From positions 254,255 to 318,254 of the forward strand of contig NMRA01000162.1 in the NCBI GenBank assembly GCA_002633005.1: a DNA stretch of 64,000 nt, written 5' to 3'. The notes under the pieces are model-generated. The model saw nothing but the letters and a program-made list of their open reading frames with translations, was not told the origin of the DNA and ran no database searches. This stretch comes from Phoronis australis (Eukaryota; Animalia; Phoronida). The translations under genes and the position numbers were made by a program. Of the stretch, positions 1-64,000 are shown piece after piece. How positions within the stretch are numbered: the stretch's first letter is position 1; each line of letters opens with the position of its first letter.

Positions 1-344
1 AATTCCAAAGCCCTTCTGAAGTCACGGTGTCGGGCCCTGAGTCGGGGGCCACTGCCAGCCGGTGTCCCGCGGCTACGAGAAGCGGCGGGCACTGATCGAG
101 CTTCGACTCCGTCCGCGGGATTTCATACACGCAACGTCTTGGTCACCGACTGCAAGTGCCGCAGAATGTCGGCGAGCCGCGACCGCAGAGTCAACATCCA
201 ATGAATGCCGAGTACGCGAGGGGCGAGTATTCAGCGTACGAGCTGAAACTTGGCTTTTCGTTTTTAGCCAGTCAACACTAAAAGCGGCTTCAAAGGCACA
301 TTCTCGGTGAAAAAATAATTTCATAGAAATGTGTGCATGCAGTC

Positions 345-1160
345 CGTGTAATGGAGCCAATAATAAGATAGCAGATTCTGTGGTGTTCTTAATAACATTA
401 AACATTATTTGCCTTTTGAAACTTTGAAAACTATATATAACAATCTTGTCCATCCTCATTTTAATTATGGCATTCTGCTATGGGCGTGTAAACATCATGG
501 CTAGAATATTCAAATTACAGGAAAAGGCTATTTGCGCTATTACCTCTAGTTATTTTAATGCCAACACAGATCCTTTATTAAGACTTCTCAGATACTCAAA
601 ATAAAGGACTTGTATGTTGTTGTTATTATCAATTTTTTCTACAAATATGTTCGTAATTACTTACCTTCATTTCAATTTAACACGTTCAATTTAATAACCC
701 GTGGGTCTGTTCATGAACATTACACTAGGCAACATCATCTTCTACAGACTGCTTGTTGTACTTCATCATTTGCTGAAGATTCAGTTTGCAATGCCCTACC
801 TCATATCATTAATAACCATCCTGAAAGTGTTTCTAAAAATTTTTACCCATTCGTTTTCCTCTGTCATAAATTATTTTTAGAACGTTTGTTTTGAAAGTTA
901 TGAACTTGAGTGCACTATTCCCAACAGCTTTGTGTGTAACTATTTTAGATAATCTCTCCTAGTCTTTTTACAAGTAGTTTTAAATTAGATGTACATTATC
1001 CTTTAATTTTGTTATTCTGATTATTTGTAACACTGTATTTTTTATTCTCTCATGGCTCCGTGGTAAGCGGACCATTTGGGTCTTTCACGAAGTCTCCATA
1101 AGCGTAAATTTGTATTAATTGTATTTTTTGTCTTACCGGAATAAAGTGTATTACTACTAC
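345..1160 (+). mobile_element. 5'-truncated, degenerate L2/CR1-group (Crack/Daphne-like) LINE: RT C-terminal region plus 3' tail
   Basis: Frameshifted translation ...LNNIKHYLPFETLKTIYNNLVHPHFNYGILLW...RIFKLQEKAICAITSSYFNANTDPL, typical of the post-RT region of L2/CR1-group ORF2. Ends with AATAAA (1140) and a short (TAC)n tail. Boundaries approximate. Confidence 0.7.
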
Positions 1161-2228
1161 TCAACTAATAGGTCCGGCCCGCAACAATGAGCAGCACCGG
1201 CGAACTACTCTGCCGCCCCTGTGCTTAGCTCCGGCCGACGACACAACCCGCGACCCTAAGCCGAGACCGCTCGCACCGGCTGTGACGGGCAAAAAACATG
1301 CAGTGTGAATTGGCCATTGGAAATAAAATACAATGCACAAGGAATTTTGTTGTTTTCATTATAGCTATGTCGGTGCGACAAGCTTACTTGAACTATTGAC
1401 TTCATGTTTGATACAATTGTATCTCTCTCCCGGCGGCCCGCAACCGCGCTGGCCCCAGCGTTTTGTTTGTCGTCAGTGCCGGCCAGTGAAAACACCAATG
1501 TCCCACTCATGTACCAAACTCAAAACATTAGCAAATTCCGAGTTGGTTGGGTTTAAAAAAGTTTTGTAACCGGGTTCAATAAATGTCGGTGCTTGGTACA
1601 CCGGAGAACGGGGCCGCAGGTGAGCGACTGATGTCCGCGGGTTCGCCTTTTGCTACCGGACAAAGGCAGCACTGGATCACTGATGAGGACGACTGATTGT
1701 AGGCCTACCGAAAGACCCATTAATATGGCACCAGGATAGCAAAAATGACGGAAGAAAAATTCTGATGCACCCATGCCCGACTTACTAAAAGATGCCCGGG
1801 CCGGCACAGTTCAAGTTAGACAAGAATCCATCGTTGACACCAAACCTGGGCAACTCAACGGGTTTGCCTACCTCAGGAATTGCCGGTTCGGATCAAAAAC
1901 TTCATGCTGTTGTGGTTAATTAAATTGCCTCAATTAAGCTGCTGATGTTATCGTTCTGATAGACCCGACACTGATCCGGCCTAGCTGGCGGCGATGAATT
2001 TTTTAAATTTCGTTTTGAAAGTTTTTAAATAGCATATTTGAAACATCCATGAAAAGTAGACGTTGTTTAGTTTTTGAATTTTTAAAATCGGACAGGAAAT
2101 GTGCGCGCTGTGCCTCATTAATTCTGTGGGGTGCACAACATATTGAGCCAATTACCAAACCAACAGGAAGCGTTGGATTTTGAGGTAGGCCAAGTGTCAT
2201 CGTAAAATTTTTGGCATGCCGTCACAAC

Positions 2229-2494
2229 CATGCGCGCACCCAACCTTCAATATGGGGGGGGGGTCAAATTCCTGACGTTGTGGACCTTTTGGTAACAAAA
2301 AAGCGGGCAGACGAATAAAAAANACAAAAAAAAAACGAGGGCACCACTGTGGATGGCGCGTGTGTGCTTAATTGTTTAATGGACTTTTTGTCTCATTTTC
2401 TCGGACATGTTGTCTCTCTGAGGCGGACCTTTTTGCTCACTTTGCCAAATTTTGGGGCCTCGTTCGAGCTCCCCTCCCCCTGGGTGCGCGCATG
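2229..2494. mobile_element. 266-bp MITE with 14-bp terminal inverted repeats
   Basis: CATGCGCGCACCCA at 2229 and its reverse complement TGGGTGCGCGCATG at 2481-2494, subterminal G/C tracts, AC on both flanks (possible 2-bp TSD). Confidence 0.6.
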
Positions 2495-3030
2495 ACGTCG
2501 GGCGTTCTTCGGGCCCATGCAGGAACTCGCCGGATCAACCCGGCCGGGAATACACTGGCATATCTCTAGTAATTTTTAGATTGTTGAGAAAATTAGGAAA
2601 AATAATCATGTTAAAGTATTTTTCAAGAAAAAAAGAAACTAGTCTAAGCGCACACAAGGCAGATGAGAGTATTTTTATCCCAATGATGCTTCGGGCTTCG
2701 GACTGAGCTCACCTGCGTCGACTCGTCGGGAGCACAGTGCCCGAGCACGGGTTGTGCGCAGCATTACTCGTCTCGATCTGCAAGACACCTTTGATGAATT
2801 GGGCAGTTTATTGCGAAGATCATTAATGCGCATTAAGAGTACGCAACTGCAAATAAATACAATTCTGCATTCGTCTCGTCTGGGTGACCAAGACAGCCCA
2901 TCAACAAGCCGGATGCAGCTGGGAACAGACCCATGCCTAACGGGTTCTTCGAATTTCCAAGTTGACCTGACCTCGTTAATTATTCATGAGGCACGAAAGA
3001 GAGGCTGGAGTTTGATGAAGGAAGGACAAC

Positions 3031-3079
3031 ATGTCGGATCGGGAGAGTGGTGATGAACAGCAGGCTGGTGCAAGGAAAG
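3031..3079 (+). CDS. PURA: Pur-alpha coding exon 1 ([16 protein letters not shown])
   Basis: Resembles the PURA N-terminus MADRDSGSEQ; donor AAG|GTATTT; phase 1 fits the next exon. Confidence 0.8.
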
Positions 3080-6000
3080 GTATTTGTTAATATGACAGCA
3101 TTTAAGTTTTTATGGCAGTCAACGAGTATTGAATGCTGTATTTAACTACTGAATGGCCTGTTAGCAAAATAATTGTTTGTTGAGCCTTGCACAAAGATGC
3201 GCAAGTCGGCTTTAGAGAGGTCAGCAATGACAGGATTCTTGAGATGGGCGTTTGTTTTGTACCTGGACAATTCTGACACAAATGAATGACTACAATCTCT
3301 CCCACGTCATTTAACAGTCTCACGTATAAAAGTTTATGGAAATTATGCATTCGTTCGGTCAAGTTTTGTGTGTGACATGCAGTTTTATATTTTTTCGGTC
3401 GTTGCAAACGAAGTCGCACTGGTCAGCTGAGAATTAAATACTCAATACGTCGAAAATGGCTATCGGTTTTGATAATTTTCGCCAGTTTGCAAGAGTTTGT
3501 TATCCATGTTGCAGTCTCGGATAGTTACTTTGTTTCCAACTACACGGAAATTGAAAGTAGAAATCTAAAATGAAAGTTGTTGACTTTTTATTTTAGCACG
3601 AGATTGCAGACAGCACCAGTCACCAATTGATACAATTGTTTTACATTTGGTCTGAAATGTAGCTTTTAAAGTAGCCGTGCTTGTCTGTTCAAGCAATTTT
3701 GGGTCTTTCTGTCAATGACAATTTCATTAAACTGTGGGGATTCCCCCAAATAGAGAAAGCTATATTTTTGAGCTGCAAACTCTAGAACAACTGACAGAGG
3801 TCCAGGCCAGCCTAGACAGCGAGTGACCACCGTCTCTAGCTGACTAGGGATAGTGTAGACCCTACAGGAGCTACTAGGGATAGTGTAGTTCCTACAGGAG
3901 CTTCATCCGCAGGAAGCATTTCAGCGAATTATGCCGCACACTGACTAAAACATCAGAGTCACGTTGTTATAAATACCTTTTGCGCATAGAGGAACACATA
4001 AGGAGGCCGGCGATGTATTTAATTCCTTCCAACTCGATGAACTCTCATTATCAAACTTTTTCTTCAAGCAGTCCCTCATTCACTTCCCAAAATCGGTAAG
4101 TGGCCATTTTTACACATCACACTCCAGGGTATATGGCGTCATACCACCTGCTGCGTGTACAGTGTTAAAAATGGCGAGATTTCAATTTTGGGAACTGAAC
4201 GGTGGACTGCTCGGAGAAAAAGTTTGATAACGGATTATTTGTTTTGAGTTGGAAGGAATTAAATACATCGACTTTCTCTTAAGGTGTTCCTCTATGCGCA
4301 AAAGGTATTTATAACAACATGATGTTTTAGTCAGTGTGAGGTATAATTCGCCAAAAAACGTCCAGCGTATGGAGCTCCTATGGGAGCTACACTGTCTCCA
4401 GTTATAGCTAGAGACAGTGGTCACTGTCTAGCTCTATGCCTACATGAAGACTAGCAACTAGTGTGTAAAGTTTATATAGACCTCAAAATTTCACAAAATC
4501 TAATTCTGCTTGTCACCACATCTGAAAATTTATGTCAATATGTCAAACTCACCACCCTGGAGAGCAGACGGGCTACATGCACTTTGGGAGTCAATGGACA
4601 CATTCTTGCCCGGTCCGTTGCTGTGAAGTGAAAAACAATCTAATGAACATTATTTTTGCCTCATTCTCCATCTTCTGTTCTAAAGAAAAGTCTACCATGG
4701 ACTTGAGATTTCGGTTGTGACACCAGCGTGCAGGTGCCATTTGCTAAATTTTTGGCGATATTTTCTGGGAGACGACGACAACCTCATGGAAGCAAACTTT
4801 GCTGAGAAGTTTGGTTTGCTCAGTTGTAGTAAAATACTAAAAACTTACAACGAAGTGAAGCCAATTCTTGAAATTTATTGTAAACTGTATGCAGCCTTGT
4901 GGAAAAGAACAGTTGTTTGCAGAATAGGCAAAAAAGAAATTGGCCAATTGGTGATGCTAATTATTTTATGGCACTCAAAGCTGCTGCATGTTTTTGCTCG
5001 AGCTACAAATTTAGCAGCAGAATAACAGTAAAACTATAATTTTGTTTAGCACTTGTAACCTATTTCCTTTACTTAAGGAAATGCAGTTTTAAAATAACAA
5101 TAATTTGGGTAATGGTCTGATATAACGTGCCCGAATTTTGAGAACCAGTTTACTCCACATCAAACTGGTTCTAAAAGTATGAGCACATTATATCAGACTC
5201 TTACCTTAATTTGTGTTACCCACATCATTTCACAACTGTTTTCCATACAGTTTCGTCGATCTAAAGGCTCCATGATTGATGTTTTGAAGTTACCATTGTT
5301 ATGGTTCTTGGAGGTGGGGCTCCTTTTGTTTTTTTGAAATGGTTGGTGTTCTTTTTAAACGTAAGAGGAGTGGAAACTGGATGGAAGTTAGTTGAATTCT
5401 TCAATGGGATGATACACTAGTGCAATCTTGCGACCTCAGCGTGACTTCATTTAAACCAGTTGCCACGTGTCAATCAAAGTAGTTATCGACCAATCGGAGG
5501 GAGGAGTGTGCTCACTGGATGGAAACAAATGCCTGCCAATGCAGTGCTCCATGCTTAGCTTGACCAAAGCGTCAAATGCTTCCTGGTGAAAATCGCAGGT
5601 CACCTAATGAAAACAGATCGGCTGACACATTGACGTCACCATACCAGTTCCATTTCTTCAGTAAATATTCATCTTTCACTAAGTATTGCGGTATACATGT
5701 ACCCTTACGTGACACATTGCTGTGTCAGACTATACAAGGCTGCGGTTTTTCCGATGATTCAACAGGGGTCCCGGTGCCAACTCTCCGATTTTTTTAAAAA
5801 TGTTGGCTTCAGTTGTTCATAATGCATTCAGGTATATTTCTGAACTCAGTTATCTACATTTTCCTGTTTCTTACATGCTGACTGATCCGATACTCAAAGG
5901 GTCACTCGTTAAAAGCTGTTTTTGTGAATGCTCATAAGAGACTGTTCTAGTGTTTTGCCAGGGTTAACGCATATCTTTTGGGTGATCGACCATTTAACCT

Positions 6001-9000
6001 ATTGCTAGGACTTTGAGTGACGGCTTAAGTGACCAATCAGAACTTGGCATTCTTGAAACACCATCGTTTCCAAGCCGCCATTTTACCCGACAAAACACGG
6101 TGCCGGGTAAAACTTATTGTTTGTTTGTCGACATTTCTCAACGGGGCGGAACTTGCAGTAGGTCAATTGTAGGTTAGATGGCTGAAACTTCCTTTTTTGT
6201 ACATTAAGCGATGGATCTGCAGGCTCCTGCTTCTTCAGCTGCATAAAACTGCTTACAGAATGGCCACCTTTGGGAATTCGCAAAGGCATTTACTTTCATG
6301 AAATCTTTCTCATAATATTTGATTCTTACCGTGATGGGATTCTACGTCTGTTACCAACTCAGACAATGCACATATATGCTATTTTCAAATTTTGGGGTTG
6401 ACCAACTTCAATGAACTGAATCATTTTGTTGAGTTGCTGATGGTGTTGATGTTTTTTATAAATTAAATACTGTTGTATGGTAAACAATACAGATTTGTTT
6501 TTGTAGCCAGTTAAAACAGGAGCTGCTTTAAAAGATGCTAATGGATAATGTGTAAATTAACTTGGGGATGAGGGCTGTTCTTTGCAAAAAATTCCTCGCT
6601 GAATCTTATTTCATTTGTCTGTCGGGTTGCCGCAACTATCGGCCATTCCGAAATTGACCTATCACAAGCTCCAGCCCCTTGTGAAAAGTCAACAAAAAAC
6701 AAGTTTTACCCAACAACGTGTTGTTTGTTGGGTAAAATGGTGACTTGGAAACGTAGGTGTGTCAAGAATGCTGCGTTCTGATTAGTCAGTTAAGCCATCA
6801 CTCTAAATCCATGGTGATAGGTCAGTTGTCAGTAATGCACTGCTTAGCTTGAGTCAGTCGGTGCATGTATCGACTGGTCTTGGTGCTATGGCTTAGTATT
6901 AGGCATTGCATTGCAACTAACTGGAAGGTGATGAAGTCCAATGTTGTTGGTACTGAGGGGCACAAACATCGCACGACATGCATGGCTCACTGCCCTCTAG
7001 ATCTAATAACCAGAAAAACTTGTTTTTACATTATCCTTATGTGTACCTTCTGGGTTTGGATAGGTGAAACTTGTTTTGTTTAAGAATACCCAGTCATCCT
7101 TTGAATTCCTAAATCTCCTTGTTTTCTGCTGATCTACATCTGTTCAAAACATTTCATTTGAAAGCGTGCAGTTTGCATTTCTTTGGGAACCTGCGTACGA
7201 CTTCTCGACCAAATTTCTTCTTATAGTCAATTTAGTTTAAACATTTGGAGTCAACAAGGAAGGTATAGGTCAGGCGTAATTGTGAAAATTTTTTCCCAAC
7301 TTGGAGGTTTGTGATCGGCTGAAATGCAGTTAATGTTAAAGGCATTTTTTTATGGTCAAAAATTAAATTTTGGGGTTGTTATTTTATTGTTATTAGCTTA
7401 AACAAAAGGTATAAAACAACAAAATCTATTTTTGTGATTTCATTACAATTCGCCAATTTTTGCTAATTACTACCACACATTTGTTGAAATTAAAATCAGT
7501 GACTTTACCCCTTAAATATGTTAAAAACTATTGGTTGTGTGAGATTTAGTGAGTGTTAACATGCGACATGAGAGTTTCAGGTTCGATTTCACACTGGGAC
7601 TGATCTCAGAAAAAAATTTCTCAACAACAACGTCAGTTTTAGACAAATCACCAGTTTGAGGGTAGCAGACAGAAACTCAGTGGGGTGGTGGGTACTCCCT
7701 TAGATGAGATAAATGGGGCTTGCCATTCGTAAATTTTTCACAACCATTTTGCTTAGAGATGGGTACCTTTTCCGACCAAGTCCTTATGTAAGGGTGCTTT
7801 CTCTAACTAAATACCACACTAAAGGCTCTCTTTGGGCCTTCAAAGTCTATAAAAGGTTACTTTTTGCAACAAGACCTCTACAGAATGGTTTTTAATATTA
7901 CCTATATTAATATTTTGGTAGTTTTTGGCAAATGAATACAGCGTCTCGTTTTGAGTCATTTCAGGCTTTAAGGGACTTTCTGGTTTTTATAACTGGAAAA
8001 TGAATGCATTTTTGGGATTGCTGTTGGACAAAAATGACTTTGAAGTTATATGCTTTTTGTAATTTTATTACAACTTGCCAATATGCTTTGAATACTCTGT
8101 CATTCATCCAGTGGGATAACTTCAGAAGGTGAGTATTTGACTGCAACCACAAACGTAAGTCTAAATCTATGCTGGAGCTGATCTCAGACAACCATTTTTT
8201 CTCTGATAATGTCAATTTAAGTACTTAAATATATCCGAATCCCTAAATAGGTTAGGCTTATGGAATAATTCCTACCGTTTCTAAAACAAAATCCAACAAA
8301 AGTGTGAATTTTTCTCAGAAGCAGCTTATAACTGGATCCCTTTTTGGAGTCTACTTTCTAAATGAGTGGGAGTGCTAGTTTGCGCCTGTACTTCCTGTCA
8401 AAAATTCAGTCTAGTACCCCCACCCAATGAAATCTCACAAATGTATTATCCTGCTGGAAAGTTTGTTCACTGAAAGACATTTGCTTGCATACTATGGTAA
8501 AAGTTTCCAGTTTGGACAGCATCCAAAATTTGGGAGCGCAAAATTCAAACCAAATTGAATTACTAGATTCTGAAGACTGGGACACGGACAAGTTTGATGT
8601 TCATCATATTTCTCAAATATCAGCCTCAAATAATAGAATCCAAAATTAGGTTATCGGTAGTTCATCAAATTGTAGAAAATAGTCGCATTTTTTCGTGTGC
8701 CCCCATAATTTGTTACTTCGAGATGTATTGTCACTTCTCCTTAATCACTTATCATAATTCCAGATTTTGGGAATTTCTATTGCCTATTTATAAAATTTGG
8801 TTCCAATTTCAGTCATTTGCAAAGTAATTAACACTGTAATGGCGCTCTAACTATGGCTATTTTGTTTTTATTGAACTGAAGCTAAATATCTTGTTCATTT
8901 TGAACTGTGAAGCTGTTCATTTTGAACCAAAATATCTTGTTCATTTTGAACTTTACAGACTCCGAGCTGATTGTGTTGCTTCATACTTTGTTCCTTTTGA

Positions 9001-12000
9001 ACCTTTTTCATTTTGAGCTGTGGAGCTTAATTTTTTCATCATTTTAAGAAATTGAATTCTTGTCTTCTTAACACTTGCTCTTTAGATTAAAATACCCATA
9101 CCCATGCGATTAGCATACCACCGCCACATTTTAATCGCTGGACAATGGCCAGAAAACACTTGCTGTTACCCAAGTACAGCTGATTTCCCTGTCAATTATT
9201 GAAGGTCAATTTTGTGTATAGAATTCCCATGTGTTAGGTGTATGCCCACCCCCTTTAACTCCAGTACAAGGGAAACCTAACTGAATGTCAATAAACCTGT
9301 TTTAAATCCCTGTTTTATAACAGACTGCTTTCTCCACACATCTACTTAACTGACCCATATATCTGAGGCTTAATGTGGGGTGAAATTACCAGTCTTCAGG
9401 TATTTATTTTATAAATGATCCCTGACTATCCCCTATGATTTTTACAGAAATTTAGTTCGTTGCTTTCCCCAGTCGTTTGAAATAATGAGAGCACTTGTAT
9501 AGCCAAATGTTGGCATTTTACCAGTGTGAGCTCTTTAATGTTACGTAAATAACTTAGCCTGATCAAAACCCGAAACCTGTGTTTTTTGCACTCCCCACCA
9601 CTACCTCCGATTTCTTGCATTAAACAAAATAATAAAGAATGCCTTTTGTCAGGGGTTTTTTGTGAGGCTCAGCATGACACACAAGGTCTTCAGTGTCTTT
9701 CCCTTGGGCTGTGCTGCACCTTAACACTAAACAAGTTAAGTAGATTTCTCAAATATAGTTTTTGGCTGTTGTTCAATTGTTCAGCTGGCTGGAATTTTGT
9801 GAACTCCCAGTTGAATCAATGGAAGCCAAAATGAACAATGCGTATTGGCTGTACCCTTTCAAAAATGTGAAATGTAAAAGGTATTAAAGAAGAGTCTTTG
9901 TAATGAGGCAAACTTAAAATTGTTTGCAGGTTTCAGAAACCTATAGAGATAGTCATATTGCATGTCTCTCTGTCTAACTTGGCTTCCCCTGTTGTTTGGG
10001 TTTGAGGCTAAGTTCTCAGGTGGACCAGTCCAGTGGCTATATGGCTAACTATCACAGGTCTGCACTAAACTGTTTTTTTTGCCTGGAATAAGTAGAAATG
10101 CAGGAATCCCTGGTTATCTCGTAGACATTTTCCATGTTCATTACCGTACGCTTGTTGAGCGTGTGCTATCTGGAACAATAGGCAGGAGAGGTAAACGGTC
10201 CTAGAAAAGGCCAACAGATCTTAATTCTGCAGTCACTTCCATTGAGCAAACACGAATGACCTGCTCAGAATGTGTTCAGTAGTGAGGAGGGCATTATGTT
10301 TCATCAATACAAATGAATGGAGTACCAAGATGCAACTGTTTTGTAGGACCATTTGCATCAGTCGAGGTGTTCTTCCAGGGGATCAGTAATTCGTACAAAA
10401 ATGTACTTCTCAAATAACCGTGGATATGTATTTTCGTGACATCAGGAACGGTCGAGCACTTTTTCTTTCACAATAATTAGGTGTTTTAATTGGAAGAGTA
10501 ACTGACATTGAATTATTTCTAGAGTCACTGCTATGGTGAATTTCACATTTTAGGAAAAAAACATCCCAAATGTCGGCTACTACTTTTCATCCGTCTATTC
10601 TTGATTGACAGTGTGGGAGTTGTTTTGCTCTCACATGTCTTTCATGTGTGGATCCTGGATTATGGAGAGGTCTGTTATTGGGTAAACTTCAGGGGGTAAA
10701 TTCCTCCATTGTAGGAAAAAAAAACGCAGCAAAATGGCTATCGCTGTTGTGGTTCAGACGTGCTGTGCCCCCTTTGGGTCTATGCGTGCTCTGAGCTGGT
10801 GTGGCAGACCTATGCCCTACTGGCAGTTCAATAATAATGCATACCTAATCCTGCTGTGTTGATTGACAGGGTCCAGCGATGTACAAGAACTGGAGAGCAT
10901 CCAACTACAGGTACAGTCCAAGAGGTTCTACCTGGATGTGAAACAAAACCGGCTTGGCAGGTTCATCAAGATAGCAGAGGTATGGTAACTGCAGATTTGT
11001 TGGCACATTTAGTTAAAGCCGTTCAGTTTGCCCATATTTATCATTAAAACTTCTTGTTGCTTTGTCTTCATGAGGCGAAAGAAGTCAGCCACTTAGGCTC
11101 ACATTTAGTCCGGTCAGTGAGTTTTTGATTTACAAAGCATGCCAAATGTTGGACCTTTTCATTATTCAACTTTATCATAACGGTATTTTGCTCATTCAAG
11201 TCCCTCTCACAAGTTCTACTTTGTTGCGCTTATTAAATGTTTTGTTGTATGCACCCTCTTCCTCCCGTTGTACCGTCCAGTTTTTCCAGTTTTGTTCGCT
11301 CTTCTTATATGACAACTTTCCATTGCATTTCAGCTCGTAACGTGTGTAGTTCACTTTCCTGTGCCTAGCAACTCAGTTTGCATTCCAACGATATTTTACT
11401 TGACTTGTGCACTTGAAGTAGCTTTAAATTTATTTAATACAACTCCCTCTGCATTAATCTGAATTTTAACAAAAACTACGAGACTTAGTTTTTTTGACAC
11501 ATGCTTTATTAAATGACCACGTCCCTGTTTTTTTTGACTTTTTCATTTTAAGAAACTGTGTGAGTATTTACCTCTAACTGATGACTGAATGAAGGACTGG
11601 AAAGGGGTCAGTGCTCTACACGACCTGTTTTGACTTGTCGCGGTAATGGGTTTGGATTTTGCTGTGCTGAGTTTGGAGCACGTTTCATATAGAGTTTGAA
11701 AAATCTGCAGCTTAAAGCAAATTAGTACCTTTTGAATGTTTGGGACAAGTTAAGGGTATAGATTTGTAAGCTTTAGATTCAAATCCCCCACAGTGTGAAC
11801 ATGGATTTTTGAACATGTCGCAATTCCTGTTGAGTGAAGGACAAATCAGCGGACACAAATGCTCTTCACTGAGACATTCAGTTTATGGTATTTTGCATGT
11901 GCTTCCCAGTGAATTTTGAGATGTTCATTGGAGAACAGCTGACTTGGCTTAATTGTATTGACAGTCTTATTTTAATTCTGCAAATAACAGTGCTCAAAAT

Positions 12001-15000
12001 ATTCATTCTTTTGTTTGATGAACTGGCGTCGACCACAAATGATGCAGATTTTTTCTTGAGAAATCTGCCAAAATGAAATTTTGCATTAATTTCCACCTTG
12101 CTGTGCTTAAATCTTCACCTATGTCTTGGGGCTGCTGCTCACATTTGTTTTTCTTTTCAGATGGGAGCGGGGGGAAGAAAGAGTCGCTTACTCCTGGCCA
12201 TGTCCACTGCCGCCGAGTTCCGAGATCATTTAGACGACTTTAGTGACTTCTACTCTTCGTTAGGTATGTACTACTAGCTCTTTGCAAGACTTTTGCCTCA
12301 ATATGACCAATCACATGTAACCAGCAAGACTTATTGCCACAATACGACCAATCACATGTAACCAGCAAGACTTATTGCCACAATATGGCCAATCACATGT
12401 AACCAGCAAGACTTATTGCCACAATATGACCAATTACATGTAACCAGCAAGATTTATAGCCACAATATGACCAATCACATGTAACCAGCAAGACTTAAAG
12501 CCACAATATGACCAATCACATGTAACCAGCAAGATTTATTGCCACAATATGACCAATCACATGTAACCAGCAAGATTTATAGCCACAATATGACCAATCA
12601 CATGTAACTGTGTTATGTGAGTGTCAATTTTAGTGTGAAAGCAGTTGGACGTTCAAAGTTATAGACTTTCTGGGAGTATATAAATAGAAATCTGAAAATT
12701 TTAAGCGGAGTATTCTATCTTTGTGTGTTATGTGGGGGTGTCTGTCTTTCATTTTTATTCCCCGCATATATATGTCCGGCATGTGTCTGACTGTTTGGCA
12801 CTGTTGCTCTTAAACCTGTTGAAGGATGATAGTGAAATATGGCAGCCGTGTTCTTCCTTACTAGTAGGAGAGAATGGCTGGCATCGATTTTCTGAGAAGT
12901 CCGATAAGTAGTGTGGCTCTTGATTGCAGTATAGTTGTGTCTTTGGTGGATCTTGTTGGCTGACATGTTCTAATAAGGATATGATGACCCTTTTTTCTTG
13001 CACCTCAGTATTGTTGACATATAATACGTAAAAACGACTACGGGTAATCGTGACATTCCACACGCGATTACTAAATGAAAAGTCTGATTTAGTCTTTGCT
13101 GTGGTGGTACAATAGTTTTTCCGTTTTCGTAAAGCTTGTGATGAATCGTAATTCCTGTTTTGGGGAGTTAAGCACAGCGTGTTGTTAACTGCAGACTTTC
13201 ATATCTTTGTTGCTGGTTTTATCACATGGTTTCCCTGCAGCTAGTTATCTGCCCTAACAGGGGCAGATAAACCTGCTTGCCATTTGTTCTACTTGAGGAA
13301 TCTCTAAAAGATAATGCAGCCACATTGGTTTAGTATATTCTCACACAAATTTCCCAACATTTGTTTGGATGTGGCAGATTGATAGAAATGTGTAAATGTT
13401 TCTTACCTCCAGTGACTTAACTCTGACTATCTGCGTGGTCATTGAGCATGGAGGAAGAGTATTTTTTGGTTTTCTGCTAGCCATTGAGGAAATGAAGGTA
13501 TGGAATCCTGTCTTGGGGTCAAACACTTTTCTCAGGTGACACTGAGTATAAGGTCAAAAGTATTCAGACAAAAATGACCCATAATTCCTCTTCATGTCGG
13601 CTGATGGACGGTTGGCAGTAAGAGTCACCTGGTGGCTGACTTTGTCAGTGCGTAGTGCAGTCGGTTGCCAGGCGGCTGAAAATTGGCGGATCTGTCGTCG
13701 ACTCCTAACCGACCAGTTGGACAAAAAGTTTGTGCTGTGTGCTGTAAATACAATTCACGACATGTACAGTACAAGCCAAAGTACAAAATGACCCGGAATT
13801 CCTCGTCATAATGGCTGGACTGAGGCCAAATTCTATATCAGAGTGGTTTTCTCTCGTGACCCAGAATGAGGGGGAATTAACAGTTAGTAAGGTGGCTATC
13901 AAGCCAATCTGTAATATAAATTTGCCCCACGTTAATTTTGCCAGTCAATTTTGCCGTTAGCTGAATTACATAAACGCCATGACTGAGAAACGGTACTTTG
14001 TGTAGTGATTACTTTTTTGTTTTTTGCTGTAAATGATGAGTGTTGTTGAAGAATCTACATTGGATTACACTTACACGATTCTCTTGCGGAGAAGGAGGAA
14101 CATGAGGAACATGTTGGTAGGCTAGGTATTGCGTGGTGTCGTTGCCCAAAGCGCTATTTAAGAGCGTGGGAATTTTATCAGGTTCACTAGTATTGTCTGT
14201 TTGACTGTACAGGCCCTCCAAACCCAGAGACTTCGCCTGAAGACGGCAAGCTAAGGAGTGCAACGATGGTGAAGGACAACAAGCGCTACTACCTGGATCT
14301 GAAAGAGAATCAGCGTGGACGATTCTTGAAGGTACGAGAGGTTGAGTATCTGTCCATTCCTTTTTTTTCTTCATAGTTGGTTGTATAATTGTAAAGACTT
14401 GAGTCTTTTTCCTAGGCACTCGCGTGTTACTTGTATAGTTTTCTGGTCGTATAGTAGTTGTCAAGACTGAACACTAGGAGGTTATATTTGTTTGTCCTAT
14501 CATTATACTTCATTGTGCATTTAAGTCTACTTTTTTGGCATTTTCCCTGACGTTCATGCATGTCTCACATTTTAGTTTGGTGAATACGAAAAGGGAGTGT
14601 AATTTTCAATAACATTGGTTGCAATTCACTCTTCAGTCATCCTCATTCATTATCTACTGAATGGATTAGTTTTCAAAACTTGGGACAACTTGTAGCTGCT
14701 ACTGGACTTAATTCTTTCTCTTGTCTGGCTACTTATGGCAGGTATCACAGACACAACCACGTGGCCCACCACGAAGTCAGATCGCTATCCCCGCCCAGGG
14801 CATGGTCGAGTTCCGCGATAACCTAACTAAACTATTGGCCAAGTACGGGACGGATGACATGGGCAAGTAGAGATTTTGGATTTAAAAGATCACATTTCCT
14901 CCATCTACAGCACAGAGCTCTACTGGTCATTGTTGGTATTCCAAACATTGTGGCGAACGAGCGGAGTAAAAACTAGGGCCTCTTTTCATCACTACATGGG

Positions 15001-16659
15001 CCCCTCGGAAGTTGTAGCGACTAGAGAGGCAGTTTGAAAATTTTGACGAAGGGGGATAATTGTAATGATGAGGACCCCTGACATTTTATAGCTTGGTTGT
15101 CCTGGGAAACCAAACTCTGGCACAGGATATAACTCCGCAACCTTTCGTGTAGTTATAGAAACTTATGCCTTGCTTCAAGTAACATGGGCCATTGAAAAAA
15201 CGCAGATGTGAATATCTACTAACCAGTTGTGTACTTCATATTGGTGGATTGTTGGTAGAGCATGGAAGTTCTCAAAATAAGGTGCAGGAATTAGTCTATT
15301 GTTGACCATAGCACCGTTTTGTATGAGTGTTGAAAAATTGAAATGATGAAATGTGTAGAATTTTTAAAGGTTTTAACTATGCTGATATATCACTTAAAGA
15401 TGTGTTCATTTTAAATACATTTATTTGCTACTTAACAACTAGTATTTAACTATAGTACGTAATTTCCTCTTTCTCCTGCAAACAGACCAGCATGGAGACT
15501 TACCAGAGAGTCGGTCACTTAGGGCAGAGAATAAAATGTTCTACTTTGACGTGGGGTCGAATCAGCGTGGTGTGTTCATGAGGATATCTGAGGTGAGACA
15601 TACAAATATGGACCGATCCTGAGGTCATCGGTATATGGACCTAGGGTCACCTGTTAGATTGGCCGTATGTCATGCTTTGATGTACTTGCACTGTTTGGTC
15701 GCAAACTTGGTGTTAACATGGACATGGGTTTATGGTTTTTGGAGTGTATAATTGTCCGGGTCATGACTAGCGACATCTATTGTTTGCTAATAGCACCATG
15801 TATCGGAAGTGATTGTACTGTGTTGTAGGCACGTTGTCGGGTGACTTTTCACAAGGGGGCAGAGCTTGCAATACTTCAATTGCAGGTTGCCATGTGACCA
15901 TTTCTACAGAGATCAAAATTAGTGTATTTGGGCAAATCCTGGAGTGTGAAACTTAACCAAGTAATATTTTTGATGATTTTGCTGTTTCTGTAAAACTGGT
16001 ACAAAGATCAGGATTGCTGGAGAACCCTTTTGCAATTTTTTGAACAAGTGATGGCTGGTAAATTCAGAAACACTGACACCGGCATGATCTCATTTTGTTG
16101 CTTGTTGTCAACTTATGCGCAAATCAGTCTTTTTAAGGACCGCAAAATGAAAAAAAGTAATGATCAACATGTTTGGAGTGTTCTAAACATCACCAGTCGG
16201 TTTTAGTTTCTGGGGATGACTGCTTTATCGGAAATACATTGCAATAGCTTATAAACCAGGGTTCATTTGACTTTTAAATTGTCTCCTCTTTCATTACTTG
16301 TGCAAATGCCATTTTTATGCAAGCACGTACTTCCAGACCCATGTGGGAACCAGTCTAATTATGTTGTGTTATCCACAAAACTCAGAATGCAAGGTGGAAT
16401 GAAACCAGACAAATTTTCTTGGTTTAATTGTTAAGTGACTCTTCCTAAGTCATCTCGTTGAGCCCGCAACAAACTTGTTGATTATCAGTGGATATAAATT
16501 TCCCTTTTTACACTGTTGCAGGTCCGTAGTAACTTGCGTACAGCCATCACCATTCCAGAGAGAGCTTGGTCGAGGTTTCGTGATGTCATGAACGAGTTTG
16601 TGGAGAAGGCACCGGCCCCATCTTTTGAGGGTGATGCAGAGGGCGGCGTAGGAAATTAG
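3031..16659 (+). CDS. PURA: Pur-alpha (purine-rich element binding protein), 7 coding exons: 3031-3079, 10870-10979, 12161-12263, 14213-14331, 14742-14862, 15486-15592, 16522-16659; 248 aa
   Basis: Exons join in frame (747 nt). N-terminus [10 protein letters not shown] and three PUR repeats: [61 protein letters not shown]. All introns GT-AG except intron 5 (GC-AG). Confidence 0.93.
3810..4435. mobile_element. Foldback/MITE with about 200-bp imperfect inverted arms (family A)
   Basis: Arm about 3810-4035 (TAGACAGCGAGTGACCAC...GCGCATAGAGGAACAC...AATTCCTTCCAACTC) is inverted at about 4246-4435; second copy at about 33747-34285. Confidence 0.75.
5990..6830. mobile_element. Foldback element with long inverted arms (family B)
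   Basis: About 6010-6168 (GACCAATCAGAA...TTTTACCCGACAAA...GGGGCGGAACTTGCAGTAGGTCAATT) is inverted at about 6652-6815; related fragments near 15845 and 63140-63290. Confidence 0.7.
7681..8424. mobile_element. Probable MITE with GGG..GGGTACT termini
   Basis: TGGGGTGGTGGGTACT at the left end and AGTACCCCCACCCA at the right end; no coding capacity. Confidence 0.4.
10870..10979 (+). CDS. PURA: Pur-alpha exon 2 (PUR repeat I)
   Basis: [36 protein letters not shown]; flanked by AG and GTATGG. Confidence 0.95.
12161..12263 (+). CDS. PURA: Pur-alpha exon 3
   Basis: [34 protein letters not shown]; TTTTCAG acceptor, GTATGT donor. Confidence 0.95.
12299..12608. repeat. Minisatellite, 41-bp unit, about 7.5 copies
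   Basis: Unit ACAATATGACCAATCACATGTAACCAGCAAGACTTATTGCC repeated head to tail with few substitutions. Confidence 0.95.
14213..14331 (+). CDS. PURA: Pur-alpha exon 4 (PUR repeat II)
   Basis: [39 protein letters not shown]. Confidence 0.95.
14742..14862 (+). CDS. PURA: Pur-alpha exon 5 (ends at a GC donor)
   Basis: [40 protein letters not shown]; donor G|GCAAGT. Confidence 0.9.
15486..15592 (+). CDS. PURA: Pur-alpha exon 6 (PUR repeat III)
   Basis: [35 protein letters not shown]; GTGAGA donor. Confidence 0.95.
16522..16659 (+). CDS. PURA: Pur-alpha last coding exon
   Basis: [45 protein letters not shown]; TAG at 16657-16659. Confidence 0.93.
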   Translation, partial: VRSNLRTAITIPERAWSRFRDVMNEFVEKAPAPSFEGDAEGGVGN

Positions 16660-18714
16660 AATCGCAGGAATGGCTAGTGGCAGAGGGAATGTGCTTTTGT
16701 TTGTTAGTCCGGTGAATGATCTGCTCAGTCCCAGCTAAGTGAGAACTCGGCAAAAAATAACATAACAAGTTTTGGACTAGATGGCTTGATTAAGCATGAA
16801 CGTTTAAAAAGACTGGAATTTACTGCAAATCACAGCAGTTTTTTTACTCACACGTGAAGGAAATTGACAGTTGTTGAGTTTGTACAGTGGGACTGTGGCA
16901 GATCGAATGATAGAATCTTAACCTGTTTAGTTGTTGTGAGGAGACTTCATTAGCTAGGGAAATGGAAAATACTTGGGCAACTCGTGCACACATAAGTCCA
17001 CTGCTCATTGTTGATCCAAGTTTCGATAGATGTTAAAGAGTTGCTAAAGTTTGTGTGGGTGTGTACCGTAGGGAGATGCCTGATGGGATTTGACTAACTA
17101 CTTTGGTGGAAAAATCTTATGAACATGTGTTGGGAAGCCAAGTTTTCCATGAAGGATTGGCGCACTGCCATTTGCCCTTAAAACGGCCGTTAGAAAACAC
17201 ACCAAAAGTCTTTCCTTTACTTACCTTATCTAGTGATTTATGCTATGACAGGTTTGTATCATTATGTGTATGTTTTTTGTAAAAAGGGCTGGCACCTGTA
17301 TATCCCCGCTTAAGTACTCTTAATTTGAGGTGCAGATTTCAATTTTTTTTTTCGGTCCACGTAGACTTGCCTTGGCACATATCCTTTGCCGTTGATTAGC
17401 TGTTGGAGTTCTGACGTTTCCTGCTGGAGAGTTTATGGTCATTTTGTGCATTTGTTAGACATGGGTTAGGAGTGGTACAGAGAGAGAGAGAGGAGGAAGA
17501 CAGATAGATGTAACTCAACTATGTATTTGCTTTGGGAGACCGTGTTGGAAAGTACCTGGGTCAATGAAAGGTTTTATCCACTCATCAAGTTAGCCAAGCA
17601 AGGCTTAGATTGGTGCAGTTGGTAAATGAATGTCTAAAGTAAGACAGGGACCAGTTGGCCCTTATAGTTAAGGACGTATTAGCAGTGTGCAGTTCAATGT
17701 TTAAGGTTTAACAGGAGACAAGTATTGGCTATTAGTTAAGAGGTGCAGACTCTTGGTTTGTTTATATGTATACAGCACGTGGTTTCTGGATTGCCATTTA
17801 AAAGAACTAGTTTTGATTGGACATGAAACCTTGAAGGGGCAATGTGGGATTGTGGTAAGATACGTCATGTAAAATTGATTGAAGTTCTGCTTTTGAATGA
17901 CATTGCTTAACTGAAGTGTTTTTCCTGGCATGGACAAACGCAAATGTCCGACAGACTGTAATTAATTTAAGAGCCATAGTGTTTATTACATCGTCATTAC
18001 TTGCTTGTACTTTCAGTCTTTAGTTCTACGATTGTACGGGCATAGATGCATTCTGTTAGACACTGCCAGTGCTTGCGACTGCAAGTAACTTGTGGCTGGT
18101 ACAACCTTGCCAGCTGCATTCATTTCCTCCAGTCACAACAAGTCATTTATTTACAAATCTTCTCTTTTTCATTGCTGCTAGCATGACTATATAGGTCAAG
18201 ATGTTCCTTTGTTGTTCTGTCCTGATAGGGAAAAGAGCTTGGTTAGCCGTAGTCCCTCCTCGACAGTATTTTTGTATCATAGTGTTTAGGATTTCAAGCA
18301 GAGTGAATACCCTTGTTCAATTTAATGGAAAATTGTTCAGAAACTGTTGTGCAAATTATTAAAATATATTATAAAGTTTTTTAATTTGTTTTGATTTGGA
18401 TGCATTCCAGTTTGGATTACTTTAAACCATAATAGTGGGCAAACTTGTTCCTTTACAAGGCTTCTATGCCTGATGCAGGAATCAGTCTCAAGTAGGGACA
18501 AGACTAAGTACCCTAAATCTACTGATATCTTTCAACTTGTGAAAATGTCGATTTTCCTTACTTATGCTGTTTTAGTTTCTTCTAAGTCAATGTTTGGCTT
18601 CGAGTGAACTCTTATGTTGAATTCGCAATATTGTTGAAAATAGTAAGGATCTTTTCATGCAATGCTTCTAATTTAAGGACTAAACCCTATTTATTTTCAT
18701 TGAAGTAAGTGCTG

Positions 18715-19600
18715 TTTTTATACACCCACATATTTATATGTGGATGCATTTTGCCGTCATCCCCGTCCGTCCGGCATCCGCTACTCTATCTCCAAAAGCC
18801 TTTGACATACGTTCATGAAATTTTGCACGTGTTCGTTTTCTGGATGGGACAGCATGAGCGAACTTTTGAACAGGTCTGACTACAGGTGTGCCCCTAGTGG
18901 CAATTTTAGTTTTTTATGTTTTCCTCTGTCCATTGAAATGTCCTCATGGATTTTGCATATAGGCATCTATTTGCGAGACGAAGCTATCATCTGGTTTTCG
19001 AATGGATTAGAGGTATTTTGCACGACCTAGTGGCCATTTTTACTGTTTTATAGTCTTTCTTGGCTTCCACCCCTCTATTAACCAAACCGCTCTAAGGATG
19101 ATTGTGAAAATTGTCATGTACTTATGAATAGGACGGCCGATTTTCCGACTTCAACTACTGTGGCAACTACTATAGTGGCACTTTTGTTTTCTTTGTGCCC
19201 ATGGCTTTATCTCCAAAATGCTCTGCAGGATCTTTATTAAATTTAGGAATAGATTCGAGGCAAGTTGCTCCACCTAGTGGCTATTTTTACTGTTTTCGGC
19301 GTCTGCCCTTCTATCAACCAAACTGCTTTGTGGACGATTGTGAAAATTGGCAGGTACGTTCCAACGATGAAGAGGATGGCAATTTTCAGACTTAAACTAC
19401 TGTGGCGCCTCCTAGTGGCAGGTTTGTTTTTGCGCACCCATGGCTGTATTTCCTGAACACTGCAGGATCTTTACTAAATTTAGGAAGTGTATTTATGTGA
19501 TGTTGAAAATGGACAATGAAGACTTGCACGGACTACCAGTGTACCCCCTACTGGCAATTTTAGTTTTACGACTTAAAAGTGACATCATGTACTAGCAAAG
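18715..19600 (+). mobile_element. Helentron-associated (HINE/DINE-1-like) element with degenerate internal tandem array
   Basis: Left end TTTTTATACACCCACATATTTATATGTGGATGCAT...(CCGT)n is nearly identical to the element at 35953; internal degenerate repeats contain CTAGTGGC; related sequence at about 45100-45480. Right boundary approximate. Confidence 0.55.
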
Positions 19601-19847
19601 TGATGATGACCAGTTATATCAATTTCCACACCATCGATTTCAGGGGATTAGAATGTATGGTTTCATACATTCAAATAAAGGATGATTTTGTCACGAATTT
19701 CAAATCTAATTTTATTGTGAAGGTTTTTGTCCCAACAGTAAAGTATGAGCAACATCTCTGGACACGAGTGCTACTTTGCTTCAGTTCAAGCAGTCGAGAT
19801 CATATTGGTTTCAAATACACTTGTCAGCACAAGTCTATTGATGACTA

Positions 19848-21029
19848 CCGTATTCGCCGTAATAACCACCCAGGGCGCTTAGAAGAAAAGTTCGTTTCGG
19901 GGGGAGGGGGCGCTTATTATAACCCAAGGCCGTTGAAACCCGGTCTCCGAAACGGGTGAAATCGGAAGCTAAGATCACGGCAGGTTTAAGTACAAATCTG
20001 TGCCGATATCGTGCCACCTACATGTATGATTGGCAACAGGAGAAAAATGTCCGGTCGAACACACCTTTTTGTCACGTGACATTTCTTTTGAAGTTGTCTG
20101 CGTTTGTAAGCGAGTGCGTGCGTGTCACCAGAGTTCATTTGCCAGAACAGAGACTGTCTTTTGGCCAGAGCCACACAATCTAACAAACTAGATGTGCATT
20201 GTATCTAAAGAAATTTGCACAAGCATTAGGCTTAAACCAGAGTGTGTTTCATTCAGCACTTGCCGGTCTCGTGCTAAAAACGTTCGACATTTGTCGTGTG
20301 GCGGACAGTTATTTTTCGGTGTAAGGGTGTGTAAACGTTCACTATCAGTGGTTATTTTATCGGATATTTGGCTTAAAAACACCAATTAAGGTTAATCAAA
20401 CCATTCATTTTAAAAATAACGCAAACATTTTTATAGTATGAGAAACTGTCGGACATTAGTGCCAATATTCATTTCTTGCCGATGCTATGCTACCCGTTCC
20501 ACGAATGGATAGTTCCCGACTAATGTCTTTGATGACGAGTTCATGTATGCAGTGCGCGCTTCCTGGACACGTGCTTTTAACACTGGCCAAGCTGTTTATT
20601 AGTCTTCTTTTCGCGGTTTTTACGTGTAGGCCTACAAAGAAATTTGGATTCCTGTTGAAAGCGGGAAATATCTACAAAGCAATCCCGTAGACAAGTACAC
20701 TACTTCTGTTCTGAAAGGCCACACCATTGGTCCTCGCAATATCAGCAGAATTTCTGTGTTCGTTTTGAGGCATGGCGGAAGTTTGAAGTGTATAGTCATG
20801 GCTAAATACCGACATAACGGTGAGACTCGTGGTCTACAAATTCTGCGCACGATTTTTTCAGGACTGTCGGATATCATTGATAAATTGAAGAGGTTAATGT
20901 AGAATTTTAGGACTGTAGGTAAGGCATTTTTCGCACGTACACATTCATGGACTGGGCACTTATTCTAGCAAAGTCTGAAAACGTGGGGGGGGGGGGGGGC
21001 GGGCGGGCGCTTATNTACGGCGTATACGG
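19848..21029. mobile_element. Non-autonomous Tc1/mariner (Tc2/pogo-like) element
   Basis: TA|CCGTATTCGCCGTA at the left end and TACGGCGTATACGG|TA at the right end (TA TSD, CCGTA termini). An internal piece (about 20460-20600) recurs inverted at about 31150-31300. Confidence 0.7.
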
Positions 21030-21298
21030 TACTCGTGCCAAAAATTTTGCATGCAATTTGTCACGACAGATTATGTTTTTGAGTGATGGATCAAGTGGAA
21101 ATGATGACTTAAAAAGTGCCCACTTGAAAGAATGATGTTTAAGCCAAATGCGGTTACAATTACATGAATAGGCATGTAATCGGGACCAAGAAAGAGCGAC
21201 GACTTTCAGACTGCGAGGTAACTTGTACCAAAAAGTACATTCAGTAATGGGGAGACATTAGGAACAATAAAACAGCAAATTTTCTTTATCAAAAATGT

Positions 21299-21304
21299 TT
21301 TATT
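21299..21304 (-). terminator. Candidate polyadenylation signal (AATAAA) of the U1A/SNF gene
   Basis: TTTATT on +; first minus-strand AATAAA I found after the stop (about 515 nt downstream), about 75 nt after the last AUUGCAC hairpin. Confidence 0.6.
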
Positions 21305-21377
21305 TAGATAAAAAAGTACAATTATTGCAATACTTACAAGACACTGCTTTTGAGAAGGCCACCACGCCTGAAATGTA

Positions 21378-21737
21378 TTGGCTTAGTGCAATGCCAAAAA
21401 TTAAGAAAAAAGATAATTAAACCAACATGGACTGAAAACGAAAAGAAATCCTGCTTGATGTGGAACAGAGGCTGACCCTGAAAAGTTCACAGCTAAAGCA
21501 CTCGACAGGTTACAAATACCAACAACAACCAACCGAGTGCAATGTTGGTCCATTCAACAATGAAATCAAAGTGGATCTGAAACACGATCTCCATCTTTAT
21601 GCAAGACCATTTTAAATTGCTTTCACCTTGCTGATGGTTAAAAAAACCAACCATGTGCAATGTTGGTTCACAGCGTTACAACTTGCAAACAAGATTATCT
21701 TGTGAAGCTCAACTTTGTGCAATGTTGGCTGTTCACA
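21378..21737 (-). promoter_or_regulatory. Array of four U1 stem-loop II-mimic hairpins (U1A/SNF binding sites) in the 3' UTR
   Basis: Minus-strand hairpins at 21701-21737, 21645-21668, 21527-21550 and 21378-21397. Each has a 10-nt loop AUUGCACNNN closed by C-G on a stem of at least 5 bp. Confidence 0.85.
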
Positions 21738-21819
21738 ACGTTTACCATACATGTCCGTCTTGTCCAAAAAGTGGCACAGCGCAAATCCAGACGACGAATG
21801 AGTTTTAAAACAAGCCCGG

Positions 21820-21979
21820 CTATTTCTTTGCATAGGATATCTTCATTGCATTTGACGGCGTAATCTTGAATCCTTGCAATGTTTCTATGGCTTTTCCAGA
21901 CTGCTCCTCTTTTTCAAACTCCACAAAGGCGATGTCGTGACGCCCAGGAACCAACCGAACTTCTTTGAAGCCAGGAAAT
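21820..21979 (-). CDS. snf: U1A/SNF last coding exon (RRM2 C-half)
   Basis: [52 protein letters not shown]. Confidence 0.95.
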
Positions 21980-24900
21980 CTGAAAGTTGAGATTTTCAGT
22001 GAAAGCTAACATTCTTGCGAAAAAGGATGCAAATTCAATCAAGTCAACAGTGTCAAAACGGGAAAGTTCTTGTGGGAGGAACGCATCCTCATAGATAAGC
22101 TGCAACAAAATTACAGATATTATTTATACAACAGACTAAGTGAACGTTTCTGTCAAACTAGAAGCAAGCAATATAACGCGTAGTTTGTACACACTAGTGA
22201 CTGTATGTGAACTGCCCCATAAAATGATCCGAACTTTTGAGGACCAGAAAAATGGTATCAGTCATTAGCACTTTGAACTAAGCCCAACTACACATTAGGT
22301 AAAGTATCATGATAAGTGCTGTGTGGCTCTAATTACTGAGGCAGAGTGACCTCTTAAAACCAGACACATAGACTGTACTGCACTGTGAGACCTCCAGTGC
22401 ACGGTGAACCTCCAGCCATAATATCCACACTCCGGATTCAACTCTTCCTTTTGCAGAGGTAGAAAAACGCATCACTTCACTCGTGCAGTTTAGGCAGGGC
22501 AAACTAAAACACTTCGAAGACGAGTCGGACGTCTGAACGGCAATTTATGGTGGCTCACTCCAGCTTTTCAAAATGTCCGCTTTGCGACCCACTATGCAAC
22601 AGTAATAGTTTATTGGCATCAGAACGATGAATGGCAAACTGCTACTAATCAGGGCTTGGAATGACCAATGACAAAAAACGCGGAAACTTTGAAACTTTTA
22701 CGGCCCAAATCATCGCCCGATAACCAGCCTAGGACTGGACAATGTGAACCTTTCCCCGACAAAAATCGGGACTAAAAAAAAAAAAAAAAAAAAACGTTAC
22801 CACCATCAGTAGCATGCGTCTGCGTCCTTTTAGCTCGCCCGTCTACTCCCAACCCACACATTTTTGGCTGCAGAGCCGTAGTATTTGTCGCCGCGCTTAA
22901 CAACAACACGAGACGCCATTGAAAATCACACCACGCTATCCCAGATGCCTCGGCAATGTTGACAATTTACGTTCCTCCGAACATAAAGAGCAACTTCCGC
23001 TTTTCGAGGTGAACGTCGTCTGCAACGCCGCGGTAAGAAAGGAATTTGCCGCGGATATTTCATATCAAATCCGATTTTTTTACGCGGAAATATTATAAAA
23101 AAAGCGGAAAGCACATTTGAAAAAAGCGGAAATCCGCGTTTCCGCGGAAAATTCCAAGCCCTGACTAATGTGCAGTAGAACAGCAGCTGAGTAGAAATGT
23201 AGGTAAATACCACACAACCAGAGAGAGGGCGCTGCGCTATTCTAGGAAGTAGCCAATTGTGAAAAAAAAAACACTTACTGGTTGAACAACATGGACAACA
23301 TCATTTCGTTGGTTTCTTTTGGCAGGTTGGTTAAGAACAAGATCTGGTTAGGTTCTTGCACGGCTGGAATGACAACAGGCTGAGGGGCCACAGGAACACC
23401 TGGAACAACAGCAGAGAAGTGTTTCATTGTAGACACATCGAGATATTGTCAACAAGACTAACCACAAGACTCCTGAGATTATTCTGACCTAAATCAAGAA
23501 CAGTTTCACGTTACTAAGTTGACTTCACGTGCGAAATTCCTTCGATTCCTCTGCTACTTTGTCCTGTTGACTAAAATTTTAGCACCCACACTCTTAGCAG
23601 AGACTTCCTGCTTTCTAGCCCTAAGATGGCAAATGCCAATTATTGTTTTGATTTAATTTTGAAGCATTGCAAAAATTGAGACATAAAAAAAGGAAATTGA
23701 TATTTCTTAGTTTCAATGGTTACAGTGTCAGTGACGGAAGTACAGCTCACCCATGTGATTTGCAGCCTAATAAACTGTTTTATTTTCATTCATCTCACTA
23801 TGAAGTTGTCCGTTTTTGACTCATTGATGGAGCACTCAATATCAATATCACATGGGACACAAGTAAGTCCTTACCATTTCCTAAGCCCACGTCGTCATGT
23901 TGACTCGTCTCTGTATCATCAGACAATTACAACTAAGTCACCAACCAGCACAAGGACTACTTATTATCTAGCGTGTTGCAAACGCACTGTATTTATCGTA
24001 TGTACTGTTTACATATCAACTGTTTTCCTGATGCTGAATGTTTATCATGTAAAGCTAGCGAATATTTAATAGTCAAAGCTACAAAAGACATTCATGGCAA
24101 AATCTGCATACGAACACAATTAGAAGGCCCCCAAGTTTTATTTACCTTGATCTGGTACAACCTGCTGAACAGCAGGTGGGGCTCCTCCAGCCAGGGCAGC
24201 GGCCTGAAGTCTGTGAAGACACAAGAAACACGATCAGCGGACCGCAGAATAAAGACCGTGACGAGAATGACTTGTAACTTAAAATCTATTCACAAAATAC
24301 ACCTTACAAAACAATCATTACTATTTAAAACTCTATCGAATCATTAACTTGTCGCGGGGCTTTCTAATGCTTAAAGATCCATGCCCACCAAATGATATAA
24401 TGTCGAGACCCAGCTGCCAAACGATTCCCAGCATGAATAACAACATTATGCAAGACAACAACCAAAGTGTTCAATAGCCATACTCTCAATTATTGACATA
24501 TGACAGCGGTGAAAAGAAAACTATTGTAAGTTACAAAAAACACATTAGCTTAGAATACTTTTTCTGTTTCTTCGACTTCTTGGTTGGAACCTCCTCTTCC
24601 TCTTTCTTTTTCTTTGGCCTCTCTACAAACGTTCCCTTCTGTTTGGCTACCACATCAGAGTCCTTCTTGCAGTATGCTATCCTCTGCAAGTAAACATTGC
24701 TGACAGCACTGAGTCGCATATTACACAACAGGGACATGCATAAAGAAGCACCGCGAATGTGATGTGTACTATTGACACCACACTATGCTAATTGGAAATA
24801 AATGAATTTGCGATTTCAGATTATCAAACTTACACGCACTACCCTTACACCAGTGACCAAGAAAACTGACTCAGCCAGACAAAACTTTTTAAATCAATTT

Positions 24901-27382
24901 TCAGGTAAAACACAAGTCGATCTAAAGTCCGTTCAGCGAAAGTGACCATAGGTTTGACTACATTTTTTTACTTAAGTTTTGTCTTAAGTTTGATGTAACT
25001 CAACGGATGTGGGAGTTTCAAAGTTTGGAGGTTGAAACAAACCTTGGCTTTAATAAGTAAAAATGAACTTAAAGTTAGTTTCTTGAAACCGGCCCAATGA
25101 CTACAAAACTTTACTCAAGTCTTGACTTGCCTCGACAAATTAACCAATTGCCGGGTACAATTCCTGTAAACGTTCAATTTCGGTGATGCGACTGTTCAAT
25201 TGACTAATCAAGTTTCGAGTAAGGTTGTTAGTCACGGGACAGGTGTAGTGTAATACAGTTGCATAAGGTCAATAAAACTGAGCCACGAAAAGCCAAAACA
25301 AAAGGTTGACACCAGTATCCAGCGTGCCAACTTCTGCAAACACACAAAATGTGAAATTTTGTTAAAATCACGACTCTCGTTTCTTACCAACGAACGACAG
25401 TTAAGATACATAGCATAGAACTGTGGTTAGAACTAATTTGAAATTGAATGAGTGTGAATTAACTTTACGACCATGTTTGGGTGAATGCCTTTTTAAAATT
25501 TTCAAATCCAAAATGCACGTTGAATTACACAACAAACCCCAAATGTTTTCACCAAAGACTTCAGCTACGTCTTAGTGAAAACACCTTGTGCAAGCCAAAT
25601 TTCAGATTCACCACATTACACCCAATGAACAGAACACAGAACCAGGATTTAAACTACCATCAAATTAGTTGTGCCTTTACTTATGAGTACTAAAAGGAGT
25701 CCATGTTTTTGTTTCCATGGCGATAAGCACGCCAGCCTTTAAGGCTCTCTAAAAGTTTTACCATGGGCTTGTCATAGAATGGGAAGCCCTGCATGGAACG
25801 CAGTGCATTGGTCGAACTGTTGATGTCTTTGAAGATAACAAATGCTTGGCCACGCATCTTGAGTGTCTTAGATGCGACTATGTCGTAGATTGGACCAAAC
25901 TGTGAGAAGATGGCGTACAATGACTTCTTCAATTCTGAAAACAAACATAATTAGGTTTCAATGTAATTATAGACACGCACCATCTTTCTGCATCATATTT
26001 CCACTCATGAAACAAGTGTGTCATTGCTAAGCAACAAGAAGGTCAACAGCACTTGTGATGACTTGGAACATCTACTCTTAAGTTGACTTGGGGCAGTCCA
26101 TCAACTTAAGTATTTTCGCCCCAACAAGTGCCCTTCAAGTGTGCTGAGTTCTATGATCACACGGTAGTCACAGACAGCAATATTGTCCATCAAAGGTCCT
26201 GTATGCGACTGCACACAGAAGAGCATTTTCCCTCATGGAGACATGAAAATCAAAAACGGGACAAAACTGAGCAAATACGATAGATTTGCAAAATGTCATT
26301 GATATGCACTATGGGAATCCATAAACACACTAGTTTGAAGCCCCTTTGAAATAAAGCAGCAGTAGCGTACAGGTAATTTCTTTATCCCCACGATAATCAA
26401 GAACGAGCCAAACTTATGGAAAATAGAGTCAAATCACAAACACCGACGACTTATGACTTTTCGTAGGCAGAGGAAGATTATTTTATAAAAACGAGCATTT
26501 CCATAATATGTGAAAATCAAGAATGGGCTAAAATTCTGGAATATATGGACAAATCGCAAATTGCTGATAATATGCATTACGGCACTTTGTAAGCGTACTT
26601 GCTTGAAAGCTTGGTAAAAATCTCCTGAGAAATGTATCATATATTTTAGGCGAAATTTGTAATGAAATGTCACTGCCTCACTCTTCCCAAGTATCCGAAA
26701 GCAGTTGGTGCGGCGGGTTACTTACTTAAGGGACCAACTAAGGGACCATTTTTTTTTCAATTATTCAGTTCCAAGAACTAGGGAATTGCAACTTCAACAG
26801 AAACACTGGTGTGAGCAACAACTTTCTATGATTTTTTCTACTACAGCAGGAAAAAAACTTGATTTTCAAACGAGACTCAAAGCTTTAAATCCTAAGCTGC
26901 TTAAGATTTCCAAATATGGCTCAGAACTACTCAGCATGGAGCAGCACCCTGCCTCCATGGATACACGTAGGATAGCAATAATAAACCAGTGTTCTCCACT
27001 ACCTATTTTGAATCATTACTGCATCGAGTTTAAATTTTGCCGTGACGAGTTTGGCTCACTTGCCTAGAGTTTAAAAACCTGTACGAGTTTGAAACATAGG
27101 GAGTTTAGTCATTGCCTAAGCAAATTAGGACAAGTGGGCTTTTAGTACCACTTCAGTGCATTTATTTCGAACTCCCAATAATATACGCATTGATTTTGAA
27201 TACATGTACATGAATTTCGATATTTTGGTCGAGTTTGCATTTTCTTTTGTGCAGAACACTGAACCATGAAACCATTAATGCACAAAACACTTTTCACCTC
27301 GCTGTAAGGAATGCTTACCTTCTTTTTTGACTTTCTCATTGAGGTTGTTGATGTAAATTGTTTGGTTGGGTGGATTCTGCAT
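21820..27382 (-). CDS. snf: U1A/U2B''/SNF (URB) family spliceosomal two-RRM protein; coding exons 27382-27319, 25934-25762, 24683-24559, 24210-24146, (cassette 23910-23875), 23399-23279, 21979-21820; 235 aa, 247 aa with cassette
   Basis: RRM1 [30 protein letters not shown]...[10 protein letters not shown]; RRM2 [46 protein letters not shown]...MKISYAKK*. All GT-AG introns in phase. Homolog of SNRPA/SNRPB2. Confidence 0.95.
22650..23163. mobile_element. hAT-like MITE (514 bp) with 6-bp TSD
   Basis: TIRs CAGGGCTTGGAAT / ATTCCAAGCCCTG; ACTAAT on both flanks; subterminal GCGGAAA repeats. Confidence 0.8.
23279..23399 (-). CDS. snf: U1A/SNF exon (linker and RRM2 N-half)
   Basis: [40 protein letters not shown]; GTAAGT donor. 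Confidence 0.95.
23875..23910 (-). CDS. snf: Candidate 36-nt in-frame cassette exon in the inter-RRM linker
   Basis: GATACAG|AGACG...GAAATG|GTAAGG; phase 1-1, open frame [12 protein letters not shown]; weak polypyrimidine tract. Confidence 0.5.
24146..24210 (-). CDS. snf: U1A/SNF linker exon
   Basis: [21 protein letters not shown]; TCTTCACAG acceptor, GTAAAT donor; phases 2/1 bridge the neighbouring exons. Confidence 0.85.
24559..24683 (-). CDS. snf: U1A/SNF exon (end of RRM1, helix C, basic region)
   Basis: [41 protein letters not shown]. Confidence 0.9.
25762..25934 (-). CDS. snf: U1A/SNF exon (RRM1 core)
   Basis: [58 protein letters not shown]. Confidence 0.97.
27319..27382 (-). CDS. 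snf: U1A/SNF first coding exon (exon starts at 27391 after an acceptor, so the 5' UTR is spliced)
   Basis: [21 protein letters not shown]; GTAAGC donor; TTGTTTCAG acceptor 9 nt before the ATG. Confidence 0.93.
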
Positions 27383-27486
27383 CTTGATGTTCTGAAACAA
27401 CATTTCATTGGTTAAGAATCACTCACTACAGTTGGTTGGGTGGATTCTGCATCTTAATGTCCTAAAAAAACATTTCATTGGTTAAG
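27362..27486. repeat. Tandem duplication (70-nt offset) of the SNF acceptor and start codon
   Basis: TTGGTTGGGTGGATTCTGCATCTT(G/A)ATGT...CATTTCATTGGTTAAG at 27362-27416 and 27432-27486. Confidence 0.9.
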
Positions 27487-28927
27487 TCACCCATTACATT
27501 TCACTGATGGCACTGATCTTGGGCCACAAAACAGACATACTAGGTTTTGAATAAACACCATGTCTGCAGAATACACAATCATTCACTGCAGTGAAACATT
27601 ACCTCAAACATTACCAGCAATCTAATCACAGCCCAACCAGCTTTGGTTGCAAAATCAGCAATTTTAAAGATGGCTGTGTTATGAAAATCTATACAAAATA
27701 AGCAATTTAATATAAATAAGGCCAAAATTACTAATTTCACGACTAGACCACCATCACTCAATCATGCAAGAATAACACTTAAACTCCAAAATAATTTAAT
27801 CGATTTATTTTGGTGGAACATAGAATCCTGTTTATGTTTTTAACTCAAAAAGAAAAAAAGAAACTAACTATTAAATTGCAAGACTGTCCTAACTCAGGAG
27901 CTCAAATCCAGGCTGTATTTGAATAAAATTGTGGTTAAGAATTTGACACTAAATATTTACAATGAGGATTTAGTGCACGTTGATTTTAAAATGGCTTCAT
28001 TATTAAGTAATGGAACATGTTGTAGCTACTGCTGGGGTTGTCATACCAACCAATTTATGGCAAATTATTGCAATATATATCTTGGAAACGATGTGGATTA
28101 GAAACTGTGGATTAATCAACCTGACCCAAAATTTTTGTAATTAAAAATTGCACTTCCTTTGTTTAACTGAATTAGTTACACAACTACTAGTACCCATGCT
28201 ACAATATTGCCATTCTATCGTTATTCTGTTGTTGAATTTGTGGAGCGATACTATGTTGGCTTTGAGCACCATGGAAAAGAGCGCAAAATATTTTGCCAAA
28301 TTGCTTTTTTCAACAATTCTCCAATCAAATGTTCTTCTTTCTCAATTTTAGGTTGCGTACACTTCACAACAACTTACTTAGTTTTTAGTACTTTATTACC
28401 AGAAAACCAAATTTCTGAGCAAATTTGGTTCGGCAAACTTGCCATCATTTCTTGGACGATACTGCAAAAATTTAGTAAATGGCATGTGGGTGAGGCATGA
28501 ACAGCTTTCAAGCTTAAATTCAATGGAATTTTGTTATTTTAGATGTTTTAGGCTAACCAGGTAGTCCTAGCAAAGCCTTAGTAAAACAAGAAAACGTGAG
28601 GTCAATCACGCAAATGTAAGCCAGTCACCAAGAGATCCCAGCACAAACAACAAAAGGTCGGTGTATTAAATAGGGGTCTGAATAGAACACCATTGTGTAC
28701 GGGTGTTATTCGCAGCGGTTTTAAATAAAAGGTGATTCTCACGGTGACGAAATCAAAAGCAACAGTTCCTTACATTAGGCAATTTATGGCAGTAGTAATC
28801 TCAGAGCAATGCTCCTAACATACTGTATCAACCAAATTTACACGTGTTACCATACAAGATAGGCTTTGAAGTTGAGGATAGAGCTTTCTATAAAAGCTGG
28901 AGAATGATACAAGAAAATGACATTTAA

Positions 28928-29808
28928 AGGGGAAGGCAACCCTTTTTCATGTCATTCTTAGCAAAAATAAGATTCATTGATTATCCCAGACATATTTTTC
29001 ACTTAATTACAGCTTTTCGCAATTTAATTAATAATTCCTCCTCTACTCCGGAAGTGACGTTTTGGGAGGCAAACATTTTGTGCCAATTTCTTTTTATATA
29101 GTCTGACTGTGAGAGCTGTCGAGTCGGTCATTGTTCTACCTCGGTTGTGATAAGTTCGGTCGTCATTTGCTTTTGCTTAAGAGTCAGTCAACATGCCACA
29201 CTGTTGCTGCTTACCGGGATGTACTCCTTATTTCCCAGAGCCTGTAAACATCCCTGCTGCGATGTTGAGTAGTGGGAGTGAATAGAGACCCAGTTAGACA
29301 CCGAGTGAAGAGGACAGCTCGTCGTCCAATGGTGAGCCAAACATTGATAAGTTAATTGTGGACTTGTACAAAGTATTGGAGCGATTTTGAAGCTGCCAGG
29401 TGTGTGGCGAGGGAGTCACACGGCGGGATGTAAGCAATTTGTGTGTTCAGGTAACCATCCAGCGGGAGCGTGTCGCAGGACACTCGGGCAAGTGGGAAGT
29501 TGTTCCTATGTCCGTGAGAAGATAATGAGTACATCCCGGCACGCAGCAACTGTGCGGCATGTTCACTGACTCGTAAACAAAAGCAAACGACGACCGAACT
29601 TATCACAACCGAGGCAGCTCTCACAGTCGGTCTATAAGTCTGAAGAGAAACTGGCCCAAAATTCTTGTCTCCCAAAACGTCACTTTCGGAGTAGCAGACA
29701 AGTAATAGTTTAAATTATAAAAAGCTGTAATTTACTGAAAAATATGTCTGGGATAATTAACGAACCTTATTTTTGCTAAAAATGAGATGAAAAAAGTTGC
29801 CTTCACCT
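28928..29808. mobile_element. Kolobok-type non-autonomous DNA transposon
   Basis: TTAA|AGGGGAAGGCAAC ... GTTGCCTTCACCT|TTAA (TTAA TSD, AGG termini), long imperfect TIRs, internal THAP-like start MPHCCCLPGCT near 29193. Confidence 0.8.
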
Positions 29809-32742
29809 TTAATACATTGCTTTTCACTTAATTGCTGCAATGGGCAACGTCAACGTCCGTTGACTCCAAGATTTTGCAAAAACCCCTGCCTTGCGCTCTA
29901 TATTTTGATAAATGTTTCATGACAACGTAATGATCTGGAACCCATAGAATTACAGGCATCGATTCTTAGCTGTATTTTGGTATGTGTTAATCACAACACG
30001 GTGCATACCTATGCATGCTTCATTTGACATTATTCGCTGTTTGAAATAAATAACTTTTTATGGGGTTATGCCATCACCTGTGGATGCCACAAGCCTCCAC
30101 AGGGAATGTAATTACCTGGTAGTTGTCACAGCATGCAAGACACCCCTAATTTTAGTACAAGCAAAAAAAGCCGTCCAGGCAAATTCGTTTGCCGAGTTCA
30201 CCAGCTTTTCTCTTTGGGTATCATTTACATTATTTTCGCCTCTTAAAATGTGGTTCGCTGACCTCAGTTCCCAGTTCCCGACCTGCAAATTTTGGCAGAT
30301 CACGTGCAGCAAGATGCTGTTCTGCTAAGGGTCAAGCCCTGAGTGATTATTTTATAATTCTGGTAAATTTCCTAACAGCTGTGAAGGTAGCGTATTCCAA
30401 ATTTGGTAATTGTTTACAATATGAGGATATTGACCTACACACGATTTTGGTATCGCCAGATTCCTCGCATTGCTATCATTTCAAAAACCAACAAAAATGT
30501 CTCCTGCCCCAGTTCCTGGTACTGATACCACCATGTTGCATGGAAGTAGTTATCTGGCGGCCAAAAACTGAAATTATCTATCCTCACCCATATTCTGCAG
30601 AATGTCACTCTTTATTAGTTCAAACTGAGCGATACCTGTCGACTCCAGCCCCGAACTACATTCCCAAATGTTCAAATTCCTATGGTGACCCTAATATGTA
30701 TCTGCTTACAAGAATCTGTGAAAAAAGGTTGTTTTCGAGGTCCAAATTTGAGGAATGGGTCAAATGATCACAGTTCTAAAAATTTATGAATAAGGGTGAA
30801 TTGCTGCCCTTGTTGCTCCATGTTATATCAGGAAAATGTTCGGCGGAACCTCACGGGCAAACACCATTCAGAATCCATGATGCTGTCTTGACGGAACATG
30901 GCAGTGTCAACCAGGAAAAATTGTGAACGGAATGATAGGCAGTGTTCTCCACTACCAATTCCAAACTCGACGCAAATTTCTAGAGTTCAATATCAGTAGT
31001 CAACACTGTCTTTTCTCTAGTCTAAAGCCTTAAGATCTCCACTGTATATTGAACTGGCCAGGTGTGACCTATTTTTTAACACTTTGTAGGGCCTTCACGT
31101 GAAAACCGCGAATCGTGCTCGAAGTGCCCATTAAACTGACGACTGTCTCACGAATAAAAAATTTGTTGTTAAAAGCACTTGGCCAGGAAGCACGCGCTAC
31201 ATACCTGTCACATTGCAGACATTAGTCTTCGGGAACTATCCATGAATCTACGCCAGGTAGCATATCGGCAAGAAATAAATATCGGGCAATAATTTCAGAA
31301 AGTTTCTAATGCCGTAAAAACTGATGTGCTATTTTTAAGGGGGTTTGCTTTGATAATCACTTTTTCAATGTATTCATAATTGGTGTTTTTACGATAAATA
31401 TCTAATAAAATGCCCCACTGATAGTGGACACCTCCACCCCTGAATCTCCCGGAAAATAACTCAGACTGTCACACATTTAGTCACCGGCAACTCAATGACA
31501 TTCGGCCTTAGGCCCTAAAGAGACAATTCTCGCACGTAGTAGATGTGATCAGCAAGTGCTAATCAAAACGTGTTCTCGTGGTACTGCTTGTGTTATTTCT
31601 TTAGTTACAATGCACACCTCTGGCAAATGAACACTGAAGACACACACATGCTCGCTCACTCACACACACAGACGATCTTCAAAACAAAGGTCACGTGACT
31701 ACGACGTGTGTTCGTCCAGAGATTTTTCTCATGTTGCTGGGTACGATCTTGTGCAGGTTTGAACTTATCTTGTTCATAATACCGATCTCCACAGGAACTT
31801 ATAAGCTTAGGAACGCTATTTGGAAAAACTTAAGTGAGGATTTCAGGTAATTTGTCGAAAACTTGAAACTATAACTTTATTCAAGCTGCCCTGTTGATGA
31901 TTGCGAGGCAGCGGCGCATCGGCGAGTTTTCGCCCCGGGATTTCAGCGTGATTTTCTATAGAATGACCGTAACTTAACAACGCAGTTTGATAGCAATGCA
32001 GTGTTTCCTCTGGGTTTTGAAAGGAGCGTGGTGGTGAATGGCCAAAACGGAGTGCAAAGCCCATTGCCGCACACGAATATGAGAAGTGGGATCCCCGCAT
32101 TGCCTAGGTTTTGAAACGAGCATGGTGGTGAATGCTCGACGCGGATGTGGAACCTGGTGCCACATGCAAGTATGGGGGAAGAGAGATCCTCCCATGGGGG
32201 GGTTGTCGCTTAAAGTTACGATGTCGATAACGCCGTCCATCCGGAATTCATCGGCAATTTCTGTGCCGTCCTTGACCTGCGAAGTGTGTTTGGGCTTTTT
32301 GGGAACATTTTTGTGCTTTGACTGCAAATTTCTTGCAAACGCGCTGGAGCAGGACACTGTTAATGGTATAACTAAGAAAGAACAATTTCTCATGGTTTGT
32401 TGAACCCGTTTTGTGTAAATCTGTTGAGTTATTTGTTTAATATGGACGGCTGAATCGAAGCAACCGTGGAATTACTAGCCCCGAGTTTCAAACCTAGTAG
32501 TATTATATGTACCTTGTATTGGGGACGATCAGAAGCTGAGTCGAGGACGCCTGTGCCCACAAGTTCCGGGCCGGGAGAATTTGCAGGACACTGAAAAACA
32601 GTCAGTGCGTGTTTGCTGAAGTCCAAGTTCCAAAAAAGGAAAATAGACAATCCATGTGCCTTTTAAATCCAAAAGATTGAAATGTGTATATTCCGCGCGT
32701 TCGATGACCAAAACACAACAACAAGAAATTTGATTTTTTTAC

Positions 32743-33042
32743 CTGTCGTTCGCTGCCTCTGACTCTTCAATGACGTCTGCCTTAAATCTCGCTTATAGGC
32801 GAGATTGTGACTTACAAGGAACTTATTGTAGAATTATTAGTTTTCAACGTGAGCTTAACACAATTCACGTATACGAAAGCGACAAATGTGGCCACACAAG
32901 GACATGAAAGATAGGTTTTCTTTTTCATAAACTGAACCAACTACAATTTTATGAGTAGATGCTGAACGAGATTTCAAAGGTCATGCGCACTCCGGAAAGT
33001 CGCCATATTGGCTGCTGACAGTGGGAGGAAAACACAAAAATG
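32743..33042. promoter_or_regulatory. Probable bidirectional promoter shared by U1A/SNF (-) and VPS26 (+)
   Basis: Minus-strand donor CAG|GTAAAA (exon end 32743) and plus-strand ATG|GTAAAG (33040-33042) are 300 nt apart. Between them: TGACGT (32771), palindrome AATCTCGC..GCGAGATT, ACTACAA (32940), TGCGCA (32984) and YY1-like CGCCATATT (33001). Confidence 0.55.
33040..33042 (+). CDS. VPS26: VPS26 exon 1 (ATG only)
   Basis: CAAAAATG|GTAAAG; exon 2 begins at phase 0 with SFLGFG and lacks a Met. An ATG-only first coding exon is what I recall for vertebrate VPS26A. Confidence 0.7.
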
Positions 33043-36000
33043 GTAAAGATTACTGTAGAATTTCTCTTCGGTTTTTGTTTTCTATTCATGCAAACGTCTC
33101 TGAGACAAACGCATAACTTTCAATTGAATTTACGTCCCAGTTGTCTGCATTTTTTAGCTAGTCTGGCTACTGTTGCACCAGAGTGGACTTGAAAGTGATC
33201 AATTGAGCCATTTGAGGGGGTGTGCAATTTTTACGTGGTGGCCAAGTTGTCAGATGACAAAGTAAAATTGGTTTCGATTTATTTCTCATAACCGGCTGGA
33301 TAAATTCTGACATTCTCTTAATCTTCATAAAGGATTTATCTTAACGCACTTCTTGTCGGATTAGACAAAACGGTTCAAATCAAATTTTTGAAGGCCTTTT
33401 CCAGGAAATCAGAAAGTGCAACACTTTTTTTTCCTGTACAGTCAGTGTGCTGGGCGGCGGCACAGTGAAATAATAATAATATGCCATGTATCTGATGCAT
33501 GTCAGAAGATTTCCTGCAAAATTACGCTTCCTCCTAGCTAAACGACCAGGAAAGACGAAGTGAACATCACTACACCTTTCCAGCGTAGAGTAGAGGGACG
33601 CTTTTGCTGTATTTGCATTTTTTTTCTGAATAGTCCTACATTCCATCAACAAAATGGAATATTGAATACTATTACAATTGATGTTATGCAAGGTCAAATG
33701 GAAACGTACAGTCAACCAGAGGGTCATGGGGAGGTCACCCATCTGCTTAGACAGTGACCACCTGCTGCACCTCCAGCTGGCATCATGTAGCTTTTCGGCA
33801 CATGCCTCCCACTAATTAAAACATATAAATCACAGCTATAAGTACCTCTTGCGCATAGAGGGTCACCTTAGGAGGCTGTCGATGTCTTTAATTTCTTGCA
33901 ACTCTAACAAATACTCTCGTAATCAACTTGGGGAACTGGCTATTTTTAACACTGAACGCCGTGTGGTTTAAAGTCATATTTCCTGGCGCGCACAGTGTTA
34001 ATAATGGCCAGTTCCCGATTTGGGTAACTGAACAAGAATGAAAGTTTCTTGAAGAAAAAGGATGATTACGGGAGTATTGATTAGAGTTGGAAGGAATTGA
34101 AGACATCGACAACCTCTAACGGTGACCCTCTATGCGCAAAATGTACTTTAAATAACAACGTGATTTAGATGTTATAATATGTGTGAGGCATAATTCGTCA
34201 AAAAGCTTCCGGCGTATGAAGCGCCTATAGGAGAATTACCGTCTGTAGTTCAGCTAGTTGAGATGGTGGTCACTGTCTACCATCTGCTAGCCATGCCGAA
34301 AGGATATAGGGGGACCTGTCTATCAGAATTAGTTTTAGATCATTAATGAAACCTACAACGCCTGTGAGTGACTGCAAGTTTTTGACAAATATAATATACA
34401 CTATCCTGGTAGAAAATCTTTCTGTTGATGTGCACATTTCATAACATTAAAAACAATTGATAATTTTCCGTTTATCTTGACATACCTTCAATGTCTCCTG
34501 CGGCGCATTAAAGCCACTTCCGTAGCTCACATTAAAACAGTGGAAGCCTTTATCTATTGTCGTTAAGACTTATAAAAATGTTTCAGTGGATCAGACATAA
34601 CCAGGTACTAAATTCAACCATCGTTTTAAGTTTTACTTTCGCATTTTCAACAGTAACATCACGGAAGAGTAAAGTCCCTCTTGTGGTGGACTTTTGTTGA
34701 CCATGACCTTGGTGGCATGAACTTTGATGGGAGGTCACAAGCCCTAATAAAGTTTTGCGAATGATTATTCTCCTCTGGCAGTTAATTATAGGCATTAGAT
34801 TCATCCATAAGAAGACAAATATTTACTACAGTGACTGTAGTGTGGATCTAAATTGTTTTTTTCATGAAATTACTAGTACTGTTATGGTAATAAAACGAGT
34901 GCGTGATATGCTTTCGATCACTACAAAATTCATCATGTAACGTTTTTGTTGTAATTAAATATTTGTATACATCTTCCTGGTTTATCTAGGTCACTTTTAA
35001 ACTAGGTCAGGCAGAAACAACCAAAATTCTTTTGGTGATTCGTATACTTTCAAAATTGGTGTAAAGATGGTGACTGGGGTATAAGTTTTCTTAAATTCTT
35101 TCTAAGGTCTTCGGGAATCCAATATTTAGTTTATCGTCTCAGAATCCACTCTGAAACAGCTCGGAAGTAGGACAACAACTGTATGTCTGTATACTAGACT
35201 TTATTGCCTGTTTAGTCTTTACTTTTGCGGTTAGATGTGAGTTTCACTATACTCGTAACTACTAGTTGTATTATTATGCTGGCTTCTCAACTGTTGCTCA
35301 ATGTTAAAGTCTAGCAGTTACAGTCATGGAATCTTTGGTGTAACTTGTTATGAATTTCTTGTTCGGATGTGACAAGTCGAATAAACGCTTAGAACTCTAT
35401 AAATTCCCTGTTTGCCAATAGGTTTAAATGCTCAACTTGCACGCCTGTAGCCAGGGCGCAGTAATAGTCATTGACGGCTGGAGATGTAGCATGGAAGCAC
35501 TGCAAATGCTGTGGGCACTTGTCGGATATACTAACTTGTCCCTGACATAGAGAACCAGTTTCATCCAGTGAATAACGGGCATGTATCGTTATTCAAAGAG
35601 TGCCTGGTTTTCTATGTTGCAGAACGCTCTATCCAACCAGAGCCACCGCTAACAGTTGACTTATGATCCATGCAATTCCTATTTCTCATTGAGGAAATGA
35701 AGCTAGAAAGGGCTCGTTGTACTCGGGTGTTGTGCAGCGAAGGCAGTGGGTTATTGTGTTCGGCGTAGCTTCAGAAGCTTTTACGCAGCTTGTGTCACTC
35801 TCTGTCGTAACCATGAAAGTCATGTCATTTTCGGTACCTTTCATGCGTATTTTTCGGATCATCGTTTGACTCTGGCATTGCATATGTCTTTCAATCTGTA
35901 AAAAAGTGTATGCATCTGTACCGTTCTTCTCAATTTCCATTATTTAGTTGGCTTTTTATGCGCCCACATATTTATATGTGGACGCATTATGCCGTCATCT

Positions 36001-39000
36001 CCGTCCGTCCGTCCGTCCGTCCGTCCGTCNCCAATAAACAACCCTAGAAGGATACCGTATGCGGTGCAATTGTGGGCGCATTTCAACGCTCTGCGTTGCT
36101 CTTGTACTGAATGTCATGCCTTGGACTGTCACATCCGACTATCCTTCCAACTAAAGTAAATACTCTAGATTTCGTTAGATTTTGCTAATCTCTGTCACTC
36201 AACAGGAAAACGGTTAGTGCGGTTAGTGAGACATTTTATGCTATGGTGACCATTTCTGCTGGAAGACAGCTAGATGTAATGAATACTGTCTGATATTACC
36301 ATAAGCCCAAATAGTAAACCCTTGCAAATGAACGATAGAGGTAATTAATGACTTGAATTCTTCCAAATGTGTCAAATAAATCAGAAAAATCTCACCAATT
36401 TAGGACAAAAAAGGTTGTAATGTGCTATGTATAATTTATGGAAAAACGAGAGAGAAATATTAATATCACCTGTCTTCCATATTGTATCCTGAATAGGGTT
36501 GGGCACCGGTTTCCAGTGCCATTGTGCTTGGCATAATGTGATGTCTACTCGCCAGAGACAACATGACGAAATTTCTAGGTCACCCAATGGGAAATGAACT
36601 CGCCAAAAATGAAGCCATGTATGCGGTTATGCAAAGTCCAAAGTGCTAACCCAGGCCTGTTAACGGCCGTTTGAGGCGGTGGGACTTTTTTCTTTTTATT
36701 TTCTGTTTGCATTAGTAGAGCTGAAAACAGGGTAATCCGTGTGCTCTATGAAAACCGTAAATATTTTTTTTTGAAAAATTGGGGTTGGTGTTTTACTCAG
36801 ATTGCCAATTTGAGTTAAAAACTACCAGCCCAGGGAATTGCCTACGTATCGGCAATTGTCACCATGCAGGAATTGAATGCAAAGAGGACAGAGTGCTGAC
36901 AATGTGCTGCTCATGTGTCTTTTTTGTATGTATTGTGAGTGGACTTTTACAGACCATTAAAAGTGAAAATTTGAAAGTTAGACGTCGGCGTTTAGCCGAA
37001 CTTGGTCTTGAATTGAAAGCAGAAAGTAAAGCCTGGATTTTCTACTCAGTGTTCAAGAAGTGTTATCCGTCAGTTTCTTTTTTGTGCAGAGTTTCCTGGG
37101 TTTTGGCCAGAGTGCTGAAATCGATGTAGTACTAGACGGACAAGATCAGAGAAAGGTCACAGAGGTCAGGACAGAAGATGGCAAGAAGGAAAAACTATTT
37201 TTATACTACGACGGTGAAACAGTTTCTGGAAAGGTTGGTTACGTCTGTTGTCAGAGTGTATTGTTAATGACATAGCTGTAGTTTATAAAATCTGCAAACA
37301 CTTAAGAACAAAGACTGTTATCTGCATTAATCTTCCTATCCTAAGCCCTGGATAAGGTGCATGAACTGTGAAGAAGAATAAAATGCACAACATCTACAGA
37401 ACTAGCCAATAGTATTCAGACAAAATGACCTGTAATGCCTCCTGGTGGCAGAAGGTGAATTCATTGTCAGAACAATGTTCTCTCATGGCCTAGAAGGAAG
37501 GGAAATTAACAGGAAAGTTAGTGAGGTGGCTAAGAGATTATGTAATTAAAAGTTTGCCACCTAATAGTTACCCACAGATTTTTGCTGCTAAAGGAGAATG
37601 CCACCCGATTTAATTACTCTTGTTTACCTTCTTAATCGGTCTATATCCTCACCTCTTATATGGTCGACCTCACCTTGCCTAGAGGTGTCGCGTTAACCTG
37701 TGACGAAGGTAAGAAACGACGTAGCGACGTCAGTGGTTCATCTGCAGAGTGAATGCCTCTATATTGCGGTGCATGGTTCCCGCTTGTCCGAACTATGAAG
37801 CTGCGAAGAAAGCGAGCATATCGTTTTTTCGACTTCCTCTAGAGCCCGAAATGCTTAGGAAGTGGCTCGTGGTAGTGAAGAATGAAAGGTACGTTATTAA
37901 TAGCAATTATGAGACCCTAAAACGTCTCCGTGTCTGTGGCTGGCATTTCATCGACAGTGATTTCTCTCAGTTACGAATTCCGGCTTACCAAAAAACTGTC
38001 CTTATTTTCCATTGTCTGTGCATGTTCACGGCGCCTCTAGTATTTCTTGATCAGTGTATTCCGGTTTGAACTGATAGCCTGTGAAACCTAACGATCCGAC
38101 CCGTGAAGTCTTCGTCGGATGAGCTCTTGACTAAGTCGGGATTGGCGCCGGGCGAGTTGCCATGTAGACGTTTATTCTGCGTTGTGTTTCAAAATGAATT
38201 ATTCTCATCCTAACCAATGCTTATATAAAACTGAAACAAAGTCTGTCTCACTAGGTACAATTTGTAATGCCTTTGCAGTATTCTTTAGTGCAAATGTTGA
38301 GAAGCCAGCAATGAATAAACCCGCACTGCGTTACCGGCTTTTGATGGTGGCAATAAAGGTAATTGACCAGGCACAGAGGCCGTGTGAGCGCACGCTATTT
38401 CAGTGTTTGCTGACAGAAAGCTGTTGCGAAAGAATCACTCGATTTTGTATGCTATGGTCGCATGTTAGGGGAATCTTTATTTAGAAATACAAATCATTGT
38501 TACTGTACAACCTTTGCCCTGACGGTCTGTGGAAGGTTTCGTGGCTAATTCACAAAATTAATTACGTGCACATTATTTCTTTGGCTCACTAGTCTTTGTG
38601 ACTGGAGGTTTAGTTTCCAGCTCAAGCTGGTTTATGTCCATGCCAGTCCCGGCGGCCGCGATGGGCTTGATCGGGTGCGGAGCCACTGGCCGGGATAACG
38701 AGTCAGTCCGGTCGCGACGTGGGGCCTGATCGGGTTCCGAGCCACTGGCCGGGATAACCAGCGTTTTGTGTGTTTAGAACTCAAAAACCACAAGTCTAAA
38801 TAACACAGATCTAAGTTCTCCTGTCTGTATTTTACGGAAAAATACTTACGAATTTATCTCCGAACAGACCCCAAACTCCTGCTACGGACCTTGGTAGATT
38901 GGCCTGCTGAACTTTGTATGCTATGGTGTGTCCAAATACCAATAAATCCGTAACAGTGAAATAAAGCAACACGTTTTTATAAGAATTCAGTGTATTTTTA

Positions 39001-42000
39001 AGGGTTTTACATTGATGATTTATTGGTGTTAAACGATGAATTCAAGCGATAAGCTGACACCAGTAACCCTTGTTGTGAACTGCTGAACAGACTGCGTGTG
39101 AAACCAATGATGTCATTGGATAATTTCAACACCTCCGTCTGCCATCAAGTGTCTGGTAACACAGCCGTTATCGATCTAAATTGATACAAAATAGGTTTAT
39201 TTTTTGGGTGGTATTTTCCTTTAACAGAATTGGCAGTCATGTCGGGGGAACGGCATTTTGTCTGGTTGTATCCTGATTGTATGTCTTGTACAGTACTCAA
39301 AGGTGCAGCATGCAAGTGAGTAGCAGACCCCTATACATTAACAAGTAACTTAACCCCGTTAACGTTTTCATGAATATTAATGACCAGTTTGATGCACAGG
39401 TACTTGTATGAATGAGTGTGCGAGAGCTTTGTTGTTAGTTCACATTGTTTAGTTTATTTTCGTGATGTTGCGGTTCATGGTATTCTTAGTAATTCTGTGG
39501 CTCTTGCAGACATTCTTGTCACTGGCTTGTGGGTATGATTGTCTGGTACCCTTGAATCGATTATTGTTTACAAACCAGCCGAGGTCTTTGAACGTTAAGC
39601 TGAGTAGAACCAACTACATGAAATATGATGTATTTTGAGGAGACCTGTTCTAAATTTTTGTTTATATAATTGCTTTTCTCAGTTCCCTCAACAACTTGAT
39701 GTCCCATAGGCGAGGCAATTATTGTTTGAACTTTTTTCCATGTCCCGGTGACTATCGTGTTGTGACAGATCGCACTGGAAGCATTCCATTATTTTACTGC
39801 TGTAGAATTGGCATTCCATTATTTTGCTAGAAAAAATGAATGTTTCTTTTGAAGACTAATTATGTTGTACCACAGACTAGAAGACTGGCTGGCAATAGCC
39901 TTGGTAAGTGTCTTTCAATAAGGTGGCCATCTTTAATGCTCTGCAGAAGACTAACAGAATACGATATTTCCATTGACAACTGCAATGCTGGTTGTAATTA
40001 CACTGTGGCTGGAGGTGGACCCGCTTTTCATTTTTGAAAGTGTACCTTACTGTCAGAAAATCAATTCCGTGAAGCAAATTAGCAACTTATCTGAGCAGTG
40101 GTTGCTTATTAATTGAAAACAAAAGTTGAGGGTGTTAACATAGTTGACTGCTGTGGTGTCGCTAGAGGTAGCATGCATTAGAATTTCTTCATTCATGAAA
40201 AATAAGAGATTGTTGCATCCAAATTTGCCTGGTTGCATCAATGTACGGTGTTTAGTACCATATTGATTGGCTAGGGACATGACAAATAGTCACATGACAA
40301 ATAGGCATATGACATTGACAAATAGTCGCATAACAAATAGTCTCATCTACGGGAGTGACAACTTAATAACCGTTAACTTCTACTTCAATAGTTTGTAGCT
40401 AGATCTAAAGTATGTCTGTGTAACATAATGGCTAATTAGTTATGAATTTAAATGAAATACAGCTGAAACATCATCATGACACATTTCTGTGATGAGCCAA
40501 GTCAATGTTTCTTGACAAAATATGATCTATTTTCTGAGTCAGTTGAGTAATGTAAGATGTGCCTGTCTCAGACTGATGCATTGGAGGTTCAGTTAGTGTG
40601 CAGGTAAATTTAATTATCTGTGAGGGGTTGTTTGTTCATTTGAAATTGCCATTTAGTGACAGAGGTGGATGTTCTCATGTGCATCCCAAAACTCGGCTCA
40701 CAGGCTGCGAAATGCTGCTCGACGCAGGGTCAAACTAACAAAACACGATTTGCAAACCCGAAATATTTGTGCCCGAACTCGCAAACTTGGCTTTACCAAC
40801 CCTCAAAACACGGTGCACATTGTTTTCATGAAACAGCTTACAAACCACTTGTGCTTGAACTGACAAACATGTTTGACCTACCTCCAAAACACGATGCTCA
40901 TACTGCACTCACAAAATGGCTTAGAAACCAAAAATACTTGTGCCCAAACTCACTGACTCCAAATAATAACAGTGGACTCGCATTAACTTAGCTTACACAC
41001 CCAAAATATTTGTGCCCAAGTGCTCAAAGAGGGGTCCGTGAGCCATGACATTATTTTGCATCAGCCCATTTTTTGCATCAGCCGTGTCTTGTGAGTCAGG
41101 CAAGTGCTTTGCGGTCGGTGGGCTGTGTTTGTTTGGGTCGGTGTAGAATGAGTCTATCATGCCTGTGAGTCATGTTTGTAAGTGAATTTTATATCAATGC
41201 AGCAGCCAGTGTTGTTTGGGTATCCTGAGTTGCGGTCATCTGGTGTGTATCTCCTCTGAGGTGTAGTCATCTGGTGTTTTATCTCCTCTGAGATGTCATC
41301 TGGTGTGTATCTTCTCTAAGGTGGTGTTGACTAAAGATGTAGTCATCTGGTGTGTATCTCCTCTGAGGTATAGTCATCCGGTGTGTATCTCTGAGGTATA
41401 GTCATCCGGTGTGTATCTCTGAGGTGTAGTCGTCTGTTGTGTATCTCCTCTGAGGTATAGTCATCCGGTGTGTATCTCTGAGGTATAGTCATCTGGTGTG
41501 TATCTCTGAGGTGTAGTCGTCTGGTGTGTATCTCCTCTGAGGTGGTGTTGACTTAAGGTTGGTGGATACACAAAAAAATTAATTTTGACTGTTTTTTACA
41601 TTTTCATATCATCCTAATCTTTAATTCTTGATGCACAGTATACTGAAGAAAAATAAAATCATTCTGAAAATCCAAAGTTGTTTTTTTAGCTATATTTGAC
41701 CAAGCCTCAGTAAGTCATACGGCTTGAGTGCTCACCAGCTCAGTGATTGACAACTGGGGCGGAGCTAAAATACAAGGACACTAGCTCCAATCTAACCCTG
41801 TCAACAAGCATTACGTAACCGGGCAATCGAGAGTGATGTACCAGCTGATATTGGTGTTGTAGCAAGACCAAGAATAAAACAATTCTATTTTTGACCATGT
41901 GAAAGTTAGTAGTGAAATGGTGAACTAGCTCCTGTTCCGAGCCTGAGCCTGTTTGTCTATCTGCAAAAGAATTAAGTTGAGTACGCCAAGCCCTACCGAA

Positions 42001-45000
42001 GCCATCACTGCACTCAGCTTGAGGAGTCCGTGCAGAAATTGTGCATGTATAAGAGAAGTCGGTAATATGAGGTCAGTTGTCTTGCGAGAGAACGCTGAGT
42101 GTCGACGTGGGTGGTGTTGCACGATTCGGTGAGAGTGCATGCACGCGCTGTGAAGACAAGCCGCGCGCGCGACACATGGACAACTACATGCCGTCAGAGT
42201 AGAGTATTCGCAGATAAACCGTGCTTCTGTGCTGGGAACGTGCCGTGGAGAAACTAGGCTGTCAAACCCAGAGGATTTTTAACTTGCCACTGGCCGTAAC
42301 CCAAAGAATTGGAGAAATGACCCAGTGTTCAACATAACAAAAAATTTTCTAGTGCATAGATTCAAACGTAACCCTGAATTAAAACTCATATTATACGATT
42401 TTAGAGGAAAGCCATATAAGAAACTTTAGTAACTTGAGAATCTCACCCAAGCGGCGCTATTTGCGCAGAAAGTGATATTTTCTTATCCCAAAGTCCATTC
42501 GGTAAAGGCACGTAAAAATGTTGAACCGTTACTATGAAAGTAGTTCTTTATCCTCGTCGCCAATATTGTTATGTAGGCATTAACGCGGCGATTTGATATA
42601 ACACATACATGTATATTGGTTGATGATAATATTGGAATACTAACAAATAGGTCTGTGTAATATAGTTAGAGAGTCTTTTACAAACTGAGTGGAGAGTTCA
42701 GATGAGTCGTTTAAACAATCAACACATGGTGGTCGGCACACCAGTACAGCAGACAATAGATCAACGCTAAGCTCCGCCCACGTGACAGCCATATTTGTTT
42801 TTGGTCGTCTGTCGTGCATCACAAGTTCGACAAATTGATTAAAATTACGCTGTAAACAAACAGGTATGTCACATTTTCTAAATATGAAGTAAATATCAGC
42901 TTTATTTCTTGTACTTCAACAAAAATTGGAACATAATGACCACGCATTCTGAACGAAATTTGATCTCAAGTGGCAATCGATGACCGCTTAACTTCAAAGC
43001 CGTTTTTCACGGCTCGTGATTTCAGGATAGTGACACGATTCTCGGGCCTATTTTTCCACAACACGTGGGTCAATTTTAACGAAAGTTGCAAATTTGAAAT
43101 CCTCTTGGACTGAAGTAAAATCGCGTGCCAGGGTTTTTTGATAAATGGACCAGATTTTTAGTTATTAGACGGAAAGTGACCAAATGACAAAAAGTGGCGT
43201 GCTTGCCCCAACTCACACGCAAAAAATGCCACAAAATCAAGATCATAATGATTTTGTACATATATTTGGTATGAATAAGTAGAATATTGCGTAAAGAAAT
43301 AGTTGATGATGATCCCTGCGCATTTTGAAAAAAAATTCGAGGTAAAATTGGATTTGTTGAAAATTAAAAAATACGATTTTTTAAAAAAACGAACAACAAA
43401 AAAAATTTTTTTTTCGATTTTTGTCACTTTCAGAGTCATGTCTAACTAGTTAAAACTCCCTTTTTACTCATTTTAGTTAGGAACCTGGAGATTTGATCAG
43501 TGTATACACCTACCTTAACATCTAGTTGGAGTTGTCTGAGTCAGGAACCAGGACTTCAGGGCCCGATTCATCGTGGATCGTGTCCACGGTCGCACCTAGT
43601 CGTAATTGGAATTGCGACGCTGCAACAAAATGTTGCATCTGGCAGGAAGTTAGTAATTTTTCTTGTTCACACTTTACAACTGCATGTCGAAGTTACAACC
43701 GTGTAGCGAAGACCTTTGATGAAATAGGTGCCAGGAGGTTATGTGTGTTGGAGTGGTGTGGTCTCAAGGACTTAACAAAATGTCTCAGTGAACTCACTGC
43801 ACCGATTGTGAGATTTTTGATTTGCGTACTCCTTCAATTCTGTTCAAGTCGTTCTGGTGTTAATTTCAGGTAAATGTCACATTAAAGAAACAGGGGTCAA
43901 AGTTAGAACACCAAGGAATCAAAATAGAGTTCGTAGGTCAAATAGGTAAGTATTACATGCTGAACTCTTCCTCTCTAGTCAGAGTAACAAGAGCAGTGAT
44001 AACTGTAGACTTGTGTTGTATCTTTGAACTGGTTTATGATGAGTTAACAAGTGTCTGACTGCATTTTTATTTGCTGATAAGCAACTAGTGTCTGGAGTTG
44101 CCTGCACAAGGTCCTTTTGTGAAACTTGTTTGTCACGAGGATCCTTTGGCTAGGGGCAGGGCTTGTTTTTGGTTCCACTTTCTTTGAATTTTACATTTAT
44201 TTCAAATCATAGAACAACCGGTCCTACCAAATTATTAAAGTTCACTCATAAGTTACTGAAAAAACAACACCAGAACATAAATTGCTGCTTATTTAAATTA
44301 ATTAATGTTCTGTAGACTATATAGCTTTTCAGATGTAATAAATTGAATTTGCTCCCAAGCACATTAGAGAGTTCGTTTTTGTTACATGTTTCAAAACAGT
44401 GTTGAACGTTTTAGGCTCTCAGTGTCTGTCTGCCAATATATATGAAACCATTTCATTTTTTCACATTTAAAAATGAAAGTACGGAAAGCTCAATTTGTAA
44501 ACGCTTGTTCAGTTTCTCTATAATCATCAATTGTGCGACTTAAATGATGGAAATGTTAAAGATCTGAGCTTATACGGTTACCATGGAAATCGATACAAAT
44601 TGATCACTGTAAGCAAGTATTGATCACTATGAGGAGATCTTGTGAATTAAATGAAATGACGTCTGCTGCCTGTGTGGTCATGCAATAGTTGGTTTATGGA
44701 CCAGTAGCTGGACTATAAGTTGACTTTCGACTGTCTAGTTAGTTTATCACCAAATAGCTCTATTAGTCCGTGCTTAGAATTCATGACCTTTACTTTAAGT
44801 GCCGTAGTTTGCGAGATTTTAGCCACTGTTATTTCTGAAGTCGTTGTCAAACACTTGTTTAAGGTGAGCGCATTGAACAAAGGTCATTGTTACGTGCAGA
44901 GGCGGATCTACGGGGGGGGGGGGGGGGGNGGGACAGGAATTAAAAGAAAAAAATGTCTGTCCATTTACTGAAGACTTAGGTCTGCTACTGATGTGATCTC

Positions 45001-48000
45001 TTCAAATAAAGCATTGTTATGAATTGCCACTTTATTTGTTGTGAAATATGACAAGTACATAAATGTGACAACAGAGTGACAACACCTTCTTTTAGACAAA
45101 TCTGACTACCGTCGTGTCTCGTAGTGGCAATTCTATTTTTTATTTTTGTCTCTGTATCTCCAGAGTTCCCATACATATATCTATGAAATTTTGCAAACCG
45201 GTTTCCATGAGAAAGACGACAAGGCCTTCCTATTTTAGTACAGGTTCGGTGTATTCACCTAGTTGACATTTCGTGGTGCCACTGAACATCCTTAGAATCA
45301 CATTGTGTGCGGTGAAGTTGTGGGCTCATTTCAACCCTTTGTGCTTCCAGTTGAGGAGTGTATGCCTGGTGCTAATTTTGAGATGTGTTCGTTTACTGTG
45401 CCGTCCCTTAGTGGCAATTAATTTTTTTTTGCGTATGGCTCTGTGCCTCCAAGTGACATCTTTAATTTCACATATTACTAGATACCAATCAACATTCCAA
45501 GAAGGGTCTTTTTTGCGTTTTTTATTCTTTTGCTGTAATTTGATGGTGACATGCTCAGCAGATGAAAATATTTTGTAACTATCATTATTTCAATGAAACA
45601 GTGGCAGCTAAGGAATATTAGAACGCGAAAACAGGATGCGATATTTGCACCATGTTTACATTTTGTTCTCGGGGAGAGAACCCTGTTGTGAAAACGCAAC
45701 AAATGCTGTGACAGTTATACCCTTACTCTGGTCAACTTAATTTTTTCATTGTTTTGCTTACAGAACTATACTATGACCGAGGGAACCATCACGAATTCAC
45801 GTCACTGGTCAAGGAACTGGAACGACCGGGCATTCTCACACAGAACAAAACATATAAATTTGAATTCGTACAAGTAGAAAAACCATATGAATCATACACG
45901 GGGGCAAATGTTCGACTACGGTGAGTACTGTGGCATAACGACGAAGTAAAAGAAACGTTTTGCTTTTAGCTAAAGATGAAACGTGATTGTAATGTGTGCA
46001 TGAAACTTCCTTTAATTTTGTTCACTTGTTACCAGATGTTGACTAAAATGTATTGTATAATGTGTGCGCCTATATTCAAAATGTATGTTTCAAGAAACAG
46101 TTTGCTCACAAGTAGGTTGCATTGGCGCTTATGCCTAAGGTTCACTTGCAGGCGTAGGCGGCTATCTCTTGAAAATTGCTTTAAACTGAGTATTTTTCTC
46201 GCACTATGTCCATTATTACTGTTACTCAATGAATATAGTCAAGTGTCGGCCATTTTGACTTGCACAATATTTGTAAAAGTAACTGTTATCTCCTTGGTTT
46301 TATTCAAGAGTTTGACACGCAGGAGCATGTGCCTTATTTCAGGTATTAGGGGGCAGCTTCACATATAGTCGCATGTGCCTTATTTCAGGTATTAGGGGCA
46401 GCTTCACATATAGTCGCGTGTGCCTTATTTCAGGTATTAGGGGCAGCTTCACATATAGTCGCGTGTGCCTTATTTCAGGTATTAGGGGCAGCTTCACATA
46501 TAGTCGCATGTGCCTTATTCCGGATAGGAGCAGCCTATGTGGTTGGTAATTGTCTACAGGGAACTGGTGAACATAATGTTTGGTCATGTTTGTGTGTTGG
46601 ACTAAAGAGGTCACTGATGGTTTTGTTTTGAGCAACCTGGTGACCATTTGACGAAGCTCCGTTTTACTTCTAGGTACTTCCTGCGAGTGACGATAGTGAA
46701 ACGACTCAGTGACCTAGTGAAGGAAATGGACGTAGCTGTACACACGCTCTCGTCGTACCCAGAGATGAACAACAGCATAAAGATGGAGGTTGGCATTGAG
46801 GACTGTTTGCATATAGAGTTTGAATACAACAAGTCCAAGTGAGTGCAGGCCTATGGTCTCTGTGTGTGTGTTATCATCTTGTTAGCTGTGGTGGATCACC
46901 ATTCTGAAAGGTTGAGATGTTCTTCAATGTTGAGTCACAGAAAGATGTACTTTGGGATGCTCAACGATTAATTTTTCCCAGCAGTCGCAGTTAGTTGTTA
47001 AAATTGAACCACTGAATCGGATGCAAATTTGGAAGCTCTATATGCTGTGACTCTTTTTTGTGGGAGAGTACTTCAGTATTCAAAGTACCTTTGTCTTAAG
47101 TTTCACGTAAACTGAGACATTTTACCTCGGTCTGTACAAGTTAGAGCTGTAGAAAACTTTTTGATTAATGTTAATACATTGTGGTGTAATTTAGATATCT
47201 TAACTTGCTTACATCAGTCTGAGTAGTTAAGCTACCGCCTGGCGGGTTATTTCTGGCACTGTCTGCATAGTGACGGAACTGCCCCATCTTGCTTATGATA
47301 TCCGCCACTAGGTACCACCTGACCGACGTTATCGTGGGTAAAATCTACTTCCTGCTGGTCCGCATCAAGGTCCAGTTCATGGAGTTGGCCATTGTCAAGC
47401 GCGAGATCACTGGATCAGGTAGTCACTCGTCTCCTGTGTGGGGGCGTTCTTTAGTTCAGTCTTTGTCCCCCGTTGCTCACTTTTGTTGTTGTCGCAGCCG
47501 TTGTACGCATCGCCTTCACTGGGTCGCCATCACTTTGTTGAGAAGCAAACATAGCTGGAAACATGGCTGCTTTTAGTATTTCCTACATCTCTGGCAGCAA
47601 TCTGGTATTATCCAGGCATTGCGATTAGTTAAGGATGATACTACTGTAAACTGTACGTAAAAATTTCCAAGATTCAGCAATCGTGGCGTAATCATAGGCG
47701 CAGAGTTTCAAAAACAACTTTGCTGTCTCTGTTTCAGTGTCAGAGGACTGGTTTTGCCCCTGCAAGTAATTTTCCTCGTATGCCAGTATTTTTCCATGAC
47801 GTGCCGTTTCTCTGCCATGTTTGCTCTTTGTCTCAATAGTTGCGACTCGCGTCGGCATTATTTCTGCCTAGCTACCAGTTTAATTTAGCTCACACAGACC
47901 TGCTGTCGGTTAGCTATCATCCGCGTCTCATCCGGGTTACTCAGTTCCTCCGTACTTCTTCAGTGGATTACGTTTGCATGTGTTTATGTTGTGTAGGTAT

Positions 48001-51000
48001 CATTTGAGGGACGTCATAGTGGGCAAGATCTACTTCCTGCTAGTGAGAATCAAGATCAAACACATGGAGGTGCAGATCATAAAAAGGGAAAGCACAGGCT
48101 CAGGTAGTTGTCGCCTCACTCACCGCTCTGTACTTTTGCTCTTTACAACCAGGGCACTTGATCACCTGAGGGGAAGGATGTCTGTGTCTTCTTGAAGGGA
48201 TTTTTTTGATCGAACGGAAATTTCTCATCTCATGCCTACGAGCGTATTAGAAAACCTAAAAAGCATATTGATGTTATCCAAATAGATGTCCTGAGGTATT
48301 CTTCCACAAATGTTCAGTGCTCTACTGTGAAACGTCTGCTGGTTTTGGTGGTTAGCGCTGCCTGAAATCCGATTCCTAGCATATGTTACCTTATGGAATG
48401 TAGTAATTATTATAACCTCAGTTGAAATTTGCTTATGTCTCATTAACCAACTTCTTTAGTTCTCAGATTTATTTGAATGTTTTTCCTTTCTGAAATAGCA
48501 CAGGTCGGTGATACTTTCACAGTGTTCAAGAAGATTCCTTTTAATTAGCTCTGTCTCTATGTAGATGAATACTCCTTGCTGTGGTCTGTAAAACCGGGGG
48601 TGGGATGGTATAAATTTTTAGGAATTCTATTTGATTCTCAATAGGAGGTATTTGATTATTTTCAATAATTATTTATTCTGACTCATTTGTCAAATTAATT
48701 CATTTCTTTCAAATGCAAGTAGTTAACTTACCATTAGCGCCAATTTTAGCAACAAATTTGTTAAATATGATAAAATGTCCTCTAATGGAGCTGTTTGCTT
48801 GTTTAGTATCTCAATAATGCTCTTCAAAAGATACAAAAATGCCGCACCCAACAGCGAAAATTAGAATTGAATCGAAACAGGCCTTGGCATATTAATATCG
48901 AAATCAGTTGCTCCGGCCACATTTCGATTAGATTGCAATTTGATTATTATAATGTTCTCACCCTTATGTAATACCTGAACTAATGTTAAATGAAATGAAA
49001 CCAAATTTCCGGGAATTCACATAATGTAGGTGAACATAATGGGAAGCTACCTTGGAGAATGGATCAGCTCAAAACTTGTAAACGCCCATAGTATTGCCCA
49101 CCCCTACTTCACACTTGAAATGCCCAAACTACAAATTGGTGCTTTAGTTTGTCTTTAATAACCTTTCCTTTAGCTCTTGATTTCAAGCTTGCTCGTACAG
49201 TGTCTGTTCTTAAAATACTTCTCACTGCTATCTGGCTTCTTCACAAAGTCGTCATCTGTTACTGGTTACCATCTTCGGTCAAAAAACTAACTTTGTTTAG
49301 ACTACTGGTCTCGGCTTGTTATTTCGAAGGGATTTTGAGCTTGCTTGGGACTGGTGGATCATTACTACTTAAGACCAGGCTCAGTCTGTTGGCTTGATTC
49401 AGACACCAGATGGAGTACTCATTGGTTTGTTGCACAAAACCTTGAGATGGGACCAGCTATCTTGATCGAGTCTGTTCTCTAGCAATGTGTATCAAAACTA
49501 CCAGTTCGTCCTATGCGTAGAAATCCATTCTAAAATACAGAACAAGTTGAGGCCGATTTTCAACCGTTAATTTTTTAATAGTTTTTTTAAAATTTACTTA
49601 AAAGATTCATTCAAACAAAGATGTGATGCTAAAGCACGCGTTTACCTTGTTCTACTGGAATTGCTAAAGTAGATTGTGACTCATATGTTTCGCATGATAA
49701 CGGGGTGTGCATTGTTGTTATATTTCAGGGCCGAATACCTTCAATGAAAATGAAACGATTGCAAAATATGAAATCATGGACGGTGCCCCAGTCAGAGGTG
49801 AGTATTTCTTTTTACAAAGTGTTTGTATTGCATTTTTAATTTTAAATTAATGTAAGGTTGCCATAATTAATGTGATATTAAGATTGACCTGATTGGAACT
49901 CTTAGTCAACTCTTAGTCAGGCAGATGATGACTGCTCGACTTGTTGCATAGTTGTGTGCTGGATTTCATCGGTGATGTCACGTAACCACACATCGTATTG
50001 CCGACAGAGTTGTGCAATTCGTGCTGTTCAGCCTCGGTGTTTTTTTGTACGAATGTTCGTTAAGTACCATTTCCCTGGACTGTTGAAACCAAGAAATTTC
50101 CGACATCACGATCTGATCTAGTATCATAATGCTGTGGTAGTAAGCGGGTCAGAGCTTACAGTCACACAAAGGAATCAGCTGGTGAATGAAAGTCAACTGT
50201 TTTCCCTGTCCTAAGTTTTTCTGGTAATTATTGTATTTCATACAAAACACATTCTTCTTTTCGACATTAGTTGAGCATCATTTGAGATAGTATTTTTAAA
50301 TATCATTTAGTGTCAGGCGCTCTGTTCACAACAATAATTGCTGGATTACGTGACCTTATCAGATGAACGTAGACAATGAGAGAGCTGGAGTATATAAACA
50401 TTGGTTTGCTAACTTTCTTCCTTTGCCTCGCTGTCAAAACTGATATAATGACATGGCTGTATCCCGACTAGCAAGTCGGTGAAATCAGTGTAGTCGTCCC
50501 ACAGCGTATGTACGTAAAGTTGTTTAATAGTGCTATACTTGCGAATAAAACCTAGCAAACAACAGGGCTTCGAAAGAATTGACGGTCTTTATAAATTGAC
50601 TTGCCGTGAGTATAGTCTCAAGGCACAACCGACTGCCACTTCCTGCTAACCTAGAAATCACTTGAGACCACGTTTTTAGTGAGAAGTAGTCTAAATCAAG
50701 AGTTCACTTCTTGCATGGAACACCGGTTTATAACACCTTTGTCAATATGGGTCTTTTTGTTTGGAGGTCTACAGCTCTGTTCTTGGAAATGTTTTTTATG
50801 CGTGCGTCTGATGTTTTTTTACTTTGATATAGGCGAGTCGATACCGATACGGTTGTTCCTGAGTGGATACGAGTTGACACCGACAATGCGAGACATCAAC
50901 AAGAAATTCTCAGTACGGTACTACCTAAACCTTGTTCTAGTGGATGAAGAAGAGCGGAGATACTTCAAGCAGCAGGTGAGTGTCTCTGGAGGTGTTTCTA

Positions 51001-51894
51001 GTGGGCTGATGAAAACGACGCGACTTAAGATATGCTTCTTGAGCTGTATTGAAAATTTTTTTGTTTGAACATTGTCCTTTTAGTAGACCAGTGAAAATGC
51101 ATTGGTGGAGATGTGTTTCTTGTGCTCTGTTGAGAATGTTTTGTGAGAGTGTGATTGTGCTTCTAGTGTTCTGGTTAGAATGCCTTGTGTGAACGTGGTG
51201 CTTCTGCTGCTCTGGTCATAGTGCCTCGTGTGAACATGGTGCTTCTGGTGCTGTGGTGGAAGTGCCTTAAACTTCACAAAGAGAGTCAGACTGTATAAAG
51301 TGGCACAGTACATGCTATTCAACTTACGATTAGTTGAAATCAAAACCAAATCTGGACGCGACGCTTAGCATAACACCAAATGAAACCTGGAAATTTCCCA
51401 GGTTGCCAAATAGGAAGGGAGATCTCCAACGTCCTTAGCAACAACCTTAAATGAAATAAAAGATACGTGGAGCAAAAAAACGGTGAACTCTGCAAATGTG
51501 TGTCGGTGCATCCTAAATCAGGGTGATCTGCACATCTTTCCTCTACCTGTCTCATACATGGGCATTCCGATACTTGCTAAACGATTCCGACTTGGTTAGT
51601 TTTCTTCCCGCAGTATTTTGAGTGCATGCTCGGATGTGTGAATAGCGACTTCCTGGCGACCTGGAATTTTTCCTACGTCGCCCAACAATGTGATGCCGAC
51701 AAATCGAGCCCTGCAACTACAGTACCCAGTCATATTAATCTCTGTTGTAGGAGATCACAGTATTTCGCAAGGCGGACAAAGCACGGCGGACACAAGGAGG
51801 TGGCAGAAAAATGGAGGAGCAGGAGGCAATGAAACGACACGAGCCGGACTTACTAGCAGGAAGTCAACAGGCTGATGGCAATGAGGAACAGTGA
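33040..51894 (+). CDS. VPS26: Retromer subunit VPS26; coding exons 33040-33042, 37090-37233, 43870-43945, 45764-45920, 46674-46838, [47312-47418 OR 47997-48103], 49729-49797, 50833-50975, 51751-51894; 335 aa
   Basis: MSFLGFGQSAEID...YYDGETVSGKV...LEHQGIKIEFVGQIELYYDRGNHHEF...[27 protein letters not shown]...YEIMDGAPVRGESIPIRLFL...RRYFKQQEI. GT-AG introns, in phase when one of the two 107-nt exons is used. Confidence 0.95.
33747..34285. mobile_element. Second copy of foldback/MITE family A
   Basis: TAGACAGTGACCACC...GCGCATAGAGGGTCACC... and inverted GGTGACCCTCTATGCGC...GGTGGTCACTGTCTA; homologous to 3810-4435. Confidence 0.7.
35953..36105 (+). mobile_element. Minimal HINE/DINE-1-like (Helentron-associated) element
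   Basis: 5' T tract, subterminal IR ATGCGCCCAC (35958) / GTGGGCGCAT (36072), 5' palindrome CCACATATTTATATGTGG, (CCGT)n microsatellite, 3' hairpin CAACGC-TCT-GCGTTG. Confidence 0.7.
37090..37233 (+). CDS. VPS26: VPS26 exon 2
   Basis: SFLGFGQSAEIDVVLDGQDQRKVTEVRTEDGKKEKLFLYYDGETVSGK. Confidence 0.95.
37592..39220 (+). mobile_element. Kolobok-like transposon derivative carrying a THAP-domain ORF fragment (37749-38069)
   Basis: TIRs AGGAGAATGCCACCC / GGGTGGTATTTTCCT flanked by CTAA / TTAA. ORF CMVPAC...SFFRLP...RKW...RVCGWHF fits the C2CH THAP zinc finger. Internal tandem duplication at about 38645-38760. Confidence 0.75.
41235..41553. repeat. Minisatellite, 28-31-bp unit, about 10 copies
   Basis: GTCATC(T/C)GGTGTGTATCTC(CTC)TGAGGT(G/A)TA repeated. 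Confidence 0.9.
43870..43945 (+). CDS. VPS26: VPS26 exon 3
   Basis: VNVTLKKQGSKLEHQGIKIEFVGQI; GTAAGT donor. Confidence 0.95.
45764..45920 (+). CDS. VPS26: VPS26 exon 4
   Basis: ELYYDRGNHHEFTSLVKELERPGILTQNKTYKFEFVQVEKPYESYTGANVRLR. Confidence 0.95.
46324..46520. repeat. Minisatellite, 45-bp unit, about 4.4 copies
   Basis: GC(A/G)TGTGCCTTATTTCAGGTATTAGGGGCAGCTTCACATATAGTC repeated. Confidence 0.95.
46674..46838 (+). CDS. VPS26: VPS26 exon 5
   Basis: [55 protein letters not shown]. Confidence 0.95.
47312..47418 (+). CDS. VPS26: VPS26 mutually exclusive exon 6a
   Basis: 107 nt, YHLTDVIVGKIYFLLVRIKVQFMELAIVKREITGS; AG/GT intact. Confidence 0.85.
47997..48103 (+). CDS. VPS26: VPS26 mutually exclusive exon 6b
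   Basis: 107 nt, YHLRDVIVGKIYFLLVRIKIKHMEVQIIKRESTGS; AG/GT intact. Confidence 0.9.
49729..49797 (+). CDS. VPS26: VPS26 exon 7
   Basis: GPNTFNENETIAKYEIMDGAPVR. Confidence 0.95.
50833..50975 (+). CDS. VPS26: VPS26 exon 8
   Basis: GESIPIRLFLSGYELTPTMRDINKKFSVRYYLNLVLVDEEERRYFKQQ. Confidence 0.95.
51751..51894 (+). CDS. VPS26: VPS26 last coding exon
   Basis: EITVFRKADKARRTQGGGRKMEEQEAMKRHEPDLLAGSQQADGNEEQ*; TCTGTTGTAG acceptor. Confidence 0.9.
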   Translation, partial: EITVFRKADKARRTQGGGRKMEEQEAMKRHEPDLLAGSQQADGNEEQ

Positions 51895-54800
51895 GGCCTG
51901 CTTGCCTGTCAATCACGCACGTTACATTGCGTTGTCTATGGCAAAAGTGAAACCGTGGTTGAGTTGTTGTTGACGATAATCAGACGACAGGACAGCTTCA
52001 GTGTGTGGGAATAGAGAAACTTTGTCGGAGAGAAATGCAAACTGATTGGTCGACTCCGGTTTAATGAATTTTTGCTGCATTCATCTTTTTTATGGATCAT
52101 ATATTTTCATCAGTCATCCCATTTGGATGTTAATGGTCGAGGAATAGCTTATGAAGAGACAGTTGCTGTGGCTTCATAGTTTTCCTGTTTAACTTGATCT
52201 TGCCTTCTTGAAAAAAAATGATATTTAAAATGTCCTCCCGATGTTGCAGTACTGACTTTCAGATGGGGGATTGAATCTTTCAGTTTGCGTCAAAAATTTA
52301 GCTGCCGTCTGTTGGTCATTCTGTGTACTAAGTGTGGCGTACTGATCCAAGAATGATGCAATTTCATTGCGACAATACTCTGCTAAGGTCACTGTTAAGT
52401 TTCCTGTCCAGTTCGTTCCTCCTACATTATTTTAAATTGATTAGTTATAACCCTCATGCAGAATGTTCAGGAGTGCCGAATCAGTCTCTGAAACAATTGA
52501 AATAAGTGCTTGCCATGTTTTTTGCTCCTGAGATGTAACAGGGAAGTGTTGCTTTCGCTTCATCTGCTTGTCTTGTTCATACTGCCGTTTCAAGAACTGT
52601 ATCTGACGGTGAACTGGATACGAACACCACTCATTGACAAGTTCTCTTTTATGTTAGTAAACGATAAATTTCTTGGTAGTGTTGTTCATTGTCAGCATGT
52701 TCTATAGCCAATGATGTCAAAAGAATGCGTCTCAATCACATCTTTTCTCAATGTCTGCTGCTGTTCACAATTATTGCCATTTTCACAAGTTTGTAAATCG
52801 CAGTCTTTTCAGACAACCCCTTCCCGTGCCCTGAAAGTGTTAAAATGTTGGCATTTTTTAAGCCAGTATTCATTTACGTAAACTGCTAGGTAGGTTTTAT
52901 ATTTTCTTGTTGGTGTTCATCCATATAACGACATTTTTCTGTTGAAAAATCAGTACATAAAGCATTGAATGCTTGTCTTTTCACTATAATTTCTATGTTT
53001 TCAAAAGCATGCGCCATATTACTGACCCCTCCCTAAATTGTATGTTTTATCGACTGGTGGTAATAGCGATAATTTTGTTGTTTTAGCTGGACATGATAAC
53101 TCGTACGTTATTTCTCGATTTGCTCCTTTGCAGTATATCTGTATGTTGTGGAGCAATCCACTTTCTTTGAGTGAATTTTTAATAATGGACACGTTCCAGA
53201 GTGTCCCAATGCCATTGGACTGGAACGGAGGATTTACAAGTTGAGCGGGTGTACTGCAAAGTTGTATTGTTGGCAGTCATTTCCTATTGACAGTCAGTAA
53301 ATGCTTTTCGCCGATGCTGCTTGCAGAGATCGGAGACCTGCTATTAGATTAAGTATTTCTTTTCCAACTACGGAGCATACTTTATGAAACTGATTCTAAC
53401 TATTGTGTATTTAAAGTTGCATAAATGATTGTAAATAAGTTGTACAGAATTCAACATTTAGTTGTTAATCGTGTTGTTGAGAGCACATCATCAAGTCTCC
53501 ATGCTTCAGGTGGAAGGTTAAACATGTGCTTACAGTATATTGCTATATTTCAGTTATCTTAGGTATAGTTATAAATCACGGTTAACCCGTGGTAGTGTAG
53601 AACCAGTTTGATGTAGGAAAATCTAATCATGTTTTTATTACTTGTTATTAGTCTAAAAAGTCCTACTAAAGTAGAGGCGATTCTCCGTCTATGATGACCC
53701 ATTCCACAGAGTTGCTGATGCGCTGGTCATTACTCTTGGTTGCTGGTAGCTCTCATGTTCTGCTCGATGTTGTGAGTGCACTCGGCCTAGTCAATATTTT
53801 TTGTTGCACAGTTTGTGCAAGCATAACGTTGTTTCATTTTAGTAAATCTTTGATGCAAACAAGCACATGCCCTCAATAAACTGGGATGGTAATGGTCAAC
53901 CATACTCCTTCAGTAGTTTGACAAGCTTAGTTCGATTTGCTAGTAGAGTCTTCAAATAAGAAAAAAGTTAATTCAGCAGAGTTCTATTCATTAAATGTTG
54001 TTTGACTGGTACAACCGTAGTATTTTATGTTTGTACATCTGAAGTGCTTGTGAAACAATTCTTCTTGTAGAAATACAACGAATTCACATGCGACTCCTAT
54101 CCCACAAACACCCACATATTTGGTGATCAACCATCTGTTTGGATGGTAAAAGAGGACCCTTTCTTTTGCCATTAGCGCCACCTATTGAATATTGAGTCAC
54201 CCACTGAAAACCCAGCATTATGTTGCTATGGAAATCTTGCTTGTTTTATGAAAATTTCTCTCTTCTGCCATATTGTCCTAAATTAGTGGGTTTTACCGAG
54301 TTTGATTTTTTGAAATCCCAAAAGGTAGCAAGAGAGGGCGACGTTCATACAGAGGGCTTTGTAGTTGTTGAAATTAACCATTATACTCCATTGTAGTTAA
54401 CATTTGAACAGAGGATGACATCGTTCATTATTGGAATTCAGTTGGGACTGGAAGTTGCATAATTTCAAGTTAATTGCCAGGTAAACACTATGTAATACAG
54501 ACAAAATCATGAGTTGTCTTAACACTGTTTGAACTTCGGTCAGAACTCGGCATGTTTTGTAAAACTTGTTTGTTGTAGCAATGTATCACTGATCTTTACC
54601 TTGCAGACAGCTTTTCAAAGCTGTTTTTATTGAACATTTGGTGTTATTACGATAATTGTACAGCACTATGGAGCAATTGTGGAAAATGTTGTAAATGATT
54701 TAATTATTATTATTATCTGTTATATTGATTATAGATTATTGATAAATAGAAAACATCAAATAAAATGTTAATTCTGCTTGTTTGAATTCTTACTTTTCGT

Positions 54801-56088
54801 GTAAGTCATTTGTCTCGTCACTCAACGGAACGCTATGACAAACATTTTGCCTTTATTTTTATTACTAGAAATAAAAGCATATTTAAAAGTTAAAAATGTG
54901 AACATAGAGATTCACAAGGTTATGACAAAAAACACAAACCTAATTATGCTTGGCAACCAAACAAAATAAGAATAAACATCATTGTAACAATTGTAGAAAT
55001 TCTGGAGACAAACCATCAATACTTAGTTATAAAACAACCTAATATCACACTTCAAAAGTTCAACAAATAAACAGTTGAATATAAAAAAGATATGGCATAA
55101 TGAGATCACAGAATATTCTCCAGTGACGAGTTGCACAATCCACCGGATGGGCTTGTGATTTTGGCAAGATCGTGCCAGGCGCAACAAAACATCCCCATGC
55201 AGAGTTTGTTCTGTCCTGTGATTGTTTTAAAGTTTTAATGCATTCCCAATTTTGTGGTCAACAGCTGTCTTCAATTAGTATCGTACATGGAATGAACTCG
55301 AACAGATAGCCAGGGTACAATGAAGTAATTGTGTACCTATGCCACAAATCTCACTTGAACAATGATATTCTACATAATGAACGAGTGCCACCGAGAGTTG
55401 ATTATACAGTTATGCACCCGCGCAGTGGAACGAGTATCCCAATTGACTGGTCGGCCAGTCGGGATACAGCCCTGTCCTTGTCAGTTTAACAGTGGCAAAC
55501 CAATGTTTACATAGTCCAGCTCTCTTATGGTTTGCTTTCATCTGCTAAGCTCACGCAATCCAGTAATTATGTTTTTAACAGCTTGCCTGACCCTAACCCA
55601 TATTAAAAAGTATTATTTGCAAACGATCTTCAACAAATGTTGTGAAGCAGATGTGTTTTGTATGAAATATCAGCACCAAAAATTTCTAATGCAGAAAAAT
55701 GGTTGACTTTCAGAGAAATTAGACTTAACTTTCACCTATTGATTACTTTGAGTGACTGCGAGCTCTGACCAGCATAATCGCAGTATTGTGTACCATATGG
55801 AACACAAAAGGCTTGCTTGACAATATAATCGAGCGCGATTCTAGATTAGATCGTGATAGTGGAAATCTCGTCATATTTACACTCCAGAATGGTATATAGT
55901 GCCACAAAATACACGACTGTTTACAAAGCATGAAGTCTACCTGCCGATAAAAAAGCCCAAATTTCATAAAACTGACACAACTAAGATACGTATTACAATA
56001 TGGCACAACCAATGTTGTACAGATGAAAGCTCTCATTTCATTGTCACGCTGTCATGCAAGGTTTGTTACCAGGAGACGGCTACAATAG

Positions 56089-56223
56089 TCAGCCTGTAAG
56101 AGGCTGCAGATCCACCAGAACTCTTTCATTGGAGCTCATCATACCGATGGTAGGGAAAAATCCACCAGGAGGTATTCGCACTTGCTTCTTGCCAAGAATT
56201 GAACCGTTTTTGGTAAAGAACAC
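56089..56223 (-). CDS. SPRYD3: SPRYD3 last coding exon
   Basis: VFFTKNGSILGKKQVRIPPGGFFPTIGMMSSNERVLVDLQPLTG*. Confidence 0.92.
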   Translation of the reverse strand: MFFTKNGSILGKKQVRIPPGGFFPTIGMMSSNERVLVDLQPLTG

Positions 56224-59200
56224 CTGCAATAGTTGAGACATCAGTTAAAATTCAATACAATCATTGATTGGCTAAATACAATTTGATCAACTCCAGCTGG
56301 ATGGGAATATCTGTTCACTTTTCAGACAGCCTAGATGGAAGTTGTTGCTATTTGTGATCTGACCATTTAGATGCACAAAGTGCATAATGCAAAACGGCCG
56401 AGACGCAATCCCCGGGACTTCGGGAACTATAAACTGAAGAGTCACACTATTTAGAAGAATTATAAAAGGATACCAAACCCTGTTTTGGCCTATAACAGAT
56501 ATTAAAAACGAGTCATCTATCCAATTATCTGAAACAAAATTGAACTATGTAACCCTCCCCCGGACAACCTCAAAAGTTTGGAGGACTTTTTGAAAACTCT
56601 TAGCAAAGTCTGCTACACAGGCAAGCATGACCTACGCTTTAAGCAAATTGCACAGCACCTCTGGGTAAACACCATCCACCAAGAACCATAACATCCAATC
56701 TGTGACATAGGGAGTATGACTTTTTAGTCGATTTGTGCTTTTACCATTTTCAAGATTGACGCCAATGATGCCTTAGCAGCTGACAGAACAAGGATTGGCT
56801 TTAGTTAAAACATCAAAACAAGGTTTCCGAGTAATTCCTTTGAAGTAGGCTTGCCCGTCAAGTGAAAAAAGTAAAAACTAACGTTTATTGCCACCAGCAG
56901 AGGTGAAATCGCATCATTCACCAAACAAAGACTTGCGGTTTACTCAGAATTTCGACTGCCTGTGTGGGTGAACTGTGTATCCTGGGTGGTTTATCTTCGT
57001 ACGAAATATGGATTTTGTTGTGACATAATGGCAGTACACTGTCCATCAAAGCAGGACAAAAATTGCTAATGAAGCATAATACAAGGAAAAAAAGCCACCA
57101 GTGATCGTGTGTAAATTGATCCCTCAGGCATGTTAACCGATAAGATCTCAGGAGACTGTTACCTTTAGTCCAAATAACCAGACAATGCCCTTGGGATCCA
57201 TTCAAATTGTAAAATACTGCCAATCAATGCGTACCAGCACCATTTTTCCGATTACCAACCCCAATAAAATCCTTTTCTTGAGTCATTTCAATGTTTGTGT
57301 TGGTACTGTGAATACAATTCTATCACGGTGAGACCAATTTTATGAGTCAAATGCCCAATTTGATTTTGCTCCTTTAGCCAGCTGAACAGAACAAATTGCA
57401 GCTTTTAATTAACTGTTTGGCTTCTAAAATTGGATTCCTAGCGAAAAGTTGAGTTAGCCTCATTTCTCCATGAAGGAATATGACAATTAAAAGTTAGCCA
57501 AAATAAATTGGATTCGGTTTATTGACCAGGATTACAATCATGGCAGATGTCTTCACCACACACAGACTGCGTGACAGTGGACTACATTTTTGACACTAGA
57601 ATTTGGACGGCTGTTGTCTAAACTTGAAACTAAAAAGAGAAATTTATAATGAATTTCTTCAAAACATGAAACTATACCTCAACAACAGGCCTCTTCTGGA
57701 AATTCTCCCTCTCCCACCAAGTTTCATCCTCGGAATCATCAAGTGTTGGATCACTGTCCGAAGAGTCAGACTGTTCACCAGAATCTGAATCGCTGTCACT
57801 ACCAGATGTGTCTGACACTGGATGAAACAAAATTGATATCAAAATGGTAAAATCTCGCCAATTTAGAGCATAACATAGCAAACAAGTGACTTTTTTCCAT
57901 ATTTTTCATAACACTATATCTCACATCTGATGACGTTTTGAGAAATGAAAGTTATTCACAACAATATTACAAAGACTTTACAACAAACTTTGTCTTTCCT
58001 AGAAACCAAAATTTCCAACTGAGGGCCAAAAAATACTTATGACAAACTGGAAGCCATGTAAAACTACGTTCATCTGCTGAGGAGTTGGCAAAAAACCACC
58101 AGAGGTATATCAGGTGTTCCTCAATCTGTGTAAAGTACATCATCCAAATATAAGACAAACACATCTAGCCTTTTAATCGTTGATTCAACTCTTGGTTTAA
58201 CGCAATTAAGCCTTACGGTTACGTATGTAGGACCGTAGAAAAATAACATATTTGGCCAACTACGAACATCATATCTCAGGAACGGCTTGAATTTACACGA
58301 ACGTTTCAGTTATCAGGCTTTAGGCACGTTCTCCAACACCTTCCTAGAATTTGTTTGTCAAATGTTTTGCTTTTGCATAAGATATAAATAAAACAAAACT
58401 TTTATGATTTGCGTGAAAAAAATCAAAAGTTGCATAAAATGAAAACGAAACAACTTGGAAAACCATAAGAGCTTTGAAATATCATCTTGAGCCTTTATAA
58501 CAAACAAAATTTGGTGTGACTTGATATTGATACCATTGTTTTGATAGGGAATGTACCTATACTTTTTTGTTAAATTTTCATAAAACATGTGGTCACTTGA
58601 TCCCAAATGGCAAATTGACAAACAGTAAAAAAATCAATTTTACACTGATTTTCTACTTTCAGAAAACATAACTTTAATGACTAAATCAGCTTTCTAGGTG
58701 TTTGGTAAGAACACAGATTTGTCAATAAGGACCAACATAACCTTAACTCTAAACGAAGCTACTTGCAACGAAATGGGCAGGTTTTCAAAATAGTGGTCAA
58801 ATAGTATCACGTCTGCCATCAGCCTTACTCATATCAGTGAGTGGTCGTCTTTGATTATTTTTTTCAGGCCCTGCTCCTGACACTTGCTCTTTGTCGTTTT
58901 CCAGTGGAAACAGAATCCCACAACCCATTATATCACCTTTACTGCAGCTTGGACCAAGTGGTTTACCCCTGCCGATGCCAGTGAAAATCTTCCCATCGTC
59001 TGCAACACAAAAATGTATTAACTAAGTTACCATACTGTAAGTCTGCGTGAATTTAAGTTAAAAGACCTTGTTAATAGGTGGTAAAATTTCAGGCCAAAAA
59101 ATCAAATCTGAATTACGAAGCCAACTTTTTATTTCCCTCACATTCTTTCAAGACCCACTGCATACATCATTAAAGTCAAATAAGCTGGACAGTAGCGATA

Positions 59201-62200
59201 ATTAACCTGTTACACACTTAGGGTTAATTAGGAAAATATAATTCAAAATGAACAAACTTAAGATAAGTCCAGAAGCATTAAATTTTGAGGGTTAAAAGTG
59301 TTACATAGATTACAATTAAGTCTGGTAGGCACGCCATCTATTGGCTACATCTGCGATGTGGTTAACAGGTGGCGTGCCGACCAGACTTTGTGATCTATAT
59401 TTTCATGCCAGTTCAAGATTTACAATTATTTACATTACACGCAGTAAATAAACATGCATATTATGCAAGAAAACATAACAAAAACAAATTTGCCAAGAAT
59501 TGCTGCAAAATATATCAAAAAGATCATAATTATAGCAAAATGAATAAAATATATCAGATGATATTTAAGTGTACAATGTCTTGTGTTATTCATACAATAC
59601 GGTGCAAATCTAGGACAATTATGTCATATTCGCGATGTCAAGAAATAATTTACGATTTATTTAATAAGTAATTACTTTCAGTTTAACAACAAAGTGTTCT
59701 CGTAAGAAATACAAATTCAGAACAACCATCGTTTCACACAAAGCCAATTTGTACTACCATCAAGATTTGTATATCTATAAACAAAGAACTGGACACACTA
59801 TGGAACAACGAAATCAGCTCACCTACATTAAGTGGACTTATCAAATTAATGTGCCACTGCAATGGCTGCCATTGACAAGGGAACAGCACGACAAAGGAAA
59901 ATCAATTGTTTTTGAAATAAAAAATTTAAATAACTTTTATGACCCATTGTCAAAGTTCCACATGTGGAGCACCTGGAAAATCATGGTGTTTAAATACCCC
60001 ACCATTTTAAACCCACACAATAATATTGAAAATTAACACAGTTGCTGTAAACATCACATTACCAGCGTGATATGCCACCGAGCCTTTCACCCATCCTGGA
60101 TGTTTGTTTTCCGGATATTTCTGCAACAAAAAAATCACAGCTTGAATAGAGAAAACCTTTGCTCCTCTGGTCACATGTTGCACATTCTCTGTAAAATTAC
60201 CAAACCAAAGCGTGATGCTCAAGAGCCAATCCTCATGAAAAGTTTATCTGACAAACAGAATGTTCATACAACATACTTGCTATGATAATAACCTTACCAC
60301 TAATCCCTCTTAATAGCAGTTTTTGAAATGACAAAAGTGAATTGATTGCATGAACAAACGTAAACAGCACAGAAAAGATTTCAGTACTTACAGGTATCTA
60401 ATGGATTAATCAGTATGACCTTAAACGTTTAATACTTCCATCTTCTGTCTCATGTCTGCCACTTGGGGAAGTCAAGGATTCAGGTGACGTTGGAAGACTC
60501 ACAGTAGATGTGTGGTAGAAAGTGTACGTCTGTCGGTTAACTCACCTTGTGAGCAACACCAATGGCAATGCAGCACTTCCTGCCCGGATGTACTATTTGG
60601 ATTTCAAAGTAGTGACATCGACGACTTAACGGCACACTGGCCTGCGCTAGGCCGTGGTCTTTATCTTTGATCATGCTTCCCTGCCCACAGTACTCTAAAT
60701 GCTGTAGCAAAAACAGACTGATGTAGGACAATTGGATGTCTCGATAATCATGCAAGAAGTTTAGACACGTATAGTAATTATCTTTCAACAATAACTTTGA
60801 CAACAAAGGGTATTGACAAACAATCAGCAGTTGCATCAGCACCAACTAAATGTTACATTTTGGGCCAAGATCCAATGTCGAAAACCTAAAATGAAATGCA
60901 AGCTGTCCAGCAAACAGCATAAGATTTTCTGGCCACACACAATAACTAAGCTAACAGCATCAAGATAAGAGTTGTTGAATAACGAATCAAGATATTTGCT
61001 TTGCTTTTTCAAACTTTGGGTGGACTAGTCTACGCAAATTAGTGATAATAGCGGGTCCAATTTACAGTCCTCGAAATTCCTAAAACTGCATCACGACCAT
61101 TTTGTGTAATGTGCTCAAAAGAACCTACCCCATCCTTGAGACGTATCTCACGCAGTCTGGCCCAGTCACTCAAAGTCGTCGGCACCCTCGTGACATCCGT
61201 GTCAAGGCGAACAAACTCTGCTTCCAAGTCCACTCTGCATCGTTCCTTCTCACCGTGTAGTGATACAGCAGGAAATAGTCCGCCGAACGGAACTATCACC
61301 TCTGAATGGCCAATCTGCAATAAAACAGAACCAGTGATCTGATGGTGATTTGACAAACAGGCCCACACAATGGATCACTGATAGAAGAACTGATGTGTTG
61401 AGGAGCACCAATGTGAGAGTATAGAGAGCACACTAAGACTTCTAAACCAAGGACCTTTTTGGTGTGTCCAATTTCTGCAAAATCTGTAAGAAGCTAATAT
61501 TGCCACGTATGCTAGCCTTATACTTTGACCCATGAGCCTATATTAGAAGCTGCACCTAAAATAAACTAATAGGCACATGCACCTTTTGAGTAAATGTAAC
61601 ACGCATAAAAGCGGTGCTTTGGATAAAGGTGCACCCTAATTGGTAAACCAAACCTTAAACATAGTTGGAAGTCCATACTCTGAAATAATAGAATTTAGTG
61701 TCACAAATATTACACTTGAACTTCACATCAAATAAACTGCACATGTCAAAACTACAATTGTGTGACACATATTCATCTGCAGAATATGGCAAATATAACT
61801 TCATGTAAATCCCGCCCTTCGAAAAATCTCAATATTCACTTGAATGGTTTGCTTGTAACTCTGCCATTTACATTTGATATACCTAGCAATGAACTTGTGA
61901 AATAAAGCATTCATTTAACTCATTCACTGACATTCGGGTCACTACTACTTAAAATATGTCATTAGGCCAAAATCTCAGTGTACAAAATGGCAGAGGATTT
62001 GATTCGTTGTCTTTAGAGAAAGGCAAAACACAAAGCAAAACATAACCGCGTTATCATTTATATCACTCCCTAAATATCATTAGGGAATTTGATTTGGTAC
62101 TTAGTACTTGTACAATCAGCAGGTATTCCCCCTTCTTTTTATTTATGTCAATTTCACAAATTAGAGAAAAAAGTTTCTATGGACCTTCACCACTGTTTGT

Positions 62201-62710
62201 GCATGCACCCCAATAAAAATTTTTAAAAATACTCTCAGTAATTTGGCGCTCAGAATGCATTGAAGATTCTTGCGAATGACACAGCCTCCCGTAATACAGT
62301 GTAGACCTACATATACGAGATATCAAAAGTCAGTTAACTCAACTTTAAGCACTTGTATTCATTTTTTCAGTTAGAAACTGTATTTTCACTAAATCAGATT
62401 TCCTGGGTGGTTTAAATCAAGGCAATGAAACATGCTTTTCCTTCAAAACTTTTTACGCATATTTTACACTACTGGTCTGGCTCAAACATTAATCATGTGT
62501 CGCGAATATCAAATAAAAAGACAATATCTATAATGTTTGAAATATTTCAGTAATCATGTGAAGGTTACCTCACTGCCATTTTTGGTGAAGAACACTTCTG
62601 CCTTGGATTCTTCGCTATTGTTGCTAACGAACCGAATGCCACAGCCCACTATGTCCTTATCGGTCAACTTGGGACCAAACCATTCGCCTGCCTTACCTTG
62701 TGTGTACGGT
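56089..62710 (-). CDS. SPRYD3: SPRY domain-containing protein 3, 3' part (5' exons not found in window); exons 62710-62569, 61314-61129, 60701-60546, 60120-60063, 58999-58829, 57817-57678, 56223-56089
   Basis: Tandem SPRY motifs: DIVGCGI...VFFTKNG; GGLFPAVSL; HYFEIQIV...CIAIGV; HPGWVKGSVAYHADDGKIF; GDIMGCGILF; acidic insert; C-terminus GGFFPTIGMMSSNERVLVDLQPLTG* like SPRYD3. All exons in phase with GT-AG introns. Confidence 0.9.
57678..57817 (-). CDS. SPRYD3: SPRYD3 exon (Asp/Ser-rich insert)
   Basis: SDTSGSDSDSDSGEQSDSSDSDPTLDDSEDETWWERENFQKRPVVE. Confidence 0.85.
58829..58999 (-). CDS. SPRYD3: SPRYD3 exon
   Basis: DGKIFTGIGRGKPLGPSCSKGDIMGCGILFPLE...; GTAAGG donor. Confidence 0.88.
60063..60120 (-). 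CDS. SPRYD3: SPRYD3 exon
   Basis: KYPENKHPGWVKGSVAYHA. Confidence 0.9.
60546..60701 (-). CDS. SPRYD3: SPRYD3 exon
   Basis: HLEYCGQGSMIKDKDHGLAQASVPLSRRCHYFEIQIVHPGRKCCIAIGVAHK. Confidence 0.9.
61129..61314 (-). CDS. SPRYD3: SPRYD3 exon
   Basis: IGHSEVIVPFGGLFPAVSLHGEKERCRVDLEAEF...DWARLREIRLKDG. Confidence 0.9.
62569..62710 (-). CDS. SPRYD3: SPRYD3 exon
   Basis: PYTQGKAGEWFGPKLTDKDIVGCGIRFVSNNSEESKAEVFFTKNGSE. Confidence 0.88.
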
Positions 62711-63139
62711 CTATAATAATATAAACAGTTATAATTTTAAATAAAATTAAAACAATAATCAAAATATGATAATTTATTGGGTAAAAAAATCCGTAAAACA
62801 AACAATCATGAGATTGCACATTACGCAGTAGAATGGAACTATAACAATTATGCAAGATGAATCATTATGAGAACAATTATACTAAATAAATAGTTAAAAT
62901 TATTATCAATTCCATATATTGTGGAAGACTTTGTTCAAAAGTCTAATGAAGGAAATTAGTGTACAGTGCAAAGCCAAAACTATTCACAGGTGAAATGACT
63001 TGAAAATCCCCATCATGACGACTAGGCATCTTGAGAGTAGTCTCCCCTGATGACCGAAAATGAAGGGGAAATAACAAGAAAGTTAGAAAGGTGGCTAAAC
63101 CATTCTGCAATTGACCTATCACCAGAATTTTGAGTGACA

Positions 63140-63295
63140 GATTAACTGACCAATCAGAATTATGCAGCATTCTTGACACACCTTCATTTCCAATCAGCCA
63201 TTTCCCTCTGACAAAAAACACGTTGCCAAGTGAAACTTATTGTTTGTCGACAATTCACAAGGGGGCGGAGCTTGCGATAGGTCAATTCGAATTTT
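63140..63295. repeat. Fragment of foldback family B
   Basis: TGACCAATCAGAA...GCATTCTTGACACACC and TTCACAAGGGGGCGGAGCTTGCGATAGGTCAATT match the arm at about 6030-6168. Confidence 0.6.
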
Positions 63296-64000
63296 GCCTG
63301 TCTCCGTAATAGTTACCAGACTGAGTGTTTTATTGTTTTGTTAACAGATTAGGATGTCATGACTGGAAAGTGTATTTTGTCAGCTTACTTTAGTGTTGTA
63401 AAGTAGCAATTAAGTTGATACACTGGCATATCAATTATGTACACCAGTCTGTTGTATTATTTAACTTAAAGTTTGAATTTTATAGCTGTTTCACCAAGAT
63501 TTTGTAGAGCAAAACTGTAAGATTCATTGAAGACTGCACGTAGCTAATATGGTGGCAAGAGATTAGTGCTAGTGGCCATGGTACCAGTAGTATCAATAGA
63601 CCCTGACTTTCCCAGCGATAACGGAAAATGGAAAGAGTCTAACTTTTTTCACAAATGCCTGAAGCAGATACCATAATTTTTTTGCAAATTTTGGTGTTTG
63701 ATTACCAAAAAACAAATAAATTTATTACATTCATCAAATCAAATAATTCCAGCCAAAACATAAGATAGAACAACCATAATTTTGCAGGTGTCACACAATT
63801 CTTTTCCCAGTTTTGAGAATCACAAACAGCACAAAAAGAAATTTGTCATCTAATTCATTGGTAAAATGGAGTTGCGGCATAATTCATGAGAAAACTTATT
63901 GAGACAAAAGGCAGTTATTTACTTAGTACTATCATTTTGAAAATTAGAATTTTATCTGTCATAAGACAAATTCCTCTGTTTTGAGAACAGAAAACCAGGG

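Follow-up and report, generated by a model that had tools for sequence, protein, structure and literature searches.

Autoregulation of U1A is a textbook feedback loop, found described for vertebrates only and needing there a poly(A) polymerase (PAP) tail of the vertebrate type. Two U1A molecules on the vertebrate PIE inhibit PAP through residues 103-119 (PMC5071671, PMC6884704, PMC9977717); the PAP tail needed for this inhibition is conserved in vertebrates and not in flies, and inhibition through a U1 site works in fly cells (PMC9136276). Proteins of the same family bind stem-loop II (SLII) of U1 snRNA, where binding is set by the C-G closing pair, loop C7, the 10-nt loop and free 3' loop bases (PMC4114683, PMC5992148), the fly SLII loop being AUUGCACCUC (PMC5992148). 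No description of SLII-type sites in invertebrate SNF UTRs was found in the full-text literature, outside which most of the primary U1A papers lie, and a paper on the evolution of the family (PMC4114683) makes no mention of UTRs, polyadenylation or autoregulation.

The window analyzed here is a 64,000-nt stretch of Phoronis australis DNA whose minus strand carries a gene of this family, with four SLII-like hairpins in its 3' UTR that had been noticed in a sequence-only reading. The sites resemble SLII in having the form C-AUUGCACNNN-G with a 10-nt loop, and differ from it in lying in an mRNA, in four copies, on stems unrelated to U1; no match to U1 snRNA was found in the window. As in the vertebrate PIE (Rfam RF00460), several C-G-closed AUUGYAC sites precede a poly(A) signal in the 3' UTR of the very mRNA that encodes the U1A/SNF protein (PMC5071671).

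The gene and its protein

The gene is a member of the U1A/U2B''/SNF family with two RRMs, the first of which is close to those of U1A, SNF and U2B'', and it is of the unduplicated SNF type. Pfam RRM_1 was matched at both ends of the gene (exon 3, E 4e-10; last exon, E 3.7e-7), and the best PDB matches of the RRM1 exon were structures of U1A, SNF and U2B'' (E 4e-28 to 3e-25). Transcript evidence came from three raw-read runs of one study (X2-X4) and from a contig of a second study (X1), which was taken for RNA by guess. The RNA-seq data gave six GT-AG joints and a non-coding first exon, with the gene structure as follows (all on the minus strand).

32743..32768: exon 1, non-coding, 5' end approximate (joint 27391/32743 supported by 19, 24 and 12 reads in X2-X4; 32768 is the end point of 7 molecules in X3)
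27319..27391: exon 2, start codon at 27382, RRM1 begins (read joints; open 235-aa frame)
25762..25934: exon 3, RRM1 core, VASKT (Pfam RRM_1; structure matches; read joints)
24559..24683: exon 4, RRM1 end and basic linker (read joints; alignment to human U1A 83-119)
24146..24210: exon 5, linker (read joints)
23279..23399: exon 6, RRM2 begins (read joints)
21820..21979: last exon up to the stop codon at 21822-21820, RRM2 (Pfam RRM_1; joint 21979/23279 in 72, 50 and 28 reads)

Compared with 30 named proteins, the 235-aa frame shows 72-76% identity to Lingula and bivalve orthologues; a quick protein tree placed the window's SNF protein in no well-supported group. Beta2/loop 3 of RRM1 reads VASKT, intermediate between the ancestral VALKT and the LVSRS of U1A, and the change from L to S in this segment reportedly gives higher SLII affinity (PMC4114683).

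Three other features were observed in the window. A partial duplicate of the exon 2 acceptor and first codons lies at 27460-27430 on the minus strand, about 70 nt upstream of the real one, and no read joint to this duplicate was listed. Within the first intron, 28200-29800 and 30400-32600 hold multi-copy sequence, additional to that of the last intron described below, with reads on both strands. An exon of a Vps26 (retromer) gene is located on the plus strand at 50655-51065 (Pfam E 1.9e-17).

Four hairpins in the 3' UTR

All four hairpins of the sequence-only reading were recovered at the coordinates it had given, on the minus strand and 3' of the U1A/U2B''/SNF stop codon; each was identified by pattern search and by folding it alone.

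21700..21738, minus strand: hairpin 1, loop 21723-21714, 4 bp with a bulge and an extension
21644..21669, minus strand: hairpin 2, loop 21661-21652, 8 bp
21527..21550, minus strand: hairpin 3, loop 21543-21534, 7 bp, loop positions 9 and 10 polymorphic in reads
21378..21397, minus strand: hairpin 4, loop 21392-21383, 5 bp, stem unrelated to hairpins 1-3

The details of the earlier description also held. A 10-nt loop starting with AUUGCAC and a C-G closing pair are present in 4/4 hairpins, the last three loop bases vary (AAA, AUG, UCG and UAA in hairpins 1-4), and the fourth stem has its own sequence while keeping its pairing over 5 bp. Every rule of the U1 SLII type (AUUGCAC on the 5' side of a loop of at least 10 nt, C-G closing, stem) is followed at 4/4 sites, and the U2 SLIV form (U-G or U-U closing, 11 nt) is unused at these sites. 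The sites are 62-151 nt apart and spread over 350 nt. The AUUGCAC heptamer as such is not enriched in the window (11 found vs 13.6 expected), and the C-G closing pair is absent from the other seven copies. Among 20,000 dinucleotide shuffles of the 530-nt region, one such hairpin arose in 16 and two or more in none, a null that overstates the case because hairpins 1-3 share arms (CCAAC...GUUG) and, with the separate stem of hairpin 4, therefore represent about two independent designs rather than four. From their common arms, hairpins 1-3 are probably local duplicates.

The folding check that had been proposed succeeded only in part: each site folded alone gives the described hairpin, but hairpins 2 and 3 are minor in the whole UTR. 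Relative to shuffles, the isolated hairpins 1-4 have z-scores of -1.8, -0.8, -0.4 and -0.7, none being more stable, and the z-score of the region is 0.2. In the predicted ensemble of the whole naked UTR, the closing pair of the hairpin's own fold has probabilities of 0.49, 0.014, 0.004 and 0.23 for hairpins 1-4, 6.3 kcal/mol is needed to keep the four loops open together, and the heptamers are locally no more accessible than the UTR on average. Modeled folding energy gives the hairpins no support; the human element is likewise mispredicted relative to its known fold (PMC5499560).

Expression, polymorphism and the 3' end

The hairpins are contained in spliced mRNA, all four being covered by 306, 222 and 101 reads of X2-X4 that map to a single strand and are joined to exon 6. 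The first mate is on the plus strand in all X2-X4 reads, as expected for a stranded library of minus-strand RNA, and the X1 contig, which is spliced, spans 21346-21979. Cleavage of the mRNA upstream of the hairpins, which had been raised as an objection, was not borne out, reads crossing all four. Read depth at 21360-21393 is 27, 14 and 5 in X2-X4 and zero by 21292-21325; poly(A) loose ends were absent from the two read alignments. The features of the 3' end are the following.

21344..21819, minus strand: 3' UTR, well covered part (reads; thin cover continues into 21325-21292 in X2)
21374..21379, minus strand: AAUACA, shares bases with the 3' arm of hairpin 4 and may be a variant poly(A) signal (X2 has 5 molecules starting at 21344, and the X1 contig stops at 21346)
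21330..21337, minus strand: GUAAGUAU, 8-nt match to the 5' splice-site consensus, possible U1 snRNP site between hairpin 4 and AAUAAA
21299..21304, minus strand: AAUAAA, probably the poly(A) signal (read coverage runs out around it)

The AAUAAA is where the sequence-only reading had put it, at 21304-21299. The AAUACA at 21374-21379 is one that we take to count among the variant poly(A) signals, and either it or the AAUAAA may serve as the poly(A) signal. No splicing from GUAAGUAU was seen in the reads. Runs resembling a U1 site with at least seven matches occur in 6/21 site-bearing regions (the window included, some regions being related), compared with 3 antisense and 0/13 site-less regions, which is not significant.

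The covered UTR contains 14 substitutions, three of which fall at free loop positions 9-10. The 36 bases of the heptamers and closing pairs contain none, with about one expected, so that the difference is not significant; a substitution in X1 at 21646 breaks the sixth pair of hairpin 2.

That the region might be a dispersed repeat, likewise raised as an objection, found no support: the cluster is the only one in the 64 kb, and its reads (X1-X4) look single-copy, coming from one strand, each matching a single place and leaving no loose ends within the UTR. A MITE-like element with 17-nt terminal inverted repeats occupies 22646-23167 in the last intron, about 1 kb away, and has deep, divergent reads on both strands with varied flanks, unlike the UTR.

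Sites in orthologous 3' UTRs

Orthologues were collected by last-exon alignment, and the best 80 of 291 confirmed loci were assigned to 30 lineage groups by UTR similarity and by hand from peptides, each group being represented by the member with the longest 3' flank. Taxon labels given to loci (coral-like and so on) are hints from the nearest named protein. None of the orthologous UTRs aligns with that of the window. The proposed search for similar sites was productive: two or more C-AUUGYAC sites follow the stop codon in 15/30 groups (best 80 of 291 loci), compared with 0/30 on the antisense strand. One or more sites are present in 16/30 groups and none in 14/30; of the 18 groups with at least 500 nt of 3' flank, 12 contain at least two. 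In up to 1.6 kb of sequence following the stop codon, the 30 groups hold 52 C-AUUGYAC sites in 24.7 kb, vs 2 antisense and 2 in 29.3 kb upstream, counts that overstate independence since sites within a lineage are duplicates and the lineages are related. In the same groups, C precedes AUUGCAC in 49 of 50 instances, and CAUUGCAC ranks first of 1,680 letter permutations (49 vs a mean of 0.27).

Of the 14 site-less groups, eight have less than 400 nt of flank and six at least 500 nt. Arrays with one mismatch were sought in 22 site-less loci and none was found, one isolated 6-bp case apart. The six groups with at least 500 nt that lack both sites and a near-match array suggest that the system is dispensable or has been replaced in some animals. 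The two largest site-less groups (26 and 11 loci; the L001-L027 group and the L031/L051/L062/L064 group) have contig-name prefixes in common in seven pairs, which suggests that these two SNF types are paralogues from a lineage-specific duplication in one lineage.

Stem pairing was analyzed at the 31 of 49 sites that are followed by a G at a distance of ten bases, a choice that ignores all other stem positions. Pairs 2-6 form in 29, 28, 24, 26 and 23 of the 31 sites, and this total pairing was reached by 0/20,000 permutations. With one site per lineage (12), 49/72 cells pair vs 35.4, and 2/20,000 permutations were as high. The expected covariation appeared when the window's four hairpins were added: over the 35 hairpins, 5/6 pairs change on both sides, copies being included and phylogeny uncorrected, and 86.7% of cells pair vs 64.7% after shuffling.

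The architecture had been presented as one without a known description, and for invertebrates none was found in the full-text literature searched; it is, however, not special to this gene copy, as two or more exact 10-nt hairpins occur in 6/30 other groups (the coral-like L029 group and L080, and L034, L035, L046 and L066), with lineage-specific stems. In the L029 group and L080 the last exon is 98-100% identical to named corals, and the nearest named proteins of the other four are annelid or brachiopod. Different arrangements are found elsewhere. The arthropod-like L028 and L061 and the bivalve-like L006 have two sites 24-27 nt apart that fold into nested stems when the loops are held open, at the positions given here.

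L006, 3899-3961: nested two-site element
L028, 2176-2228: nested two-site element
L061, 844-901: nested two-site element

L028 additionally has a 5-bp central helix, which gives it the PIE topology. The L006 pair consists of one AUUGCAC and one AUUGUAC, and a PIE central helix can be drawn there by eye and was not predicted; in L073 the nested form is not the fold with both loops open. Single sites, mostly in internal loops, are present in the copepod-like L060, L067 and L077 and the bivalve-like L023, and L030, L032 and L038 have loops of 11-13 nt. Rfam PIE searches of 11 orthologous loci gave no match up to E 5. In the nine groups with a downstream hexamer, this hexamer lies 72-132 nt from the last site of the cluster in six (88 nt in the window) and 297-428 nt from the cluster in three.

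Some further observations were made in these flanks. Directly after the second site, L060, L067 and L077 (740-1140) share a conserved AU-rich hairpin, AAUUAUAGUAC...UACUGUAAU. A tRNA-like match (37.4 bits) lies downstream of the coral-like SNF gene of L029, at 1663-1735. L030 and L032 both carry an antisense C-AUUGCAC in the same place, some 80 nt before the first of their sense sites; this copy may pair with a sense site.

A candidate feedback switch and its alternatives

The four hairpins are read here, with a probability of about 0.75, as a docking-site array for the gene's own protein that would exert negative feedback on its output. The sites sit in the one mRNA whose product reads SLII-type sites, and the negative sign is proposed by analogy, because vertebrate U1A works in this way. 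SNF left over once U1 and U2 snRNA are occupied would attach to its own mRNA; RRM1 would bind each site, and binding, judging from the biochemistry of the family, would pull the RNA into the hairpin fold. Less mature mRNA would then be made, the most probable cause being impaired 3'-end processing at the poly(A) site that follows closely. As a share of the whole, regulation at this 3'-end step is put at a little under an even chance. The spacing between cluster and hexamer in 6/9 groups would favor it, as would GUAAGUAU before AAUAAA, which recalls the U1 site near the PIE; against it stand the poorly kept linker, a spacing wider than that of the PIE and the lack of PAP tail conservation in flies. 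Such a U1 site reportedly synergizes with the PIE, a result ascribed to Guan in 2007.

The main rival keeps the same sites and the same negative sign, and forms the second branch within the probability given above: feedback would be cytoplasmic, on translation or decay of the mature mRNA, which we hold to be on balance unlikely. Sites scattered over 350 nt, and far from the hexamer in 3/9 groups (297-428 nt), would suit such a mode, as would the poor retention of the PAP-inhibiting linker and the shuttling of U1A that is free of U1 (PMC5071671), but the only worked-out case in the family acts on polyadenylation (PMC5071671), sister lineages have PIE-like nested forms, and a U1-site-like octamer stands before AAUAAA. 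A reversal of sign, with bound SNF stabilizing the mRNA, promoting 3'-end formation or being chaperoned as new RRM1 is caught, seems improbable. Positive feedback on a stoichiometric snRNP subunit would be expected to be unstable, and self-binding by such proteins is usually negative (PMC6884704 for U1A, and general knowledge), even though expression can rise when human U1A is brought directly to transcripts (PMC9136276) and U1A can stimulate polyadenylation via upstream elements (PMC5071671).

Explanations in which the SNF link is incidental fare worse. Another protein with a UGCAC or GCAC preference, or microRNA sites, would leave unexplained the C-G closing pair with its constant spacing of ten bases, the paired and covarying stems and the recurrence in the same gene across phyla; GCAC motifs are read by other RRM families (PMC5311487), and no exposure of the heptamers is predicted for naked RNA, but this reading is regarded as quite improbable. 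Least credible of all is a neutral origin, in which a U1-derived or chance hairpin was copied locally, or a small repeat inserted, without function. That hairpins 1-3 are near copies and that none is unusually stable would agree with it, whereas the differing stem of hairpin 4, the non-aligning orthologous UTRs with arrays and stems of their own, and UTR reads without the multi-copy behavior of the intron repeat 1 kb away argue against it; the orthologue site counts (15/30 groups, best 80 of 291 loci) make it unlikely. Overall, a docking-site array for SNF on its own mRNA with negative feedback is the preferred reading.

Should it hold, sites in the single ancestral SNF gene of coral-, mollusc-, annelid- and arthropod-like lineages would push the origin of the loop back by several hundred million years. 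It also raises the question of how a protein common to the U1 and U2 snRNPs is titrated, and allows a test of whether the known PAP contact is dispensable for repression; the site-less lineages provide natural controls.

Comparison with the vertebrate element

In the vertebrate PIE, a 4-bp helix connects two asymmetric internal loops, each with one site, whereas the window has four separate 10-nt hairpin loops. In the PIE consensus, the adjacent sites are 19 nt from the hexamer, compared with 81 nt from the last heptamer to AAUAAA in the window, where a short, PIE-like distance would be found only if the AAUACA at 21379 is the signal. Rfam gave no match in the window at gathering cut-offs. The PIE model scores 17.2 bits there (E 2; cut-off 50) in an alignment that lacks the central helix and has an insertion of 46 nt, and membership of the window's element in the Rfam PIE family was rejected on this score.

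The proteins differ as well. To the vertebrate PAP-inhibiting stretch ERDRKREKRKPKSQETP there corresponds in the window's protein a 13-residue run that is closer to SNF and U2B''; in the alignment with U1A 103-119 a basic and acidic run is present, of which only ER, K, K, E and P are kept.

The sub-threshold PIE match is obtained by pairing hairpin 1 (5' arm) with hairpin 2 (3' arm), and this modeled arm swap may link the hairpin and PIE designs. Hairpins 1 and 2 are able to pair in this way, and L028, L061 and L006 resemble the nested form. An arm swap between two tandem hairpin copies would keep both C-G closing pairs and produce the PIE topology. Self-regulation of U1A/SNF through SLII mimics in the 3' UTR may already have existed in the last ancestor shared by corals and bilaterians, well before vertebrate U1A and U2B'' split, and the PIE may be one member of a set of folds alternating between hairpin arrays and nested two-site loops; we hold this tentatively, at slightly less than even odds. 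Combined, these comparisons describe an element that is real, expressed and conserved in kind, for which a PIE-like action is inferred, and which by structure is not a PIE.

What the first reader, a model, noticed from the sequence alone, without database searches (positions are those of the whole stretch)
47312..48103. Old, selectively maintained mutually exclusive exon pair in VPS26
Seen: two 107-nt exons with the same phases (2/1), intact AG and GTAGT boundaries, separated by a 578-nt intron. Including both or neither shifts the frame. They differ at 8 of 35 residues, 7 of them in the second half (VQFMELAIVKREI vs IKHMEVQIIKRES). In the shared block DVIVGKIYFLLVRIK, 7 of 15 codons differ synonymously with no amino-acid change, and the flanking introns show no obvious alignment. 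Inference: an ancient exon duplication under purifying selection gives two retromer isoforms differing in the C-terminal arrestin-fold domain.
Basis: partly seen in the sequence, partly recalled or inferred. Interest (0 to 1): 0.75.

Follow-up and report, generated by a model that had tools for sequence, protein, structure and literature searches.

The report
Ancient two-way exon switch in VPS26
This animal's single gene for the endosomal sorting protein VPS26 carries two alternative copies of one exon, a pair also found in snails, clams and ribbon worms with the same three amino-acid differences, so these animals likely make two tuned versions of the retromer sorting complex by splicing, where vertebrates use two genes.

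Summary
Every measurement in the finding checks out. RNA reads from the same or a very close species show 6b as the main exon in three runs. A 6a→exon 7 junction appears in one run only (3 reads against 11). No 5→6a, both-included or both-skipped junction reached the 3-read threshold.

The pair is lophotrochozoan-wide. All 32 named mollusc, annelid and nemertean taxa carry only the 6a signature (aromatic/A/V at exon positions 22/26/28) or the 6b signature (H/Q/I), and 12 of 32 show both. None of 58 other named animals shows either; 52 have H/A/I. Four unnamed animal contigs hold 107-nt 6a then 107-nt 6b.

The three residues lie on one face of a predicted C-lobe strand. The intervening intron shares two short motifs across loci, one matching the RBFOX site, so 6a is likely a tissue-regulated minor form. 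The tissue and the partner affected were not determined.

It is a new member of a known class (tandem duplicated mutually exclusive exons), already annotated as RefSeq isoforms but described in no paper I found.

The parts
37090..37233 (+). VPS26 exon 2 (first identified coding exon, 144 nt)
   Evidence: AG/GT boundaries and open frame; outside the stretch laid with reads
43870..43945 (+). VPS26 exon 3 (76 nt)
   Evidence: its 3' letters appear as the loose end in front of exon 4 in RNA reads
45764..45920 (+). VPS26 exon 4 (157 nt)
   Evidence: 4→5 junction 26/15/18 reads
46674..46838 (+). VPS26 exon 5 (165 nt), common upstream exon
   Evidence: 5→6b junction 29/18/13 reads
47312..47418 (+). 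Exon 6a (107 nt), minor alternative; signature F/A/V at positions 22/26/28
   Evidence: 6a→7 junction 3 reads from 3 starts in run X4 only; orthologous exon
47419..47996 (+). 578-nt intron between the two copies; covered by sense-strand reads at depth about 8 in X4 and 0-1.4 in X2/X3
47429..47435 (+). 7-mer GTCTCCT, shared within 100 nt downstream of 6a in 4 of 5 loci; candidate splicing element, factor unknown
   Evidence: p 0.0005 for any 7-mer shared by 4 of 5 (16 tests run; first seen by eye)
47975..47980 (+). TGCATG inside the 6b acceptor tract; candidate RBFOX-family site
   Evidence: within 30 nt of the 6b acceptor in 3 of 5 loci, anywhere in this intron in 4 of 5; motif-factor link from PMC4165533 passages
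47997..48103 (+). Exon 6b (107 nt), major alternative; signature H/Q/I
   Evidence: 6b→7 junction 19/18/11 reads and the X1 contig
49729..49797 (+). VPS26 exon 7 (69 nt), common downstream exon
50833..50975 (+). VPS26 exon 8 (143 nt)
51751..51894 (+). VPS26 exon 9, coding part to the stop

Best explanation
The VPS26 gene holds two tandem copies of exon 6 that splice singly to exon 7, a pair shared with molluscs, annelids and a ribbon worm and likely dating from their common ancestor, and it likely gives two retromer subunits that differ on one predicted surface strand, with 6b the default and 6a a likely tissue-regulated form. Shown: the anatomy, the frameshift on double inclusion or skipping, 6b junctions, a few 6a→7 junctions, cross-phylum conservation with three fixed differences, and pN far below pS. 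Inferred steps, with rough odds: (1) double-inclusion and double-skip transcripts are removed by nonsense-mediated decay (about 0.75). (2) An RBFOX-family protein binding TGCATG in the 6b acceptor tract blocks 6b and favours 6a in cells that express it, typically neurons or muscle (about 0.4; tissue link recalled, and from C. elegans cases in PMC4165533). (3) Positions 22/26/28 (VPS26A 206/210/212) face the same polar side of the strand and change binding of a cargo, adaptor or the autoinhibitory tail, while the invariant first half keeps core assembly (about 0.5). Both copies moved away from the ancestral H/A/I state: 6a gained the aromatic residue and V, 6b gained Q.
For: (anatomy, selection). 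(junctions; 6a use differs by run, 3 of 14 in X4 against 0 of 37 in X2+X3, Fisher p 0.017; the 6a-6b intron is covered in the same run). (RefSeq isoform pairs differing in this exon in Babylonia, Biomphalaria, Haliotis, Crassostrea/Magallana, Pecten, Mizuhopecten and Lineus; 6a-then-6b run together in gene models of Nucella, Tegillarca and Mya; 6a type in the annelid Lamellibrachia, 6b type in Capitella, Owenia and Helobdella). (4 of 4 animal loci among 8 hits have 6a then 6b, 107 nt each). (all 16 6a rows form one group, support 92/91). (32 of 32 against 0 of 58). (strand position). (intronic motifs).
Against: Only 3 reads support 6a, the tool marked that joint 'between: not known', and 5→6a was not listed; a second read lay was not available. 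The tissues of the runs are unknown. The tree support 92/91 is below the tool's starred threshold and rests on 35 columns. The TGCATG site is missing from L006 and lies 186 nt from the acceptor in L003; a motif-blind 7-mer test of that region was not significant (p 0.69), and the named-motif test was chosen afterwards. The cargo-pocket residues named in PMC13174498 (V168, F287) lie outside this exon, and no paper seen names 206/210/212 as an interface. Both exons in one annelid species were not seen. The 6a signature also occurs in 4 of 8 loci that are divergent, non-animal-like single-exon genes, so those residues are tolerated in an ordinary VPS26.
Confidence: 0.8

Rival explanations
1. The pair is real and old, but the two proteins are interchangeable; the second exon is kept for regulation, for example tuning VPS26 dose through intron retention or decay of frameshifted transcripts.
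For: The substitutions are mostly conservative. The 6a-like residues occur in single-exon non-animal-like VPS26. Run X4 shows sense coverage across the 5-6a-6b introns. No known interface maps to the variable positions.
Against: Three differences are fixed exon-specifically across three phyla with no mixed type in 32 of 32 named taxa; drift or gene conversion should blur them. The 6a frame is conserved (pN 0.01-0.13 against pS 0.45-0.96).
Confidence: 0.12
2. In this organism's lineage exon 6a is decaying into a rarely used pseudo-exon.
For: The window's 6a is the most divergent of 16 (end branch 0.25; 6-7 changes from other DNA loci against 2-3 for 6b). It is absent from 3 of 4 runs.
Against: Frame and splice sites are intact; pN is 0.09-0.13 against pS 0.79-0.96 to other 6a exons; the 15-residue core is unchanged; 6a→7 reads exist.
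Confidence: 0.05
3. The pair is ancestral to bilaterians, and vertebrate VPS26A and VPS26B each kept one exon (splice-form subfunctionalisation).
For: By phmmer, 6a scores best on VPS26A (51.1 against 48.7 bits) and 6b on VPS26B (58.7 against 55.0). The window's 6a shares Q21, L25 and I32 with VPS26A.
Against: At the three diagnostic positions VPS26A is H/Q/I (6b-like) and VPS26B is H/D/I; neither is 6a-like. Q21 and I32 are not typical of 6a, and both also occur in the leech 6b. Hemichordate, echinoderm, priapulid, cnidarian and sponge records show the H/A/I type, and arthropod records mostly do. Outgroup genomes were checked only as protein records, not as DNA.
Confidence: 0.02
4. One copy is an assembly artefact or a recent local duplication.
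For: None beyond the low read count for 6a.
Against: The copies are 70% identical with saturated synonymous sites and unrelated introns. The same order and lengths occur in four independent contigs and three gene models.
Confidence: 0.01

Closest known systems
Tandem duplicated exon substitutions / mutually exclusive exons (human catalogues PMC9741552, PMC5740500; C. elegans PMC4165533)
   Same: Homologous neighbouring exons of equal length and phase, non-3n length giving a frameshift if both or neither are used, ancient origin, conservative changes, one common and one regulated exon.
   Different: VPS26 does not appear in the main text of any of the three papers or in the one supplement held for PMC9741552. 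This case looks limited to lophotrochozoans, outside the human, fly and worm catalogues, and affects a membrane-coat subunit.
Vertebrate VPS26A / VPS26B paralogues (retromer)
   Same: Two alternative VPS26 subunits for one retromer core; exon position 26 (VPS26A 210) also differs between the paralogues (Q against D).
   Different: The vertebrate forms come from gene duplication, and their known functional difference lies in the C-terminal tails (PMC8635440 section 10). Here the tail is shared and only 35 residues of the C-lobe are swapped. The origins are independent.
RBFOX-regulated mutually exclusive exons of C. elegans egl-15 (5B/5A) and unc-32 (7a/7b)
   Same: UGCAUG in the flanking intron of a mutually exclusive pair, with tissue-specific choice in muscle or neurons (PMC4165533 passages).
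   Different: Here the site lies in the acceptor tract of the downstream exon, is present there in only 3 of 5 loci, and no binding or tissue data exist.

Membership tests
VPS26 (retromer, PF03643) | Vps26 profile match above the curated cut-off | tested here: met
   4 of 4 VPS26 exon peptides scanned score 56-83 bits, cut-off 27
VPS26 (retromer, PF03643) | Two-lobed arrestin fold closest to VPS26A/B rather than VPS26C or arrestins | tested here: met
   on the oyster 6a isoform P0204 (not the window's own protein): top hits VPS26A/B E about 1e-40, VPS26C 1e-19
VPS26 (retromer, PF03643) | Binds VPS35 within retromer | not testable with these tools
Tandem duplicated mutually exclusive exons | Adjacent homologous exons of matching length and phase with intact splice sites | tested here: met
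Tandem duplicated mutually exclusive exons | Each exon is spliced singly between the same flanking exons | tested here: inconclusive
   5→6b, 6b→7 and 6a→7 seen, 5→6a not listed. Full-length single-6a proteins are annotated in relatives, and the oyster 6a protein P0204 is also on record from Logan contigs
Tandem duplicated mutually exclusive exons | Double inclusion and double skipping are absent or rare | tested here: met
   neither junction reached 3 reads in 3 raw-read runs (low depth); both give premature stops
Tandem duplicated mutually exclusive exons | Purifying selection on both copies | tested here: met
Tandem duplicated mutually exclusive exons | Tissue- or stage-specific choice (typical, not obligatory) | tested here: inconclusive
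   run-dependent 6a use, p 0.017 on 3 reads; tissues not given
Docking-site/selector RNA-structure MXE | Conserved competing base pairings in the flanking introns | tested here: not met
   no conserved intron alignment among 5 loci, no folding z below -1.8 in 20 flanks, no complement of the shared 7-mer nearby; few loci, so a weak test
Steric-hindrance or U2/U12-incompatibility MXE | Donor-to-branch distance under about 50 nt, or mixed spliceosome types | tested here: not met
   the intervening intron is 578-838 nt in 5 loci and all sites are GT-AG without a U12-type donor; branch points were not mapped
RBFOX-regulated exon pair | Conserved UGCAUG next to the regulated splice site | tested here: inconclusive
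   6 sites against 1.5 expected in the 6a-6b intron (p 0.004); 3 of 5 loci within 30 nt of the 6b acceptor (p 0.001-0.002); absent in L006; post hoc
RBFOX-regulated exon pair | Exon choice depends on RBFOX binding | not testable with these tools
   needs knock-down or a minigene

The most novel reading that the evidence does not exclude
Lophotrochozoans evolved, independently of vertebrates and over 500 million years ago (date recalled), an RBFOX-switched neuronal or muscle retromer isoform. Its three swapped residues mark a not-yet-described partner-binding face on the VPS26 C-lobe, the same spot (position 210) at which vertebrate VPS26A and VPS26B also diverged.
Probability: 0.25. Interest if true: 0.75.

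Novelty: new member of a known kind. Interest (0 to 1): 0.55.

Why it matters
Retromer decides which membrane proteins are recycled, and why vertebrates keep two VPS26 genes is only partly explained, mainly by their tails. A second, independent origin of two VPS26 forms differs at only three fixed residues on one strand. It is a natural experiment that points to a specific untested surface (VPS26A 206/210/212) for mutagenesis in human cells. It also gives an ancient splicing marker for Lophotrochozoa, and it warns that gene models in this group are often wrong here: three run both exons together.

Tried and rejected
No whole genome was held, so there was no genome-wide check for a second VPS26 gene. 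The second read lay gave no result, so finer coverage and the 5→6a junction remain open. One search listed no confirmed RNA holder by index; the RNA runs came by species label and were judged by the lay. The first AlphaFold model (31 sequences, pLDDT 58.8) misfolded the C-lobe and was discarded. The model tools give no contacts or solvent exposure, so the 'same face' claim rests on strand parity. A full-length tree left the window's protein unresolved among lophotrochozoans; the phylum is undetermined. The genome-contig scan found 0 loci. RNA-structure, steric and U12 mechanisms found no support. The link to the vertebrate A/B split was rejected. Residue-level interface searches in papers found nothing. 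No complex prediction was sent, as no partner sequence was available. Earlier scan notes: none on VPS26 exons; the eight shown concern Asgard arrestins and were not used.
Full report
Observation. The window holds a VPS26 gene on the + strand with coding exons at 37090-37233, 43870-43945, 45764-45920, 46674-46838, 47312-47418 (6a), 47997-48103 (6b), 49729-49797, 50833-50975 and 51751-51894, all with AG/GT ends. The four exon peptides scanned match Pfam Vps26 above its cut-off. Every number in the finding is right: 107 nt each, same phases, 578-nt spacer, 8 of 35 residues different with 7 in the second half, and 7 of 15 silent changes in the shared block. Synonymous sites are saturated (pS 0.76) while pN is 0.16 (Fisher p 6e-8), and the flanking introns do not align beyond shuffles (p 0.40, 0.36). 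Including both exons or neither gives a stop 308 or 193 nt upstream of the last junction, the usual trigger for nonsense-mediated decay (established knowledge). The start-codon exon was not identified.

Expression. One contig set and three stranded raw-read RNA runs, coded as one organism, were laid on 45600-52100; about 18-19% of each raw run was read. Reads fit exons and introns at SNP-level difference, so the source is the same or a very close species. Junction counts in X2/X3/X4 were 29/18/13 for 5→6b, 19/18/11 for 6b→7 and 0/0/3 for 6a→7 (three starts, 54 letters on the shorter side, flagged 'between: not known'). The 5→6a, 6a→6b and 5→7 junctions were not listed, which means under 3 reads. 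The X1 contig uses 6b. Use of 6a differs between runs (3 of 14 against 0 of 37, p 0.017). The run with 6a also has sense-strand depth of about 8 over the 6a-6b intron, against 0-1.4 in the other two. So 6b is the default and 6a a minor, sample-dependent form, on few reads and with tissues unknown.

Conservation. Three protein searches and three cluster look-ups gave 419 stored proteins with 384 exon-6 peptides. The searches list only the best 120 of 2046 and of 2634 hits, so this is a sample ranked by likeness to the queries. Three exon positions separate the copies: 22 (Y/F against H), 26 (A against Q) and 28 (V against I). Of 32 named lophotrochozoan taxa, 12 show both types, 16 only the 6b type and 4 only the 6a type; none shows another combination. 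Of 58 other named animals none shows either type and 52 are H/A/I (names assigned by hand from the tool listings, unnamed and fungal records left out). Vertebrate VPS26A, seen only in the PDB alignments and not among those 58, is H/Q/I, an exception that I read as convergence with 6b. Both types in one species appear as RefSeq isoforms in Babylonia, Biomphalaria, Haliotis, Crassostrea/Magallana, Pecten, Mizuhopecten and the nemertean Lineus. They appear as 6a-then-6b run together in gene models of Nucella, Tegillarca and Mya. Among annelids, Lamellibrachia shows 6a and Capitella, Owenia and Helobdella show 6b; no annelid record shows both.

At DNA level, a degenerate 6a pattern matched only 6a in the window and 8 metagenome loci. 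Four of these (L002, L003, L006, L008) are animal-type genes with a 107-nt 6a followed 613-838 nt later by a 107-nt 6b. The other four (L001, L004, L005, L007) are divergent, non-animal-like genes with one copy. Between the five paired loci pN is 0.01-0.13 for 6a and 0.01-0.06 for 6b, against pS 0.45-0.96. In a 35-column tree all 16 6a rows, including the window's, group apart (92/91, below the starred level). The simplest reading is one duplication before molluscs, annelids and nemerteans split (Cambrian or earlier; date recalled), after which each copy changed from the ancestral H/A/I. The window's own phylum is unresolved. Outgroups were not checked for a hidden second exon at DNA level.

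Protein effect. A second AlphaFold model of the oyster 6a isoform (110 sequences, mean pLDDT 81.4; 87-91 over residues 201-220) puts the exon on strands 188-195 and 202-215, and Foldseek returns VPS26A/B. The diagnostic residues are 204, 208 and 210 (VPS26A 206, 210, 212 by the alignment). They share parity with the invariant E206 and alternate with M205, L207 and I209, so I infer that they share a polar face of the sheet. The cargo pocket residues named for SNX3/SNX12 complexes, V168 and F287, lie outside this exon (PMC13174498 sections 7 and 9). SNX27 binds a groove between the lobes (PMC8083963 passages). Membrane contacts are by loops 5, 6, 9 and 15 (PMC7990337 passages). None of these passages names the variable positions. 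A PDB title shows that VPS26B L197/R199, in the invariant half, has been mutated; that this probed VPS35 binding is recalled and was not confirmed. The affected partner is therefore unknown.

How the choice is made. Steric and U12 mechanisms do not fit a 578-838-nt GT-AG intron, and no conserved pairing was found. Two motifs recur. GTCTCCT lies within 100 nt downstream of 6a in 4 of 5 loci (p 0.0005 for any 7-mer; 16 tests). TGCATG occurs 6 times in the 6a-6b introns (1.5 expected, p 0.004), against 0 and 1 in the neighbouring introns. It sits within 30 nt of the 6b acceptor in 3 of 5 loci (p 0.001-0.002) and at 0 of the 7 constitutive acceptors of the window. This test was post hoc, and the motif-blind test of that region was not significant (p 0.69). 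UGCAUG is the RBFOX site and marks 11 of 29 C. elegans mutually exclusive clusters (PMC4165533 passages). I propose that 6b is used by default, that RBFOX blocks its acceptor in some cells so that 6a is used, and that decay removes errors. The intron build-up in X4 fits this but does not prove it.

Comparison and novelty. It belongs to the tandem duplicated mutually exclusive exon class (PMC9741552 abstract and section 12; PMC5740500 passages). It parallels but is not the source of vertebrate VPS26A/B, whose known difference lies in the tails (PMC8635440 passages and section 10). Searches for a description found nothing relevant. 'VPS26' + 'mutually exclusive exons' gave 0 papers; three related searches gave one paper each (two seen as listings, PMC8195618 as passages with no splicing content). 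VPS26 is absent from the main text of the three catalogues and from the one held supplement of PMC9741552. Their large supplementary tables and subscription papers were not seen. PMC2699828, PMC11331091 and PMC9636581 were read as passages only and added no residue-level data. The isoforms already exist as automatic RefSeq annotations.

Verdict. The feature is real, ancient and under selection; its class is ordinary, this instance seems undescribed, and it points to a testable surface on retromer. Interest 0.55.

Noticed in passing
window 37725-38069 (+), VPS26 intron 2: Open frame with a THAP domain (PF05485, E 6.5e-11), likely a transposon remnant inside the intron.
   Followed up: partly
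window 49940-50590, VPS26 intron 7: Repeat-like stretch with high RNA depth on both strands and many loose ends in all four runs; probably a dispersed transcribed repeat.
   Followed up: no
window 46325-46519, 41338-41543, 51157-51257: Intronic tandem repeats: 45 nt x 4.3, 28-87 nt units, and 41 nt x 2.5.
   Followed up: no
proteins P0010/P0045/P0046 and P0079: Babylonia areolata has VPS26 records on two contigs of different length, each with a 6a-type isoform, so a gene duplicate may have kept the exon pair.
   Followed up: no
proteins P0046, P0198, P0200: Extra 5-6 residues after exon 6 in Babylonia X1 (after 6a) and in Lymnaea and Biomphalaria (after 6b), suggesting an alternative donor or micro-exon in the loop that follows.
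   Followed up: no
proteins P0088, P0092, P0097, P0102, P0103, P0114 against P0104-P0108, P0111: Unnamed long-tailed VPS26 proteins split into Y and H at exon position 22 with otherwise near-identical exon 6; species difference or an independent alternative, not resolved.
   Followed up: no
L001, L004, L005, L007: Divergent, non-animal-like single-copy VPS26 genes whose sequence carries the 6a-type residues.
   Followed up: partly
proteins P0076, P0077, P0246, P0381: Public gene models mis-handle this locus: three join 6a and 6b through invented linkers, and the Lamellibrachia model starts at 6a.
   Followed up: yes
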